64,000 nucleotides of DNA, from positions 2,176,001-2,240,000 of the forward strand of contig OZ218778.1 in NCBI GenBank assembly GCA_965112635.1, written 5' to 3'. Made by a program: the position numbers and the translations under genes. The notes under the pieces are model-generated. The model was not told where the DNA came from. It saw nothing but the letters and a program-made list of their open reading frames with translations, and made no database searches. This DNA is from an uncultured bacterium (GTDB taxonomy: Bacteria > Oederibacteriota > Oederibacteriia > Oederibacteriales > Oederibacteriaceae). Below are positions 1 through 64,000 of this stretch, piece by piece (within the stretch, counting starts at the first letter, position 1; each line of letters begins with the position of its first letter).

Positions 1-780
1 AATAGAATGGGTGAGTATATTAAGTCCAAAGAAAATGACTACCATTTTTATTTAGAAACTAATTTTTGTAATTATTCTCAAGTTTGGTTCAATAATTATA
101 AAGAGAGAAATTACGACCCTTTATATTTAAATTACATTCTGCCCTACGTTAAAGGAAATTCTAAGAACATCGGAGTGATTATGGATCCGTCGAGGTTATC
201 GCTAAAAGATATTTTCTATTTTTATTATCCCCATATGTCGATTTATGAAGAAAGAGATCCTTGGGGTCAACCTTTATTTATATCTTTTGAAATACCCAAA
301 GAGGATGTTAATAATATTTTTAAGCAGAAAAGGTATGGCCACGGTTTAACTGCCCTCTATTTCAATAATACTAGTTGGGAGGGTAAGCCAGTTGTTTCGA
401 GAGTCGATCCTACTGTTTTGTATTCTTGGTATATTTTAGAGGGAAATTTTGAGGGGCCTCGTCCAGATCCAGCGTTGCCTTTAACAGGTGCTTTTAGCGT
501 TATATGGAAGGGAATCCTGAGCGCCCCCGAATCGGGTTTTTATACATTTGGACTCAAATCGGAACAGGGTTCCGCTTTATATATAGATAACAAGCTAGTT
601 GTTAATAATTTAGTAAACAATGGATTAGAAAATCTAGAAAATCGTATAGATCTGGTCAGGGGAGCGCATTCTATTCTTATAAAATATTTTACCAAGGGTT
701 TTGATAAAAGTATCGAAGCTTACTGGCTACCCCCAATGGGTGCGAAAGAAATATTGCCGCCTTCTTTACTAACACCATAG
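1..780 (+). CDS. PA14-domain protein, C-terminal part (open at window edge; possibly the tail of a membrane glycosyltransferase-PA14 fusion)
   Basis: Frame open from base 1. PA14 motifs GLTALYFNNTSWEGKPVVSRVD, FSVIWKGIL.APESGFYTF, GSALYIDNKLVV, IKY...W.PP. Confidence 0.75.
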   Translation, partial: NRMGEYIKSKENDYHFYLETNFCNYSQVWFNNYKERNYDPLYLNYILPYVKGNSKNIGVIMDPSRLSLKDIFYFYYPHMSIYEERDPWGQPLFISFEIPKEDVNNIFKQKRYGHGLTALYFNNTSWEGKPVVSRVDPTVLYSWYILEGNFEGPRPDPALPLTGAFSVIWKGILSAPESGFYTFGLKSEQGSALYIDNKLVVNNLVNNGLENLENRIDLVRGAHSILIKYFTKGFDKSIEAYWLPPMGAKEILPPSLLTP

Positions 781-1584
781 GTGATTGCGTTGAAAAAGCC
801 AAAAGTTATCGTTGTAATGCCTGCTTATAATGCCGCTAAAACTCTGGAAAAAACTTATAGAGATATTCCAAAAAAAATTGTTGACCATATCATTTTGGTG
901 GATGATGTAAGCCACGACAAAACTGTAGAAGTTGCAAAAAAATTGGGAATCAAGGTTGTTGTCCATTTACAAAATAAAGGTTATGGCGGGAACCAAAAGA
1001 CCTGTTATTTGGAGGCGTTAAAGTCTGGCGCTGATATTATAGTCATGCTCCATCCCGATTATCAATATGATTCCAGGCTCATACCGGAACTTATCAAGCC
1101 TATCGAGGAGAAACATGCTGACATGGTGTTAGGTTCTAGGATGCTTGGTGAAGGAGCTCTCAACGGCGGCATGCCTCTTTACAAATACATAGCCAACAGG
1201 ATTCTGACTTTTATCGAAAACTTAACCTTCGGGAAGCATTATTCGGAATTACACACAGGTTTCAGGGCGTACAGCAGAACCTTTCTGCAGAAAATCCCAT
1301 TCTTGTTGAACTCAGATAATTTCGTTTTTGATTCTGAGGTCATTGCGCAAGCTGAGGCCTTTAGATTTAAAATCACCGAAATCCCCGTCCCCACAAGATA
1401 TTTTAATGACGCCTCATCGGTTAATTTTAAGAATAGCCTGATCTATGGTTTTTCGACTCTATGGGTTATGGTTCTATTCGTTCTTTTTCGTTTGAGGCTA
1501 ATTCATAATAAGCGGTTTTCTGTGAAATTAGGGGATATCATCAGTAAAGAATATAAAAATAAATATCTAAAAAATAATCGTTAA
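781..1584 (+). CDS. GT2 glycosyltransferase (DPM1-like polyprenol-phosphate sugar synthase)
   Basis: VVMPAYNAAKTL, VDDVSHD, NKGYGGNQK, HPDYQYD, TGFRAY; C-terminal hydrophobic segment. Confidence 0.9.
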   Translation: MIALKKPKVIVVMPAYNAAKTLEKTYRDIPKKIVDHIILVDDVSHDKTVEVAKKLGIKVVVHLQNKGYGGNQKTCYLEALKSGADIIVMLHPDYQYDSRLIPELIKPIEEKHADMVLGSRMLGEGALNGGMPLYKYIANRILTFIENLTFGKHYSELHTGFRAYSRTFLQKIPFLLNSDNFVFDSEVIAQAEAFRFKITEIPVPTRYFNDASSVNFKNSLIYGFSTLWVMVLFVLFRLRLIHNKRFSVKLGDIISKEYKNKYLKNNR

Positions 1585-1595
1585 TTCGGATGACG

Positions 1596-1635
1596 AAAAA
1601 CCCTATGTTACAGGCTATAGGTCTTTTCTTTTTTT
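1596..1635 (+). terminator. Possible intrinsic terminator
   Basis: Imperfect stem AAAAACCCTAT...ATAGGTCTTTT followed by a T-run, just after the GT2 stop. Confidence 0.35.
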
Positions 1636-1676
1636 AAGTTTGAAATATATTTTATTTGACTGAAATAAGGAGTTTA

Positions 1677-2657
1677 ATGAGAAAAGCAATGATTGTTTTG
1701 GGGTGGGTTCTCAGCATAGTCTGCCTGTACTTTTTTTTCAGGAATAACCAGCGGACACAAATGATTATGTCCTTCCGCCAGGCCAACTACCTGATGCTAC
1801 CTCTAATAGTGGCTGTGTACTTGTTTGGTTATGTGACCCGGGCTTGGCGTTGGCATTTCCTCATTAAAACAATTAAGAGAGTTCCCTTTAGACGGCTTTT
1901 TTCAGTATTGGTAATTGGTTTCATGGCCAATAATATCCTACCGCTTCGCATGGGTGAGGTGGTTAGGGCATATCTTTTCGGTAAAAGGGAAGAGATTAGC
2001 AAAAGCGCATCCCTTGCCACAATTATGGTAGAGAGGCTATTTGATGGTCTTACCATACTATGTTTTTTTAGTGTAAGTTCGGCCATTTTGTCCGGAGCCG
2101 GTGCGATTGTAAAGCCACTCAAAATTTTGAGCGTACTGGGGATATTTTTATTTCCTATGGGTGTATGCCTGTGTCTACTTTTTTATAGAAACAAGTCACT
2201 GAAATTGGCTGAGAGGTTTCTGGGCGTCCTGCCCCGGGGTTTGGCCCAAAAAATCCATATGTTTCTGGACCGCTTTATAGATGGTTTAGCTGTTCTCAAA
2301 AACCCATTGGACTTGATAGCGGTCGCCTTCCTTTCACTTCTTTCGTGGAGCATTGAGAGCTATGCCTATTATCTGGTTGCTCTAGCGTTTAATGTGCCAA
2401 TAAGCCTTCCCATGGTGTTTCTGCTGATGTCCGTGGTTAACTTAGCGATTTTGGTTCCCTCCACACCCGGTGGGCTAGGTGTGTTTGAAGGCAGTGGGCT
2501 TGCTATTTTAGTCCTATTCTCGGTCCAGGCAGAGCTCGCGCGCTGTTACATACTTGCCGTACACATAGTAGTGCTTGTACCAATCATTCTATTAGGTCTC
2601 TTTTTCCTTGGTCGGTACCATTTATCCGTTAAAGATCTTCAGCAATCACGCGGTTAG
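1677..2657 (+). CDS. Lysylphosphatidylglycerol-synthase TM / UPF0104 flippase-like membrane protein
   Basis: RAWRW, GFMANNILPLRMGEVVR, ERLFD, PSTPGGLGVFE; multiple TM helices. ATG at 1677 follows AAGGAG. Confidence 0.88.
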   Translation: MRKAMIVLGWVLSIVCLYFFFRNNQRTQMIMSFRQANYLMLPLIVAVYLFGYVTRAWRWHFLIKTIKRVPFRRLFSVLVIGFMANNILPLRMGEVVRAYLFGKREEISKSASLATIMVERLFDGLTILCFFSVSSAILSGAGAIVKPLKILSVLGIFLFPMGVCLCLLFYRNKSLKLAERFLGVLPRGLAQKIHMFLDRFIDGLAVLKNPLDLIAVAFLSLLSWSIESYAYYLVALAFNVPISLPMVFLLMSVVNLAILVPSTPGGLGVFEGSGLAILVLFSVQAELARCYILAVHIVVLVPIILLGLFFLGRYHLSVKDLQQSRG

Positions 2658-2665
2658 GGGGATTT

Positions 2666-3964
2666 ATGAGGGTTGTTGTCATTGGGGGTGGAATAGCTGG
2701 CTTAACTGTAGCTTATAAATTGGTCAACAAAGGCGTTGAAGTAGAGCTTTTTGAAAAAGAAGAAATTTTAGGTGGTTTGGCGGCCGGTTTTCCAACATCA
2801 GGAACCTATTTAGAATATTTTTACCATCATATCTTTACTACGGATTCATATTATATTGAGTTGCTTAGGGAATTGGGCCTTGAAAATCATCTAATGTGGT
2901 TACATCCAAAAATGGGAATGTTTCATGATGGCCAAGTTTATGATTTTGGAACGCCATTTGATCTTCTCAAATTTAAGCCCCTAAATTTTATTGATCAAAT
3001 AAGGTTTGGTTTAACAGTTATTTACCTACAAAAATTGAAAAATTGGAAAAAGTTTGAGCAGATCACCGCTGCTTTTTGGCTTAAGAAATATACAGGACCA
3101 AATGTTTATAGAATAATCTGGGAGCCGCTTTTAAAAGCGAAGTTCGGCGATCAATTTAACAAAATATCCATGGCTTGGTTTTGGGCGCGTTTGGCTACAA
3201 GGGCGCGCAGCCGTAGGAACGGGCGGGAAACCCTCGGTTATGTACTAGGTGGTTTCATGGCCATGGTGAATAAGCTTGAAGAGGAGATCGTTAAAAAGGG
3301 TGGAAAAATCCACAAAAAGACGGGCACCGAGAAGATTGTTATAAGAAACAACCGCACGGTAGGTATCTTGGCTGAAGGGCAGGAGGTTAAGTCCGACCTA
3401 GTAGTATGTACTTTGGCTCCATCCCTATTATTTAAGCTTTTGCCCGATGCTCCACAAGATTTTAAGAAAAATTATTCACAAATTGATTATTTGGGAGCAC
3501 TGTGCCTTGTGCTGCAGCTTCAAGAAAGCCTAACGCCGATCTATTGGCTGAATATCAGTGACTCAACAGTGCCTATGACCAGCATCGTGGAGCATACAAA
3601 CCTGATAGACAGGAAATATTATCAAGGCAATGTGTATATGTATCTGGGCAACTATTTGTCCCAGAAACATCGATATTTTTCAATGAGTGCCGACCAGTTA
3701 CTTGTAGAATATGAGCCTCATTTGAAAAGGATATTTCCAAAATATGAGCGATTTTTAGTTAAGGAAAAATGGTTATTCAAGGATTTGTTTGCGCAGCCAG
3801 TCATGGAAATAGGTTATAGCAAGAAAATTCCTCCTCTGGTCACATCCATACCTAATCTCTATCACATAAGTATGGCCCAGGTTTATCCTGAAGACCGGGG
3901 AACGAACTTTTCAATAAAACTTGCAATAACCCTGGTTGAAGAGATTATCAGAAAAGTTATTTAA
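2666..3964 (+). CDS. NAD(P)/FAD-dependent oxidoreductase (protoporphyrinogen oxidase-like family, common in glycosylation loci)
   Basis: VVVIGGGIAGL, GGLA, LEYFYHHIF, QVYPEDRG. Confidence 0.85.
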   Translation: MRVVVIGGGIAGLTVAYKLVNKGVEVELFEKEEILGGLAAGFPTSGTYLEYFYHHIFTTDSYYIELLRELGLENHLMWLHPKMGMFHDGQVYDFGTPFDLLKFKPLNFIDQIRFGLTVIYLQKLKNWKKFEQITAAFWLKKYTGPNVYRIIWEPLLKAKFGDQFNKISMAWFWARLATRARSRRNGRETLGYVLGGFMAMVNKLEEEIVKKGGKIHKKTGTEKIVIRNNRTVGILAEGQEVKSDLVVCTLAPSLLFKLLPDAPQDFKKNYSQIDYLGALCLVLQLQESLTPIYWLNISDSTVPMTSIVEHTNLIDRKYYQGNVYMYLGNYLSQKHRYFSMSADQLLVEYEPHLKRIFPKYERFLVKEKWLFKDLFAQPVMEIGYSKKIPPLVTSIPNLYHISMAQVYPEDRGTNFSIKLAITLVEEIIRKVI

Positions 3965-4019
3965 GATTGATGGTGTTGGTATTGCGTGTCATAGAATATG
4001 AGAAGGGGCTATTGATCTA

Positions 4020-4967
4020 TTGAATTCAAACAAAAAAAAATTGTTGAACACATATATTTTACCAGTGTTAATTTATTTTATTTTGACCACGATATTTGTG
4101 GAGTCTCTTTTAGTTGCAAAGACAATTCTGGGAGAATCTGAGGATTTTACTGAAATACAGCATCTTTCTGCGAGTTCAATGGATTTGGAAATATTAAGGC
4201 AGAAAATTGCTGATTTTACCGCTAATTATCCAGATAGCTCTCATTCCATTGAGATATCGAGTTATAAGACTGCGTTGTTATTAAAGAATACCAAATCCCC
4301 TGATGACAAAAGGGATATTTTGGATCAATTTGCCAACCTTGTTGGTAAGACCTGCGAAATCTCTCCTAATTTATCTGGTTTATGTGATGTTTGCGAGTGG
4401 CTTTTTAGCGAACAGGGCAAGCTAGGTGAATTAAGTAGAATGGCGCAGACCGTATCTTATTTAAAGTCTATCCTAAGAAAGACCCAACGGCCTGAGAATA
4501 AATATGCTGATATGTTTTATGCTGCCCAAATTGCAGAGAACGGGGCAAAAGCTTTTAGTGTTCAGGGACTTCGCCACGAGGAATTGGGTCTGAGAAGTTT
4601 AAAAGGGAAATTATTACTAGTTAATTTTTGGGCTACATGGTGTCGTGGTTGCCAAAAATCAATAGCTGATACTAAGAAATTGTATAAGAAGTATCATGAG
4701 GAAGGTTTGGAAATAATAGGGGTTAGCGCTGACACTATGCCTACAGAACAGTTCGGGCAGTGGATCAAAAATTGCCATGTTACTTGGCCACAGTTTTACG
4801 ACGAGAATGGCTGGAAGAATAAATTGTTTGTTTTGTATGACATCAATAACGTGCCCTCTACTCTTTTATTTAATCGTAGTGGAAAATTGGCTGGGATTTT
4901 CTTGGAAGGACAGGACTTGGATAATAGAATCTCTGATTTAATCCGACGCAAAACCGAAGGTGAGTAA
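4020..4967 (+). CDS. Membrane-anchored TlpA/ResA-like thiol-disulfide oxidoreductase
   Basis: N-terminal TM helix; C-terminal LKGKLLLVNFWATWCRGC, GLEIIGVS, VPSTLL. Confidence 0.85.
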   Translation: MNSNKKKLLNTYILPVLIYFILTTIFVESLLVAKTILGESEDFTEIQHLSASSMDLEILRQKIADFTANYPDSSHSIEISSYKTALLLKNTKSPDDKRDILDQFANLVGKTCEISPNLSGLCDVCEWLFSEQGKLGELSRMAQTVSYLKSILRKTQRPENKYADMFYAAQIAENGAKAFSVQGLRHEELGLRSLKGKLLLVNFWATWCRGCQKSIADTKKLYKKYHEEGLEIIGVSADTMPTEQFGQWIKNCHVTWPQFYDENGWKNKLFVLYDINNVPSTLLFNRSGKLAGIFLEGQDLDNRISDLIRRKTEGE

Positions 4968-4976
4968 TTTTGCCAG

Positions 4977-7946
4977 TTATTCAGTAATTTTTTCTAATTT
5001 CAGCTTATTTTTGGGCATTTCTTGAGTAGCTTTTAGTAGCTTATCCTCATTGGCAATAACACACACACCTCCCTTATGATGGCTGGCTTCTAATACCTTT
5101 AGTAAAGCATTTTTTACCTTAGCTGTAGTGGAAGATATTATCACGGCATATCGTTTTTCCCGTTTAATAGGAGTTTCGCCAGCTAGGTGACGCCATAAAG
5201 CGGTTGTAGTGGCTTGCTCTGGTCTAATAGGTCGATCGAATGATTTGGCTGTACTTATAATAGCTCGGGATATCTCGCTTTTATTCCAAGATTGGCGGTT
5301 CACATATTGGAAAGTGTTTTCAAAAATATCCAATGTCTTTTTTACCCACGGATCCCTGAAAGAAAAGAAGGAAAGAGAGCCGTCTGCCGCTGAATACCTG
5401 CAATTCCCGCCGTAAGCACCTCCCTTTATCCTTATTTCTTCAAAGAAGTATCCAAGGTCTAGTAAATGAGAGCCGACTTCTAGGAATGGGGAATGAGGGG
5501 ATGAAATGGGTGGGGCTGGAATAACTTTTGCGCAAAAGGCAACTTCAAGAGGAGCGCTCAATCCTTCCCATAGGCTAACCGGTTTTGAGGTTAATAAACA
5601 TGGATATTTCGGGATTGGTCTATGGCGCATTTGTTTTAACCAGTTGCTTAATGTTTCTGATAACCGGGGATAGATCTTATCGGAGCCCGTGAAACTTATT
5701 GTAATCCGATTGTTATTTAGCATGAAGTCGCGGATATTTAAAATTGAATTTGTTATCTCTGGGCAGTGTTTATCAAAATGGTCAGTCAGCTTGCAGACGA
5801 GCCGGTATTGTTCCAAGCCAGTCATTGTTTCTGATAGCAAAAAACTAGGGGAGAGGGCACGAGAGGCGCGCGACAGAGCCATGCCTAGAGGGTTTTGGGT
5901 TATGGCAGCGTGTAGAGAGGTTTTATATTGGATCAAAACGTTTTTGAGCCGGTGAGTGTCTTTGGGTTCCATTTCAAAAAATAAATCTCTCAAAAGAGAC
6001 AAGGCATCGAAGATTTTGTCGTCAACCGATTTCAGTGAGAACACTGAATAATGCAGAGGGGTTGAGAGATGATCAGCATGAGAAGTGAGAATGGAATGGA
6101 ATCCAATGCCGCCTGTACACGCTGCTTTTTGCTGGGCTAATTTGATGTAGTCTTTACCTGCTGCACCCATTTTGCGGATGCATTCGCCATAAAGAGGCAG
6201 ATATGCGTAAAGATGAGCGGGAAGGCCGTTTAAATTAACTGCAATTTGTAGGTAGTTTATGCCATTAGCGAAGATGTTATTTTTTAGGATAACATTTTGG
6301 CCATTGAGGTAGTTCAGTGATATGGGAATGTGTTTGGGTTTCGAGGGTAAGTCCTTGATGCGAAGGTGGGGCAGGGCGGCTACCCTTTCCGGGGGATTAG
6401 GGGTGTTTTGTAGCTTTTCCAGAGCCTCAGATTGGCAGGCTAGTTTTTGCAGCTCGGCATGGGATAAAGAGGATTTAAACTGGGTTAATTTATCCGAAAG
6501 TCTTCGTTCTTTTTTTTGGCCGAGATAAGGATCAGGAATAAAGGTCATGGTCAGACGATGGGGATTTTTAAGAAGTCGTTCCGTGATGATTGTGCTAAAC
6601 AACGAAGGATTCTTGCGGTAACGGATTTTCAGGTCATCTAGGAGCTTGTTTCCCTGAAGCAATAAAAGGGGATCGGGTAGGTAATTCCAGGCTGCGAAAA
6701 CGTTTTCCATTATATTTAACGGATAAAGGGAAGTCACTTCCGATATCGAATAGGACATTTGGTGGAAAGCTGATTCGACCTGTTCTGGGGACAGACCCTG
6801 CCTCGCGATGGTTTGCAGGGTTTCAAGAACCAGCCGGACCATTTTATCCCGATATTTAAGGTTACTTCCCCTTAACCCCACCGCGAATACGGTTTCTAGA
6901 ATGCCTCCAGAATAGCCTGAATAGAAGAGGTCTCGCCCCAATTTGGAATCAATAAGAGCTTTTCTAAGCGGGGCGGCTTGGTGACCCACTAAGATCAATT
7001 CCAAAATCTCCATTTCCATGTTCCGGGCAGGATCCCCTCCATTGTCCAAAAGCCAGTTGATATAGATAAAAGTCTTTCTTTTGGTTCGTTCCCCTGGAGA
7101 AACGGCATAGTATTCTTTGCCTAGTCTCGGTTTTACCCAGTGTTTTTGTTTTGGTATGGACAGATGCTGAGGTTTCCGATTGGATGGACGCAGTTTTTTG
7201 TTTAAAAATTCCAAATGTTTGATGGTAGGAATATTACCGTAAATAAAGATTTTGGCGTTAGAGGGATGATAAAATTTTCTATAAAAACGTGTAAAGTCGC
7301 TGTATTGCAGATTGGGGATTTCTTCGGGATCTCCCCCTGATTCTTTTCCGTAAACCGAGTTGGGAAAGAGCCGTTTGAAGGTCTGGCGTATCACCAAATT
7401 ATCCGGGCTGGAAAAGACACCCTTCATTTCGTTATAGACTATCCCTTTATAGATGAGAGGGCTTTGCGGGTTGTTTTTCTCGCTAAATTCGATGTGGATA
7501 CCTTCTTGTTTGAAGGTATTTTCAGTGAGGTTAGGGTGAAAGACCGCATCGCAATAGACATCGGCCAGATTAAAAAAATCCTTTTCAACATTGCTGGCTA
7601 GGGGGTAAACGGTTCGATCCGGATAGGTGTGGGCGTTAAGGTAGGTCGCCATGCTCATTTTGAGCATTTCCACGAACGGGTCTTTTACCTTATATTTGCG
7701 GGAACCTCCCAAAACCGAGTGCTCTAGGATATGGGGAAGACCAAAGTTATCCTTTGGCAAGGTCATAAAACCTATAGCAAAAAGGTTTTCCGTGTCAGAG
7801 CAGCACAAATGAAAGAGTTGCGCGCCTGTTTTTATATGCACAAACTCATAAGCGGTTGCTCGTAGTCGAGGCAGTTCAGTTACTTTCTTGAGTAAAAAAC
7901 CGTGTTGTTGCTGACCGGGCTTCATTGAAAGAGAGTTATCGGACAT
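4977..7946 (-). CDS. M16C zinc peptidase (presequence protease PreP/Cym1-like insulinase)
   Basis: Inverted zincin motif HILEHSVLGGSRKY, GIVYNEMKG, IRIKGGAYG, SFRDP. Confidence 0.93.
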   Translation of the reverse strand: MSDNSLSMKPGQQQHGFLLKKVTELPRLRATAYEFVHIKTGAQLFHLCCSDTENLFAIGFMTLPKDNFGLPHILEHSVLGGSRKYKVKDPFVEMLKMSMATYLNAHTYPDRTVYPLASNVEKDFFNLADVYCDAVFHPNLTENTFKQEGIHIEFSEKNNPQSPLIYKGIVYNEMKGVFSSPDNLVIRQTFKRLFPNSVYGKESGGDPEEIPNLQYSDFTRFYRKFYHPSNAKIFIYGNIPTIKHLEFLNKKLRPSNRKPQHLSIPKQKHWVKPRLGKEYYAVSPGERTKRKTFIYINWLLDNGGDPARNMEMEILELILVGHQAAPLRKALIDSKLGRDLFYSGYSGGILETVFAVGLRGSNLKYRDKMVRLVLETLQTIARQGLSPEQVESAFHQMSYSISEVTSLYPLNIMENVFAAWNYLPDPLLLLQGNKLLDDLKIRYRKNPSLFSTIITERLLKNPHRLTMTFIPDPYLGQKKERRLSDKLTQFKSSLSHAELQKLACQSEALEKLQNTPNPPERVAALPHLRIKDLPSKPKHIPISLNYLNGQNVILKNNIFANGINYLQIAVNLNGLPAHLYAYLPLYGECIRKMGAAGKDYIKLAQQKAACTGGIGFHSILTSHADHLSTPLHYSVFSLKSVDDKIFDALSLLRDLFFEMEPKDTHRLKNVLIQYKTSLHAAITQNPLGMALSRASRALSPSFLLSETMTGLEQYRLVCKLTDHFDKHCPEITNSILNIRDFMLNNNRITISFTGSDKIYPRLSETLSNWLKQMRHRPIPKYPCLLTSKPVSLWEGLSAPLEVAFCAKVIPAPPISSPHSPFLEVGSHLLDLGYFFEEIRIKGGAYGGNCRYSAADGSLSFFSFRDPWVKKTLDIFENTFQYVNRQSWNKSEISRAIISTAKSFDRPIRPEQATTTALWRHLAGETPIKREKRYAVIISSTTAKVKNALLKVLEASHHKGGVCVIANEDKLLKATQEMPKNKLKLEKITE

Positions 7947-7982
7947 GACCTTCTTGTCCTTTAATAGTTTTTTTAGGGGCGT

Positions 7983-8681
7983 TTACCGAAGTTTCAGATA
8001 TAGTTTAAAAAGTTCTTTGAATGCCCGCAAGATAACGGAGATTTTGGCGCCGGTTTGTTTTCCTGCTGTCCGGGGGTAATGATGTACCCCTGTTTCTTCA
8101 ATAGTGAAGCCGGCCTTTTTAGCCCTGGCCAGAAGTTCGGTGCTGATCATGGCTCCTTTGGCCTCAAGGGTCATATTGCCCAAAACTTTACGCTTGATTA
8201 GTTTGAAGGCGCAATCCACGTCCCGGATGCCTAGGTGAAATAGTAAATTAACCAGCCTGCCCCAGCAAAAAGCGTTGAGTCGGCGGTGCCAAGGGTCTTG
8301 GCGCTTGATGCGGAATCCTACGGCTAAATCACAGCGCGCCATTAGAGGTAACAGTTTATGTATCTCAGAGACATCAAATTGGCCGTCCCCGTCAGTAAAA
8401 AAAACATAATCATACTTCGCGCTGAAAAGGCCTGTTTTGACCGCCGCGCCATATCCCTGGTTGACTTTATGTGAAATGAGTTTTATGTGGGGGTTTTTCC
8501 GGTGCAGCTTTGCTGCCACCGCGGCGGTCCTATCTTTGCTGCCGTCATTGACCACGATGATCTCGTAGGTCGAGGTCAATGACCGGAGCACCTTGGTGGT
8601 CTTCAGAGCTAACCTTTCTATATTCGATTCTTCATTATAAGTGGGGAAAAAAGCAGAGATGGACATTGTCTTCAATAGCAA
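7983..8681 (-). CDS. GT2 glycosyltransferase (dolichol/undecaprenyl-phosphate sugar synthase-like)
   Basis: FFPTYNEE, VNDGSKD, NQGYGAA, TDGDGQFD, DVDCAFKL. Confidence 0.9.
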   Translation of the reverse strand: MLLKTMSISAFFPTYNEESNIERLALKTTKVLRSLTSTYEIIVVNDGSKDRTAAVAAKLHRKNPHIKLISHKVNQGYGAAVKTGLFSAKYDYVFFTDGDGQFDVSEIHKLLPLMARCDLAVGFRIKRQDPWHRRLNAFCWGRLVNLLFHLGIRDVDCAFKLIKRKVLGNMTLEAKGAMISTELLARAKKAGFTIEETGVHHYPRTAGKQTGAKISVILRAFKELFKLYLKLR

Positions 8682-8783
8682 AACCCCTTTTATCTTGCTA
8701 ATATCTAAATGATTGCCATTACTATACCTTAAGGTTGACTTTAGGTTAAGAGATTTTTCCTGGTACCTGGAGGAACAGATTAG

Positions 8784-9701
8784 ATGGTCAGGAATATTGT
8801 GATAGTTGGCTCAGGCGCAGCTGGCTATACTGCGGCTATTTACAGTTCCCGGGCGAATTTAAAACCTATTCTCTATGCCGGGCCACAATTGGGAGGCCAA
8901 TTGACCATTACCTCGGAAGTAGAAAACTTTCCAGGTTTTCCAGAAGGTATCTTAGGTCCTGAGCTGATGGCTCGCTTTGAACAGCAGGCAAGAAAATTCG
9001 GAACAGAAATCGTCATGGAACAGATCAGCCAGGTGAATTTCAAGGTGTCTCCCTTTGTTTTGACTGAAAGCAGCGGCAAGACTGTTCAGGCACGTACTGT
9101 TATCGTGAGTACGGGCGCTTCAGCCCAGATTTTGGGTCTTCCCTCGGAAAAGCGGCTGTTCGGGCATGGTGTCTCCGCTTGCGCTACCTGTGACGGATTC
9201 TTTTTCAAGGGCAAGGATGTTGTTGTGGTTGGCGGCGGTGATACCGCCATGGAAGACGCCAACTTTCTGACAAAATTTGCCCAACATGTCACGATCATCC
9301 ATCGACGGGACCAGTTCAGGGCTAGTAAGTTCATGCTAGAAAGAAGCCGGAATAACCCAAAGATATCTTTTAACCTGAACTCAGTTGTTGAAGATATTTT
9401 GGGAGACAAAACAATTCAGGGTTTGCGGATCAAAGACACAAAAACAATGGAAACAAAAGAAATTTTATGCGGTGGTTTATTTGTGGCCATTGGCCATAAA
9501 CCTAATACAGAATTTTTAAGGGGACAATTAGAACTCAACAAAAAAGGTTATGTGGTCACGAAAGGGGGCTCAAAAACCAGTGTTTCGGGGATATTCGCTG
9601 CGGGAGATTGCGCCGACCATGTATATAGGCAGGCTGTTACGGCAGCTGGAACGGGTTGTATGGCTGCTTTGGAAGCTGAGGATTATCTGGAAGGTCAATA
9701 A
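8784..9701 (+). CDS. trxB: Thioredoxin-disulfide reductase
   Basis: GSGAAGYTAAIY, GGQLTIT, CATCDG, GGGDTAME, HRRD, FAAGD. Confidence 0.97.
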   Translation: MVRNIVIVGSGAAGYTAAIYSSRANLKPILYAGPQLGGQLTITSEVENFPGFPEGILGPELMARFEQQARKFGTEIVMEQISQVNFKVSPFVLTESSGKTVQARTVIVSTGASAQILGLPSEKRLFGHGVSACATCDGFFFKGKDVVVVGGGDTAMEDANFLTKFAQHVTIIHRRDQFRASKFMLERSRNNPKISFNLNSVVEDILGDKTIQGLRIKDTKTMETKEILCGGLFVAIGHKPNTEFLRGQLELNKKGYVVTKGGSKTSVSGIFAAGDCADHVYRQAVTAAGTGCMAALEAEDYLEGQ

Positions 9702-9717
9702 TTTACGGAGGATACCT

Positions 9718-10182
9718 TTGGCAAGGATCTTATTAATGGCCTTTTTGATAACAGGAGCGATTTTCTGCCTCTGCCAAATGGCTCAGGCGCAGGACACTTC
9801 GACCGCTACGGCAACAGCGACCTCTACTGAAACCCCGACTTTTACTGCCACTTCCACTGTGACAATCGTCCCGACTCCTTTGCCCACCCAGATTCCAGTA
9901 TCTTTAGACCAGGTTAGGGTCTATCCAAACATTATTACAAATTTCCAGCCTGGACAAAGTCGCGTGACTGTTGATCAGCTTCCCATCCAATGTGAGATTA
10001 CTGTATATAACATTAATTGGGATAAGATATTTTCTTTTTCCACCTCTGATGCTACTAATGGTAACGTGCGTTGGTTTCTCCAAAATATGAACGGTTCTTA
10101 TGTTGCTTCTGGTCTCTATTTCATTGCTTTAACAGATGGTCGAGGAGATCGGAAAATCAAGAAACTAATTTTAGCGAGATGA
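9718..10182 (+). CDS. Small secreted protein: signal peptide + Thr/Pro linker + T9SS-type C-terminal sorting-like domain
   Basis: GGAGG then TTG at 9718; signal peptide ending AQA; TSTATATATSTETPT linker; VYPNIITN...ITVYNI...W.LQN.NG.YVASGLYFI...KIKKLILAR. Confidence 0.75.
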   Translation: MARILLMAFLITGAIFCLCQMAQAQDTSTATATATSTETPTFTATSTVTIVPTPLPTQIPVSLDQVRVYPNIITNFQPGQSRVTVDQLPIQCEITVYNINWDKIFSFSTSDATNGNVRWFLQNMNGSYVASGLYFIALTDGRGDRKIKKLILAR

Positions 10183-10199
10183 ACAAAGGAATTAACGCG

Positions 10200-11135
10200 A
10201 TGGGGAAGAAAAGCCTGCTTTTTTATTTATGCTTTGTATTGTTTTTTGTAGATCAAAATGCCTTTTGTGCGGATCCGGGTACAACAATAGCGCCTTTTCT
10301 GAAGATTGGAGTAGGCGCAAGGGCCACTGGAATGGGTGAAGCGTTTACTGCCGTCGCTGACGACGTGGATGCCATTTTTTGGAATCCAGCCGGCTTGCCT
10401 TCTCTAGATAAACAACAAGCTACCTATATGCGGAATGCTTGGGGACAGGATGTTTATATGGACCATTTTGCCTATGCTAATCCGTTAGGCCATTACGGCG
10501 TTCTGGGGGGTTCCCTCAATTATCTGTGGCTGCCAAGTTTTGAGGCGACTTCCGATAATATGCCGAATGGAACTGGTGAAAATCTGTCTGTTTATAACCT
10601 TGCGGTTACCATTAGTTATGGCTATCAGTTTTTCCCGGAACATAACCTGGGAATTAATTTCAAGATAATCCAAATGGAGTTGGGTCCCTACAACGCCACA
10701 GGATGGGCAATCGACCTGGGTTACCTGTATAAGCCCTATTTATTTCCTTCTTTGCAGCTTGGAGCCACAGTGGAAAATCTAGGTCCTGATGTGCAATTCA
10801 TCTCTGATCTGGAGCGCCTCCCTTTGTTAAGCAGGTGGGGAGCCTATTATAAGTTGTTCAAGGGAGATGAACATCGATTAGGTTTGGCTTCTGACCTAGT
10901 TGCGGGCGTGGAGATCGATCCCTACCTTAGCATGGGTATGGAGTATTGGTATAAAGATACAATCGCTTTGCGTTTAGGATATAAAGCCCAGGAGTATTCT
11001 CCAGGAATAACCCTTGGAATAGGATTGAGAAATTTTGAAGAAAATTTTATAGCCGGTATTGATTATTCATTCGTCAATGAAGACAGTCAGGGCTTGTCCG
11101 GAGCAAACCGTTTCTCAGTAATTTCAGAATTTTAA
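10200..11135 (+). CDS. PorV/PorQ-family outer-membrane beta-barrel
   Basis: Signal peptide; APFLKIGVGARATGMGEAFTAVADD..AIFWNPAGL; ends in aromatic F. Alternative start at 10179. Confidence 0.85.
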   Translation: MGKKSLLFYLCFVLFFVDQNAFCADPGTTIAPFLKIGVGARATGMGEAFTAVADDVDAIFWNPAGLPSLDKQQATYMRNAWGQDVYMDHFAYANPLGHYGVLGGSLNYLWLPSFEATSDNMPNGTGENLSVYNLAVTISYGYQFFPEHNLGINFKIIQMELGPYNATGWAIDLGYLYKPYLFPSLQLGATVENLGPDVQFISDLERLPLLSRWGAYYKLFKGDEHRLGLASDLVAGVEIDPYLSMGMEYWYKDTIALRLGYKAQEYSPGITLGIGLRNFEENFIAGIDYSFVNEDSQGLSGANRFSVISEF

Positions 11136-11161
11136 GGCTTTGATTTTAGGGAAAGAAAATA

Positions 11162-11584
11162 ATGAAGAAATTAGAGTTGATAATTTTGGTTCTTCTTTTT
11201 TTAGGAAAGTTATCCTGTGATGCGAAAGACATACAAATCATTTTAAAAGGACAGAGGTCGTTTAATATCCAGGCAACTGTTGCGGATAATGATGAATTGC
11301 GAGAAAAAGGCTTGATGCTCCAGAGGATCCTGCCAAAACATTCTGGCATGCTTTTTGTTTTCAATAAGCAAGGTGTTTATCGTTTCTGGATGAAAAACAC
11401 CTATCTGCCTTTAACTATAATTTTTCTTGATATCCGGAAGCGGGTGGTAGGGATCCAGGATATGGAACCTTTGAATGAGGCCAAGCGATACTTCCCTGAA
11501 AAGTCTTTTCTATACGCTTTGGAAATAAATCAGAAAATTGCAAAGAGAATAGGTCTCAAAAAAGGCGATCTAGTAGATTTTTGA
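11162..11584 (+). CDS. DUF192 family protein
   Basis: KGLM, GMLFVF, FWMKNTYLPL, YALEIN. Confidence 0.9.
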   Translation: MKKLELIILVLLFLGKLSCDAKDIQIILKGQRSFNIQATVADNDELREKGLMLQRILPKHSGMLFVFNKQGVYRFWMKNTYLPLTIIFLDIRKRVVGIQDMEPLNEAKRYFPEKSFLYALEINQKIAKRIGLKKGDLVDF

Positions 11585-11660
11585 GGTTTAATAATTTAAT
11601 AGATTCTATGATTTTTCATATTGCAGGAGATGGTGACAAATCCTTTTTTATATAGAATTG

Positions 11661-11669
11661 TGCTATAAT
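11661..11669 (+). promoter_or_regulatory. Extended -10 promoter element
   Basis: TGCTATAAT about 37 bp upstream of the TolB-like gene. Confidence 0.5.
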
Positions 11670-11705
11670 CCACTAAATCAAACGAAAAATAATTCGGAGC
11701 ATTAA

Positions 11706-13418
11706 ATGATCAAAAATTGTAGCAAATTGTTATTTATTATCTTGTTTTTTGTATCAATCTTGTCTCCTCTTTCCGCTTTTTCATTAAATAGCCAAATAAA
11801 TTCCAGCGGAAAGATCATATTTGTTTCTGACCGTGATACTACCAAAGAAATTTACATGATGGACGATACCGGTTCAAACCAGAAGAGGATCACCATCAAT
11901 AGTTATGGCAATTGGTCTCCCAGCTGGTCGCCCGTGGGAAACAGGTTGGTTTTTTACTCTAACCGCGATGGAAACTTTCAGATTTATACCATGCTCAATG
12001 ATGGGGCTGACCAAAAAAGATTGCGCAGGAACGGCTTCTCAGAAACCAGCCCGGTTTGGTCTCCCCAGGGAGATAAAATTGCCTTTATTTCGGATGCTAT
12101 GGGTTCAGAATGTCTTTGGGTCATGTCGGCGGATGGAACCAGTGCTACAGTACTTAATCCTAATGACAAAGGATGCAATTCCCCAGCTTGGTCTCCGGAT
12201 GGGACCAAGATCGCTTTCCAAAAAAAGGTCGGCGTACACAACGGGTTAGCGATAGTCCCAGTCAAAGGGGGTCCAGAGGAAATGATTATGAGCGGTGAGG
12301 CCGATTACGACCAGCCGGCCTGGTCGCCAGATGGTGAGGTTCTGGCCTACGTGGTGACCAAAGGTATTTGGATGCCTTCCACCAAAGAGGTTAAAACCAT
12401 CTCTAATATTTTTGTTGCTCAGGCTAAAGATTCTTGGAAGAAGCAAAAGAAAATCACTTTTCAGGGCAATAATTCTCATCCTTGCTGGTATCCAGATGGG
12501 GAAAAGATCGTTTTCCAGTCGGATAGAAAGGGGTACTGGGCACTTTATGAATCCACCCCGGACGGCCAGCACCAGAAAAAGATTACGGAATCAATGGCCA
12601 TTGAGCAGACGCCGCAGGTTTCGCCAGACGGCAAGAAGATTGCATTCACTTATCATTTATATAAAGCGTCACAGATATCCATATTAGAGACAGCCACCGG
12701 GGAGGTTCTCAATATCACTAATCCTGCCTACGACCATGTTTATCCCCACTGGAGTACAAATCCCGAGGAATTCGTCTATACCAGTTTTGAAAAGAAATTC
12801 GGATCGATTTCCAGAGCTAACATATCTGGTGTCATTGTTGATAGTGAGGAATCTGTAGACGGCGACCAGCTTGGGCCTATGGAAACACCGGATCAAAAGT
12901 TTTACGTTTATTCTTGGAGTTCAAATGGAAACGGCCAAATTGTATTGATGGATAAGGTGACACGCAAAACAATCAATTTGAGCAACAATAACTTTGACGA
13001 AAGAAATCCCTCAGTTACCTTTGATGGAAGCCAGATCTTTTTTGACAGCAACCGTTCAGGAAAGTATCAGATCTACCGTATCAATATCGACGGGACTTTC
13101 CCTACCGTTTTAAGTGACAGTAAGGCCAATGACCGCCACCCGGTTCTTTCGCCGGATATGACCACGGTCGTTTTTTATTCGGACAGGGACGGCAACGCAG
13201 AAATATACACTTTGAACCTCAATACCCATGCATTAACCAGGTTAACCAATAATTCCGCCTGGGATGGGGATCCCAGTTGGTCTCCGGAAGGGGATTCGAT
13301 CGTTTTCGTGTCCAATAGGGACAGCCGTTTCCAGATTTACAAGATGAAGGCGGATGGAACCAATCTGATTAATCTTTCCAATGACCCCTGGAATGACCTG
13401 CAACCCTTCTGGCATTAA
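11706..13418 (+). CDS. Secreted TolB-like PD40-repeat beta-propeller protein (probably two propellers)
   Basis: Signal peptide; more than 10 repeats of P.WSPDG.KIAF.S.RDG..EIY. Confidence 0.88.
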   Translation: MIKNCSKLLFIILFFVSILSPLSAFSLNSQINSSGKIIFVSDRDTTKEIYMMDDTGSNQKRITINSYGNWSPSWSPVGNRLVFYSNRDGNFQIYTMLNDGADQKRLRRNGFSETSPVWSPQGDKIAFISDAMGSECLWVMSADGTSATVLNPNDKGCNSPAWSPDGTKIAFQKKVGVHNGLAIVPVKGGPEEMIMSGEADYDQPAWSPDGEVLAYVVTKGIWMPSTKEVKTISNIFVAQAKDSWKKQKKITFQGNNSHPCWYPDGEKIVFQSDRKGYWALYESTPDGQHQKKITESMAIEQTPQVSPDGKKIAFTYHLYKASQISILETATGEVLNITNPAYDHVYPHWSTNPEEFVYTSFEKKFGSISRANISGVIVDSEESVDGDQLGPMETPDQKFYVYSWSSNGNGQIVLMDKVTRKTINLSNNNFDERNPSVTFDGSQIFFDSNRSGKYQIYRINIDGTFPTVLSDSKANDRHPVLSPDMTTVVFYSDRDGNAEIYTLNLNTHALTRLTNNSAWDGDPSWSPEGDSIVFVSNRDSRFQIYKMKADGTNLINLSNDPWNDLQPFWH

Positions 13419-13430
13419 GTCGAGACGCTC

Positions 13431-14384
13431 ATGAGAAGGAAACCCTTCCTCTTTATCTCAGTTATTGTGGTCACAATAATCCTGATCTTTACCGCCTATG
13501 AGGGTTTGAAAACAGTTCTTGCCCTTAAGGGAACCCGGAGTTTGAGCAAAAGTCTTTTGGGTAAAAAGATCGTGGTAATCAATCTCTTCGGGGAGATCGG
13601 CGAGGGGACGGCCCGCCAGATCATGGAGTCTCTGGATAAATATATCGACGATGATTTGACCAGCGCGGTAGTGCTGCGCATCGATTCGCCGGGAGGCACC
13701 GTGGCTGCGTCGCAGGAAATTTACGAAGAGATACAGAAATTCAAGAAGTCAGGCAAAAAAGTCGTAGCGTCGATCGCTGATATGGGTGCGTCGGGTGGAT
13801 ATTACGTTGCTTGTTCGGCGGACAAGATTATGGCTGACGAGGGGAGTATCACGGGATCCATCGGCGTGATCGCCGAGTTTTCTAACCTGGAAGGACTTAT
13901 CAAGAAAATCGGCGTGAAGTTTGAGGTGATAAAGAGCGGCGATTACAAGGATGCTGGTTCGCCCTGGAGATCATTGACAAAGAAAGAAAAGGGTCTTTTT
14001 GAGGCGACGGTCAACGATCTTTATGAACAGTTCGTCGGGGCGGTCATTTTGGGCCGCCAAAACGCTTTTAAAGCATTTATTGCCAAACAAAGCAACGTTC
14101 CCTCAAAAGAGGTTAATCCCGAACAGATCCGGGATATGGTTCATTCCCTTGCTAAAGGCCAGATATTTTCCGGGAAAGAGGCTTGCCGCCTGGGTTTGAT
14201 CGATTCTGTGGGGGACCTCAACGACGCAGTGGATCTTGCTGCCCGATTAGCGGGTATTGTGGGCAAACCGATCCTGGTCAACGAAAAGAAAAAATTTTCT
14301 ATCTTTGGTCTTTTGGACAGCCTGAGTCAGTTCCCGAAGTTAGCCTCTCCTTCCCAAACCTACATTGGATATCGGCTTTATTAA
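13431..14384 (+). CDS. sppA: Signal peptide peptidase SppA (S49, 36K type)
   Basis: RIDSPGG, ASGGYYVA, TGSIGVI, KSGDYKD. Confidence 0.93.
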   Translation: MRRKPFLFISVIVVTIILIFTAYEGLKTVLALKGTRSLSKSLLGKKIVVINLFGEIGEGTARQIMESLDKYIDDDLTSAVVLRIDSPGGTVAASQEIYEEIQKFKKSGKKVVASIADMGASGGYYVACSADKIMADEGSITGSIGVIAEFSNLEGLIKKIGVKFEVIKSGDYKDAGSPWRSLTKKEKGLFEATVNDLYEQFVGAVILGRQNAFKAFIAKQSNVPSKEVNPEQIRDMVHSLAKGQIFSGKEACRLGLIDSVGDLNDAVDLAARLAGIVGKPILVNEKKKFSIFGLLDSLSQFPKLASPSQTYIGYRLY

Positions 14385-14393
14385 TAACACACC

Positions 14394-14433
14394 AAAGGAA
14401 CTGAATAAGGAAAAACAAAACAGTTCCTTTTTT
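14394..14433 (+). terminator. Putative intrinsic terminator
   Basis: 10-bp stem AAAGGAACTG/CAGTTCCTTT with a 17-nt loop and following T's, after sppA. Confidence 0.5.
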
Positions 14434-14500
14434 AAACCAACTGGATGATTGTTTTCTCGGAAGATTCAGTCGGGATTCGTGACTTGAACAGCGGAGAAGA

Positions 14501-15712
14501 ATGATGGAAAAAATATATTCAGTATCTGAAATAATTTCGGAATTACAAGGAGTTTTAGCTGATCATTTTCCGCATAGTTTGTGGGTCACAGGAGAAATTT
14601 CAAATTTTAGCAAATCCCAAGCAGGTCATATTTATTTTACCCTCAAAGACGAGAGCAGCGTACTCAGGTGCGCTATGTTCAGGGGCGCCAACCAATATTT
14701 GAAATTCCAGCCCCAGAACGGACAGCAGGTCCAATGCCGTGGCCGGATCGCAATTTATGAGGCCCGCGGCGAATGCCAGTTGGTGGTTGAATTTTTGGAA
14801 CCCTCAGGGCAAGGTGCTCTTCAGCTCGCGTTTGAACAGTTGAAAGAAAAGCTCAGAAAAGAGGGATTGTTCGAGCCGTCACGCAAGCGCGCGATCCCTT
14901 TTTTGCCTGAGCGCATTGCGGTCGTATCTTCTCCGACGGGCGCGGTCATCCATGACATCATGACCGTCCTGGGAAGGAGATGTCCTCAAATCCAGCTGGT
15001 CCTTTATCCAATCAAAGTCCAGGGTGAAGGTGCGGCGGAATCCATCGAAGACGCTTTCCATCAGATCAATAGCTATGGGGGATTTGATGTAGTCATTTTG
15101 GCCAGAGGCGGGGGTTCTTTAGAAGACCTGTGGCCTTTCAATGAGGAGAAAGTAGCCCGCTCCATAGCGGGTTCCAAGGTGCCGGTCATCTCAGGGGTAG
15201 GCCATGAGGTTGATTTTACTGTTGCCGATTTTGTGGCCGACCTAAGAGCGCCGACCCCTTCGGCAGCGGCTGAATTGGCGGCGCCTGATAGGGGGGAGCT
15301 TTTACGGCAACTGGGATATTACAGGGAAAAAATGGCCCAAAATCTGCTATCATCCTTACAGCAGGCTCGCGAAAGATTTAGTTTTTTGAAGCAAAATAGG
15401 AAATTAAAGAGTCCTCTGGCTATTTTTGAAGGGTTTATTCAGCGTTTGGACCATTATTCAGAGGACCTCAAGTATTCGTTCCTCCAAAGGTTGACCGATA
15501 GTCGGAATAGGTACAAGGAGCTTGCCCGGGCTCTTCAAGCAGTAAGTCCATTGGCGGTCCTGGACAGGGGATACAGCATAACTCTCAAATTACCCGAAAG
15601 GCAAGTCGTCACGGATGCCTCGTTGCTCAAGGAAGGCGATCTTTTAGAGAGCAAGGTAGCCCGGGGTTTGTTGATCTCTAGACTGGAAAAAAAGGGCCGT
15701 GAGAAAGGTTGA
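14501..15712 (+). CDS. xseA: Exodeoxyribonuclease VII large subunit
   Basis: GEISNF...GHIYFTLKD, SPTGAVIHD, VQGEGA, ARGGGSLEDLWPFNEE, GVGHEVD, RAPTPSAAAE. Confidence 0.97.
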   Translation: MMEKIYSVSEIISELQGVLADHFPHSLWVTGEISNFSKSQAGHIYFTLKDESSVLRCAMFRGANQYLKFQPQNGQQVQCRGRIAIYEARGECQLVVEFLEPSGQGALQLAFEQLKEKLRKEGLFEPSRKRAIPFLPERIAVVSSPTGAVIHDIMTVLGRRCPQIQLVLYPIKVQGEGAAESIEDAFHQINSYGGFDVVILARGGGSLEDLWPFNEEKVARSIAGSKVPVISGVGHEVDFTVADFVADLRAPTPSAAAELAAPDRGELLRQLGYYREKMAQNLLSSLQQARERFSFLKQNRKLKSPLAIFEGFIQRLDHYSEDLKYSFLQRLTDSRNRYKELARALQAVSPLAVLDRGYSITLKLPERQVVTDASLLKEGDLLESKVARGLLISRLEKKGREKG

Positions 15713-16046
15713 CCCATTGACACCTAAAAAGTTTGAAGATGCGCTTAATAAACTGGAAATGGTAGTGCAGAAACTAGAGGAGGGGAACCTGCCTTTGGAT
15801 GATTCCCTCAAACTATTTGAGGAAGGTGTGGGCCTGGTTAAATTCTGCTCCAGCAAGCTCAACGAAATAGAGAAGAGGGTCAAAGTTTTGACCAAGGATA
15901 AAGGTGGCAATCTGGTCGAAAGAGATTTTCCCGCGACGGAATCGAAAGAGTCTTTTACAATAGAAACAGAAGGGAGTCTTGAGCCAAAAACAAGGAGCAA
16001 AAAAGCAAGGCCAAGGAAAAATAAAACTCAAGACAATTTGCTCTAA
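15699..16046 (+). CDS. xseB: Exodeoxyribonuclease VII small subunit (with charged C-terminal extension)
   Basis: FEDALNKLEMVVQKLEEGNLPLDDSLKLFEEG; start may be TTG at 15717. Confidence 0.93.
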   Translation: MRKVDPLTPKKFEDALNKLEMVVQKLEEGNLPLDDSLKLFEEGVGLVKFCSSKLNEIEKRVKVLTKDKGGNLVERDFPATESKESFTIETEGSLEPKTRSKKARPRKNKTQDNLL

Positions 16047-16057
16047 TCAGGGATGCG

Positions 16058-16954
16058 ATGGACCTAAAAAAATATTTAAATGACAGAAAAAAATTAGTAG
16101 ACCGTTCTTTGCCTGTCTATCTTCCGGATACCAAGGAATTTCCTCCCAGTCTGCACAAGGCTATGCACTACAGCGTTTTCGCGGGAGGTAAGAGGTTCAG
16201 GCCAATCCTAGTGATGGCTGCTGCCGAAGCGGTTGGTGGTCAAACGAAAAAAGTGATGGCTGTGGCCTGTGCTTTTGAACTTATACATACGTATTCTCTT
16301 ATTCATGATGATTTGCCTTGCATGGATGATGACGATTTCCGGAGGGGGAAACCGACTTGCCACAAAAAGTTTGGCGAAGCGGTCGCCTTATTGGCTGGGG
16401 ATGCCCTTTTGACCCAGGCTTTTTACGTACTGGCCAAGGAAGCCGCCGAACTTCCTGGTCAGCGCCAGAAAAACGCTATGCAGGCAATATCTGGCATTGG
16501 TTTCGCGGCAGGCTCCAAGGGTATGGTCGGTGGACAGGTCGCGGATGTGGAAAACGAGGGCAAGACCATCAGCCTGCCTGTTTTGCAGTATATCCATACT
16601 CATAAAACCGGGGCCATGATCAAAGAAGCCTTAAAGGCAGGGGCAGCTTGGGCTGGGGCATCAGCAGGAGAGATTGGAGCTTTGGCCCAATATGGGGAGA
16701 AAATGGGGCTGGCTTTTCAGATCAGTGATGATATTTTGAACGTTGTCGGTCAGGACAAGGCTATGGGCAAAAAGACCGGAACGGACGCAGCCAGGAAAAA
16801 AGCGACCTATCCAGCCTTTTACGGACTTGCGGATTCCTACCGCGAGGCTGATCTTCTGGTTAACCAGGCTAAGGTTTGCCTGAAAAGGTTCAGCCCTAAA
16901 CGTGTTGAGCCGCTGAGGCATATTGCCGACTACCTCGTGCGTCGCCAAAGTTAA
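16058..16954 (+). CDS. ispA: Farnesyl diphosphate synthase / geranyltranstransferase
   Basis: GGKRFRP, SLIHDDLPCMDDDDFRRGKPT, KTG, AFQISDDIL. Confidence 0.95.
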   Translation: MDLKKYLNDRKKLVDRSLPVYLPDTKEFPPSLHKAMHYSVFAGGKRFRPILVMAAAEAVGGQTKKVMAVACAFELIHTYSLIHDDLPCMDDDDFRRGKPTCHKKFGEAVALLAGDALLTQAFYVLAKEAAELPGQRQKNAMQAISGIGFAAGSKGMVGGQVADVENEGKTISLPVLQYIHTHKTGAMIKEALKAGAAWAGASAGEIGALAQYGEKMGLAFQISDDILNVVGQDKAMGKKTGTDAARKKATYPAFYGLADSYREADLLVNQAKVCLKRFSPKRVEPLRHIADYLVRRQS

Positions 16955-16979
16955 CGCTAATTGTAAAAGGAGTGGTTGA

Positions 16980-17435
16980 GTGCTGAAAGAAATTATTACC
17001 AACCAGATTTTTATAGCTTGTGCTCTGGCCTGGGTCATTGCCCAAGGCATTAAAATGGCCCTGTATTATCGTAAGCATCACAGGCTCAACTTTCGATTGT
17101 TGGTCGGCACGGGCGGGATGCCCAGTTCTCATACTGCATTCGTCATAGCCATGTCCACTATGGTCGGATTGAAGGAAGGGTGGAGCAGCACCTATTTTAT
17201 GATCGCATTATGTTTTTCCTTCGTTACCATGAGCGATGCCGCCGGCGTACGCCGGGCGGTTGGCCGCCAGGCCGCCATGCTGAACATGGTGGTGGACGAT
17301 TTTTATGCAGGCAAGGCTATTCCCCAGGCAAGGCTGATTGAGTTGTTAGGACATACACCCCTGGAAGTATTCGCGGGCGCGTTTTTGGGGATCGCGGTTG
17401 CAGTTTCGATGTATTTCCTGCCTCGTTTGATGTAG
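16980..17435 (+). CDS. Divergent PAP2 family protein (DUF212)
   Basis: GGMPSSH, DAAGVRR, LGHTPLEV. Confidence 0.92.
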   Translation: MLKEIITNQIFIACALAWVIAQGIKMALYYRKHHRLNFRLLVGTGGMPSSHTAFVIAMSTMVGLKEGWSSTYFMIALCFSFVTMSDAAGVRRAVGRQAAMLNMVVDDFYAGKAIPQARLIELLGHTPLEVFAGAFLGIAVAVSMYFLPRLM

Positions 17436-17484
17436 CGAATACCCCAGCTGGGCCAGATTTTATAAAAATGAGGTGAGTTAAAAA

Positions 17485-19386
17485 GTGTCTTTGTTGGAAG
17501 AAATTAGATATCCCCAGGACCTTAGAAGACTAAAGCCAGAGGACCTGCCCGCGTTGGCCCAGGAGTTGCGCGAAGAACTGCTTCGCGATGTCTCCAAGAC
17601 CGGCGGTCATTTGGGGGCGAACCTGGGCGTGGTAGAGCTGACCGTGGCGCTGCACTATTTTTTCAATACCCCGACGGACAAGATCGTCTGGGACGTCAGC
17701 CACCAGGTCTATGTCCACAAGATGCTGACCGGCAGGCGGGAAAAGATGTCCACACTCAGGCAGTACCAGGGTTTGGCCGGCTTCAGCAGGCCCACGGAAA
17801 GCCCTTATGATGTTTTTGGGGCAGGCCATGGTTCTACGGCCATGTCGGCAGGCTTGGGCCTGGTCATGGCTAGGGAGATCACCAAACAGGACTATAAGGT
17901 GGTCGTGGTGGTGGGAGATTCCTCCATGACCGGCGGCATGTCTTTGGAGGCTATGAACCAGGCTGGGCATCTAAAAAAAGGCTTGCTGGTTATCCTGAAC
18001 GACAATGAGTGGGCGATCTCCAAAAGCGTTGGCGCCATGGCCGGTTATCTTAACCGGATCATCACGGGCCATTTTTACCACAAGGCCAAGGCTGCCGCGG
18101 AGCAGGTGATCAAACGTGCGCCGCATCAATTCGTGCAACCCATGCTTCAGCTCGCCCGCCATATTGAAGAAGGAGTCAAAGGTTTGGTCGTGCCGGGTGT
18201 TTTGTTCGAGGAGTTGGGGTTCACCTATTTTGGCCCTGTCGACGGACATAGTATTCCGGCTTTGCTGGAAATCCTTCACAAGATCAAGGTATTCAAAGGT
18301 CCGCTTCTTTTGCACGTCATTACTAAAAAGGGCAAAGGCTACCCGCTGGCGGAAAAGGACCCGGCATGGTCCCACGGTGTGACCCCATTTGATCTGGCCA
18401 CCGGTAAACCCCTTGTCGAGTCTGCGGGGAAGAAGTTCACCGCGATTTTTGGTGATGCGATCGTGGAAGCCGCCGAAAGGGATGACAGGGTCGTGGGCAT
18501 CACGGCCGCCATGACCGATGGGACCGGGCTGGAAAGATTTTCCAAGATCTTCCCGGAGAGGTTCTTTGATGTGGGCATGGCCGAACAGCACGCCATCACT
18601 TTCGCGGCAGGTATGGCCTCCGAAGGACTGCGTCCTGTGGCAGCCATTTACTCGACCTTTTTGCAGAGATCGTTTGACCAAATTCTGCACGATGTCTGCC
18701 TCCAGAATCTTCCTGTGGTTTTTGCCCTGGATCGCGCGGGTTTGGTGGGCGAGGATGGCCCCACTCACCATGGAGTTTTCGACCTTTCCTATCTTCGAAT
18801 GATGCCCAATATGGTGATCATGGCTCCGGCAGACCATGCTGACTTAAAGCTTATGGTCCCCTTTGCGATAGCTTACGAGTCTGGACCTATCGCCATAAGA
18901 TATCCGAGAAGCGCAGGTAAAGAGTCTGTGCAGCCGGGAAAGCCGTGCCCCCCCATAGAAATGGGTAAAGCCGTCATGCTGAGGGAAGGTAAAGAGATCG
19001 TTCTCCTGGCAGTGGGCAACATGGTGGGGCCTGCTTTGGCTGCCGCGGAACTTTTAAGCAAAGAAAACATCCAGGTCGGAGTCGTGAACATGAGGTTTGT
19101 AAAGCCTTTGGACAGGGAGCTTATTTTGGAACTTTCTAAAAAGTATTCCGCTTTTGTGACCATTGAGGACAATGTGGTTGCGGGAGGCATGGGCAGCGGG
19201 GTCCTGGAACTTCTGGAACAAGAGGGTATTAACAGCGTGACCGTTAAATGCCTGGGTATTGGCGACCATTTCGTGGAGCACGGCAGCCTGGACATCCTTT
19301 ATGATAATGAGGGCTTGACGCCTTCCAAGATCCAGCAAATTGTCAGATCATTCCTATCCAACATGAAAAGCAAAGGAAAGGGTTAA
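17485..19386 (+). CDS. dxs: 1-deoxy-D-xylulose-5-phosphate synthase
   Basis: GGHLGANLG, WDVSHQ.Y.HK, GD...GG...EA.N, DVGMAEQHA, DRAGLVGEDGPTH. Confidence 0.97.
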   Translation: MSLLEEIRYPQDLRRLKPEDLPALAQELREELLRDVSKTGGHLGANLGVVELTVALHYFFNTPTDKIVWDVSHQVYVHKMLTGRREKMSTLRQYQGLAGFSRPTESPYDVFGAGHGSTAMSAGLGLVMAREITKQDYKVVVVVGDSSMTGGMSLEAMNQAGHLKKGLLVILNDNEWAISKSVGAMAGYLNRIITGHFYHKAKAAAEQVIKRAPHQFVQPMLQLARHIEEGVKGLVVPGVLFEELGFTYFGPVDGHSIPALLEILHKIKVFKGPLLLHVITKKGKGYPLAEKDPAWSHGVTPFDLATGKPLVESAGKKFTAIFGDAIVEAAERDDRVVGITAAMTDGTGLERFSKIFPERFFDVGMAEQHAITFAAGMASEGLRPVAAIYSTFLQRSFDQILHDVCLQNLPVVFALDRAGLVGEDGPTHHGVFDLSYLRMMPNMVIMAPADHADLKLMVPFAIAYESGPIAIRYPRSAGKESVQPGKPCPPIEMGKAVMLREGKEIVLLAVGNMVGPALAAAELLSKENIQVGVVNMRFVKPLDRELILELSKKYSAFVTIEDNVVAGGMGSGVLELLEQEGINSVTVKCLGIGDHFVEHGSLDILYDNEGLTPSKIQQIVRSFLSNMKSKGKG

Positions 19387-19389
19387 GCC

Positions 19390-20283
19390 TTGAAGAATTT
19401 AGCTTTCAGGCCAGTCCGGCTTCGCCGTCTAGGCGAGCTGGCCAACTTCTTTTCCAAGCACCGTGTTCTTTCCCTGATCACAGCTATTTTCATGGTCGTG
19501 GCCATAGACCAAATCGATTTTCGGACCATTGATGGAATGGGGTTGTCCATTCTGTACCTGGTGCCCATCTTTCTGGTCACTTGGACCTTCGGCAGGAATA
19601 TGGGGGTCCTGACCGCGTGCGTAAGCGCTGTCCTGTGGGGCAAGACCGAGATACGGTCTCATCTTTACCATAAAGACCCCTTTTTGCTTTATTGGAACCT
19701 TTCGGTCCGCCTTGGTTTTTTCCTCATTTTCGTCATCCTCATCTATCTGGTTTCGGAACTGCGCAACGCCATCCAGAGGGAAAGGGAAGCTGCCAGGAGC
19801 GATTTTTTGACCGGCATCGCGAACCGCAAGCATTTTATTGAAACCGCCGAAGTTGAGATCAAAAGGTGTGCTAGGGATAAAAAACCGCTGACGGTAGTTT
19901 ATATTGATTGCGACAATTTCAAGGTTTTGAACGATTCGCAGGGCCACGATGCGGGCGATAAATGTCTCGTGCTTATCTCCAATACTTTAAAAGAGAATAT
20001 CCGTGCCACGGATATGGCTGCCAGGCTGGGCGGGGACGAATTCGCCCTTTTGTTGCCGGGCATGGGGTCTCAAGAGGCCGAGGACCTGGTAGCCCGGGTA
20101 AGACGTTTTCTTAACCAATGGATGAAGATGAGCCGATGGCCGGTCACTTTTAGCATCGGTGTCGGCACATTCTCACATCCCAAGGGACCAGTAGATGAAA
20201 TCATGAAAAAAGTGGACCATGTGATGTATAGCGTCAAACGCACCACCAAGAACGCCATGAAACAAAAAGCATTCAAGTCGTAG
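19390..20283 (+). CDS. Membrane-bound diguanylate cyclase (GGDEF)
   Basis: N-terminal TM region; DFLTGIANR, DCDNFK.LND..GH..GD; RATD I-site five residues before GGDEF. Confidence 0.92.
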   Translation: MKNLAFRPVRLRRLGELANFFSKHRVLSLITAIFMVVAIDQIDFRTIDGMGLSILYLVPIFLVTWTFGRNMGVLTACVSAVLWGKTEIRSHLYHKDPFLLYWNLSVRLGFFLIFVILIYLVSELRNAIQREREAARSDFLTGIANRKHFIETAEVEIKRCARDKKPLTVVYIDCDNFKVLNDSQGHDAGDKCLVLISNTLKENIRATDMAARLGGDEFALLLPGMGSQEAEDLVARVRRFLNQWMKMSRWPVTFSIGVGTFSHPKGPVDEIMKKVDHVMYSVKRTTKNAMKQKAFKS

Positions 20284-20311
20284 CCTTTTCCGCCGGACCA
20301 AAGGACGAAAA

Positions 20312-20998
20312 ATGAAAAAAACCTTTGAACAAGACAGCGACGTGCTGGAATTCGCTGGGTTCAACCGCAGGCAGCTTTTTCCAGTAAACCTTCCAGCACC
20401 GAAAGCCAAAGATGGGATGTCTGTATCAAAGGCGTTGAAGAAAAGGCAGACTGTCAGAGAGATAAGCGATAAAAAAATGCCTCTGCAAGTCCTATCAAGC
20501 ATGCTTTGGGCTGCCTGTGGGGTTAACCGTAAAAAAGGGCCGTTCAACATTCCTGGCAGGACAGCAGGCTCGGCGAGCAACTCCCAGGAAATAGATGTTT
20601 ATGTGTGTTTGGGCCATGGCGCTTATCTTTACGAGGCTGTAAAACACAGGCTCTTGCCGGTGACGGGAGAAGATCTGCGTTCCTTGGCCATAGGCAAGGG
20701 CCAGGCCAGTTTTGGAGACAAGGCGCCTGTTCGTCTCATCTACGTCGCGGATGTGGATAAACTCATCCACACGGCCGGTTATCAGGAGCCCGGGCTCCTT
20801 GACCCGGAAGTCCAGAAATCCTATTATTTCGTGGATACCGGTCTCATTGCCGCCAATGTGTATTTGTTCTGCGCCTCCCAGGGTCTGGCCTCATGGTTCC
20901 ACAACTGCAACAAATCGACATTGAAAGAAAAATTAAAATTGCGCTCCACACAGCGGCCGCTTTTTGGGCATACCATCGGTTATCCTGTTAAAAAATGA
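20312..20998 (+). CDS. SagB/ThcOx-like nitroreductase family protein
   Basis: ALKKRQTVRE, LWAACGVNR, RTAGSASN, DTGLIAANVYL.C.SQGL. Confidence 0.88.
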   Translation: MKKTFEQDSDVLEFAGFNRRQLFPVNLPAPKAKDGMSVSKALKKRQTVREISDKKMPLQVLSSMLWAACGVNRKKGPFNIPGRTAGSASNSQEIDVYVCLGHGAYLYEAVKHRLLPVTGEDLRSLAIGKGQASFGDKAPVRLIYVADVDKLIHTAGYQEPGLLDPEVQKSYYFVDTGLIAANVYLFCASQGLASWFHNCNKSTLKEKLKLRSTQRPLFGHTIGYPVKK

Positions 20999-21020
20999 TA
21001 GAAGAAAAGGAGGGTCATCT

Positions 21021-21578
21021 ATGTTCAGATCAAACAAAATATTTTTAGGGGGATGGGCCGTCATTATCATGTTTGTTTTATTTCCATACCTGCTATTGGC
21101 GGGGACTGCCGCTCAAGCAGCCAATAAACCGCAGGTGGCACCGACCGCTGTGGTTGCTCCGGCTGATGTGGCTCCGGCGGCCATCAACTATGGCGAGGCC
21201 ATGGTCAAGTTCCCGCACAACAAGATCGTTCATTTTCCCGTAGCCCTGGGAATGGCGGCTGTTTTGTTCGCCCTGTTGAGCCTCCGCTGGCCCTCCCTGT
21301 ACAATTCCTGCCGCCTGCTCCTGTTTTTAGCCGCAGTCGGAGCGGTGGCTGCCCTGATCACAGGGAAAATGCAAGCCGGAGAGTTTTTAAACGGGCCATT
21401 GCGTCTTGTCCTGCACACTCATGCCATGCTTGGATTTTTTACGATGTTGTATCTTTGGCTGGGATTTTCCCTGAGTTATGTGCACGGGTCCAGGCGCTGG
21501 TTATGGATACCCCTGCTGTTGTTGGCCTGTTTGATCACGGCCACGGGATATTTTGGAGGTATTCTCGCCACGTCCTAG
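21021..21578 (+). CDS. DUF2231-like membrane protein
   Basis: ATG after AGGAGG; H..IVHFPVAL, H...G, TGYFGG; about 4 TM helices. Confidence 0.75.
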   Translation: MFRSNKIFLGGWAVIIMFVLFPYLLLAGTAAQAANKPQVAPTAVVAPADVAPAAINYGEAMVKFPHNKIVHFPVALGMAAVLFALLSLRWPSLYNSCRLLLFLAAVGAVAALITGKMQAGEFLNGPLRLVLHTHAMLGFFTMLYLWLGFSLSYVHGSRRWLWIPLLLLACLITATGYFGGILATS

Positions 21579-21623
21579 GCCGTCACGCCGGCTTTAACCT
21601 GTTTTGTGCGTGGGTGGCATAGG

Positions 21624-23705
21624 TCAGGCCGGGCTATTTCCAAGCCTGACAATGAACCTAAAACGGGCGTCGTCGTCATACCACATGGGAAAGTTGCTTC
21701 CCCAGACATTGCTGTGCAGGTTAAAATGCATCCCCCCGGCCAAAGCTGGCTGGCTGTCATCAAAGCGCAGCAAACGCGGCGTGCCCGGCGCGACCAGGGG
21801 AGCATCCAGGCTTTCGATGGCCAGTGAGCCTTCAGGCCCGTTATAAAAAGCTCCGGTTCCAATCCCATGCATGTTCCGGTTGCCATGACTGACCACCTCC
21901 AAGGGCGAGATGATCTGCCCCAGCTTATCCATTCTCCAGCGTTCAGGCCGGTTCACTGCCAGTGAGAAGGACAGCCAGGAGGCCTCGGGCAGACGCGTGG
22001 CCCTTTTTTCCAGCCAGCATAAGTCCATCCTGAAAAAACTCTCCCCATAAGGGAACTCATAAATGAGATAGACCTTTTGGGGCGCGCCGTAATCGCACTG
22101 CGCCTTGGCGGGCATTTTCAGGGATACGAACACCGTGTCGGACTTATGGCCCTTTTTAAAACTAAACTCAGCGGACTGCGGTTTCCAAAACGCCTCTTGC
22201 GGCTGAGGCTTGGCCTTGTCCATTCCCGGTTTGGTAAAGTCCGGGATGGCCCAGGACCTGTATTTTTCCAGGTCATGCGGGTATTCCCTGAGCCAGCGGT
22301 CGTAGGAGCCCTGGGAAAAGGTCTGGTACCTATACAGGCCCAGGGAATGGCTTTTTTCGCACCAGGATGGCCCTGCAGCACCCAATTGCAGCCTGGTGAG
22401 GGCACCAGACCTGGCATCGAACTGGACCGTAAACCGGCCTGCCGTAAATGGTATGGAGGCGTCTAGCTTGGACCCGGAAGGAATCTTGTTCTTCCTGTGC
22501 TTCAGTTCAGCCAGGGTTTGTGCCGCTTCCCTGGCCAAAGGCGCGGCCTTGAGCATGCCCAGGGCCTGGGTAATGTAGTCGCGCTGTTCCTGCCAGGAGG
22601 CCGCGAAGGTGCTGAAGCGCCGGGGTTCAGGGGCGTTTTTGCGAAACTGCCCAAATTCTTGGAACCGGCCAGGCACTGCCGATTCCGGCACCAGGTCAGA
22701 TTTAAGCGCGGCCTGGAAATCAGGATTGGAATAGTGGACATAGTCGCCAAGGTGGGTTTTTTCGTCCATGCCCCAGGTATGCTCCGGGATCAGGAGCAGG
22801 GATCTGCTGAAATTGTAAAAGGCCCGGCTGTATTTTTTGGCCCGACCATCAGCCTCCCATTGGGAACGCAGTCTGGACAAGGCGCGGTACCTGGCGACTT
22901 TGAGCGGGTCTGTGGCTCCGCCGTGTATCCAGGTATCGCCTATCTCTTTGGTCACGACCGGCAGTTTGGATTTAAGAGGGAGGAGCTTGGCCGCGAAAGC
23001 ATCCATGGTCGAGGCCATGACTCTGGCTCCGGGATCGTTCCGGCGATACTCCTGATAAGCCTGGCGGATTTTCTCGCTGGATTGCGGGCCGGCATTGTCG
23101 CCGGTGTGGGCGAAAACTAAAACATCTTCCAGTCCCCGGACGCTGATGGGCCGGCCGTAATCAGCGCTGTAGGCTACGATGAGCTCGCTTCCTTCCGGGG
23201 ATTTCCAGAGGAATACCGGAGGCACTATTGGCGCCGGGCACACCGGGTTGACCCCGATATGCAAGAATTTTAATCCTGCTTCGGCCATGAGGGGAACAAT
23301 ACCCCGCGTATGGCCCGGAACATCGGTCATCTTGGCGGCGATAGTTTTGCGGCCAAACCTGCGGTCAAGTTGCTGGGATAACGAGAGCCCAAAGCGGAAC
23401 AGGCTAACGTCCATGAGTTCGGAATGGGTGGTAAAGGGAAGGCCGTGCCAGGCAATATCTCCGGCCATAATGCCCTGCTCCATAATTTTGCGTTCTTTAG
23501 TTCCGGCCTGCTCGAGATACTCATAGATGAGCCAACTGCCTGTGGTCCAGATGAACCGCTCCGGCTTTCCGGACTCGCGCATTTCGCAGGCCAAGGACAG
23601 GGCTGAGGGGATGTAGCGCTCGAAATAGGAGCTGACCACTGTTCGGGAAAAGTTGGTAAAGCCAATGTCCAGATGGGTTTTAAAGATAAGGTGTACTGTT
23701 TTCAT
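21624..23705 (-). CDS. DUF5054 / GH38-N-like glycoside hydrolase
   Basis: FKTHLDIGFT, WHGLPF, KMTDVPGHT, EIGDTWIHG, EHTWG. Confidence 0.8.
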   Translation of the reverse strand: MKTVHLIFKTHLDIGFTNFSRTVVSSYFERYIPSALSLACEMRESGKPERFIWTTGSWLIYEYLEQAGTKERKIMEQGIMAGDIAWHGLPFTTHSELMDVSLFRFGLSLSQQLDRRFGRKTIAAKMTDVPGHTRGIVPLMAEAGLKFLHIGVNPVCPAPIVPPVFLWKSPEGSELIVAYSADYGRPISVRGLEDVLVFAHTGDNAGPQSSEKIRQAYQEYRRNDPGARVMASTMDAFAAKLLPLKSKLPVVTKEIGDTWIHGGATDPLKVARYRALSRLRSQWEADGRAKKYSRAFYNFSRSLLLIPEHTWGMDEKTHLGDYVHYSNPDFQAALKSDLVPESAVPGRFQEFGQFRKNAPEPRRFSTFAASWQEQRDYITQALGMLKAAPLAREAAQTLAELKHRKNKIPSGSKLDASIPFTAGRFTVQFDARSGALTRLQLGAAGPSWCEKSHSLGLYRYQTFSQGSYDRWLREYPHDLEKYRSWAIPDFTKPGMDKAKPQPQEAFWKPQSAEFSFKKGHKSDTVFVSLKMPAKAQCDYGAPQKVYLIYEFPYGESFFRMDLCWLEKRATRLPEASWLSFSLAVNRPERWRMDKLGQIISPLEVVSHGNRNMHGIGTGAFYNGPEGSLAIESLDAPLVAPGTPRLLRFDDSQPALAGGMHFNLHSNVWGSNFPMWYDDDARFRFIVRLGNSPA

Positions 23706-23828
23706 AATCGGGATTTTACTCCAAATTCATCCTCGATGGATATGAATTTAGGTCACAAATGATTCTAAAAGCTTTGTTTTGGGAATGAATTTATTTATAA
23801 TATTTTAAAGTCCGCAAAAGGAGTTCCT

Positions 23829-24803
23829 TTGAGAATAACCAGATCGGCCTTGTTTTTAACATTTTTTTTGCTATTTATTTGCACTAATGTTTTTGGCGCT
23901 AATGTGACCGTTACCGCTACCGTGGACAAGAACAAGCTGTATGTAGGAGATACCCTTACTTATACTATTGAATGCATCCGGGGTGGTAGCGTGATCAATA
24001 TGGCCACGCCGCAGCGTTTTGACGGTTTTGTGGTAGTGGGATCTTTCAGCAGCAGCAATGCCACCTTTATGAACGGTGAAATGGAAGCCGTGACCCAGCA
24101 AAAATACGAGCTGGCCCCGGCCAAAAGAGGCACCTATTCCATCGGACCAGCAGTCCTCCAATATACAGATGCGGCAACTGGCAAGACGCAGGTTTTGCAG
24201 TCCAATACCGTGACCATCCAGGTTTTGAGCTCCAAGTCATCTGTGCCACAAGCCAGGACTGCACCCCAGACAGGCCCCGTGTCCCCGGAACACGAGCAAG
24301 ACTTGACTCGCACGCCCACACCAGAAGAGATCAGGGATATCAAAGGATCTTTGCCGGACCATTCTGGGTTGCCTTGGTGGTTTTATTGTTTGGTGGTTCT
24401 GGGTGTCCTAGCGATCGTCTGGTATTTTTTGAGGCCGAAAAAAACAACCCAGCCCGGGGGAGCCAAAGAGACCGGCGTCAGCCTGGAACAGGAAATAGCC
24501 AATGACCTTCTAATGGCGCTCAAGGCCAAAGACAGGGGAGAGCTGACCCAGTTCTATTTGTATGTTTCCCTGAGCCTACGCAAGTTTTATGTGAAGAAGT
24601 ATAATATTGGAGCCTTGGAAAGCACCACCAACGAGCTTCTGAAAAGATTGAATAAAGTCGGGATGGACAAGAAAGCTATCGTGGGTATCGGAGATATTTT
24701 GGAGGAGTGCGACCTGGTCAAATTCGCAAAACATGAACCCTCGGCCAAGGAGGCTGAAGAGGTTTACCGCAGGGCCGTTTCTTTTATCAAAATTAGAATA
24801 TGA
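23829..24803 (+). CDS. BatD-like protein (signal peptide, Ig-like domain, TM helix, cytoplasmic tail)
   Basis: VTATVDKNKLYVGDTLTYTI, GTYSIGPA, IRDIK, TM helix, ALESTTNEL, CDLVKFAK. Confidence 0.75.
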   Translation: MRITRSALFLTFFLLFICTNVFGANVTVTATVDKNKLYVGDTLTYTIECIRGGSVINMATPQRFDGFVVVGSFSSSNATFMNGEMEAVTQQKYELAPAKRGTYSIGPAVLQYTDAATGKTQVLQSNTVTIQVLSSKSSVPQARTAPQTGPVSPEHEQDLTRTPTPEEIRDIKGSLPDHSGLPWWFYCLVVLGVLAIVWYFLRPKKTTQPGGAKETGVSLEQEIANDLLMALKAKDRGELTQFYLYVSLSLRKFYVKKYNIGALESTTNELLKRLNKVGMDKKAIVGIGDILEECDLVKFAKHEPSAKEAEEVYRRAVSFIKIRI

Positions 24804-24816
24804 GGAGGAAACAAGC

Positions 24817-25803
<987 letters not shown>

Positions 25804-25805
25804 GC

Positions 25806-26243
25806 ATGTCCCCGGGCTCTCATGTGGCGGCCAGCGTGACCGCGGCCGCGATCATCAAATATTTTGTCCCCGGCTGGGAAGCTTGCCTGGCCTGTCTGCT
25901 CGTCGGTATTTTTATCGACGCAGACCACTTCTTGGATTTCTATTTGGAACCCAAAGTGAACCATGACCTGAGAAATTTTTACAGGCTGTGCCAGGAGTGC
26001 GCTTTTAAAAAGGTCAGGCTGGTCCTCCATTCCTGCGAGCTCATCATCCCTTTTGGCCTGCTGTTTTATTTTTACGGGGCGCGGCCCCTGCTGGTAGGGA
26101 TCTTTATCGGCTATTTGCACCATCTCATCCTGGATAACTTGTTCAACCCGGTCAAATCACCTTACACATATTTTTTAACTTACCGCTGGCGGAAAGCTTT
26201 TCAGATGTCTGAATTTTTTATTCAAAAAAGGAAGGCAAGATGA
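25806..26243 (+). CDS. Small membrane protein with metal-dependent-hydrolase-like His/Asp motifs
   Basis: H near N-terminus, FIDADH, LHS.E, GYLHHLILD; hydrophobic segments. Confidence 0.65.
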   Translation: MSPGSHVAASVTAAAIIKYFVPGWEACLACLLVGIFIDADHFLDFYLEPKVNHDLRNFYRLCQECAFKKVRLVLHSCELIIPFGLLFYFYGARPLLVGIFIGYLHHLILDNLFNPVKSPYTYFLTYRWRKAFQMSEFFIQKRKAR

Positions 26244-27118
26244 TACCTCCCGAGATATTGAACCGGCTGAAAAGGGTGGAGCTGTCCACCAAAAAACTGG
26301 TCCAGACAACCATCCACGGCGGGTATCTGAGCACATTCAAAGGACAGGGTATTGAGTTCGACCAGGTCAGGGAATATGTAGAGGGGGACGATATCCGTTC
26401 CATTGACTGGAATGTGACGGCCAGGTTCAACCACCCTTATGTTAGGACCTATATCGAAGAAAGGGAATTGCTAGTTCTACTGGCCGTGGATGTGTCCGGA
26501 TCATTCGGTTTCGGTACGCAACAACAACTCAAAAGAGAATTGGCCCTAGAATTCTGCGCCTGCGTGGCCTTTTCCGCACTGCAGAGCCATGACCGGGTCG
26601 GTCTTTTGCTATTCTCCGACCAGGTGGAAAAGTTCATTTCGCCCCGTAAGGGCCGCCGGCATATTATGAGGATGATGAGGGAACTTCTGTATTATCAACC
26701 CCGGCACAGCGCCACGGATATCAACAGTTTCCTGCAGTACACGGCCAGAACTTTCAAGAAAAGCGCCACAGTTTTTATGGTCTCGGATTTTATCGTGGAT
26801 TCAATCCATGAGTCCCTCCTGCAGCGGGTCGCCAAGAAACACGACCTCATTGCTGTGACCATCAAGGACCTAGCCGAGGAACAGATGCCCAGGTTCGGGC
26901 TAATCAGGCTGAGGGACCCGGAAACAGGGGTCCTGCGCTTGGTGGACACTTCCAGTCCCCGGGTGCTCCAGGCCATCCAGAGCCTCAGCCAGAAACGCTC
27001 GGCCAAAATGGCCCAGGTGTTCAAAAAGAACGGAATTGACTCCATCGGCCTATATACGGGTCAGGACCCCGTTAAACCTCTCATCCGATTTTTTAAAGAA
27101 AGGGAAAAAGCCAGGTGA
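26240..27118 (+). CDS. DUF58 family protein
   Basis: GIEFDQVREYVEGDDIRSIDWNVTAR, VDVSGS, VSDF. Confidence 0.95.
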   Translation: MIPPEILNRLKRVELSTKKLVQTTIHGGYLSTFKGQGIEFDQVREYVEGDDIRSIDWNVTARFNHPYVRTYIEERELLVLLAVDVSGSFGFGTQQQLKRELALEFCACVAFSALQSHDRVGLLLFSDQVEKFISPRKGRRHIMRMMRELLYYQPRHSATDINSFLQYTARTFKKSATVFMVSDFIVDSIHESLLQRVAKKHDLIAVTIKDLAEEQMPRFGLIRLRDPETGVLRLVDTSSPRVLQAIQSLSQKRSAKMAQVFKKNGIDSIGLYTGQDPVKPLIRFFKEREKAR

Positions 27119-28134
27119 AATTTTTATATCCCCAGTTTTTTTGGGTCTTGGTCCTTCTTTTGCCATTACTGGTATATTTGGAAATTAAATCTTTAAGGCG
27201 GGGAGGGAGTTTTACTTATTCGGCCCTCCGGGGACTGCCTTCTTGGAGGTTCACGAGGGGCTTCGTAGGCAGGTATTTTTTGATCATGGTCAAGGGGGCC
27301 GTTGTGATCCTGTTGGTCGCTGTGTTGGCCCGGCCGCAGACCGAGGTCAAAGAGACTGAGGAAAAATCAAAAGGTATTCAGATCGTCCTGGCTCTGGATA
27401 TTTCAGGAAGTATGCGAGCCGAAGATTTCAAGCCCCAGAACAGGGTCCAGGCGGCCAAGGCCGTCATGACCGATTTTATCAAAGGGCTGCAGGGAAATGA
27501 CCAGGTAGGTTTGGTGGTATTCGCAGGCCGCAGCTTCACCCAGTGCCCACTGACTTTGGATAAAGAGATCGTCGCCAATTTCATTAATCAGGTAGAAGTG
27601 GGGACCGTGACAGTCGACGGCACGGCTATGGGTGACGGCTTGGTCAATAGTGTCAATGTCTTGGACAAGGAGCCAGGAAAGAGCAAGGTGGTCATTTTGG
27701 CCAGTGACGGGGTCAACAATACTGGCGTGCCCCCATTGGAGGCGGCACGCCTGGCCGCGACCAAGGGGATCATTGCGTACACGATCGGGATCGGACGCAA
27801 AGGAGGAGCACCCATGCCCTACATAAACCCCTTTGGCCAAAAACAATATTTGATAGATCCCCGAACTGGGGGGGTGTATATGGTTGAAGAGCCGGATGAA
27901 AAAACCCTGCAGGCTATCGCGGACATGACCGGGGGCCAGTATTTCAGGGCGACCGATGAAAAAAAATTGGCTGAGATATACTCCCGCATCTCCCAGATGA
28001 CCAAGGAAGAATTTTCACAAAAGATCTACACCCGTACAAATGAAGATTATTTCCCATTTTTGATGGCCGCGGTAGGTCTGTTGATTTTTTATTTCTTACT
28101 AGACGAGTTTTGGTTCAAGATTTTACCAGCTTAG
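27115..28134 (+). CDS. BatA-like VWA domain membrane protein
   Basis: LARPQ, DISGSM MIDAS motif, GTAMGDG, SDG.NN.G, TGGQYFRA; C-terminal TM helix. Confidence 0.92.
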   Translation: MKFLYPQFFWVLVLLLPLLVYLEIKSLRRGGSFTYSALRGLPSWRFTRGFVGRYFLIMVKGAVVILLVAVLARPQTEVKETEEKSKGIQIVLALDISGSMRAEDFKPQNRVQAAKAVMTDFIKGLQGNDQVGLVVFAGRSFTQCPLTLDKEIVANFINQVEVGTVTVDGTAMGDGLVNSVNVLDKEPGKSKVVILASDGVNNTGVPPLEAARLAATKGIIAYTIGIGRKGGAPMPYINPFGQKQYLIDPRTGGVYMVEEPDEKTLQAIADMTGGQYFRATDEKKLAEIYSRISQMTKEEFSQKIYTRTNEDYFPFLMAAVGLLIFYFLLDEFWFKILPA

Positions 28135-28162
28135 AACAGCAGGCGGAGAGAAGGGTGGGTCC

Positions 28163-30001
28163 ATGGATTGGCTTTATCCCCAAGTTTTTCTGATCCTGGT
28201 CTGTATGGCGCTGCCGACTATTGGGCTTGGCCTGTGGCTGGCTGAGAGGAAAACCAGAAAGGCCAAAGGTATTTTTTGTAGCCCCAACCTATGGCAAAAA
28301 ATGGAAAACAACAACCAGGCCTGGAGGTTGTTAACAAAAAGGGTGTTTTTTGTTGGTGCCGTTGTCCTAATCTTATTGGCTTTAGCGCGACCCCAGGGAG
28401 GTATCAGTTACGAGGAGGTCAACACCGAAGGTTTGAATATTCTTATAGCTTTGGACACTTCTTCCAGCATGAAAGCGATGGATTTTCAGCCAGGCAACCG
28501 CCTAGAGGCCGCCAAGCTGGTCCTGTCCTCGTTCATCCGAAATCTGAAGGGCGACCGAGCCGGTTTGATCGTTTTTGCGGGGGGCAGCTTTGTCCAGTGT
28601 CCCCTGACCATGGACCATGACACCTTATTGATGTTGCTGGACCATGTGGATTTCAATACCGTAGAGCACGACGGCACCGCCATCGGAGATGCCATTGAAA
28701 CTGCGGTCAATGCTTTTGGCAAAGAAGAGAACCGGTCCGCTGTTTTACTCCTTCTGACCGACGGTGAAAATAATCAAGGGGTTGATCCCATAGGGGCAGC
28801 CCAAAAAGCAGCCAAGAACGGGATCAGGATATTTACCGTGGGGATTGGGACTCCCGGAGGGGCGAAAATTCCGGAAGGCTATGATATGTGGGGAAGACTG
28901 GAATATAAGAGATTCCAGGGTCAGGAGGTGGTGACCACTCTGGACGAAGCCCTGCTTAAAAAAATTGCCTCTTTGACTGGCGGGGAATACACTTTTGCCA
29001 GTAGCACGGATGCCTTGGCTCACGTGGCCAGACGAATTCAAACTTTACAAAAGAGTGTCTTTAAAACTAAACGCAGGAAGCAGTCAGAGGATCTTTATCC
29101 TTATTTTGTGGCTGGAGCTTTGGCGCTATTGCTTTTGGAATTGATATTTCACCTTATTTCATTAAAAATACCTGGATTTTCCAGGCTGGGGTTCTATTTG
29201 ATTATGGTTTTTGTTTTTTTCAGTTCCATGGGCATGGGAATACCGGCTTATTTAGATAACAGGTCAGGAAATAAGATGTTTAGCCAGCAGGATCTCGAAA
29301 ATGCCCGGGACAGGTATATGCAGGCAATAAATGAAGACCCTAATTTTGCTGAATCGTATTATAATCTTGGTAATGTTTTTTACCGCCAAGGAAATTTTGA
29401 TCAGGCGATAGAAAATTACGAGAACTCACTGGCCAAGAAATCGGGCCTGTTCGAAGCTTGTTACAACGAAGGAAACGCCTACTATAAAGAAATGGCGTGG
29501 GAAAAGGCTGTCGGTTGTTATGAAAAGGCTTTAACTCTCAGACCAGATGACGAGGATGCCAAATACAATCTTAATCTGGCCAGGAAAAAGCTGAAGTCCA
29601 GTCCGAACGAGCAGCACAAGGATAAAGAACAAAAAAAGTCCCAAAAGAATTCCAAGGACCAGGGAAAACAAGGGAAGTCCAAAGATGAGAAACAGAACCA
29701 GGAGGAGCAGGGAAGCCAAGGACAGGAGAGCCAGAAGCAAGGCCAACCCAAGTATAAGAAAATGACTGAAAGCCAGATGAAGGAGCTTGAGAAAATTGTT
29801 AAAAACCAGTCCAAACAATACGAGAGCTCTTTTCATCCTGAAGCAAAAAAAGGCAAACAACAGAAACGTGATATGTTCAGCCAGTCGCCAGAAGATCAAA
29901 TTGACCAGATGCGCCAAATGATGGGATTGCCTCCCATCTTTGGGGGCAGAACCCAAGATCGTTCTGACAAAAAAGGCGCACAGGAGGAGAAAAATTGGTG
30001 A
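28163..30001 (+). CDS. BatB-like VWA protein fused to BatC-like TPR domain with Q/K-rich tail
   Basis: LARPQ, DTSSSM, TDGE; TM helices; TPRs YYNLGNVFYRQG, YNEGNAYY, DAKYNL; low-complexity QK region. Confidence 0.9.
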   Translation: MDWLYPQVFLILVCMALPTIGLGLWLAERKTRKAKGIFCSPNLWQKMENNNQAWRLLTKRVFFVGAVVLILLALARPQGGISYEEVNTEGLNILIALDTSSSMKAMDFQPGNRLEAAKLVLSSFIRNLKGDRAGLIVFAGGSFVQCPLTMDHDTLLMLLDHVDFNTVEHDGTAIGDAIETAVNAFGKEENRSAVLLLLTDGENNQGVDPIGAAQKAAKNGIRIFTVGIGTPGGAKIPEGYDMWGRLEYKRFQGQEVVTTLDEALLKKIASLTGGEYTFASSTDALAHVARRIQTLQKSVFKTKRRKQSEDLYPYFVAGALALLLLELIFHLISLKIPGFSRLGFYLIMVFVFFSSMGMGIPAYLDNRSGNKMFSQQDLENARDRYMQAINEDPNFAESYYNLGNVFYRQGNFDQAIENYENSLAKKSGLFEACYNEGNAYYKEMAWEKAVGCYEKALTLRPDDEDAKYNLNLARKKLKSSPNEQHKDKEQKKSQKNSKDQGKQGKSKDEKQNQEEQGSQGQESQKQGQPKYKKMTESQMKELEKIVKNQSKQYESSFHPEAKKGKQQKRDMFSQSPEDQIDQMRQMMGLPPIFGGRTQDRSDKKGAQEEKNW

Positions 30002-31185
30002 AGCGTAATGTTGAAGAAAAACCCAGCAGAACTTGGATTTATTTATTAGTGGTCGTCGTTTTGTTACTTGCGGGAGTAGCGGGGTGGTGGTCCTACCAAG
30101 CGGGCCTTTGGGGCGGGCTGCCTTTGGTGGAAAGGTATAAATTCTCCGATGAGCGCATCATGAGTTATTGTGTTGGAGGGGAGGGTGACAAGTTCGTCCT
30201 GTGGTTGAGCACCGATAAAGGCAGGCTTTACGCTTTTGACAATGAATTGGGACTTTTGTGGAAAAGCGATCCCGGTTATGGGCAGAACGAGTGGGTGATC
30301 GTGGCTTCCAAGAACAGCATTTCCAGGGACGGGAGCCATCTGGTCGCAGGGAATATCTTTAATCAATTGGAAAGCAAGCGAACGAAGAACAAACTTTTTT
30401 GCTACAACCGTTCCGGGAATATAGATTGGGTGAAGGAATTTAATTCCAGGACAAGCCTCCCTTTTATTTCTCCTGACGGCAAAAGGATCATTGCCTGGAG
30501 CGAGGGAAAACTAGTCCAATTCTACGATATAACGGGCAAGCTGTTATCGACTTATCGGGTCAATGCAGGCGAGATCAGTGATATAGGTTTTGCAGCTGAT
30601 TCGCCTAATTTCGCGGTCCTGACCAGCAAGGCGGTAATCTTTTTTATCAAAACGGAGCAGCGGGTCATATCCATCCCCAGGGAAGGCATTCCCTATGAAC
30701 ATATATCCATGAACAACAGCGGGACCCAAGTATTGATCAGTGGCGGCAAAAATATCGAAGTATGGGATAAGGCAGGGAAAATGGTTAAAAAATTCGAAGG
30801 CCACCGTTCCAACTTCGGATGCTTTACTTCTCGCGGGGATTCCTTGTTCATGGGTATTTCTTACGACTATCCCAAGGGAGAACTGCAGTTCTACGACTTG
30901 AAGGCGGATAAGATGATGCAGTCCCTCAATATATTTCCGCCCGTGGCCAGCTATGTTGACACTGACGAAGCCGGCCAATATGTAGTTTTTGGAAAATCTT
31001 TAGGCAATGAAGAAAGTGACAAGAAAAATTTCTACCTCTTGAGTTCCAAGGGAGAGAAGATATGGGCTGGTCGTATCGCCAATGCGGACCTTTGGCCCAA
31101 AATATCCTTGGACGGCAAGCTTGTCGCAGCAGTTGCCGATGAATACAGGCTTCTTTTATATAAGACCAGCAAAGAAAAGCAGTGA
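29995..31185 (+). CDS. Membrane-anchored WD40/PQQ-like beta-propeller protein
   Basis: N-terminal TM helix; repeats IS.DG...; G.LLW motifs. Confidence 0.7.
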   Translation: MVKRNVEEKPSRTWIYLLVVVVLLLAGVAGWWSYQAGLWGGLPLVERYKFSDERIMSYCVGGEGDKFVLWLSTDKGRLYAFDNELGLLWKSDPGYGQNEWVIVASKNSISRDGSHLVAGNIFNQLESKRTKNKLFCYNRSGNIDWVKEFNSRTSLPFISPDGKRIIAWSEGKLVQFYDITGKLLSTYRVNAGEISDIGFAADSPNFAVLTSKAVIFFIKTEQRVISIPREGIPYEHISMNNSGTQVLISGGKNIEVWDKAGKMVKKFEGHRSNFGCFTSRGDSLFMGISYDYPKGELQFYDLKADKMMQSLNIFPPVASYVDTDEAGQYVVFGKSLGNEESDKKNFYLLSSKGEKIWAGRIANADLWPKISLDGKLVAAVADEYRLLLYKTSKEKQ

Positions 31186-31235
31186 AACCCATCTAAATCA
31201 AAAGATCTACTCCTCTTTTTTTCATCAAGCTGTTT

Positions 31236-31251
31236 TGTGATTTAAATCACA
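31236..31251. promoter_or_regulatory. CRP/FNR-family operator-like palindrome
   Basis: Perfect TGTGA-TTTAAA-TCACA; TATAAT at 31280-31285 downstream. Confidence 0.6.
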
Positions 31252-31340
31252 TTCCTTCATCACATTCCTGATTTTGCCATATAATAGTTTTATCTCATTA
31301 ATCAGGCGGAAACATTGAAGAGAGCGTTTTTGTTTTTAAA

Positions 31341-31559
31341 ATGGTTTTTTTGCCTAGAAAGACCGTTTTCTTGACGATCTTGGAGTTGCTCTTGTTTCTT
31401 TCCTCCAATAGTTTACGGGCAGATACGCCGACCGACACTGACTCTGAGTTTGAGCGTGGGCATCGGGTTGAGGGTGGAACCCTACGAGGTGGATTACGCG
31501 CTGGGGTATGCCAATATGTGGGATTGCTGAACAGGATCTCTCTCGGAATAAAATTCTAG
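31341..31559 (+). pseudogene. Chimeric remnant: 5' end of a secreted TPT-linker gene joined to a frameshifted 3' end of a PorV-family gene
   Basis: Signal-like start then ADTPTDT. Frame +1 from 31444 reads LSLSVGIGLRVEPYEVDYALGY, and the ORF ends GLLNRISLGIKF; compare PorV LSLGVGIK...LDYSF...IHRISLLYGF. Confidence 0.6.
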
Positions 31560-31572
31560 GTCAAGAGGCGAC

Positions 31573-34500
31573 ATGGCGGTTAGGATAAAATTCGGAAAAC
31601 AAGCAGGGCTTGCGGTGGCCAGGGTCATCCAGAGCTGCGTGTTGCTGGGCGCCCTGGCCGGGCTGGTCCTGCTGGCCACACGGATAGGCGATCCGACGCA
31701 AAAGGTGCCGCCTGCCTTCAAGCAGATCAAGGTGAGCAGTCCTGATAAGCAGGTCAGCGTGAGCGCCAAGTACAGGCTAGCGGATCAGGTCTCCAGCTTT
31801 TCCGGCAAGAAACCCATTGAGCAGCTCATTGACGTGAAAAATTCAACCCAGAACAGCAAAAGAGTGCCAGTGGTCCTGTTCCAGCGCATTGAAAGCACTA
31901 AGGTAATCTATGAGGATAAAGAGTACGAGCTGCCTGATAAGGGCCATGCCCTGGTATTCAAAGCCCATGTGGAGAATGAAAGGCCTGCCAAGAACTATCC
32001 GGGACTCAACCGCTATATTGTTCCCCTGATCAAAGGCGCGTCAGTGACCTTCAAGGTTGACGAGGGCTTTGTCAGCGACAATAAGATCAAGGTGGGACGG
32101 TATGACTGGTCTGATATCGCCAAGATGGAGCACTCGGTGCGGGCCTACCAGGAAGCAGGCAAGGGGGTGCTGGAGCTGCACCTGACCGTGCCTGTGGCAG
32201 CACGGAGCGAACAGGTCATAGACCCTACTTACGACCTGGCGACCCTCACCAACTATCTTACCCGTTATTCCGGCGCAGTAGATAGTTATGTCGCCGGTGT
32301 CCTATCGGTGGCTGTAGGCGACCTGAACAACGACGGCATCAATGACCTGGTTGTTGCTGTGTCGGGCAGCAGAAGAGATAGTTCGGTATATGTGATTTAC
32401 GGCCAGCTTCCCGGTGCTACTCCTGGCTTGGATAAAGACCTGGATATAACAACCAACTGGAATGTGCGTTGGCACTGTTCAGATGATAACAATTACCTGG
32501 GGACTTCCCTGGCTATCGGTGATCTGGACGGTGATGGTCATAACGACCTGGTCATTGGGACTACAGGGTCCAGCTATTTTTCCGGCAGAGTGGGCGCTGT
32601 ATTCGTCATGTTCTACTCCTCAGGCTGGTTCGTTAATGGGCCGGGCGTGACGTATGACATAACCAATCCCGCTAATTATAATATTCGTTTTGACGCTCCA
32701 GATGCAAATTATAACTACGCAACTTTTGGATGGAAGGAGGCCATAGGAGACCTGAACAATGACGGGCATAACGACCTGGTCATGGCGGATGCTGCTGGAT
32801 CGCCGTATGGTGGTGCCAGAGATATGTGCGGGTCTGTTTATGTGGTTTATGGGAACCTGACTTTGACAGGTACAGGCAATGTCGTAGATATGTCCAATTC
32901 GGCTAATTGGAATGTGCGCTTTGACGGGGACACCGGTAATAACACTTATCCTAATCTGGGTTCTGATATAGCCATTGGCGACATAAACCACAGCGGTTAT
33001 CCGGATTTGATCATGGGGGAAGACAATGGCGGCATTACTTATATTGTTTATAACACACAGGACACACCCGCTAATTTTCCCGCTGGTTTTGGGAATGTCG
33101 TTGACCTTATGGGGGCATCGTCAAACTACAATGTAAAGATCACTTCTGGTGCAGGCACTACCTATAATGTAGGGACTTCGGTTGCTGTCGGGGACCTGAA
33201 CAATGACGGTGGGGCTGATCTGGCGGTTGGAGGGCCAAGATCCTGGGATGGGGTCAACTGGGGCGGGGCCGTCCGGGTGGCCTATTTTGATCCCTCAAGA
33301 TTTCCGTCCGGCAGTTCCACAGGCTATACCTGGGATATCACTACTGTGGGTAATTATGATGTGGAATATATTTCTGCAGGGGCCAGCGATAGTGGCCAGC
33401 ATTTTGGCAGTGCCTTGGCCATCGGCAATTGCGGCTGCAACGGGTTGAACGCCCTGGTCATCGGCGGCGACCAGATGAGCACGCTGGGCAGAACAAATAA
33501 TGGCTGTGTTTATGTAATAGGCCAGCCTCTAGGCTCTGGCAGTGTAGACCTTTCTGCGGGCGGTTATGCTGCACGCTATGATGGAGATGTCTCGAACGGG
33601 GGGAACGGATTAGGCGCTCCTAACTCCATAGCCATTGGCAGTTTATGCGGCAACAGCTCTCCTGAACTGGTCATGGGCAGCTTAGGTGTTAGTACGGACA
33701 GCAGGTCCGGCAACGGCGCGGTGTACGTGATGAATGAGTGTTTGCCTACGAGTACACCGACACCGACCCCTTCTGAGACAGCTACAGAAACGGCGACGGA
33801 GACGGTCACGGAGACTGCCACACAAACGGCTACTGAAACCGAAACCCAGACGACCACTGAGACAACCACTGTGACGGCTACGGATACGGCGACTGAGAGT
33901 TATACTCCAACTGCGACGCCAACAGAAACGGAGACCCCTACGGGAACAAACACCCTTACAGAAACAGGCACTTCTACCAAGACAGACACTGCTACTGAAA
34001 CAGCCACATCTTCTGGCACTGAAACGGCCACCGCCACTGAAACCGAGACGGCTACCTCGACTCAAACGGACACTGGAACGAATACCACCACTGAGACCGT
34101 CACGGAAACAGGGACACTCACTGAAACCGGAACCGGAACCACTACAGAGAGTGTTACGGAAACTGCGACCGCCACAAATACCAATACGGAGACTGCTTCA
34201 GGTACGGTGACTCAGACAGCGACTGAATCGGCAACTCAAACGGCTACGGAAACAGGAACGGCAACAGCCACCGGCACCGATACGCCTGTAAATAGTTCGA
34301 CAGCAACAGCGACCCAGACAGCAACCAACACGGGCACGGAAACTGCGACTGCCACAAATACAAACACGGCGACGGCCACGGGTACAGTGACTCAGACAGC
34401 GACTGAATCGGCAACTCAAACGGCTACGGAAACAGGAACGGCAACAGCCACCGGCACCGACACACCTGTAAATAGCGTGACAGCAACAGTGACACAGACA

Positions 34501-35826
34501 GCAACCAACACAGTTACGGAAACTGCGACCGCCACAAATACAAATACGGAGACTGCTTCAGGTACAGTGACTCAGACAGCGACTGAATCGGCAACTCAAT
34601 CTGCAACGGAAACAGTAACGACAATGGCTGCTGGAACCGACACGCCTATAAATAGCGCAACAGCAACGGCCACCCAGACGGCGACGAGCACAACTACGGA
34701 AACCTTGACTCTGACCGCTACCGCCACGAATACCAATACCAGCACGGCAACTTCTACGGTTACTAACACCGTAACTCAAACCAGTACTGCCACCAGCACA
34801 AATACCAATACTGCAACGGCTACCATAACTGTTACCGTCACCAATACAGGTACAGTAACCTCTTCTTCAACTCCCACCCAGTCTACTTCTCCAACCGCAA
34901 CCCAGACAGCCACCCAAACGGCGACCCAAACCGCCACCAGCTCGCCCTCAGTGACAGGGACAAATACGGATACGGTTACTGCGTCTGCGACCGTGACCCA
35001 AATTTTGACCTCCACGCTGACCGCGACAGCGACCTCAACGAATACCATCACGGGAACAAGTACTGCCACAGCGACCGCGACGCAAACCGGGTCTGCTACC
35101 CAGACCAATACGTCTACTTCCACGGGTACGGTTACAAACACTACGTCTGCGACCGTTACTGCCACCCAGACTGCAACGGCGACTCAATCCGGGACGGTTA
35201 CCTCGACCGGTACCGCGACCAATACGGCAACTGTCTCAGCCACTGTGACCCAAACCGCCACGATCACCGTCACAGCCACCATTACTCAAACCGGCACAAT
35301 TACCTTGACGAGCTCTGTCACTAACACCGGGACGGAGACCGCCACCTTGACGCAAACAGGAACGCAAACGCAGACCGGCACGATCACGAATACTTCCACT
35401 CAGTCGCCCACACCAACGCAAAGTGGGACAGGGACAGAAACCATGACCATCACTCTGACCTTGACGTCCAGTGAGACACCCACATCGACGATGACGGGTA
35501 CCATTACCAATACACCTACAAACACAACGACTGTGACCAATTCTCCCACTCCGGGAGATTTGAGCACTACATACATCAGTTCAAATATCATCACAAACTA
35601 TGTCTCTGGAGCGAGCAAGATCTCCATCAAGAGCATTCCCAAGGGCACCACCATTGAGATTTATAATGTGAACCGCGAGAAAGTTTACAGCTGTTATGTA
35701 ACATTGGACCACGCCGATTGGTATTTAAAAAATTCCAACAACGACGAGGTCAGTTCCGGAGTTTACTTTATGATTCTTGTCCATAATAACGAAAAGCGGA
35801 TCAAGCGGATTGTTTTGGTGAAATAG
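31573..35826 (+). CDS. Large surface/secreted protein: FG-GAP (integrin-alpha-like) propeller + about 600-aa Thr-rich stalk + T9SS-CTD-like domain
   Basis: N-terminal hydrophobic segment; repeated GDLNNDG..DL motifs; T-x repeats; C-terminus NIITN...IEIYNV...WYLKNSNNDEVSSGVYFM...RIKRIVLVK. Confidence 0.85.
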   Translation: MAVRIKFGKQAGLAVARVIQSCVLLGALAGLVLLATRIGDPTQKVPPAFKQIKVSSPDKQVSVSAKYRLADQVSSFSGKKPIEQLIDVKNSTQNSKRVPVVLFQRIESTKVIYEDKEYELPDKGHALVFKAHVENERPAKNYPGLNRYIVPLIKGASVTFKVDEGFVSDNKIKVGRYDWSDIAKMEHSVRAYQEAGKGVLELHLTVPVAARSEQVIDPTYDLATLTNYLTRYSGAVDSYVAGVLSVAVGDLNNDGINDLVVAVSGSRRDSSVYVIYGQLPGATPGLDKDLDITTNWNVRWHCSDDNNYLGTSLAIGDLDGDGHNDLVIGTTGSSYFSGRVGAVFVMFYSSGWFVNGPGVTYDITNPANYNIRFDAPDANYNYATFGWKEAIGDLNNDGHNDLVMADAAGSPYGGARDMCGSVYVVYGNLTLTGTGNVVDMSNSANWNVRFDGDTGNNTYPNLGSDIAIGDINHSGYPDLIMGEDNGGITYIVYNTQDTPANFPAGFGNVVDLMGASSNYNVKITSGAGTTYNVGTSVAVGDLNNDGGADLAVGGPRSWDGVNWGGAVRVAYFDPSRFPSGSSTGYTWDITTVGNYDVEYISAGASDSGQHFGSALAIGNCGCNGLNALVIGGDQMSTLGRTNNGCVYVIGQPLGSGSVDLSAGGYAARYDGDVSNGGNGLGAPNSIAIGSLCGNSSPELVMGSLGVSTDSRSGNGAVYVMNECLPTSTPTPTPSETATETATETVTETATQTATETETQTTTETTTVTATDTATESYTPTATPTETETPTGTNTLTETGTSTKTDTATETATSSGTETATATETETATSTQTDTGTNTTTETVTETGTLTETGTGTTTESVTETATATNTNTETASGTVTQTATESATQTATETGTATATGTDTPVNSSTATATQTATNTGTETATATNTNTATATGTVTQTATESATQTATETGTATATGTDTPVNSVTATVTQTATNTVTETATATNTNTETASGTVTQTATESATQSATETVTTMAAGTDTPINSATATATQTATSTTTETLTLTATATNTNTSTATSTVTNTVTQTSTATSTNTNTATATITVTVTNTGTVTSSSTPTQSTSPTATQTATQTATQTATSSPSVTGTNTDTVTASATVTQILTSTLTATATSTNTITGTSTATATATQTGSATQTNTSTSTGTVTNTTSATVTATQTATATQSGTVTSTGTATNTATVSATVTQTATITVTATITQTGTITLTSSVTNTGTETATLTQTGTQTQTGTITNTSTQSPTPTQSGTGTETMTITLTLTSSETPTSTMTGTITNTPTNTTTVTNSPTPGDLSTTYISSNIITNYVSGASKISIKSIPKGTTIEIYNVNREKVYSCYVTLDHADWYLKNSNNDEVSSGVYFMILVHNNEKRIKRIVLVK
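34156..34702 (+). repeat. Intragenic tandem repeat, 3 x 180 bp (60 aa)
   Basis: ACGGAAAC recurs at 34156, 34336, 34516 and 34696; near-identical GTGACTCAGACAGCGACTGAATCGGCAACTCAA blocks. Confidence 0.9.
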
Positions 35827-35839
35827 GAAGGATGAAACC

Positions 35840-36775
35840 GTGAATAAATTTAGATTGATAGTCCTTTTAGCGGGGTTGTTCTTAGTCCCAGGGAACCTAC
35901 TGGCCCTTGGGATAGGCGAGACCGGCGCCCCTTTCTTAAAAATAGGAGTTGGCGCTAGAGCTGCCAGCATGGGTGAAGCCTACACGGCCGCGGCGGATGA
36001 CGTCACATCGCTTTACTGGAACCCAGCCGGCCTTTCTTTTTTGCAGGACCGTCAAGCAATATTTATGCATGACATATGGGGCGAGCAGGTTTATCTGGAT
36101 TATCTAGCCTATGCACAGACAATAGGGAATGATGACGCTCTGGGAGCCTCGGCAACCTATTTTTGGATGTCTCCCGTTGACGTCAACGATGATTCAGGAA
36201 AACTTACGGGACAGACCTGGAGCGTTTATGATATCTGCGGGACCCTGGGGTATTCACGGAAATTAGGGGACAAGTTCAGCCTGGGGATTACCGCAAAATA
36301 TATCCAGGACCAGCTGGGGACCTTTCAAAGCATAGGGTTCGCCGGGGATTTTGGACTTCTCTGCAAGATTATCTCAGACCCAGATGTCAGAATAGGCGCG
36401 GTCATCCAAAATATTGGCACCCCGATTCAATTTATCAGCGCCTCAAGTGTTCTACCTTTGGTCGGCAAAGTGGGCGCCTACAGTCTGATTTACCGTGACG
36501 CGGATAATGCCGTCGGGATCGCGGCGGATATGGTGGTACCTAACGATAATTATATTTACGGTGATTACGGTTTGGAATATTCGTTACAAAACGTTCTTAT
36601 TTTCCGAGGAGGATACATGAGCAGGCCCGATGCTCCTTCGCTGAGCCTGGGGGTAGGCATCAAACAGGCCACGGAGGACTTCATGGCGGAGTTGGATTAT
36701 TCCTTCACCAGTCAAAATGCCACCTCGCAAGGGATGGGTGCCATTCACAGGATCTCCCTGCTATACGGTTTTTAA
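35840..36775 (+). CDS. PorV/PorQ-family outer-membrane beta-barrel (paralog of 10200..11135)
   Basis: Signal peptide; APFLKIGVGARAASMGEAYTAAADDVTSLYWNPAGL; terminal F. Confidence 0.85.
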   Translation: MNKFRLIVLLAGLFLVPGNLLALGIGETGAPFLKIGVGARAASMGEAYTAAADDVTSLYWNPAGLSFLQDRQAIFMHDIWGEQVYLDYLAYAQTIGNDDALGASATYFWMSPVDVNDDSGKLTGQTWSVYDICGTLGYSRKLGDKFSLGITAKYIQDQLGTFQSIGFAGDFGLLCKIISDPDVRIGAVIQNIGTPIQFISASSVLPLVGKVGAYSLIYRDADNAVGIAADMVVPNDNYIYGDYGLEYSLQNVLIFRGGYMSRPDAPSLSLGVGIKQATEDFMAELDYSFTSQNATSQGMGAIHRISLLYGF

Positions 36776-36794
36776 CCTTCTGCGCCTCCTATTC

Positions 36795-37881
<1,087 letters not shown>

Positions 37882-37883
37882 AA

Positions 37884-39077
37884 ATGGCAAAACTATCCCT
37901 CGAGGGTTATAACCCCGCAGGTAAGAAAGTCCTGGTGCGTGTTGATTTCAATGTACCGCTGGACGACAAACAAAAGGTGACGGACCAGACCAGGATTGTC
38001 GCGGTCCTGCCGACCATCAAATATTTGGTTGAAAGGAAAGCCAAGGTCATCCTGATGTCCCACCTGGGGCGCCCCAAAGGCAAGCCGGACGACAAGGCCA
38101 AATTCAGCTTGAAACCTGTGGCTGAAAAACTTTCCGAGATCCTGAAAAAGCCCGTTCTTTTCGCCGAGGATTGCATTGGTGACGCGGTAAAGTCCATGAT
38201 TAACGGCCTCAAGGACGGAGACATTATCCTCTTAGAGAACCTGCGCTTTCATAAAGAGGAGGAGGCCAACGACGAAGGATTTTCCAAACAGCTGGCCTCA
38301 CTCGGCGATGCCTATGTCAACGACGCTTTTGGTACCGCGCATCGGGCCCATGCCTCAACAGCCGGGGTGACCAAGTTCATCAAGCCTTGCATGGCGGGCT
38401 TCCTGCTGAACAAGGAGTTGAGCGTCTTGAGCCAGGCTATGGACAATCCTCAGAGACCTTTTGTCGCCATTCTAGGGGGGGCCAAAATATCAGACAAGAT
38501 CGAAGTCATTAAGAATCTTCTTAACAAAGTGGATACGTTGATCGTCGGTGGCGGCATGGCCTATACCTTTTTCAAGGCCATGGGTAGGGAAGTCGGGAAA
38601 TCCCTGCTGGAGGCAGAAAAAGTGGACCTCGCCAAGGAGATCATGAAAGAAGCCGAGCAGAAAAAGGTCAACTTCCTGTTGCCTGTTGATAATGTTATCG
38701 CGGACCGTTTCGACCCAGCTGCGACCGTCAAAATCCAAAAGGGTGGCGATATCCCAGCGGACTGGCAGGGATTGGATATTGGGCCTGATAGCATCAAACT
38801 TTTTGGGGATACTCTCAAAAACGCAAAGACCGTGATTTGGAACGGTCCTATGGGTGCTTTTGAAATGGCGCCTTTTGCCAAGGGCACTCTCGAGGTCGCC
38901 AAGGTCCTGGCCGGTTTGAAGGCCACTACTATCATCGGCGGCGGTGACTCGGCCGCGGCTATCACCAAGATGGGCCTGGCTGACAAGATGACCCATATCT
39001 GCACCGGCGGGGGAGCCTCCCTGGAGTTTCTGGAAGGCAAAGAGCTGCCCGGTGTGGCCGCTCTTACGGATAAATAA
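37884..39077 (+). CDS. pgk: Phosphoglycerate kinase
   Basis: [48 protein letters not shown]. Confidence 0.98.
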
Positions 39078-39096
39078 ATCTTCGCACTAAAAAGGA

Positions 39097-39858
39097 ATGA
39101 ACTTGCGTAGACCGATCATAGCCGGCAACTGGAAAATGAATAAAACGGCCACCGAGGCCAAAGATCTTACCGAAAAAATAGTCCACGCCTGCAGCAATGT
39201 CACCCATGCAGACGTGGTGTTGTGCCCCCCTTTCACCTGCCTATGGGCTGTCCAGGAGCTTTTACGAAATTCCTCCGTGCGACTGGGAGCCCAGAACATG
39301 CACTGGGAGCAGAATGGAGCCTTTACCGGAGAGATTTCTCCCGCGATGGTCAAAGACGCGGGCTGCCACTATGTCATCCTGGGACATTCGGAACGCCGCC
39401 AATATTTCAAAGAGGATAACGCCCTCGTCAACAAGAAGGTCAAGGCCTCCTTGGGATTCGGGATAACACCTATCCTGTGCCTAGGCGAAACTTTAGAGCA
39501 AAGGGAAAAAGGGGTCACGGAAAGCGTGGTCAAAGACCAGTTGCTGGGCGGGATCCAGGGATTGACCCCCGCCCAATTGCCCAAGATTGTGGTCGCTTAC
39601 GAGCCTGTTTGGGCCATTGGCACGGGCAAGACCGCGACCTCAGCCCAGGCTCAAGAAGTCCATTCCTATATCCGCAAACTATTAGGCGAGGCTTCAACCG
39701 AAGAGGTCTCCAAACAGGTCAGAATCCAATATGGAGGCAGTGTCAAAGTCGAGAACATCAAAGAGCTCATGGCCCAACCTGATATCGACGGAGCCCTGGT
39801 GGGAGGCGCGAGCCTGGATGCCGGTTCTTTCGAGAAAATAATCAAATACAATGTTTAG
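39097..39858 (+). CDS. tpiA: Triosephosphate isomerase
   Basis: AGNWKM, GHSERR, AYEPVWAIGTG, YGGSV, LVGGASL. Confidence 0.98.
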   Translation: MNLRRPIIAGNWKMNKTATEAKDLTEKIVHACSNVTHADVVLCPPFTCLWAVQELLRNSSVRLGAQNMHWEQNGAFTGEISPAMVKDAGCHYVILGHSERRQYFKEDNALVNKKVKASLGFGITPILCLGETLEQREKGVTESVVKDQLLGGIQGLTPAQLPKIVVAYEPVWAIGTGKTATSAQAQEVHSYIRKLLGEASTEEVSKQVRIQYGGSVKVENIKELMAQPDIDGALVGGASLDAGSFEKIIKYNV

Positions 39859-39867
39859 GGGAAAATT

Positions 39868-40197
39868 ATGATTGGATTTTTGAATTTTGTACTGGTCATC
39901 ACAAGTTTTGCCCTTATCATCGCGATCCTGATGCAGTCCGGCAAAGGTTCAGGCATAGGCGATATTTTCGGAGGAGGGGCGACCCAATCCCTTTTGGGGA
40001 CTTCAGGAGGTAAAAACATCCTGACCAGGGCTACCTACATTTTATTCGGGGTTTTCCTAGCGACCACCCTGTTGTTGGCCATTTTGCCGCATCAAACCGT
40101 CACCTCGCAGCTCCAAAACGAGCTTAAATCCGAGTTCATGGTCACTCCCACTTCCGCTACAGCCTCCAATACACCCATCCCGCTGCCTCAACACTAA
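39868..40197 (+). CDS. secG: Preprotein translocase subunit SecG
   Basis: ILMQSGKGSGIGDIFGGG, LTRAT; two TM helices; follows tpiA. Confidence 0.92.
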   Translation: MIGFLNFVLVITSFALIIAILMQSGKGSGIGDIFGGGATQSLLGTSGGKNILTRATYILFGVFLATTLLLAILPHQTVTSQLQNELKSEFMVTPTSATASNTPIPLPQH

Positions 40198-41813
40198 TGT
40201 TGGGGAAAAGTCCGCTAGCCCGCTTTCTTTGCCGATTCTTTCTTTGCGCTTTTTTCGTTTTAGCGAATTTGCCTCTTTGCGCGGAAGACAAGCCCTCTTA
40301 CGGCGATACTTTGGTGGATTCTTCCATTGGTGACGCCTCTAAACTTAATCCCATTCTTTTAACCGATTCAGCCTCAGGTGACATTGTCGGGCTGGTGTTC
40401 AACGGGCTGGTTAAATACGATAAGGACCTTCATTTGGTGGGGGACCTGGCCAAGTCCTGGAAAATTTCTTCAGATGGATTGACCATCACCTTTTACCTTC
40501 GCCAGAACGTACGCTGGCATGATGGCCAGCCTTTTACGGCCGAGGACGTGAAGTTCACCTGGGACAAGCTGGTGGACCCAAAAACACAGACGCCCTATGC
40601 AAGCAGTTACATCTTGGTCAAAAGAGCCACGATCCTGGAAAAATACACCTTTCAGGTAGAATACAGCGAGCCTTTTGCGCCGGCTTTAGACAGTTGGGGT
40701 ATCGGCATTCTGCCCAAGCATATTTTGGAAAACCAGGACATCAATACTTCAGGTTTTAACCGCAAGCCTATCGGCACGGGGCCTTTCAAGTTCAAAGAAT
40801 GGAAAACCGCTGAGAAGATAGAACTGGAGGTCAACAAGGATTATTTCGAAGGCCGGGCGTACCTGGACCGTTACGCTTACCGAGTTATCCCCGACCAGTC
40901 GGCCCAATTTCTTTCCCTACAAAAAGGGGAGGTAGACCAGATGACTCTGACCCCAGACCAGTTCACCGGACAGGAAACCTCAGAAAAGGGTTTTTTGGAC
41001 AAATTCCACAAGTTCAAGTATCCGAGTTTAAATTACATTTACATGGGCTTTAACTTAAAGAGGGAGATCTTCCAGGACCGGCGGGTGCGTGTGGCCATCG
41101 CCCATGCCATCAACAAAGACGATATCATCCAAAAGATCTTGCATGGCTTGGGCCATGGGGTCACAGGGCCTTATCCCACGACCTTCTGGGCTTACAACTA
41201 CGACGTGAAACCGTATTCATATGATCTCAAGGAATCCGAGATGCTGCTCAGCCAGGCTGGATGGAAAAAAGACAAGTCTGGGAAACTGGTCAAGGACGGC
41301 AAAGTTTTCGAGTTCAACTTGATGACCAATCAGGGCAACCAAGCCAGGGAACAGTGCGCTACAATTATCCAGCAACAGTTAGCCAAACTAGGCATCCAGG
41401 TCAATATCAGGATCCTGGCCTGGACCGCTTTTATGGACATAGTGGATCGCCAGCGTAATTTTGACTCCGTGGTGCTGGGTTGGAGCCTGGGCCTGGACCC
41501 AGACTGCTACGACATCTGGCATTCCAGCAAGACAGGGCCCAATGAGTACAATTTCATTTCATATAAGAACAGCAAAGTGGACCAGCTCCTTTTGGATGGT
41601 CGCAAGACCTTTGACCAAGAAAAACGAAAGAAGATCTACAATAAGATCCACGAGCTAATCGCTTATGATGAGCCGTATGTTTTCTTGTATGTTCCGGATA
41701 ATCTTGTGGCCATAGACAAAAGGTTCCGCAACATCAAGGTTGCACCCCTAGGGATCAGCTATAATTTTATAAGGTGGTATGTCCCAAAATCTGAGATAAA
41801 ATACGCGTATTAA
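40197..41813 (+). CDS. ABC transporter peptide-binding protein (family 5, OppA/AppA-like)
   Basis: GDLAKSW.IS.DG..ITF.LR..V.WHDG.PFTAEDV.FT, PIGTGPF, RVR.AIAHAIN. Confidence 0.93.
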   Translation: MLGKSPLARFLCRFFLCAFFVLANLPLCAEDKPSYGDTLVDSSIGDASKLNPILLTDSASGDIVGLVFNGLVKYDKDLHLVGDLAKSWKISSDGLTITFYLRQNVRWHDGQPFTAEDVKFTWDKLVDPKTQTPYASSYILVKRATILEKYTFQVEYSEPFAPALDSWGIGILPKHILENQDINTSGFNRKPIGTGPFKFKEWKTAEKIELEVNKDYFEGRAYLDRYAYRVIPDQSAQFLSLQKGEVDQMTLTPDQFTGQETSEKGFLDKFHKFKYPSLNYIYMGFNLKREIFQDRRVRVAIAHAINKDDIIQKILHGLGHGVTGPYPTTFWAYNYDVKPYSYDLKESEMLLSQAGWKKDKSGKLVKDGKVFEFNLMTNQGNQAREQCATIIQQQLAKLGIQVNIRILAWTAFMDIVDRQRNFDSVVLGWSLGLDPDCYDIWHSSKTGPNEYNFISYKNSKVDQLLLDGRKTFDQEKRKKIYNKIHELIAYDEPYVFLYVPDNLVAIDKRFRNIKVAPLGISYNFIRWYVPKSEIKYAY

Positions 41814-41833
41814 TTCTTTAAAAGGCCGATCGC

Positions 41834-42409
41834 ATGCCCAAGACTGTTTACAACAAGCAATTAGCCGCCAAAATATCCGGTTGGCTTTCCGATAACCTCA
41901 CCAGGAAAAAATACGTCCACTCCCTCAATGTAGGGATATTGTCCAAGACCCTGGCGGTCAATTACGGGCTGGATCCAATACAAGCTCATATTGCGGGCTT
42001 GCTCCATGACGCCGGGTATTGCCGGAAAAACGGAAATTGGTTCAAGAAAATGAAAAAGGAAGGTTTTCCTTTCATCGGACTGGAACAAAACAACCGCGGC
42101 TTGCGCCATGCGGCCATCAGTTATGAGATAGCCCGGAAAAGATTCAATATAAGCGATAAAGCGGTCTTGGATGCCATCCGCCACCACAGCACAGGCCGGC
42201 CCTCTATGTCCAAGCTGGAAAAGATCGTTTATGTGTCCGATTATTCCGAGCCGTTCCGAAAATATCCAGATGTGGATATGATCAGGACGCTGTCCTTTGA
42301 CAACCTGGACAGGGCAGCCAAAAAGACTTTGCTCCACAAGACAGCCTATTTGAAAAAAAATAAATTGCCCGTTGATCCAAGGTCCTTATGCTGGCTCAAA
42401 AATATTTAA
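41834..42409 (+). CDS. yqeK: YqeK-like HD-domain Ap4A hydrolase
   Basis: YVHS, AGLLHD, H, AIRHHSTG, YVSDYSEP. Confidence 0.8.
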   Translation: MPKTVYNKQLAAKISGWLSDNLTRKKYVHSLNVGILSKTLAVNYGLDPIQAHIAGLLHDAGYCRKNGNWFKKMKKEGFPFIGLEQNNRGLRHAAISYEIARKRFNISDKAVLDAIRHHSTGRPSMSKLEKIVYVSDYSEPFRKYPDVDMIRTLSFDNLDRAAKKTLLHKTAYLKKNKLPVDPRSLCWLKNI

Positions 42410-43524
42410 GGCTTTTCATATTTTTTGTAATCCTTGGTGTTTTTTTCTGGGCGTGCCATTTCCTCAGCGTGACTATCCCGGTCTTGTTGCTGGGCACGGA
42501 TTTTGACGATAATTCCCAGCACACTGACACTATGATCCTAGCCGAATTTCAGCCCTTTACACGACAGATCCATTTGTTGTCCATTCCGCGGGACACCTTG
42601 GTCTCCATTCCGGGTGCCGGCTATGCCAAGGCCAACTACGCTTATGCTTACGGTTTCAGCATAGGCAGGACGCCAAAGGCTGCCCAGTTGACCTTGCAGA
42701 CCACTGATGACCTACTGGGCAAAAAGATCTTTTTCTATATCCACCTCAATTACAAAAGCTTTATAGGCCTGGTGGATTCCTTGGGAGGGGTCTATATCAA
42801 CATCGACAGACCGATGGATTATGAAGACCACGCCAACAAGCTTTACATCCACCTAAAGCCGGGATACCAATACCTGTCCGGTATGGACTCCCTCAAATAT
42901 GTCAGGTTTAGGGCGGATGGCAAGGGAGATATCGGCAGGTTGAAACGCCAGCAATTATTCTTAAAAGCTTTATGGGGCAGGGTGGGCAGACCCCTTGTGA
43001 TCTTCGGGCTGCCAGCCACCCTCTTTGATCTTACCTCACAGATGGATTCAAATTTGTCGGTTTTTGATGTTTTATGGTTGATGAAAAAGTGCGCGCTAGT
43101 CTCGTTCCAGAAGGTTGATTCCGCGACCCTGATTGGAGAGCCTTTATGGCTCCACGGTGTCTCCTATTGGAAAGCCACCAGCAATGCCTCAGCGCTACCG
43201 GTAGCAGCCAACAAGAATAAGACGGCACCCGTTCAGCAATACAAGGCCGAGATATGGAACGGCTGCGGGGTAGTTAAATTGGGCAGGAAAATGCAGGCAG
43301 CCATGGCCGACCTGGACCTGGATTTTATTTTTGTAGGCAATGCAGATAATTTCCATTACAAAAAGACAAAAATACTTACCCGTTTGAAGGACAAGTCTTT
43401 TTTAAAGAAGCTCTCCAAAAAGATAAAAAGCAAGAGCATCCAATATGCTCCCCATGTTTCAAGCAGGGACGCCGACCTGGTGGTCATCATCGGCAGGGAT
43501 TGGGCGGGGAAGAGAGGCCGTTAA
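42388..43524 (+). CDS. LCP (LytR-CpsA-Psr) family protein with LytR C-terminal domain
   Basis: LLLGTD, TDTMIL, SIPRDT, YVRFR..D.GR..RQ; C-terminal WNGCG...GNADNF...DLVVIIGRD. Confidence 0.9.
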   Translation: MLAQKYLRLFIFFVILGVFFWACHFLSVTIPVLLLGTDFDDNSQHTDTMILAEFQPFTRQIHLLSIPRDTLVSIPGAGYAKANYAYAYGFSIGRTPKAAQLTLQTTDDLLGKKIFFYIHLNYKSFIGLVDSLGGVYINIDRPMDYEDHANKLYIHLKPGYQYLSGMDSLKYVRFRADGKGDIGRLKRQQLFLKALWGRVGRPLVIFGLPATLFDLTSQMDSNLSVFDVLWLMKKCALVSFQKVDSATLIGEPLWLHGVSYWKATSNASALPVAANKNKTAPVQQYKAEIWNGCGVVKLGRKMQAAMADLDLDFIFVGNADNFHYKKTKILTRLKDKSFLKKLSKKIKSKSIQYAPHVSSRDADLVVIIGRDWAGKRGR

Positions 43525-43525
43525 A

Positions 43526-44572
43526 ATGAAAAAACCAGTCGCCCTGGCCATGTTGTCCGGCGGCCTGGACAGCATGCTAGCCACCAAGATCATCCAGGAG
43601 ATGGGTATCGAGGTCAAAGCTATCAACTTTTACACAGGCTTTTGCATGATCGAGCAAAAACGGAGATTGGGTCTCAAAGACAAAAAAGGCGGTTATATCC
43701 AGAACGAAAGTTTGGCAGCCGGCGCCAACCTGTCCGTCCCTGTGGACCTTGTGGACATTTCCGCGGATTATTCCGAAGCGCTCCTCAATCCTCGTCACGG
43801 GTACGGTTCGGCTATGAACCCCTGCATCGACTGCCGCATCTACATGCTCAAAAACGCCAAAAAATTGATCCAAGAGGGCCAAGCTGATTTTGTAGTCACC
43901 GGCGAGGTAATAGGACAGCGGCCTATGTCCCAGCACTTGCGTGCGCTCAATATCATTGAGGAGGAAAGCGGGCTGCAGGGATTGATCGTCCGTCCATTGT
44001 CCGCCAAAGTATTAGCTCCCACTATTCCGGAAACCAAAGGCTGGGTCAAAAGGGAACAGATGTATGCCATCAAAGGCCGTGGCCGCAAGGAGCAGATAGC
44101 CCTGGCCCAAAAGTTTGGTATTCAAAATTACCCCCAACCAGCAGGCGGTTGTTGCCTTTTGACGGACCAGAACTTTTCTGAACGGCTCAAGGACTATTTG
44201 AACAATGAGTTTATAACTGACAAAGACCTTTCCGCGGAAAAGGTCATCCTGCTCAGGACAGGAAGGCACTTTAGGATCAACAAGAACTTGAGGATCGTGG
44301 TTTCCCGCAATGAGGCTGAATCCAGGCTTTTAGAGCCCTATAAACAGCATGGCTGGGCCTATTCCATCCCGGCTGGGCCTGGACCCCTCACAATCACCTT
44401 GGGTGAGCCTTCTTCCGGCGAGCACGAGATGATCGCCAGTATAACGGCCCGTTATAGCGACCTGAGAACGCAGGCAAAGGTCGAGGTCCTTTGCTCAGGC
44501 CATGGCCGCCAGGACAAGCTGGTTGTCCAACCCTGGACTGATGAACCTCATTTGGAAAAGATGAAGATATAG
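43526..44572 (+). CDS. PP-loop tRNA thiouridylase-like protein (MnmA/ThiI-related)
   Basis: LSGGLDS, NPCIDC, TGEVIGQRPMSQ, RPLSA, PAGGCCLL, GRHFR. Confidence 0.85.
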   Translation: MKKPVALAMLSGGLDSMLATKIIQEMGIEVKAINFYTGFCMIEQKRRLGLKDKKGGYIQNESLAAGANLSVPVDLVDISADYSEALLNPRHGYGSAMNPCIDCRIYMLKNAKKLIQEGQADFVVTGEVIGQRPMSQHLRALNIIEEESGLQGLIVRPLSAKVLAPTIPETKGWVKREQMYAIKGRGRKEQIALAQKFGIQNYPQPAGGCCLLTDQNFSERLKDYLNNEFITDKDLSAEKVILLRTGRHFRINKNLRIVVSRNEAESRLLEPYKQHGWAYSIPAGPGPLTITLGEPSSGEHEMIASITARYSDLRTQAKVEVLCSGHGRQDKLVVQPWTDEPHLEKMKI

Positions 44573-44608
44573 GATTGGTTCTGCAGGTATTAGAATTGAT
44601 AGGCGAGA

Positions 44609-47600
44609 TTAGACGTTAAATGTTTGCAGGGGCATGCGTATGGTCTGGCCAGACAGGCTGTGCATGCTCAGGCGATAGTGGTAGGTTCCTGCCACGAGTT
44701 TGACAGGGCATTTCCATTCCAAACCGCTGTACTCCTTGGGATACACATTCCCCTCGATCTTATCCAGCTTATTACCTTTGAGGTCCGATATCTCAATGGT
44801 CACCAGTCCGTTCTCCAAGGCCAGGTAGTAGAACTTCACGCTGTTTTCCACGGGATGATAATAAGCAAAAATATCCCGGTTAATGTTCAGGTTGACCACG
44901 GGAGCTTCCACAAATACCTTGGATAATTTCAGTATGGGCTGATTGGGGATAGAGACCAGCAGGTCATACTCGCCTTTAAGTATTTTCCCGGAGAAATACT
45001 GGCCATTGGTGTTGGTGTTTATGGTCCGAATAAGCTGGCCTTTTTGCATCAGGTCTATCCTGGCCTGGTTCACGGGCTTGGTTCCGTACTCATCCAGCAC
45101 CCTGCCGCACACAATGGAGTATTTTTGCTTTATTTTGATGGCAACGTGGCTGGCGATCTTTCCTATGCCCTGCTGGGGGTTGTAGGAAACGATATGGAAA
45201 TACCAGTTCCCCTCGCTGATATTGTTAAAAGTTGCGTTAAAGAGCTGGGTTTTAGTGCTTTGTTCCGTGGGGATTGTTTCCGGGTTCTGGTCCAGCAGGT
45301 AATAATAGGCGTTGACCCCGTCCTTGAAGTTGGGCGCGATCCAGCTGAAGATGGGATTGTCGTTCTCGTAGCTTTCCAGGCTGTTGGGGTGGGTAGGCGA
45401 CTGGGCTTCGGGAGGCGGGGGCGTTTTGGAGATAAAAACAGGGTAATGTGCCGCGATCTCCCCGGTCAGGCCGCTGGAGGTGACCACCACCACATGGAAA
45501 TACCACTTGCCCTCCTTGACGTTGGACAGGAACAGGCTGTTTTCCAGGGTCCAGGTGCCGTCGTTGCTGGAGGGAACGGTCTTCTCGTTCTGGTCAAATT
45601 TGTAGTAGTAACCCTCGATGCCACCCACCGAGGCCGAACATCCCCATTTGAACAGGATATCGGTTTCAGCGTACCACGTATTCCGCAGCGGGTGCGTGGG
45701 AGAGAACACGATGGGCACTTTGGGCTTGTTGCTGTCGATATTGACTTTAAAGTGCGAGGTGGAGCTTAGGTTTCCGGTGATGTCTTTGGAAGCTAGGTGC
45801 AAGTACCAAGTGCCCGATTTCATGTTGGAAAGGGTCAGGTTGGTGTCCTTGGTCCACAGGGCCATGGGTGGCCGTGGGTCGGTCGAAGGAAAAGCGTCCA
45901 GGGCGTAGTAAAACCCGGTAATGCCGCCTTTGTTCTCCGGCGTGGTCCAGTTAAAAACGACCGTGTCCTCGTAGTACCATTTTTGCTGGTCCGGATGCGT
46001 GGAGGAAGTGACGGCCGGCGCCGTGGAATACTTGTCGCAAAGCGCTTTGGCCTGTTTGTTGCCCATAGTCTGCTCGTTGCCCGCCTTGTCCACGGCGTGG
46101 ATGGTGTAATAGTAGGTCTGCCCGTGCTCCAGATTGTTCGGGGAGTCCATGAACTTTTCGTCGGTCAACTTTTGGTCCTGCGAGATAAGGTCACCGGTTA
46201 GCCCCATTTCGGTGGAACGGTAGACCCTGTAGAAATGGGTGCCGCTCACCGGGTCGCTGACCTTTTCCCAGGAGAGTTCGATGTAGCCTTCAGCCAGGGA
46301 AACGGATTTGGGGTTGACCACGGGAGGCGGCGGGGTCACGTCGATGGTGGTCGTTACCAGGGCCTCGGCCTCCGGGAAATTCTCCTGGTTGCCCGCCTTG
46401 TCCCGGCCCCTGGCCCTGAAACTGTACTGGAACGCATCCATGCCGAAAAAAGTGGCCGAGGTCAGGGTGGTGTGGGTCAGCCAGTCCTGCCAGGTGCCAT
46501 TGACGCCTTCCTTGACCTGGACGTCGTAGTAGTCCACCAGCGAGAAATTGTCGTTGCTGCTCCATTGGATGGTAAAGGCCAGGGAACGCTGGAAGTTGCC
46601 CAGGGGATGCACGGTCGTGTGGGGCGCCAAAAGGTCCAGGCAGACCTTGTGGTGGCTGGCCTGGCTCAGGTTGTCCGTGTTGTCGACCGCGCAAAGGTGG
46701 AAATAATATAGGCCTTCCTTGTCCGCCCTGACCGTGGCGCTGGTGTCCGGGGTAAAGATGCCGTTCTCCTGGGTCGGCACGGTCTGGGGATGGTTGTCCA
46801 GGGAATAATAGAAACCCTTGATGCCGGACAAGTCCTCCGGCATGGTCCATTTCATCCTGATCTCCGGGTCGGAATACCAGCGGCCCTGGTCGGGATGCGA
46901 ATCCGACAGGAGGCTGGCGGACTGGCACTGGGTGTCGATATTGAACCGGAAGTGGACGACTTCGCTCTTGTTGCCCGCCTGGTCTTTGCTCACCAGGTGG
47001 AAATACCATATTCCGTCCCGCAGGGCCGTGAGCTGGATCTCGGATTTGAGGGCCCACAGGCTGGTCTCTTCCACCGGCACGGTGTCAGGATTGGAGTCCC
47101 AGCAGTAGAGGTAGCCCACCACGCTGGACAGGCTCACTGCTTCGCTCCATTTCAGGAGCGGACGGGTCTCGCTGTACCACTGGCCGGGTTCGGGGTGCGT
47201 GGGGGAGAATATCTTTGGCGGCGTGACGCTGGTGGAGATCTGGATCTTGTAGTGGAACGGCAGCTTGCTGAGGTTACCCGCGAAATCGGCGCTGGTGATG
47301 TGGAAATACCAGGTCCCCTCGCTCAGGTTGTCGAATTTGATTTCGGTCCCTTCTAGAAAATCAGCCGTGGCCGGGTCAGGCACCGTGTCTTTTTCCTGGT
47401 CCAGGCAGGTGTAGTAGCCCTTGATCCCGGATAGGTCCGGAGGGCAAAGCCAGGTCAAGACCGCTTCGGTCTGGCGGGACCAGTCGTTTTCGCTGGGATG
47501 GGTCATGGAGGTCACGGTCGGTGCTAGGGCCACGGTGTCGATATTGATCTGATAATGGGCAGGTTCGCTCACGTTATCGGCCATATCCTTGGCCGCCAGG

Positions 47601-50143
47601 TGGAAATACCAGGACCCGTCGTTCATGTCCTGAAAACTGGCGCTGGTACCCGTGGTCCAGACGCTGGTGGTGGCGTGGGGGATGGTCTGAGGGTTCTGGT
47701 CGAACGCAAAATAGTACCCCGCGATGCCGGACAGGTCCTCAGGTGCGTCCCATTCAAAGACCGACTTGGTCTCCGTGTACCAGGCCAGGTTGTCAGGGTG
47801 CGTGGGCGAATATATCTTGGGCGTATCCACGTGCGTGTCGATACGGACAGGCAGGGTCACGGCAGGGCTCACGCATCCGGCCTGGCTCTGCACCATCACA
47901 TGGAAATACCAAACGCTGTCCTCTTTCTCGCCGAAGTTGATGGTCTGGTTGTTGGTCCAGATCCCCTTGCTCGGTTTAAAATCAAAATCCTGCTGCTGGT
48001 TGAGCTGGTAGAAACAACCGCGGATGCCCGACTTGGACCTGGCCGACTGCCAGTGCACCACAGGCTGGTTATGGCTGTACCATTTCTTGGGGTCCTGATG
48101 CGTCAGAGAGCTTACCGTGGGCTGACCTACCGTCAGGTCAATGCACACGCCGTAGTGGGCGGGTTCGCTCAGGTTGTTGGCCTTGTCCTTGGCTACGACG
48201 TGCATGTGCCAGATGCCGTCCTCGATGTTCTTGAACTGGAACCCGGTCTGGGTGGTCCAGATGGAGTTCCTCTCGTCCGGGACCGTATCGCGATTCTTGT
48301 CCAGACAGAGGTAGTAGCCCTCGATCCCGGAAAGGTCGTGAGGGGTGGCCCAGGTGAACTGCGGCTGGTTGTGGCTGTACCACTCCTGCTGGTCCGGGTG
48401 TGAAGGCGAGTTGATGACCGGGATAGGCGCGACGGTGTCGACCTTGATCTGGTAGTGGCAGCAGGTGTCAGCCATGTTGCCCGAGGTGTCTTTGGGTCTT
48501 AGGTGGAAATACCAGACGCCGTCGGCGATGTCGCGGAAGATATGGTTGTTCTTTTTGGTAAAATGCGCTTCCTCCATGTCCGGGATGGTGTCCGAGAAGG
48601 CGTCCAGGATGTAGTAGTGGCCGTCGATCTCAGACGAGTTTTCCCACTGGAACATAAAGTCACGGTGGTTGGACCAGCCGTCGGCCGAGAGCAGGTTGGG
48701 GGAACTGATTTTAGGCAGGACCGGGGTCTTGGTGGTGAAACTGCCTTCCTTGACCTCCTGGAACGAGCCGCCGGTCAAGGAACTGACCAGTCTATAATGG
48801 TAGGTCGTGTTGGACTTGAGGTCCCCTAGGGCCACCGCATGCTTGTAGGTATCGGTCTGGTCCGTGACCATGCGGTCCAGCAGGCCGCTGGTACCGTACT
48901 GTACGATGGTCGGGGCAGGTTCCGTGGTGGTCCAGTTCAGAGTAGCCGAACAGGAGGTCAGCTTGGTGATCAGGGGCTCGGACATCTCCACGGGCGAGGG
49001 GCTGTCCGAAAAACCGGATTTGTAGAGCTTGCCGGAGTTTTCCGTGGCCACGTAGAGCCGGCGGCCGTAGACCGCCATGCTGCGGACCCCATCGTCGGGC
49101 AGAGTAAAGGCCGTCTCCCATTCCTCGCCGTTGCTGGTCTTGTAGACTTTGCCCTTATCGCCGGTGCCGGCGTAGAGCGTGTTGTTGAAGGAAGTGAAGC
49201 AAAAAAAGTTGATGTCCTCCGAACTGCTGAAGCACGAGCTCCAGGTTTTGCCGTTGCCGGAGCAGAAGACCGCGCCGCCGGCAACCTTGTTGCTGGTGCC
49301 GGCATAGATCTTGTCCCTGAAAACGTGGAAGGCCTGGACAAAGGACTGGTCGGTCTGCCAGACCTTTTCCCAGGTCTTGGCGTCGTAGGAGCGGTAGATG
49401 ATGCCGTTGGGATAGGTGCCGCAGAACAAGGCCCGCTCGAAGATCGCCAGGGAGCAGCAGCTGGCCTCGCTGGTCTCGAACACCACGGACCAGCTCTTGC
49501 CGTTAAATTGCAGGATCCTGCCGGGCGTGGACGAGGCCGCGTAGAGCTTGTCCCGGAAATGGCACAGGCTGTGGATGCGGTCCTGCTTGGTCTCGGCCAG
49601 GCAGTTCCAGGAAAGGCCGTCCTTGGTGGAATAAACCCTTCCGTAAGAATTGGTACCGGCAAAAAGCAGGGGAACCCCGTCCAGGGTGCCGGATTCCAGG
49701 CAATACACCTGAGGGGTCAAGTCTTCGGCGTTTTCAGGTTCCTTGGGCTTGTTTTTGCCGCTATTTTTCTGTTTCAGGGGGTTAAAGAACTGGGAAGTGG
49801 CTTGGGTCAGCAGGATGGTCTTCCAGGAACCAGGGTCACCGGTTTGGGAGAACATGACGCCATCCCTGTTGCTGCAACAGAAGATCTTGCCGTTAAATTC
49901 ACGCAGAGAATACAAGCAAGGATGGCTTGACTCTTGATAAACCACATCAAACGCCGGGGACGCGCTATTTTGCAGGAAAAGCTCGATGGCCCGGGAGATA
50001 TTTTGGAAGGCTTCTTTTTTGGTCTTGCCCTGGCTGACACAGCCGGGGAGCAGGGGGCACTCGGCGGTAAAGGTCTCTTTGTCAGTTTTTTTGATGGAAA
50101 TAGGAAAACTCTTTTTTACTTCCGCGGATGGCACGAAAAGCAT
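44609..50143 (-). CDS. 1844-aa multidomain protein: HicB-like N-terminus, beta-propeller, FN3/Ig-like repeats, carboxypeptidase-regulatory-like domain, degenerate CTD/FlgD-like C-terminus
   Basis: AGGAG RBS; FTAECPLLPGCVSQGKTKKEAFQNISRAIELFL; LYAGT...G.VY.S.DG..W repeats; 10 SPTHP..WY...W...SGI.GYYY.LD...WYFH repeats; GRVLD...TNTNGQY. Confidence 0.85.
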   Translation of the reverse strand: MLFVPSAEVKKSFPISIKKTDKETFTAECPLLPGCVSQGKTKKEAFQNISRAIELFLQNSASPAFDVVYQESSHPCLYSLREFNGKIFCCSNRDGVMFSQTGDPGSWKTILLTQATSQFFNPLKQKNSGKNKPKEPENAEDLTPQVYCLESGTLDGVPLLFAGTNSYGRVYSTKDGLSWNCLAETKQDRIHSLCHFRDKLYAASSTPGRILQFNGKSWSVVFETSEASCCSLAIFERALFCGTYPNGIIYRSYDAKTWEKVWQTDQSFVQAFHVFRDKIYAGTSNKVAGGAVFCSGNGKTWSSCFSSSEDINFFCFTSFNNTLYAGTGDKGKVYKTSNGEEWETAFTLPDDGVRSMAVYGRRLYVATENSGKLYKSGFSDSPSPVEMSEPLITKLTSCSATLNWTTTEPAPTIVQYGTSGLLDRMVTDQTDTYKHAVALGDLKSNTTYHYRLVSSLTGGSFQEVKEGSFTTKTPVLPKISSPNLLSADGWSNHRDFMFQWENSSEIDGHYYILDAFSDTIPDMEEAHFTKKNNHIFRDIADGVWYFHLRPKDTSGNMADTCCHYQIKVDTVAPIPVINSPSHPDQQEWYSHNQPQFTWATPHDLSGIEGYYLCLDKNRDTVPDERNSIWTTQTGFQFKNIEDGIWHMHVVAKDKANNLSEPAHYGVCIDLTVGQPTVSSLTHQDPKKWYSHNQPVVHWQSARSKSGIRGCFYQLNQQQDFDFKPSKGIWTNNQTINFGEKEDSVWYFHVMVQSQAGCVSPAVTLPVRIDTHVDTPKIYSPTHPDNLAWYTETKSVFEWDAPEDLSGIAGYYFAFDQNPQTIPHATTSVWTTGTSASFQDMNDGSWYFHLAAKDMADNVSEPAHYQINIDTVALAPTVTSMTHPSENDWSRQTEAVLTWLCPPDLSGIKGYYTCLDQEKDTVPDPATADFLEGTEIKFDNLSEGTWYFHITSADFAGNLSKLPFHYKIQISTSVTPPKIFSPTHPEPGQWYSETRPLLKWSEAVSLSSVVGYLYCWDSNPDTVPVEETSLWALKSEIQLTALRDGIWYFHLVSKDQAGNKSEVVHFRFNIDTQCQSASLLSDSHPDQGRWYSDPEIRMKWTMPEDLSGIKGFYYSLDNHPQTVPTQENGIFTPDTSATVRADKEGLYYFHLCAVDNTDNLSQASHHKVCLDLLAPHTTVHPLGNFQRSLAFTIQWSSNDNFSLVDYYDVQVKEGVNGTWQDWLTHTTLTSATFFGMDAFQYSFRARGRDKAGNQENFPEAEALVTTTIDVTPPPPVVNPKSVSLAEGYIELSWEKVSDPVSGTHFYRVYRSTEMGLTGDLISQDQKLTDEKFMDSPNNLEHGQTYYYTIHAVDKAGNEQTMGNKQAKALCDKYSTAPAVTSSTHPDQQKWYYEDTVVFNWTTPENKGGITGFYYALDAFPSTDPRPPMALWTKDTNLTLSNMKSGTWYLHLASKDITGNLSSTSHFKVNIDSNKPKVPIVFSPTHPLRNTWYAETDILFKWGCSASVGGIEGYYYKFDQNEKTVPSSNDGTWTLENSLFLSNVKEGKWYFHVVVVTSSGLTGEIAAHYPVFISKTPPPPEAQSPTHPNSLESYENDNPIFSWIAPNFKDGVNAYYYLLDQNPETIPTEQSTKTQLFNATFNNISEGNWYFHIVSYNPQQGIGKIASHVAIKIKQKYSIVCGRVLDEYGTKPVNQARIDLMQKGQLIRTINTNTNGQYFSGKILKGEYDLLVSIPNQPILKLSKVFVEAPVVNLNINRDIFAYYHPVENSVKFYYLALENGLVTIEISDLKGNKLDKIEGNVYPKEYSGLEWKCPVKLVAGTYHYRLSMHSLSGQTIRMPLQTFNV

Positions 50144-50181
50144 ATTGCTCCTATAAATAATTGCTTGGTTTTGAGGAACAC

Positions 50182-50210
50182 ATTTTAAAATTGTCTAGTG
50201 GTAAAGTCAA
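50182..50210 (-). promoter_or_regulatory. Sigma70-type promoter for the 1844-aa gene
   Basis: Minus strand TTGACT, 17-bp spacer, TAAAAT. Confidence 0.7.
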
Positions 50211-50234
50211 TGAATGATGAGTAATATATTAATA

Positions 50235-50250
50235 TAACCTTTAAAGGTTA
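50235..50250. promoter_or_regulatory. Perfect 16-bp palindrome (operator candidate)
   Basis: TAACCTTTAAAGGTTA in the divergent intergenic region. Confidence 0.5.
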
Positions 50251-50344
50251 AGTCATTTTTTTTCTTGATAAAAAAATATGCCATAAAAAAATTATTGACA
50301 ATCGGCCGCCAAATCACCTAGCAAACGGCTGAGAGGGAGTTGCT

Positions 50345-50968
50345 TTGAAAATATTGGTTTTAGACAGTGGGGAGCCCTTTTTCGAGAATACTTACCTGGT
50401 TTATGACCAGGATTCATTGGAGGGAGTGGTTATTGATCCAGGCTGCAGTCCTGCCAAAATACTTAAGGAGATCAAGGATAACAAGCTCAAGATCAAGTAT
50501 ATTTTGCTGACACATGGACATGCTGACCATATCGCTGGCCTGACCGGCCTGGCCCAGGAGACCAAGGCGCCGGTCCTGGTCCATGAGTTCGATGCCCCGT
50601 ATTTGGAAGACCCGGCCAAGAACCTTTCCGGGTTCATGGGAGCGCCGGTTATAGCCCCCAAGCCCCAGCAACTGCTCAGGGACGGCTCAGAGGTGAGTGT
50701 CCAGGGCATCACTTTCAGGGTCCTGCACACGCCGGGCCATACTCCGGGCAGCGTGTGCTACCTGACCCAGGCCGGTCTGTTCTCCGGCGATACTATCTTC
50801 CAAGAATCCATTGGACGCACAGACTTTCCCGGCAGTTCCTCTGATAATATTATAAGGTCCATCAAGGAAAAGATTTGGGCCTTGCCGGGATCAACGGCGA
50901 TCTATTCAGGCCACGGCGAACCGACCACTGTGAGCCACGAAAAAAAACACAACCCGTTCATCGATTAG
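50345..50968 (+). CDS. MBL-fold metallo-hydrolase (glyoxalase II-like)
   Basis: THGHADH, TPGHTPG, FSGD, GRTD, GHG. Confidence 0.93.
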   Translation: MKILVLDSGEPFFENTYLVYDQDSLEGVVIDPGCSPAKILKEIKDNKLKIKYILLTHGHADHIAGLTGLAQETKAPVLVHEFDAPYLEDPAKNLSGFMGAPVIAPKPQQLLRDGSEVSVQGITFRVLHTPGHTPGSVCYLTQAGLFSGDTIFQESIGRTDFPGSSSDNIIRSIKEKIWALPGSTAIYSGHGEPTTVSHEKKHNPFID

Positions 50969-50986
50969 CTAAGAAGGAGTGGTTCA

Positions 50987-52807
50987 TTGCCCAGCAAGAT
51001 CAAAGTTTTGCCTGACCATATTGTCAACAAGATCGCGGCAGGCGAGGTAATCGAAAGACCGGCCTCAGTCCTGAAAGAACTTATCGAGAACAGCCTGGAC
51101 GCGGGCGCTAAAAATATTTTCGTTGAGATCGCAGGGGATGGAACCAAGCTTATTAAAGTAAAAGATGATGGCTCAGGTATGACGCCTGAGGACGCTCTTT
51201 TGTGCCTGGAACGTCACGCCACCAGCAAGATCTCAGGTTTTGACGACCTGGAAAGCCTGCGCTCCTTCGGTTTCAGGGGAGAGGCCCTGCCGTCTATCAG
51301 TTCGGTTTCGCATTTTGACCTGCTGACCAAGCCCAAAGGAGTTTTGGGCTCTGCGGTCAGGGTGGTCGTGGAAGGCCACAAACCGCCCCAAAAAAGTGAA
51401 ACCTCAGGCCCTGACGGCACCACCATTGAGGTCAGGCATTTGTTCTTTAATACGCCGGCGCGCCTCAAATTCCTCAAATCCCGGTCCACCGAGATCTCCC
51501 ACCTGATGCAGGTGGTCACTTTATACAGCCTGGCCAGCCCAGAGGTGAGTTTTGAGGTCCATCTGGACGGCAAGACCAGCCTCAAGCTAGTGCCAGCCAA
51601 GAACAAAAAAGACCGTTTGGCCCAGGTGTTCGGAAAGAGTTTCTGCGACCAGCTGGTCGAGGTCGTTCCCCAGCCTGACCTGCGGTCGGACGCTGGGATG
51701 CCGGCAATCAACGGCTATATCGGAGAACCGGCTTTAACCAGGCCCAACCGCAACACCCAGTACTTTTTTGTGAACAACCGGCCTATCGAGAGCCGGGTTT
51801 TGAGCCATGCCCTTTACAGCGGATACCGGACCCTGCTCATGTCCGGCCGTTATCCCGTGGGAATCCTTTTCCTGGAGCTGGATCCGGCCTATTTTGACGT
51901 GAACGTGCATCCGGCCAAAAAAGAAGTGCGTTTCAAGGACGAGAGCGCCATTTATCGCGAGCTCAGCACATTGATCCAAAAATCACTGGCCAAAGCCAAC
52001 TATATCCCCACAATCCCCTCTGACAGCCCGTCCAGCAGCCAGGCTTTTTACGGTTCTCTGCGTTCCAGCCAGAAGTACCCAAAGGCCATAAGAACAGCTT
52101 TAACGGATAATAGCCATCTCGCTTTAAATGAACCGGTTGCTTTGTATAAAACCAGCGGAACTGGCTCGACCTCTGAACCGGAATCTCCAGCCCAGCAGGG
52201 GAGACCCAGCCAGACTGGCCTGGTTGTCCAGCAGTTCACCCGAGTGTTCGGACAGCTGCACGCTACCTACATCCTGGCTGAGAACAGCGAAGGCCTGTGG
52301 GTGATCGACCAGCACGCGGCCCACGAGCGCGTGCTCTACGAACAGGTACTGTCCAAATACAGCCAAAAGGGCCTGGCTTCGCAAAATCTGTTGCTGCCCA
52401 TCACCCTGGACCTGACCCCGAGCCAAAAAAGCATTGCCGCGGGCAACCAGGAGGTATTGGCCAAACTCGGCTTTGAGCTCTCCATGCTCGGCGGGCAGAC
52501 CTGCAGTCTGCAGGCCGTGCCGTCCATGCTCCAACAAAAGAATTTGAAGGAGTTATTCATCACTCTCTTAGAGAACATCTTAGAGAAACCCAGGCCGCCT
52601 CAAACCTCGGAATTTCTGGATCGTATGCTCTATTACATGGCCTGCCGCTCAGCAGTGATGGCCGGGGACAACCTGACGACCGAACAGATCTACGGTCTCC
52701 TGGAGGCCCTGGTCAAGACCCAGCACCCGTTCGCCTGTTCCCACGGCCGGCCGACCATGGTCAAGATCACGGTCCCTGAAATTGAAAAATGGTTCAAGAG
52801 AACTTAA
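50987..52807 (+). CDS. mutL: DNA mismatch repair protein MutL
   Basis: IAAGEVIERPASVLKELIENSLDAG, GFRGEAL, DVNVHPAK, DQHAAHER, ACR, CSHGRP. Confidence 0.98.
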   Translation: MPSKIKVLPDHIVNKIAAGEVIERPASVLKELIENSLDAGAKNIFVEIAGDGTKLIKVKDDGSGMTPEDALLCLERHATSKISGFDDLESLRSFGFRGEALPSISSVSHFDLLTKPKGVLGSAVRVVVEGHKPPQKSETSGPDGTTIEVRHLFFNTPARLKFLKSRSTEISHLMQVVTLYSLASPEVSFEVHLDGKTSLKLVPAKNKKDRLAQVFGKSFCDQLVEVVPQPDLRSDAGMPAINGYIGEPALTRPNRNTQYFFVNNRPIESRVLSHALYSGYRTLLMSGRYPVGILFLELDPAYFDVNVHPAKKEVRFKDESAIYRELSTLIQKSLAKANYIPTIPSDSPSSSQAFYGSLRSSQKYPKAIRTALTDNSHLALNEPVALYKTSGTGSTSEPESPAQQGRPSQTGLVVQQFTRVFGQLHATYILAENSEGLWVIDQHAAHERVLYEQVLSKYSQKGLASQNLLLPITLDLTPSQKSIAAGNQEVLAKLGFELSMLGGQTCSLQAVPSMLQQKNLKELFITLLENILEKPRPPQTSEFLDRMLYYMACRSAVMAGDNLTTEQIYGLLEALVKTQHPFACSHGRPTMVKITVPEIEKWFKRT

Positions 52808-52810
52808 ACA

Positions 52811-52985
52811 AGTCCAAGGTCAAAAGTCCAAAGTCCAAGGTAAGAAAAAATTCAAAGCTGAAATATCGAAAAAAGAATTATGTTGAGATTTTTAGCGCTA
52901 TACTTTAAATGTTTACGGCATAGTTAATGTGCTATGGATTGAGTTTGTATTTTAACTTTGGACTTTGGACCTGAGACCTCGGACT
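52811..52985. repeat. Heptamer-array inverted-repeat element (RGTCCAA x4 ... TTGGACY-like x4)
   Basis: AGTCCAA GGTCAAA AGTCCAA AGTCCAA at 52811-52838; TTGGACT TTGGACC TGAGACC TCGGACT at 52958-52985. Confidence 0.75.
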
Positions 52986-53000
52986 GTATTTAGGAGCGAT

Positions 53001-54050
53001 ATGGCTGATACATTAAAACGCTGTCTTGATGACCTGGAATCCCGGCTGGATGAAAAGGTCGAGACCCAGCTTTACACCCAATGGGTGGAATTCACGGAAA
53101 ACCAGTCCAAGAGCGAGGTTTTCGAGCCCAGGAGGCTCCAGAGGTCGGTCCCGCGGGTCGAATGGCCCAAGGTCCTTATTAACGACACCCTGGAAAACAC
53201 CGAACTCATGGCCCTGCGGGAATACAAAACCTGCTCCGACCTTTTGGAGAACGGCGAGGGTTACCTGCTGTGCGTGCGGAGCAACTACGGCACAGGCATC
53301 ATCTCCAGCCTGTTCGGGGCAGAGTTGTTTTTGCTGGATAAGGAACTGGATACGCTTCCCACGGTTAAACCCTTGGGGGACAACAAAAAGATCAGGGATC
53401 TGGTGGACAAAGGCGTGCCTGACCTGGACGCCGGTTTTGGGGCCAAGGTCATGGACATGGGACGATTTTTCAGGGATGTGGCCCAACGCTACCCCAAGAT
53501 CGGGAAATTCGTGTACCAGTACCATCCTGACCTGCAGGGGCCCATGGACAGCGCCGACCTGGTCTGGGGCAGCGACATATTCCTGGCTATTTACGACGAG
53601 CCGGACCTGCTGGACAGCTTTTTGGGGCTCATGACCGACACCTACATCAAGTTCATGAAAAAATGGCAGGAATCCTTCCAGCCCGCGGGACCTTACACCT
53701 TTCACTGGGGCTTTATGCAAAAGGGGAGCCTGATGATCCGCGAAGACTCCTGCACCAACCTTTCGCCGGATAATTACGCTCGTTTTATTAAACCTTACGA
53801 CCAGACCCTGTTGGATATTTTCAACGGCGGGTGCCTCCACTTTTGCGGTAAGGGCGACCATATGATTGGGCAGTACTCAAGCCTCAGTGGCCTCTACGGC
53901 ATCAACATGACCCAGCCGGAATACAACGACATGGAGGTCATCTACAAGAACACCGTGGACAAGGGCATCAAGCTCCTCAATTTCAAGACCGACGCGGCCC
54001 GCCTCAGCCAGGAGCAGGGACGGCCCCTCAGGGGACAAGTGCACATCTAA
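53001..54050 (+). CDS. Uroporphyrinogen decarboxylase / cobalamin methyltransferase (URO-D/CIMS) superfamily protein
   Basis: ATG after AGGAG; PDLQGPMD, DSCTNLSP..Y..F..PY, LHFCG. Confidence 0.7.
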   Translation: MADTLKRCLDDLESRLDEKVETQLYTQWVEFTENQSKSEVFEPRRLQRSVPRVEWPKVLINDTLENTELMALREYKTCSDLLENGEGYLLCVRSNYGTGIISSLFGAELFLLDKELDTLPTVKPLGDNKKIRDLVDKGVPDLDAGFGAKVMDMGRFFRDVAQRYPKIGKFVYQYHPDLQGPMDSADLVWGSDIFLAIYDEPDLLDSFLGLMTDTYIKFMKKWQESFQPAGPYTFHWGFMQKGSLMIREDSCTNLSPDNYARFIKPYDQTLLDIFNGGCLHFCGKGDHMIGQYSSLSGLYGINMTQPEYNDMEVIYKNTVDKGIKLLNFKTDAARLSQEQGRPLRGQVHI

Positions 54051-54054
54051 ACAG

Positions 54055-54150
54055 GGTCCAAAAACAGTCCAAGGTCCAAGGCCTAAAATCCAAAGCCGAA
54101 ACATCGAAAAAATTACATTGAGATTTTTAGCGCTATACTTTAAAAGTTTG
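54055..54150 (+). repeat. Second copy of the heptamer + core element (direct repeat of about 52811-52915)
   Basis: GGTCCAA/AGTCCAA heptamers; identical 27-mer TTGAGATTTTTAGCGCTATACTTTAAA at 52883-52909 and 54118-54144. Confidence 0.85.
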
Positions 54151-54184
54151 CGAGTGATTTGAAGTGCAACACACCGAGGTATAA

Positions 54185-55117
54185 ATGAATAATCAAAAAT
54201 TTAAACATAGAATTCTAATTATTTCCGGACCGACCGCGGTCGGCAAGACCAGCCTGGCCTGCGAACTGGCCGAGGAGCTCGGGGCTGAGATCATTTCGGC
54301 GGACGCTTTCCAGATCTACACCGAGCTCAACCTCGGCACGGCCAAGCCCAGCCGGGAGGAGCGGGCCCGCGTAGCGCACCATTTGCTGGACATTATTTCC
54401 TTTGACCAGCCTTTTAACGCGGCGGAGTTCAGCGCCAGGGCTTTGGTGGCCATCCGCGACATCAGTAGCCGGGGCAAGATCCCCATGCTGGTGGGCGGCA
54501 CCTATCTTTACCTGCGGGCTTTGCTGGAGGGATTTTTCCCGGCCCCAGCCGCGGACAGCGCGGTCCGTGACCGTCTCCTGGAGACCTCCAAAAAACAGGG
54601 GAATGAGGCCCTGCATCAAAAATTACAGCTCGTGGACCCCGTAGCCGCCAAGGCCATCCATGCCAACGACACTTTGAGGCTCACCCGGGCCCTGGAAGTC
54701 TATGAGATCACCGGTAAACCCATTTCCGAGCATTGGAAAAAGGGCCAAACCGCGCCCAAACCGTTGTCCGGCTTTGATATCACGGCTATCGCGTGTTTAA
54801 GGCCCCGGCAAAAGCTTTATGACCTGGCGGACCAGCGGGTGGACCGGATGATGGAGGCCGGCCTGCTGGCTGAAGTCAAAAGCCTGTGCGAAAAGGGTTT
54901 TAACGAGACCATGCAGTCTTCTTTCGCCCTGGGGTACCGGCACCTTTTGCCCGTGGCCAGGGGAAAAGGGGATTTGGGCAAGGCCGTGGAAACTTTTAAG
55001 CGGGATACCCGGCACTTTATCAAACGCCAGCTCACCTGGCTCAAAAATGAGTTCAACTTCACGCCTGTCAATCTGGATAAAACGACCAGCCATCAAGTCC
55101 TCGAGTTATTGGCCTAG
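54185..55117 (+). CDS. miaA: tRNA dimethylallyltransferase
   Basis: GPTAVGKT, ISADAFQIY..L..GTAKP, VGGTYLY, RALEV, KRQLTW. Confidence 0.97.
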   Translation: MNNQKFKHRILIISGPTAVGKTSLACELAEELGAEIISADAFQIYTELNLGTAKPSREERARVAHHLLDIISFDQPFNAAEFSARALVAIRDISSRGKIPMLVGGTYLYLRALLEGFFPAPAADSAVRDRLLETSKKQGNEALHQKLQLVDPVAAKAIHANDTLRLTRALEVYEITGKPISEHWKKGQTAPKPLSGFDITAIACLRPRQKLYDLADQRVDRMMEAGLLAEVKSLCEKGFNETMQSSFALGYRHLLPVARGKGDLGKAVETFKRDTRHFIKRQLTWLKNEFNFTPVNLDKTTSHQVLELLA

Positions 55118-55407
55118 TCCAAAAAGTCAGAAAAACCCACCTTTGGTTGCCACAAAACAGCTACATTTTAATATGCAGTTTTAAAGGAGTTAGTTGCTAA
55201 TTGCGATAGCGTGAAACTAGAAATACGCCTATTGCTAATATTTCCAATACTAAAATAATCTTCAGAAATTGCTTCAAATTTGAAAAATTTAACAAATTAA
55301 TCCACTTACGCCCATAGGTCTTACACCCGCCTCAATTTGGACACAAACGCTGTTTATCCCCTGGGAGCAGGCACGGTCAGGTATCTGGCTGTTCCCCAAA
55401 TCAGCCC

Positions 55408-56547
55408 AAAACTCTGATAGGATAAAGGTTTTACACAGATCAGGCTCTCAGCAGCCCGGAAACTCCCGAGGCTATATATATAAAGAAAGAGACTACGGCG
55501 GGAGAACAGGGTGTAGGCTGTAAAGCGATTGTGTTATAAGGGTTTTGTGTAGAATGTCCCATAGAACGGCGACAAAACTCTTATATTATAAAGGCTTTTT
55601 AAAGTTTTCCCGGGTTCTGGGCCTCAACAGGGCTTCCCAGGTTTTCTCCTTATTCTGGAACGGGAAAAATGGGCGATTTCGCATTTAAATAGGCCTAATT
55701 TGAAAAAATCCTAGAGACACATGCAATTACCCTAGCTTCAAAAAACCCAGAACGGTTAGTTTCCGCCACCTCCAACCCTGGTCAATCTCTAGCCACCGGC
55801 CCGGATCCAGCCCGGTCCAGCAGGGGAATTTAGTATGGAATAACGGAACTTAGCTGTCGTAAACAGACAGGCATCCCTGGTCAGCCCTGGAAAACCCTTA
55901 ATTCATGAGGCTTTTACAGGCCTATCGCTTTAATAAGCTGGCCCTGTCTGGACAGGAAGCAGTTGTTTCGTGGACATTTGGGGGCATAGGATAGCTTTCC
56001 AGCAGGGGGAAAGCCCTCTAAACACGAGAGTTGCTTTAAAATATATGTATTTAGGGGTTGTTTCTGCCGAATCTCCTGCAAATGCAACGGTTTTCGTATT
56101 AAATAACAATTTATTAGGTAGGCAAATCTGGGTTGTTAGAACGGGTATATCTCTCTAAGCCCTTGATTTAATGGTCCTTTTTGACGGCTGGGCCGGTTCT
56201 CCCAATACCCTGAATTCGCATCAGAATGAACTAATTTGAGAAAAAACTATGGAATTAATGAAGTTATATTGCTCTTAAAAGTGGTCTTTTTCTGGACAAA
56301 AGGCGGCAAACCAATCCTTAAAGGGACCTTAGCTGGCTACAGAAACTTAGGAAATGTCCAGGAAATAAGGTATTTCCCAGGTCAGGAACCAGGGTCCCTG
56401 ATCCACAGGGATTAAAGCCTGAAAACAGGCCAGGAAATAAGAGATTTGCAGGATGCCGCCTAAATAACAAAGCGGGATTAGGTGAAAAAAGGGAGTATGG
56501 GATGAAGAGCGGTAAAGTGCAGAAAAGGCCATAAAAACAAGGGTTTT
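55408..56547. repeat. Dispersed 25-bp pseudo-palindromes (AAAAC CCT N9 AGG GTTTT-like)
   Basis: Copies at 55408, 55522, 55574, 55891 and 56523; weaker ones at 56010 and 56156. Confidence 0.55.
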
Positions 56548-56694
56548 CGCATGAAAATGGCCCTAATTTCGAAGTTTATCGAGAATAAGGGTATATGGGT
56601 TAGGTCCGAAAAACACCATTTTCGCTTGTATTGATAAGGGGAATATACGGGCTGGGGAATAGGTAGACAAGACTCCCCAACGAGCAACAAATCT

Positions 56695-56722
56695 ATTAAA
56701 TATAATAGATATTATATGTAAC
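56695..56722 (-). other. dif-like XerCD recombination site
   Basis: Minus strand GTTACATATAA-TATCTA-TTATATTTAAT (11-6-11) vs E. coli dif GGTGCGCATAA-TGTATA-TTATGTTAAAT: 7/11 and 9/11 arm identity. Confidence 0.55.
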
Positions 56723-57289
56723 AAAATAATTATAGTTGAAGTCATTTCTTAGAAATATTAAGAATAGATTTTGTTGCAAATCCAAGCCGAAATTAAACCC
56801 TGATTTACAGACTATAATTGGCTTTGGCGGGGAATTGGGATAACTTCAGCAAATCCAATAGTTTTTGATAACCTAATTCCCAACAAACCATATTAGATAA
56901 TACCGGTTAACGCTTGCGATAACAAACAAAATAATAGTTACTTTTACTAAAACAGAAAGAGACTAGTTTTCCAAGATAGAAAGAGTAAAGCTTAGGTAAA
57001 TTAGCCTAGCTGCGAACCCTGATCCGGTTAGGTTGGCAGGGACGGTCTAGAGCCTTGGGTCAAGACCTAGGGCTGGGAGGCTGACCAGGGTCAAGGCCAA
57101 CGGCTGACCGGACCCGGCCGGCTAGGTGGCCTTGGTTGGTTCCGGGGGCTGAGGCTAGCTTGACCCCGGGGCTAACTGGAACCCAGAACCGGGAGCTTGG
57201 GGTCCAAGGATTGGAAGCCAGGGGAGCCTAAACTATCCTGCAGCTGCCTGTTAGGAACCCTTTAAAACTACCTATTATTACAACGTTTA

Positions 57290-57298
57290 TTATCCACA
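57290..57298 (+). promoter_or_regulatory. Consensus DnaA box
   Basis: TTATCCACA; a near-match TGATCCACA at 56399-56407. Confidence 0.35.
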
Positions 57299-57478
57299 AG
57301 ATTTCGCAGGTAGTTTGTTAAATAAGGGAATAAGGGTATCCTGGCCTTAGGTTTTAAATTAAAGCAAAACATTTATACCCTGACTTTAGAAGTGCTGATT
57401 CAATGCTTGTCATTACAGCGCTATTATGAACGAATAATTTAGACCCTTGTTTTTGTGTTTTCGTGTATAATCTGAACC

Positions 57479-58399
57479 ATGCAAAACATACCCAACATAC
57501 CTAAACCAACCTTAAAGTTACTCTTAACCTTGGTCGGAGTCCTTAACCTGGCCTTTATAGTTTTCCAGCTTCGAGCCTATGACATCCTGACCTGGGTAAG
57601 CCAGTCCAGCCTAGACTCGGCCTTTTATCCCTATAACACGACCCTATTACTGCGATATTTCATCAGAACCAAGGTTTTCACTCAAGTTTATTTGGTTTTT
57701 TTGGCGATTTGGATCGTCCAAATAGAAATCCAAGGTCAGGAACCCAGAACAACCGCCTGGAGGAACCTGTTCTCGGTCAAAACCTTATTTTTGTGGTTAG
57801 GGGCGGGTATAGCCCTCAAAAGCCTGGTTTGGGCGGGCATCATCTCCGCAACGCCTGTTTACGGCCATAGGCCTATGGCCAGCCTGGGAATCACTATAGA
57901 AGGTTGTTTTGTATTAGCTCTAGCCCAAATAGCCTACAGGACCTATTTTAGCTCTGCAATAGGGGCAGATAGCCCCAAACAGGTGAACCTATTGCTCAAG
58001 GTCGTCCAAAGACCAGGAAAGCTCATCCAGGTGCTTTTGGAAGAGTTCAGCCTCATCCCTCACCAGGTCTATCAACCTAGTGGGGCAAGGACCGCCCCTG
58101 AGCCGGTTCCCAGCCCCCAGTCCGCCAGCCATGCTGGCGAGACCTCTCGGCCCCCCAAACTGCCTAAGGGCCAGGTCATGGCCAATCTCATCCTGGAATT
58201 GGGCCGGTCCAAGGGGACTTTCAAGATGAGGGATTTGACCCGCACCTTCCGCAAACACCCCAACTCCATCCTGTATCATCTGAATAAACTCGTAAAAACA
58301 GGCCATCTGGCCCGCAAGGGCTCCCGCAGGGCAACAGTGTATGAGGTGAGCGTTCCTTTGGCCCCAGAGTTGCCTAAGGACCAGGTTTTGTTGGGGTGA
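57479..58399 (+). CDS. Polytopic membrane protein with Pro-rich linker and C-terminal winged helix-turn-helix
   Basis: About 4 hydrophobic segments; PEPVPSPQ...PPKLPK; LILEL.R.KGTF..RDL...F..H.NSI.YHL.KLV..G.L.RKGSRRATVYEV. Confidence 0.7.
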   Translation: MQNIPNIPKPTLKLLLTLVGVLNLAFIVFQLRAYDILTWVSQSSLDSAFYPYNTTLLLRYFIRTKVFTQVYLVFLAIWIVQIEIQGQEPRTTAWRNLFSVKTLFLWLGAGIALKSLVWAGIISATPVYGHRPMASLGITIEGCFVLALAQIAYRTYFSSAIGADSPKQVNLLLKVVQRPGKLIQVLLEEFSLIPHQVYQPSGARTAPEPVPSPQSASHAGETSRPPKLPKGQVMANLILELGRSKGTFKMRDLTRTFRKHPNSILYHLNKLVKTGHLARKGSRRATVYEVSVPLAPELPKDQVLLG

Positions 58400-58498
58400 G
58401 AGTGCCCGCGTCCAGGTCCTAGGGACGAGTGGGCAAACCGGATTTTTGAGGAGTAGAATTTGTCCAAAGCCCAGGTGCGCGGATGGGGAGATGGAAAA

Positions 58499-58918
58499 AT
58501 GAAATTATCAAAATTAGGCGACTTATTTAAAAAAAGAACGCATAGAATTTTTGCTGCCTGTTTTATTGCCACAACAATTGTTGTGCTTATTTCTGTCAAT
58601 TTTTTTAAAGCCCATAGCGACATTGCCGTTTGGTCAATCATATTCATTTTAATTGTTCAATATTTTTTAAGTTTAAGCTTCCCAAAATATTTCTGGATAT
58701 AGCCTCTTGGTGTCTTTTTGGGATGTTTTATAATTTTTGTCGGAGCGGTTTTTTTTACGTTTAAGTTCGGTCTTTCTGGAATTAGTTATCCATTTTATAT
58801 TTCATCTCTTATAGGTCTTTATTCATATGTTGCATCGCTCGGTGGATTTTTAACCAGAATAATAGCAAGTAAAATGGGTAACTTAATTTTTCGAAATAAA
58901 TTTAATAAATCAGTTTAA
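58499..58918 (+). pseudogene. Small membrane protein gene interrupted by an in-frame TAG
   Basis: ORFs 58460..58702 and 58718..58918 share a frame; the hydrophobic sequence continues across TAG 58700-58702 (FWI*PLGVFLG). Confidence 0.55.
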
Positions 58919-58932
58919 GTGATAGTTGTTAT

Positions 58933-58959
58933 CTGGATTCCCGCTTTCGCGGGAATGAC
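58933..58959. repeat. REP-like palindrome of the dRS3 type (ATTCCC-N8-GGGAAT)
   Basis: CTGGATTCCCGCTTTCGCGGGAATGAC. Confidence 0.8.
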
Positions 58960-59008
58960 AAGTGAGCCCAGGGGCGCGGATGGAGAAAAATAAAGGTAGG
59001 AGTGAGTT

Positions 59009-59878
59009 TTGAAATATTGGATGTTCGTCCTGCTTTTTGCTGTTTTCTTTTGCCCGCTCTTCGTTTGCGCGGAGTCTGTATGGTCAAAGAACGGCAAAAG
59101 CTTGTTCTATGCAGAGAAATATAAGGAAGCCTTTTATGACCTGCAACAGGCCGTAAGCCAGGGAGATGCGCAAGCCGTTGAATTAGTGGGAGTCATGTAT
59201 TTGGACGGGTTAGGAATTAAAAAGGACCCTAAGAAGGCCCTCTGGTATTACAAAAAAGGGGCCAGGCTGGGCGAGCCCTACTGTATGAATAATTTGGCAA
59301 CCATGTATTTCAACGGGATTGCTGTAAAGCGAAATGAAAAAAAAGCGTTTGAGTTGTATAAAAAGTCCGCGGACAAAGGTTGTTTTTATGCCCAAACCAA
59401 TATAGCCGATTCTTATTTAGCAGGGCATTTTGTGAAAAAAGATTATAAGAAGGCTTTGGAGTTGTTTCAAAAGGCAGCGGACCTGGGAGATAGCTACGCG
59501 CAAAGGAAAATAGGGGATATGTACATGAGGGGATGGGGCGTGCCCATAGATTACGACAAAGCCTACTCGCAGTTTTACGAAGCGTCCCAAAAGAACGACG
59601 ACATTGCCGAGCTTAACCTCGGTTTTCTTTATCATGATGGCCTTGGGGTAACGAAAAGCGCGCGGCAAGCCCTGGAATGGTTTGGCAGGTCAGTGGAACA
59701 CGGAGATGGTTTAGCCGCGAAATTTATAGGTGATATGTATGAACGCGGGGATGGTGTGAATCCGAATATGCGCGAAGCCTTGCGCTGGTATAAAAAAGCC
59801 AAAAAATTAGGTTTCGATGATGTAGGCAAAGATATCGCGCGAGTTGGTTATGCCATCGTCAAGCCTATTGGTGAGTAG
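59009..59878 (+). CDS. Secreted Sel1-repeat protein
   Basis: Signal peptide; about 6 repeats of A...LG.MY..G.GV..D..KA..WY.KAA..G. Confidence 0.92.
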   Translation: MKYWMFVLLFAVFFCPLFVCAESVWSKNGKSLFYAEKYKEAFYDLQQAVSQGDAQAVELVGVMYLDGLGIKKDPKKALWYYKKGARLGEPYCMNNLATMYFNGIAVKRNEKKAFELYKKSADKGCFYAQTNIADSYLAGHFVKKDYKKALELFQKAADLGDSYAQRKIGDMYMRGWGVPIDYDKAYSQFYEASQKNDDIAELNLGFLYHDGLGVTKSARQALEWFGRSVEHGDGLAAKFIGDMYERGDGVNPNMREALRWYKKAKKLGFDDVGKDIARVGYAIVKPIGE

Positions 59879-59991
59879 GAAAAAGGCGATCTGTCGATAA
59901 ACTCGAGGCGCGGAGGGGGAGAAGTGGAATAAATGAATAAAAACCATTTTATAGGCGGAATTTTGGTTAAGAAGGGATTAAAATTACTTAC

Positions 59992-61683
59992 ATGAGAAAA
60001 ATATTCCTACCCATATTTTTATCTTTTACTATCTTTGTTTTCTCAACGGGAACTTTGCTCGCCGAGGATGGAGCAGATGCAAAGGCCGCGCTAACGACAG
60101 GGATGAAATACTTTTATCAAAAAGATTTTGCGGATGCTTACAAATGGTTCAAGATAGCGGCTGACCAGGACAACAGCGATGCAGAAAGGGTCCTGGGCTT
60201 TTTGTATCAATACGGCCTGGGCGTGGATAAAGATTACCAAAAGGCATTTGAATACACAGAAAAATCAGCGATGCAGGGCAATGCGTTGGGAGAGAGCGCT
60301 CTGGGTTCCTTGTATGAGGTTGGTATGGGTGTAAAACAGGACCAGGGAAAGGCGTTCGAATGGTTCAAAAAATCCGCGGAGCAAGGCAACAGTACGGGCC
60401 AAGCCTATTTGGGTTTCTTTTATTTTAACGGGGTGGGGGTGGCGCAGGATTATGTCAAAGCGCTGGAATGGTTCAAAAAATCCGCGGAGCAAGGCGATGC
60501 CTCGGGCGAATGCGGCCTGGGGATGATGTATGGGAACGGTCTGGGCGGAGTTCCCAAAGACATGGCCAAAGCTTTTGAATGGACGATGAAATCCGCGAAT
60601 CAGGGAAGCATGGACGGGGAGTGCAACCTGGGTTTAATGTTCCAAAATGGCCTGGGTGTGGAAAAGGATTATTTAAAAGCGTTGGCTATGTTTACCAAAG
60701 CCGCCAAGGATGGCAATGTAAACGCGATCTATTACCTGGCTGGCATGTATGAAAACGGCCAGGGTACTACCGTGGATATGGAGCTGGCCAAGAAGCTGTA
60801 CCAGGCGGCGGCACAGAAGGGCAACAGTTTGGCCGAAGACGCTTTGCAAAGACTGGAGCATGCTGCGTCCACCCCGGGCCAAATCACCTATCCTGATTCG
60901 GATGTGGACAGCCAAATCCCTTCCGGCGGGGACAAAAACCCGGACGGGGTGGCCGTTGTCCTGGGAGTGCGGGACTACGATGAAAAAGACGTGCCCGCCG
61001 TGGACTATGCCATCCATGACGCCATGACTTTCAGGACATACCTAGTCAGGACCCTGGGATTCAAAGAGGACAACATCCTTTATTATGAAAATCCCAGCAA
61101 AGGAAAGCTGGAGGCCATCTTTGGCACGGAGACCAACCCCCAGGGTAAACTGGCGGATTGGGTCAAGCCGGGAAAGTCTCCGGTTTTCGTTTACTACGTT
61201 GGGCACGGCATACCCAGCCTGGAGGATGGCCGGGCTTATTTAGCCCCGGCGGATTGTGACCCGTCCAAGATAGCGTTGACAGGATATCCCCTTAATACTT
61301 TTTACAAAAATTTAGCGCGCCTCAAGGCCGTATCGGTCACCGTGGTCATCGATGCCTGTTTTAGCGGAGGGTCGAACAAAGGTACCTTGGTCAAAGGGGC
61401 TAGTCCTTTGGTCCTGTCGTCAAAGGCCGGCGGGATAGTTCCCAAAGGGATAGAGGTTTTTACGGCCAGCGAACCGGACCAGGTGGCTTCGTGGTATGCC
61501 GATAAGAGTCACGGCTTGTTCACCTATTTTTTCCTGAAAGGCCTTCAGCAAGGCATCAAGACCTGCGGGGATATGGACCATTACTTGAAAGAGCAGATCC
61601 CCCCCCTGGCGCGCCGGTTGTACGGGGACCGCCACCAGATGCCCTTCTTCACCGGCAACGCGGACAGGAACATAAAACCATGA
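59992..61683 (+). CDS. Secreted Sel1-repeat + caspase-family (peptidase C14) protein
   Basis: Signal peptide; about 7 Sel1 repeats; AVVLGV.DY, YA..DA, YYVGHG (His), IDACFSG (Cys), HGLFTY. Confidence 0.9.
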   Translation: MRKIFLPIFLSFTIFVFSTGTLLAEDGADAKAALTTGMKYFYQKDFADAYKWFKIAADQDNSDAERVLGFLYQYGLGVDKDYQKAFEYTEKSAMQGNALGESALGSLYEVGMGVKQDQGKAFEWFKKSAEQGNSTGQAYLGFFYFNGVGVAQDYVKALEWFKKSAEQGDASGECGLGMMYGNGLGGVPKDMAKAFEWTMKSANQGSMDGECNLGLMFQNGLGVEKDYLKALAMFTKAAKDGNVNAIYYLAGMYENGQGTTVDMELAKKLYQAAAQKGNSLAEDALQRLEHAASTPGQITYPDSDVDSQIPSGGDKNPDGVAVVLGVRDYDEKDVPAVDYAIHDAMTFRTYLVRTLGFKEDNILYYENPSKGKLEAIFGTETNPQGKLADWVKPGKSPVFVYYVGHGIPSLEDGRAYLAPADCDPSKIALTGYPLNTFYKNLARLKAVSVTVVIDACFSGGSNKGTLVKGASPLVLSSKAGGIVPKGIEVFTASEPDQVASWYADKSHGLFTYFFLKGLQQGIKTCGDMDHYLKEQIPPLARRLYGDRHQMPFFTGNADRNIKP

Positions 61684-63068
61684 GGAAGTTTAAGATTAGA
61701 AATTTTAGGGAATACAAAAAAAAGCAAATAGCAGTTTCTGTCATCCTGATATTTTCAGCGATGTTTTTGTGTCTTGAGCACGGGATTTGCCAGAACAGCG
61801 GGAATAGTGTTCTGACCGTCACGCCTCAGGCTATGACCAATACAAGCGTTGTGGCGGGGCTTATCCAAAACCTGACCGGAAAAGACGACCAGGCTGCCAG
61901 CCGAGCGGCAGACCAACTAGGTGATATGTCTATCGAGGCCAGGGACGCCGTGCCTAGCCTAATTGAGACGCTCAAAGATCAGCAGCGCTCCGTGGTCGTG
62001 GGTTCAAGCGCAGCCAGGGCGCTGGCCAGGATTTGGCCCTACGAGAAAGGGACTATCAATGCTTTGGTGGATGCTCTCAAGGACAGCCGTCCACCTGTGC
62101 GCATTGCCGTGGTCAATGCCGCGGGTTCAATCCAACCGGTCCGCAAAGAGGTTTTTGACGCATTTTTGGATATGCTGAAAAGCAGTAGCGAGTCCGACGG
62201 CATCAAGATGAATGTCGAGGATAAGCTAGGGGAAATGTGGCCCTATGATAAAAAAGCGGTCTTGCGGGCCTTGTATGGCGCATTAAAAGACCGCAGTCCT
62301 TATGTCCAAAAAGAGGCTATCCATGTGTTTGGTCAGATGGGGCCTGAAGCCAAGATTTTGCTGCCCATTATTCAGGAGGCCAGGAAAGACCCGTCCCTGG
62401 TTCCTGATATAGATGAAGCTGTGCAAAAAATAAATACTCCTGCTCACCTCGCAAAACCAGACCCAGGGGTCGTGGACTTGTACGGTGGGATCAATTTCAA
62501 GTACATGGTGTTCATGCATTTAAAAACAGAGGGGGACAGATTGACCGGGGATTACAATTACGGCAATCCCAATGATTATTTGCTAGTTCATGGAAACATG
62601 AACGAGTTTGATGAGTTCGATATGGACGGGAACTATGAAGGAACAATGCATTTCACCAAGGTGTACGGCCTTTACAAGGGGGAGTGGCAAAACGCAAATA
62701 AAACCAAAGTCTATCCTTTTTTCGCGGTTCCCCAAAAAAATATTTTCAGCACTTCCTATGATCTTTTTAGGGAACAATACACGGTACAGGTCGTGGGCAG
62801 CATCAAGAACATGGCTGACATGCAATCCCTGGAGATTACCCGCAATGGACAGTCGTTCACCGGGAACCACAAAAAGAACGGCCGCTTCCTGGCACTGGTT
62901 GGCCGCATCCAGTCGTCGGGTCTTGTTTCTCTAAGGGAAGTGGATGCCCAAAAAAAGGTAATAGGTTCATTCACGGGAAAAATTACGAATAGGGGGAGCT
63001 TTTACGGGGAGTATCAGGACTTTTCAAGCATGTCTTCCTGCCCGTTCTTTTTTGTAGTTTCGAATTGA
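61680..63068 (+). CDS. Secreted HEAT-repeat protein with duplicated C-terminal beta domain
   Basis: AADQLG, AVPSLIETLKD, ALVDALKD..P.VR; two similar units ending G.W/Y......PF. Confidence 0.8.
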   Translation: MRKFKIRNFREYKKKQIAVSVILIFSAMFLCLEHGICQNSGNSVLTVTPQAMTNTSVVAGLIQNLTGKDDQAASRAADQLGDMSIEARDAVPSLIETLKDQQRSVVVGSSAARALARIWPYEKGTINALVDALKDSRPPVRIAVVNAAGSIQPVRKEVFDAFLDMLKSSSESDGIKMNVEDKLGEMWPYDKKAVLRALYGALKDRSPYVQKEAIHVFGQMGPEAKILLPIIQEARKDPSLVPDIDEAVQKINTPAHLAKPDPGVVDLYGGINFKYMVFMHLKTEGDRLTGDYNYGNPNDYLLVHGNMNEFDEFDMDGNYEGTMHFTKVYGLYKGEWQNANKTKVYPFFAVPQKNIFSTSYDLFREQYTVQVVGSIKNMADMQSLEITRNGQSFTGNHKKNGRFLALVGRIQSSGLVSLREVDAQKKVIGSFTGKITNRGSFYGEYQDFSSMSSCPFFFVVSN

Positions 63069-63457
63069 GATTAAATAAATTGATACAACCATTCCGAGTT
63101 GATTCAACTGGAGTTGATATTTTTGATTCTTATTTAAAGGATATGGAGAGAGCTGCTGCAAGCGGTGTGTTTCTTGAAATTAGGTGGATGTCACCAAGGG
63201 AGTATTTTCAAATACTTAAAAAGGAATGGCACCCCAAATATATAAGATGGTTGTGGATGAGTTTGATGACATGGTATTGGTGTAGGCAGATTAAAAAAGA
63301 AATGCAAAAGGGCATTATGTTTAATTTGCCTTGGATAGATTATTCTCCAGATTACGGAATGCATCAGGATGGTGGTCATCGTATTAAAGCAGCTTGGCGA
63401 TTAGGAATTAAATCTATGCCAGTTTTAATCATTACTCATTCTGAAAAGTTAACCTGA
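63065..63457 (+). CDS. Small ParB/Srx-like domain protein
   Basis: QDGGHRIKAAWRLGIKSMPV resembles the DG.HR..A...G...VP motif. Confidence 0.55.
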   Translation: MRLNKLIQPFRVDSTGVDIFDSYLKDMERAAASGVFLEIRWMSPREYFQILKKEWHPKYIRWLWMSLMTWYWCRQIKKEMQKGIMFNLPWIDYSPDYGMHQDGGHRIKAAWRLGIKSMPVLIITHSEKLT

Positions 63458-63618
63458 ATTTGATAAAAAGGGTCGGGTTGGACTTGCAAAAAGAAATAGA
63501 CCCTAGGCAAACATTGAAAATCTCCGCATCACAAAATATCACATTTTTAAGTATTCCTTCGATCTTTCTGAAGTGGAACTTTACTGTGATAGTCTTGTCT
63601 AATTTTTCAGGAGCACGG

Positions 63619-64000
63619 ATGCGCGTAAAACTACTGGTGTTGGCAGTTTTTGTAATTACAAATGCGGCTTTGCTGCAGGCCAATATTTATACGGTGGGTC
63701 CCGGCAAAACCTATGCCAGTTTGACCGCCATGCATACCGCGGTGGGGAATTTGCAGCCCGGGGATATTGTGCAGGTCTATTATAAGGCCTCCCCGTATTT
63801 TAATGAGGCCATCAAATGGACGGAGAGCGGAACAGCCGTCAGCCCCATCACCATCGTGGGCATAGGTTCGCCAAAGCCGGTCATCGATGGGACAGGTCTT
63901 GACGTGACCGGTGCCGGGGCTGTCCCCAGGGCGCTTTTTCAGATCAACGGCAGCCATTGGGTCATAGACAATATCGAATTCCAGAACGGCTGGAACGATT
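63619..64000 (+). CDS. Secreted right-handed parallel beta-helix protein (truncated at window end; not in the ORF track)
   Basis: AGGAG then ATG: MRVKLLVLAVFVITNAALLQANIYTVGPGKTY...LQPGDIVQV...GTAVSPITIVG...PVIDG...WVIDNIEF. Confidence 0.8.
   Translation, partial: MRVKLLVLAVFVITNAALLQANIYTVGPGKTYASLTAMHTAVGNLQPGDIVQVYYKASPYFNEAIKWTESGTAVSPITIVGIGSPKPVIDGTGLDVTGAGAVPRALFQINGSHWVIDNIEFQNGWND

Follow-up and report, generated by a model that had tools for sequence, protein, structure and literature searches.

A HicB/UPF0150-fold domain heads a single-copy family of giant surface-type proteins that lack signal peptides in the Goldbacteria

Here, we present a computational analysis of a gene for a giant protein (P0001) encoded in a 64,000-nucleotide stretch of DNA from an uncultured bacterium (the window). 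The preliminary description of this gene had noted a HicB-antitoxin-like domain at the head of an otherwise extracellular-type, Ig-repeat protein. We find that the protein very probably represents a single-copy family, present in much of the phylum, in which a HicB fold heads a surface-type body at the position of a Sec signal, is kept by purifying selection, and does not function as an antitoxin. Our best reading is that an antitoxin fold was exapted and took over the place of the Sec signal in a surface-type protein. The further proposal that the fold was exapted as a docking handle, and that the protein takes a Sec-independent route to the envelope or is retained there, is tentative; to the whole statement, i.e., the family facts together with the docking-handle proposal, we assign a probability of roughly 0.45. 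Antitoxin folds are usually discussed only within toxin-antitoxin pairs. Here, such a fold appears to have stood fixed at the front of a 200-kDa protein, in a setting unrelated to any toxin, throughout the existence of a large part of the phylum, making it a clear case of the domestication of a part from a mobile element.

The features of the gene and its product are listed in Table 1. Upstream of the ATG, the frame is open for 17 codons only (total open frame, 1861 aa); therefore, the upstream room excludes a hidden signal peptide. At the 30 ortholog loci listed, the start codon is placed 26-34 codons ahead of the LPG motif. The ribosome-binding site and the sigma-70 promoter that had been assigned to the gene were both recovered, the latter as a consensus match only. 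PADLOC returned no match. The two public DNA sequencing runs sharing words with the sequence came from peat (0.47 of words) and freshwater sediment (0.04), and no RNA run was among them.

Table 1. Features of the giant gene and its product in window coordinates
Feature	Residues	Position	Strand	Basis
Whole ORF, 1844 aa plus stop (P0001)	1-1844	44609..50143	(-)	ORF translation; orthologs in relatives
Shine-Dalgarno-like AGGAG, 4 nt from ATG		50148..50152	(-)	Read from sequence
Sigma-70-like promoter TTGACT-17-TAAAAT		50182..50210	(-)	10/12 positions; consensus match only
HicB/UPF0150-fold domain, beta-beta-beta-alpha	13-60	49964..50107	(-)	Pfam, PHROGs, PDB profile, Foldseek
Junction without flexible linker; strand 65-70 with invariant F65	61-76	49916..49963	(-)	Alignment, models
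Beta-propeller, BNR/sortilin/DUF6242 type; disordered insert aa 123-139	77-385	48989..49915	(-)	Pfam, model, Foldseek, ESM Atlas
FN3-like domain (Pur_ac_phosph_N match)	386-475	48719..48988	(-)	Pfam
Seven ~100-aa Ig-like repeats (S-x-T-H-P ... W-Y-F-H)	476-1175	46619..48718	(-)	Pfam, NCBIfam, periodicity
Middle block, Big_3_2-like and fn3 matches	1176-1365	46049..46618	(-)	Pfam, PHROGs
Three further ~100-aa repeats	1366-1672	45128..46048	(-)	Pfam, NCBIfam, periodicity
CarboxypepD_reg/transthyretin-like domain	1673-1755	44879..45127	(-)	Pfam
C-terminal beta-sandwich; homology to Por_Secre_tail (CTD) domains of the same genome	1756-1844	44612..44878	(-)	hhalign

As the preliminary description had it, the N terminus follows the HicB pattern, and four lines of comparison agree on this. 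With aa 1-68 alone as the query, the Pfam family HicB_lk_antitox (PF15919) matched at 32.5 bits (E = 1.1e-7; cut-off, 27), and with the whole protein as the query at 26.8 bits, slightly below this cut-off; UPF0150 (PF21748) scored 25.2 bits, below its cut-off of 27.3, and NCBIfam had no match for the domain. PHROG 497 ("HicB-like") matched with an E value of 1.4e-9. A profile of the N-domains of 37 orthologs, in which Pfam recognizes UPF0150 in 19 and HicB_lk in 11, matched TTHA0281 (2dsy; E = 1.4e-4) and HicB (6g1c; E = 3.4e-4) in the PDB. In the AF2 model, a beta-beta-beta-alpha arrangement spans aa 16-60, and the top Foldseek matches were the N-domain of Burkholderia pseudomallei HicB (E = 1.7e-3; TM, 0.56), TTHA0281, and HicB3. 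Small HicB-like ORFs of the same phylum share 40-52% identity with the fused N-domain, and we consider the predicted fold to be that of the phylum's ordinary small hicB antitoxins. The dN/dS ratio of the N-domain is 0.045-0.37 in pairs without the window sequence, which points to purifying selection on the fused domain.

Searching related genomes showed that the fusion is not a one-off. An ortholog is present in 23 of 40 relatives. Across the phylum, the genome records of which are titled candidate division FCPU426 or Candidatus Goldiibacteriota (Goldbacteria), 64 of 98 other species have one in their genome. In 61 of these 64 genomes, there is one match, which starts at query residue 6-29 and continues into the propeller (in G085, it stops after residue 210); the remaining three (G080, G064, and G062, one in-frame TGA) are split or interrupted. 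On public contigs, the domain is in frame at 35 of 37 loci, lies in another frame at one (L050), and is cut by the contig end at the last (L052). In 33 full-length members, gaps make up a fraction of at most 0.02 in all 50-aa bins except one, and the family is single-copy and collinear over its full length in the phylum clades where it occurs. Altogether, the fusion is a family trait: in every member with a readable N terminus, the HicB/UPF0150 fold comes first in a protein of ~1850 aa.

These observations also bear on the concern that the fusion is an artefact or accident, i.e., that the assembly or the start codon is wrong or that a hicB gene has recently, and neutrally, been read through into the next gene. 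In the case of the window itself, the public contigs found are short and none bridges positions 49940-50170, so that the organism's own reads give the junction no independent coverage, and frameshifts split a few orthologs in draft assemblies (L050, G064, and G080). However, the window genome is one 2.88-Mb contig, an identical junction without an indel recurs in dozens of independent assemblies, the N-domain is under purifying selection, and there is neither a downstream start followed by a signal peptide nor a hydrophobic stretch anywhere in the protein. For the family, an artefact is refuted, and we regard its probability as negligible.

A search of a protein library with the N-domain profile returned 10,913 proteins at E <= 1e-3. 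Leaving aside members of the family and a small number of long proteins, the best 150 of these were proteins of 60-200 aa, with E values of about 1e-18 to 1e-11. Of the long proteins in the best 150, 8 were scanned and 5 read: P0103, P0067, and P0073 belong to the family, whole or as fragments, and P0107, P0150, and P0157 each contain more than one HicB-like stretch. P0056 and P0061 were dropped as candidates for further fusions, their matches being spurious ones to repeats. Some members or fragments of the family are annotated as "HicB family nuclease" or "HicB family antitoxin", labels that are misleading for members of a giant-protein family. In a tree of the domain, the free topology implies 6 changes for the fused domains, and the AU test does not reject a single clade of fused domains (p = 0.397); the domain tree is too short for a single origin of the fused domains to show.

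The HicB fold raises the possibility, put forward in the preliminary description, that the N-domain binds a HicA RNase encoded at another locus and lets it go once a ligand is bound by the propeller/Ig array. In support of such a sensor-antitoxin, the domain is a true member of the HicB superfamily, the window genome contains two hicA genes, and at least one HicA match (PF07927, E <= 0.01) is found in 34 of the 64 carrier genomes. However, a search for orphan hicA genes came to nothing in the window genome, each of its two hicA genes having its own hicB directly upstream. Moreover, 30 of the 64 carriers have no HicA match at this threshold, and among these 30 genomes, 12 are at least 95% and 17 at least 90% complete. 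The lack of an adjacent hicA-like ORF, noted from the start, extends much further: tblastn detected none in the window and in 520 kb of ortholog loci (best E, 0.63), none of 65 orthologs has a HicA match within 60 kb, and the nearest hicA lies 216 kb from the giant gene. In a comparison by hand in the relatives, a HicA match lies within about 250 nt of 20 of 23 free-standing HicB-like ORFs versus none of 24 giant genes. The fused domain also differs in charge, the mean net charge of the core being 0.0 in 37 fused domains and -3.9 in 85 small HicB/UPF0150 proteins, with the domain cut crudely around the motif for this comparison. Finally, the family is single-copy and collinear across clades, unlike mobile toxin-antitoxin genes, and Pfam finds no RHH or HTH match in the 1844 aa. 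Because there is no hicA in cis, nearly half of the carriers have no hicA, and a DNA-binding tail is lacking, we conclude that the fused domain does not, as far as sequence comparisons tell, work as a HicAB antitoxin. The sensor-antitoxin is largely refuted as a role of the family in general, and we consider it highly improbable.

The gene neighbourhood varies from clade to clade and provides no functional clue. In the window, the neighbours are an MBL-fold gene (a name carried over from an earlier note) and MutL (by sequence inspection); at other ortholog loci, they are genes for 2-oxoacid:ferredoxin oxidoreductase subunits together with a GNAT protein, or for MiaB, a TPR/SPOR protein, and MutS. 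In one clade, the giant gene has 4-nt overlaps with the upstream GNAT gene. Genes for a zinc-ribbon and polytopic membrane proteins, which lie downstream in one clade, had no tblastn match in the window genome.

No variable linker separates the N-domain from the propeller. In none of 10 aligned sequences does an indel interrupt the stretch from the LPG motif to the first blade, and strand 65-70 is ordered only in the AF2 model that includes the propeller. Based on this model, we suggest that strand 65-70 may be the closing strand of the propeller.

The body behind the junction turned out as first described, with the propeller, FN3 domains, ten ~100-aa repeats, and a carboxypeptidase-regulatory-like domain all found by Pfam, modelling, or periodicity. 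The AF2 model of aa 1-405 contains a propeller with 7/8 blades; Foldseek with this 405-aa model matched generic propellers only, and an ESM Atlas search retrieved BNR/sortilin-type propeller clusters only, with scores of at most 0.80. The ten repeats have a period of 100-101 aa and score as Big_13 (69.6 bits) and as OmpL47-type barrels (NF047446, 57.7 bits). The C-terminal domain, as first described, looks like a degenerate CTD: Pfam makes no call for it in the window protein, yet a profile-to-profile comparison by hhalign with the genome's own Por_Secre_tail domains gave a probability of 98.2% (E = 2.9e-14). PF18962 is present in 4 of 48 family proteins among those listed, and this CTD-like end is less conserved than any other part of the protein (identity, 0.17-0.31). 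The low conservation and the lack of a Pfam call fit a protein that no longer uses the corresponding sorting route. Cys residues are scattered throughout as reported; only C29 (88%) and C148 (97%) of the 31 are conserved, and the Cys content does not set the window protein apart from the signal-peptide proteins of the genome.

A protein that combines surface-protein parts and a CTD-type end, yet has no signal peptide in dozens of species, poses a question of cell biology. By a simple hydropathy test, the best 12-residue hydropathy within the first 45 aa is 1.13, compared with at least 2.3 in 18 of the 27 ORFs with CTD matches in the genome; two further ORFs among the 27 have a hydrophobic stretch slightly further in. 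The best 19-residue hydropathy over the whole protein is 1.03, and no membrane helix was found. Thus, the reported lack of a signal peptide holds for the window protein. None of the ortholog N termini examined has a signal peptide either; these homologs carry the HicB-fold domain instead. The nearest outgroup propeller proteins (P0007, P0008, P0010, and P0012) start with classical signal peptides, and the HicB-fold domain occupies the position that the Sec signal peptide has in these proteins.

We considered other export signals as well. A lipobox reading of L-P-G-C was dropped because the motif does not follow a hydrophobic stretch and only 52% of members have the Cys, and a double-glycine leader was dropped because no conserved GG is visible in the ortholog N termini. 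The RTX motif GGxGxD is absent from all 34 family proteins searched. We found no secretion genes linked to the giant gene: there are no genes for an ABC transporter, MFP, or OMF among the window neighbours or among the nine neighbour proteins scanned with Pfam at two ortholog loci. PorV-like matches number 37 in the genome, all far under the equivalog cut-off, and the nearest of these genes is 8 kb away, none adjoining the giant gene. SprA_N has one weak match in the genome (E = 1.4e-4), and GldM_1st has none. An 8344-aa ORF elsewhere in the genome was dismissed as a second giant lacking a signal peptide, given that its reading runs on upstream into a 3183-aa ORF.

Does the protein leave the cytoplasm at all? 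The signal peptide may have been lost and the protein kept inside in a new role as a ruler or scaffold, with the HicB fold as its docking or oligomerizing end, in the manner of titin, the eukaryotic ruler/scaffold built of Ig/FN3 domains. The members examined have no signal peptide, membrane helix, or RTX motif, and their N-domain belongs to a family of cytoplasmic proteins; the gene sits next to housekeeping genes, with the GNAT overlaps in one clade; length and domain number are fixed, with the gap fractions given above holding over 1844 aa; and the CTD-like end is the most degenerate part. All of these fit a cytoplasmic scaffold. However, the domain types that follow the N-domain are all ones usually seen in secreted or surface proteins, signal peptides are present in the nearest outgroups, and the C-terminal domain is still recognizable as the CTD type of the genome. 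We are not aware of any cytoplasmic protein from bacteria that contains an array of at least 10 Ig-like domains. On balance, we regard a cytoplasmic scaffold as unlikely, although a serious alternative. Concerning export, it can also be observed that the housekeeping neighbours, the cytoplasmic HicB family, and the fixed repeat number fit a cytoplasmic protein equally well; the number of repeats often varies in adhesins.

Returning to the exapted fold in place of the Sec signal, we speculate on the following mechanism. A HicB antitoxin fold would have been exapted as a protein-docking handle. The giant protein would be made and partly folded in the cytoplasm and would reach, or be held at, the envelope by a Sec-independent route. 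In this process, the quick-folding HicB fold, fixed on the propeller, might be gripped by a conserved partner, or it might stop and anchor the chain. The present role of the N-domain, whether as a docking, anchoring, or export handle or as part of a cytoplasmic scaffold, is what we infer rather than observe. The alternative given in the preliminary description, in which the HicB fold acts as a non-canonical tag for export or for a chaperone, agrees with all findings, as does a tag for anchoring, and forms part of our best reading. The more specific claim, that the HicB fold is a new N-terminal targeting or retention signal that replaces the Sec peptide of a CTD-bearing Ig-repeat giant at the FCPU426/Goldbacteria envelope, is rather doubtful. 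If the protein is exported, the N-domain would mark a route or a means of anchoring that has not been described so far; otherwise, a long Ig/FN3 array would be at work inside a bacterial cell, which to our knowledge is very unusual.

Several known systems resemble the giant protein in part. Type IX secretion cargo proteins have a similar domain repertoire and a C-terminal beta-sandwich, and the genome holds the 27 CTD matches and many PorV-like barrels; however, type IX cargo needs a signal peptide to reach the periplasm, and the giant protein has neither a signal peptide nor an adjacent PorV-like gene. In the case of the OmpL47-type multi-barrel surface proteins of Leptospira and Big_13, the likeness lies in the ~100-aa repeats, which score as both; the OmpL47 equivalog model itself scores only 45.7 bits against a cut-off of 250 bits, and the overall architecture differs. 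LapA-type adhesins of type 1 secretion are, according to PMC10990149, giant, repeat-built proteins without a signal peptide in which a small folded N-terminal domain, the retention module that plugs the outer-membrane channel, is functionally essential; they are a precedent for the anchoring proposed above. The likeness to the giant protein consists of the giant repeats, the lack of a signal peptide, and the small folded N-domain. In contrast, the LapA-type retention module is described there as beta-helical, a fold different from that of our N-domain, and the RTX motif and the ABC/MFP/OMF genes are missing from the family proteins and neighbours examined, respectively.

The closest relationships are those of the N-domain itself. 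TTHA0281 (2dsy) is its best PDB profile match, and Pfam assigns more of the orthologous N-domains to UPF0150 than to HicB_lk; however, UPF0150/TTHA0281-like proteins are free proteins of 60-90 aa, whereas the domain described here heads a giant protein. With HicB of B. pseudomallei (6g1c/6g1n/6g26) and HicB3 of Yersinia pestis (4p78/4p7d), it has a common fold and the L-P-G ... G-x-T-x-x-E-A signature (29% identity to 6g1c at the TM score given above). In PMC2701414, HicB antitoxins are described as small proteins that often carry an RHH or HTH DNA-binding domain at the C terminus, and as patchily distributed and mobile. The giant's domain, in contrast, has no hicA partner and no RHH/HTH tail, is not acidic, and is followed in the same chain by about 1780 aa of surface-type domains, in a single-copy, collinear family. 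Among the papers surveyed, which were represented mostly by titles and abstract openings, none describes a fusion of a HicB fold to a giant protein. We conclude that a HicB fold heading a giant surface-type protein is a new architecture, one that shares its first domain with the HicB antitoxins and its body with proteins of the cell surface.

The preliminary description placed a HicB-like pattern at the N-terminus of the giant protein, and this observation is confirmed and much extended here. The open reading frame (ORF) has only 17 open codons above its ATG. The HicB-likeness of residues 13-60 was scored in four ways, and the Pfam PF15919, PHROG 497, structure profile, and library profile searches all agree. 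PF15919 scored 32.5 bits on the N-domain alone (cut-off, 27) and 26.8 bits within the whole protein; the Pfam UPF0150 model scored 25.2 bits, slightly below its cut-off; a search of NCBIfam with the N-domain gave no match; and PHROG 497, annotated as "HicB-like," matched with an E value of 1.4e-9. Searched against solved structures, a profile of 37 ortholog N-domains matched TTHA0281 (1.4e-4) and HicB 6g1c (3.4e-4), and against a library of 1.84 billion proteins, the same profile matched 10,913 proteins, of which the best 150 are mostly 60-200 aa long with E values of about 1e-18 to 1e-11. In the AlphaFold model, residues 16-60 are predicted to form a beta-beta-beta-alpha fold, for which the best Foldseek match was the N-domain of the Burkholderia pseudomallei HicB (E value of 1.7e-3, TM of 0.56, and 29% identity), followed by TTHA0281, TTHA1756, and HicB3 and then by dsRNA-binding domains. 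By fold and sequence, the N-domain belongs to the HicB/UPF0150 superfamily.

Positions of the giant gene, its start signals, and other features of the window and its genome (G000:C1, the single contig of the window genome)
Feature	Position	Strand	Remark
Giant-protein ORF	44609..50143	-	1844 aa, real
AGGAG	4 nt before the giant gene's ATG	-	sequence inspection
Promoter-like TTGACT-17-TAAAAT	50210..50182	-	consensus match only
CTD and PorV-like pair in the window	9949-10170 and 10230-10898		
Two canonical TA pairs of the genome	G000:C1:1455675-1456066 and 2442318-2442660		order hicB then hicA

The fusion is a family and not an accident: it is real, old, and odd. Using residues 1-400 as the query, we found a long ortholog in 23 of 40 relatives; a search of all 98 other species genomes of the phylum gave one in 64. 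In 61 of these 64 carriers, a single match runs from query residue 6-29, inside or before the HicB fold, on into the propeller (in G085, the match stops after residue 210), while the remaining three are split or interrupted (G064, G080, and G062, the last with one in-frame TGA). Carriers occur in families f1, f2, f4, f6-f8, f10, f12, f13, f15, and f17-f23; searches of the 28 genomes of f3, f5, f9, f11, f14, and f16 gave no ortholog match. A scan of public genome contigs yielded 37 ortholog loci, whose record titles give either candidate division FCPU426 or the name Candidatus Goldiibacteriota; a few carry the label Spirochaetia or that of other taxa. The N-domain is in frame at 35 of the 37 (it lies in another frame in L050, and the contig stops short within L052), and at the loci examined, the start codon lies 26-34 codons ahead of the L-P-G motif of the N-domain. 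Over all 1844 positions, the alignment of 33 full-length members has a gap fraction of at most 0.02 in every 50-aa bin but one; therefore, the number and order of domains are fixed in the family, which is unusual among repeat adhesins. Members of one sub-clade (L047 and L048; G003, G010, G017, G060, and G061) reach 2410-2488 aa and so exceed the others by about 560-640 aa. The dN/dS ratio of the N-domain is 0.045-0.37 in pairs without the window sequence, pairs with it being saturated and uninformative, and is similar to that of the propeller; these ratios indicate purifying selection on the N-domain. The domain-only tree is too short to resolve; when built without constraint, it does not place the fused domains in one clade, but a single clade was not rejected by the AU test (p = 0.397).

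Orthologs split in two frames or with one in-frame stop (L050, L053, L040, and L042; G064, G080, and G062) may reflect errors in the draft assemblies or be true pseudogenes. The window N-domain (49964-50107) sits on a long branch of the domain tree and shares up to 48% identity over 54 columns with P0094, a free small HicB-like library protein, which exceeds the 25-35% identity to the N-domains of its own orthologs. Possible readings are that this copy is the least derived one or that the lineage has exchanged its domain.

It was proposed earlier that the protein is a sensor-antitoxin holding a distant HicA. Our data do not support this proposal. Two HicA matches were found in the window genome. 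Each follows immediately downstream of a hicB of its own, which is small and single-domain (open frame, 82-87 aa) and lacks a DNA-binding tail; therefore, there is no orphan toxin. Neither HicA matched in the 520 kb of ortholog loci or in the window (best E value, 0.63), in agreement with the earlier remark that no hicA is adjacent. Moreover, 30 of the 64 other carrier genomes lack a HicA-family match (E ≤ 0.01); the completeness of these 30 is ≥95% in 12 and ≥90% in 17. Where a carrier has both genes, they lie either on separate contigs or at a distance of over 60 kb. By contrast, of the 23 free-standing HicB-like ORFs in these genomes that the query also matched, 20 have a HicA match no more than about 250 nt away by hand comparison; two of the 20 HicA matches fall under the family cut-off. 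By a crude, motif-anchored cut, the mean net charge of the fused core is 0.0 (range, −7 to +4; n = 37) and that of small HicB/UPF0150 library proteins is −3.9 (n = 85). On average, the fused core is not acidic. The fused N-domain is probably not a working antitoxin.

The body is laid out as described previously: a 7/8-blade propeller of the BNR/sortilin/DUF6242 type; an FN3-like domain; ten repeats that recur every 100-101 aa, arranged seven then three, and score as Big_13 and as the OmpL47-type barrel; a middle block with fn3; and a CarboxypepD_reg domain near the end. Pfam makes no call on the last ~90 aa; as a family profile, they align with the genome's own Por_Secre_tail domains with an hhalign probability of 98.2% (E value of 2.9e-14). 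Only C29 and C148 of the 31 Cys residues are conserved, and no RHH or HTH domain was found in the protein.

Hydropathy analysis bears out the reported lack of a hydrophobic signal peptide and reveals no membrane helix; none of the ortholog N-termini, which might have carried a signal peptide in place of the HicB fold, is hydrophobic. By comparison, in the nearest non-family proteins sharing the propeller (P0007, P0008, P0010, and P0012), classical signal peptides directly precede it. Among the ORFs holding the 27 Por_Secre_tail matches of the window genome, the N-terminus is strongly hydrophobic in 18, and two more have such a stretch slightly further in; therefore, the organism uses a signal peptide plus a C-terminal sorting domain (CTD) in the ordinary way. 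The family is the exception, with the HicB fold occupying the expected signal-peptide position. The join is tight: from the L-P-G motif to the first blade, all 10 sequences compared are free of indels, and the strand formed by residues 65-70 (with the invariant F65) is ordered only in models containing the propeller, whose ring it may close.

Neighboring genes vary by clade and do not help to identify a mechanism; none is a secretion gene in the window or in two ortholog clades. In the window, a divergent gene previously named as MBL-fold and, by inspection, MutL are found. In one clade, 2-oxoacid:ferredoxin oxidoreductase subunits together with a GNAT are encoded upstream, and the downstream gene is for a zinc-ribbon membrane protein, neither GNAT nor zinc-ribbon neighbor being kept in the window genome; another clade has MiaB, a TPR/SPOR protein, and MutS. 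In the Goldiibacteriota-titled clade (L021, L023, L025, L027, and L032), the giant gene overlaps the stop of the upstream GNAT acetyltransferase gene by 4 nt. The gene for the zinc-ribbon single-pass membrane protein shares its first 4 nt with the end of the giant gene in L021; in L027 and L032, it begins immediately past that end. The overlaps suggest translational coupling there. Beyond the giant gene's 3' end, two plus-strand ORFs, 42388-43524 and 43445-44572, share 80 nt (43445-43524) when each is read from its first start codon; the latter probably starts further in.

Automatic annotation has already noticed the HicB domain, as several members are named "predicted RNase H-like HicB family nuclease" by JGI and one fragment "HicB family antitoxin" by NCBI. 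Our literature search found no description of a HicB-giant-protein fusion. The family raises the testable question of export or intracellular Ig arrays in an uncultured phylum. We lean slightly toward the idea that the protein exits the cytoplasm by a Sec-independent route, in which the quickly folding N-domain would serve as a handle or stopper, because both body and C-terminal domain can still be recognized as being of the exported kind. The alternative offered earlier, a non-canonical export or chaperone tag, may thus hold. The evidence is indirect, and we give nearly the same weight to the possibility of a scaffold that never leaves the cell. The PorV outer-membrane model has 37 matches in the genome, all far under the equivalog cut-off; one follows within 3 kb on the same strand after 9 of the 27 CTD matches, and the one nearest to the giant gene is 8 kb away. 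SprA_N has only a weak match in the window genome, and GldM was not found there. The CTD/PorV-like pairs look like cargo plus its own barrel outside Bacteroidota.

CTD/PorV-like regions of the window span 9949-11123 and 35918-36532 (G000:2185949-2187123 and 2211918-2212532). Outside the window, at G000:C1:29359-63974 (-), an 8344-aa ORF directly continues a 3183-aa ORF, upstream of which lies yet another, and is followed by PorV-like and other envelope-type ORFs; a single protein of >11,000 aa may be encoded here, interrupted by frameshifts or recoding.

Compared with known systems, the giant protein lacks the signal peptide of ordinary type IX secretion (T9SS) cargo. The proposed handle or stopper would resemble the module at the N-terminus of LapA-type adhesins that serves in retention (PMC10990149); however, unlike these adhesins, the giant protein has no linked transporter among the neighboring genes examined and no RTX motif (0/34 family proteins). 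HicAB systems are defined by Makarova and colleagues (PMC2701414) by a two-gene operon, proteins of small size, and a distribution that is patchy and mobile. The giant-protein family differs in all three and, by function-defining features, falls outside the HicB antitoxin family. Its fold is known, whereas the conserved, non-toxin architecture that holds it is new.
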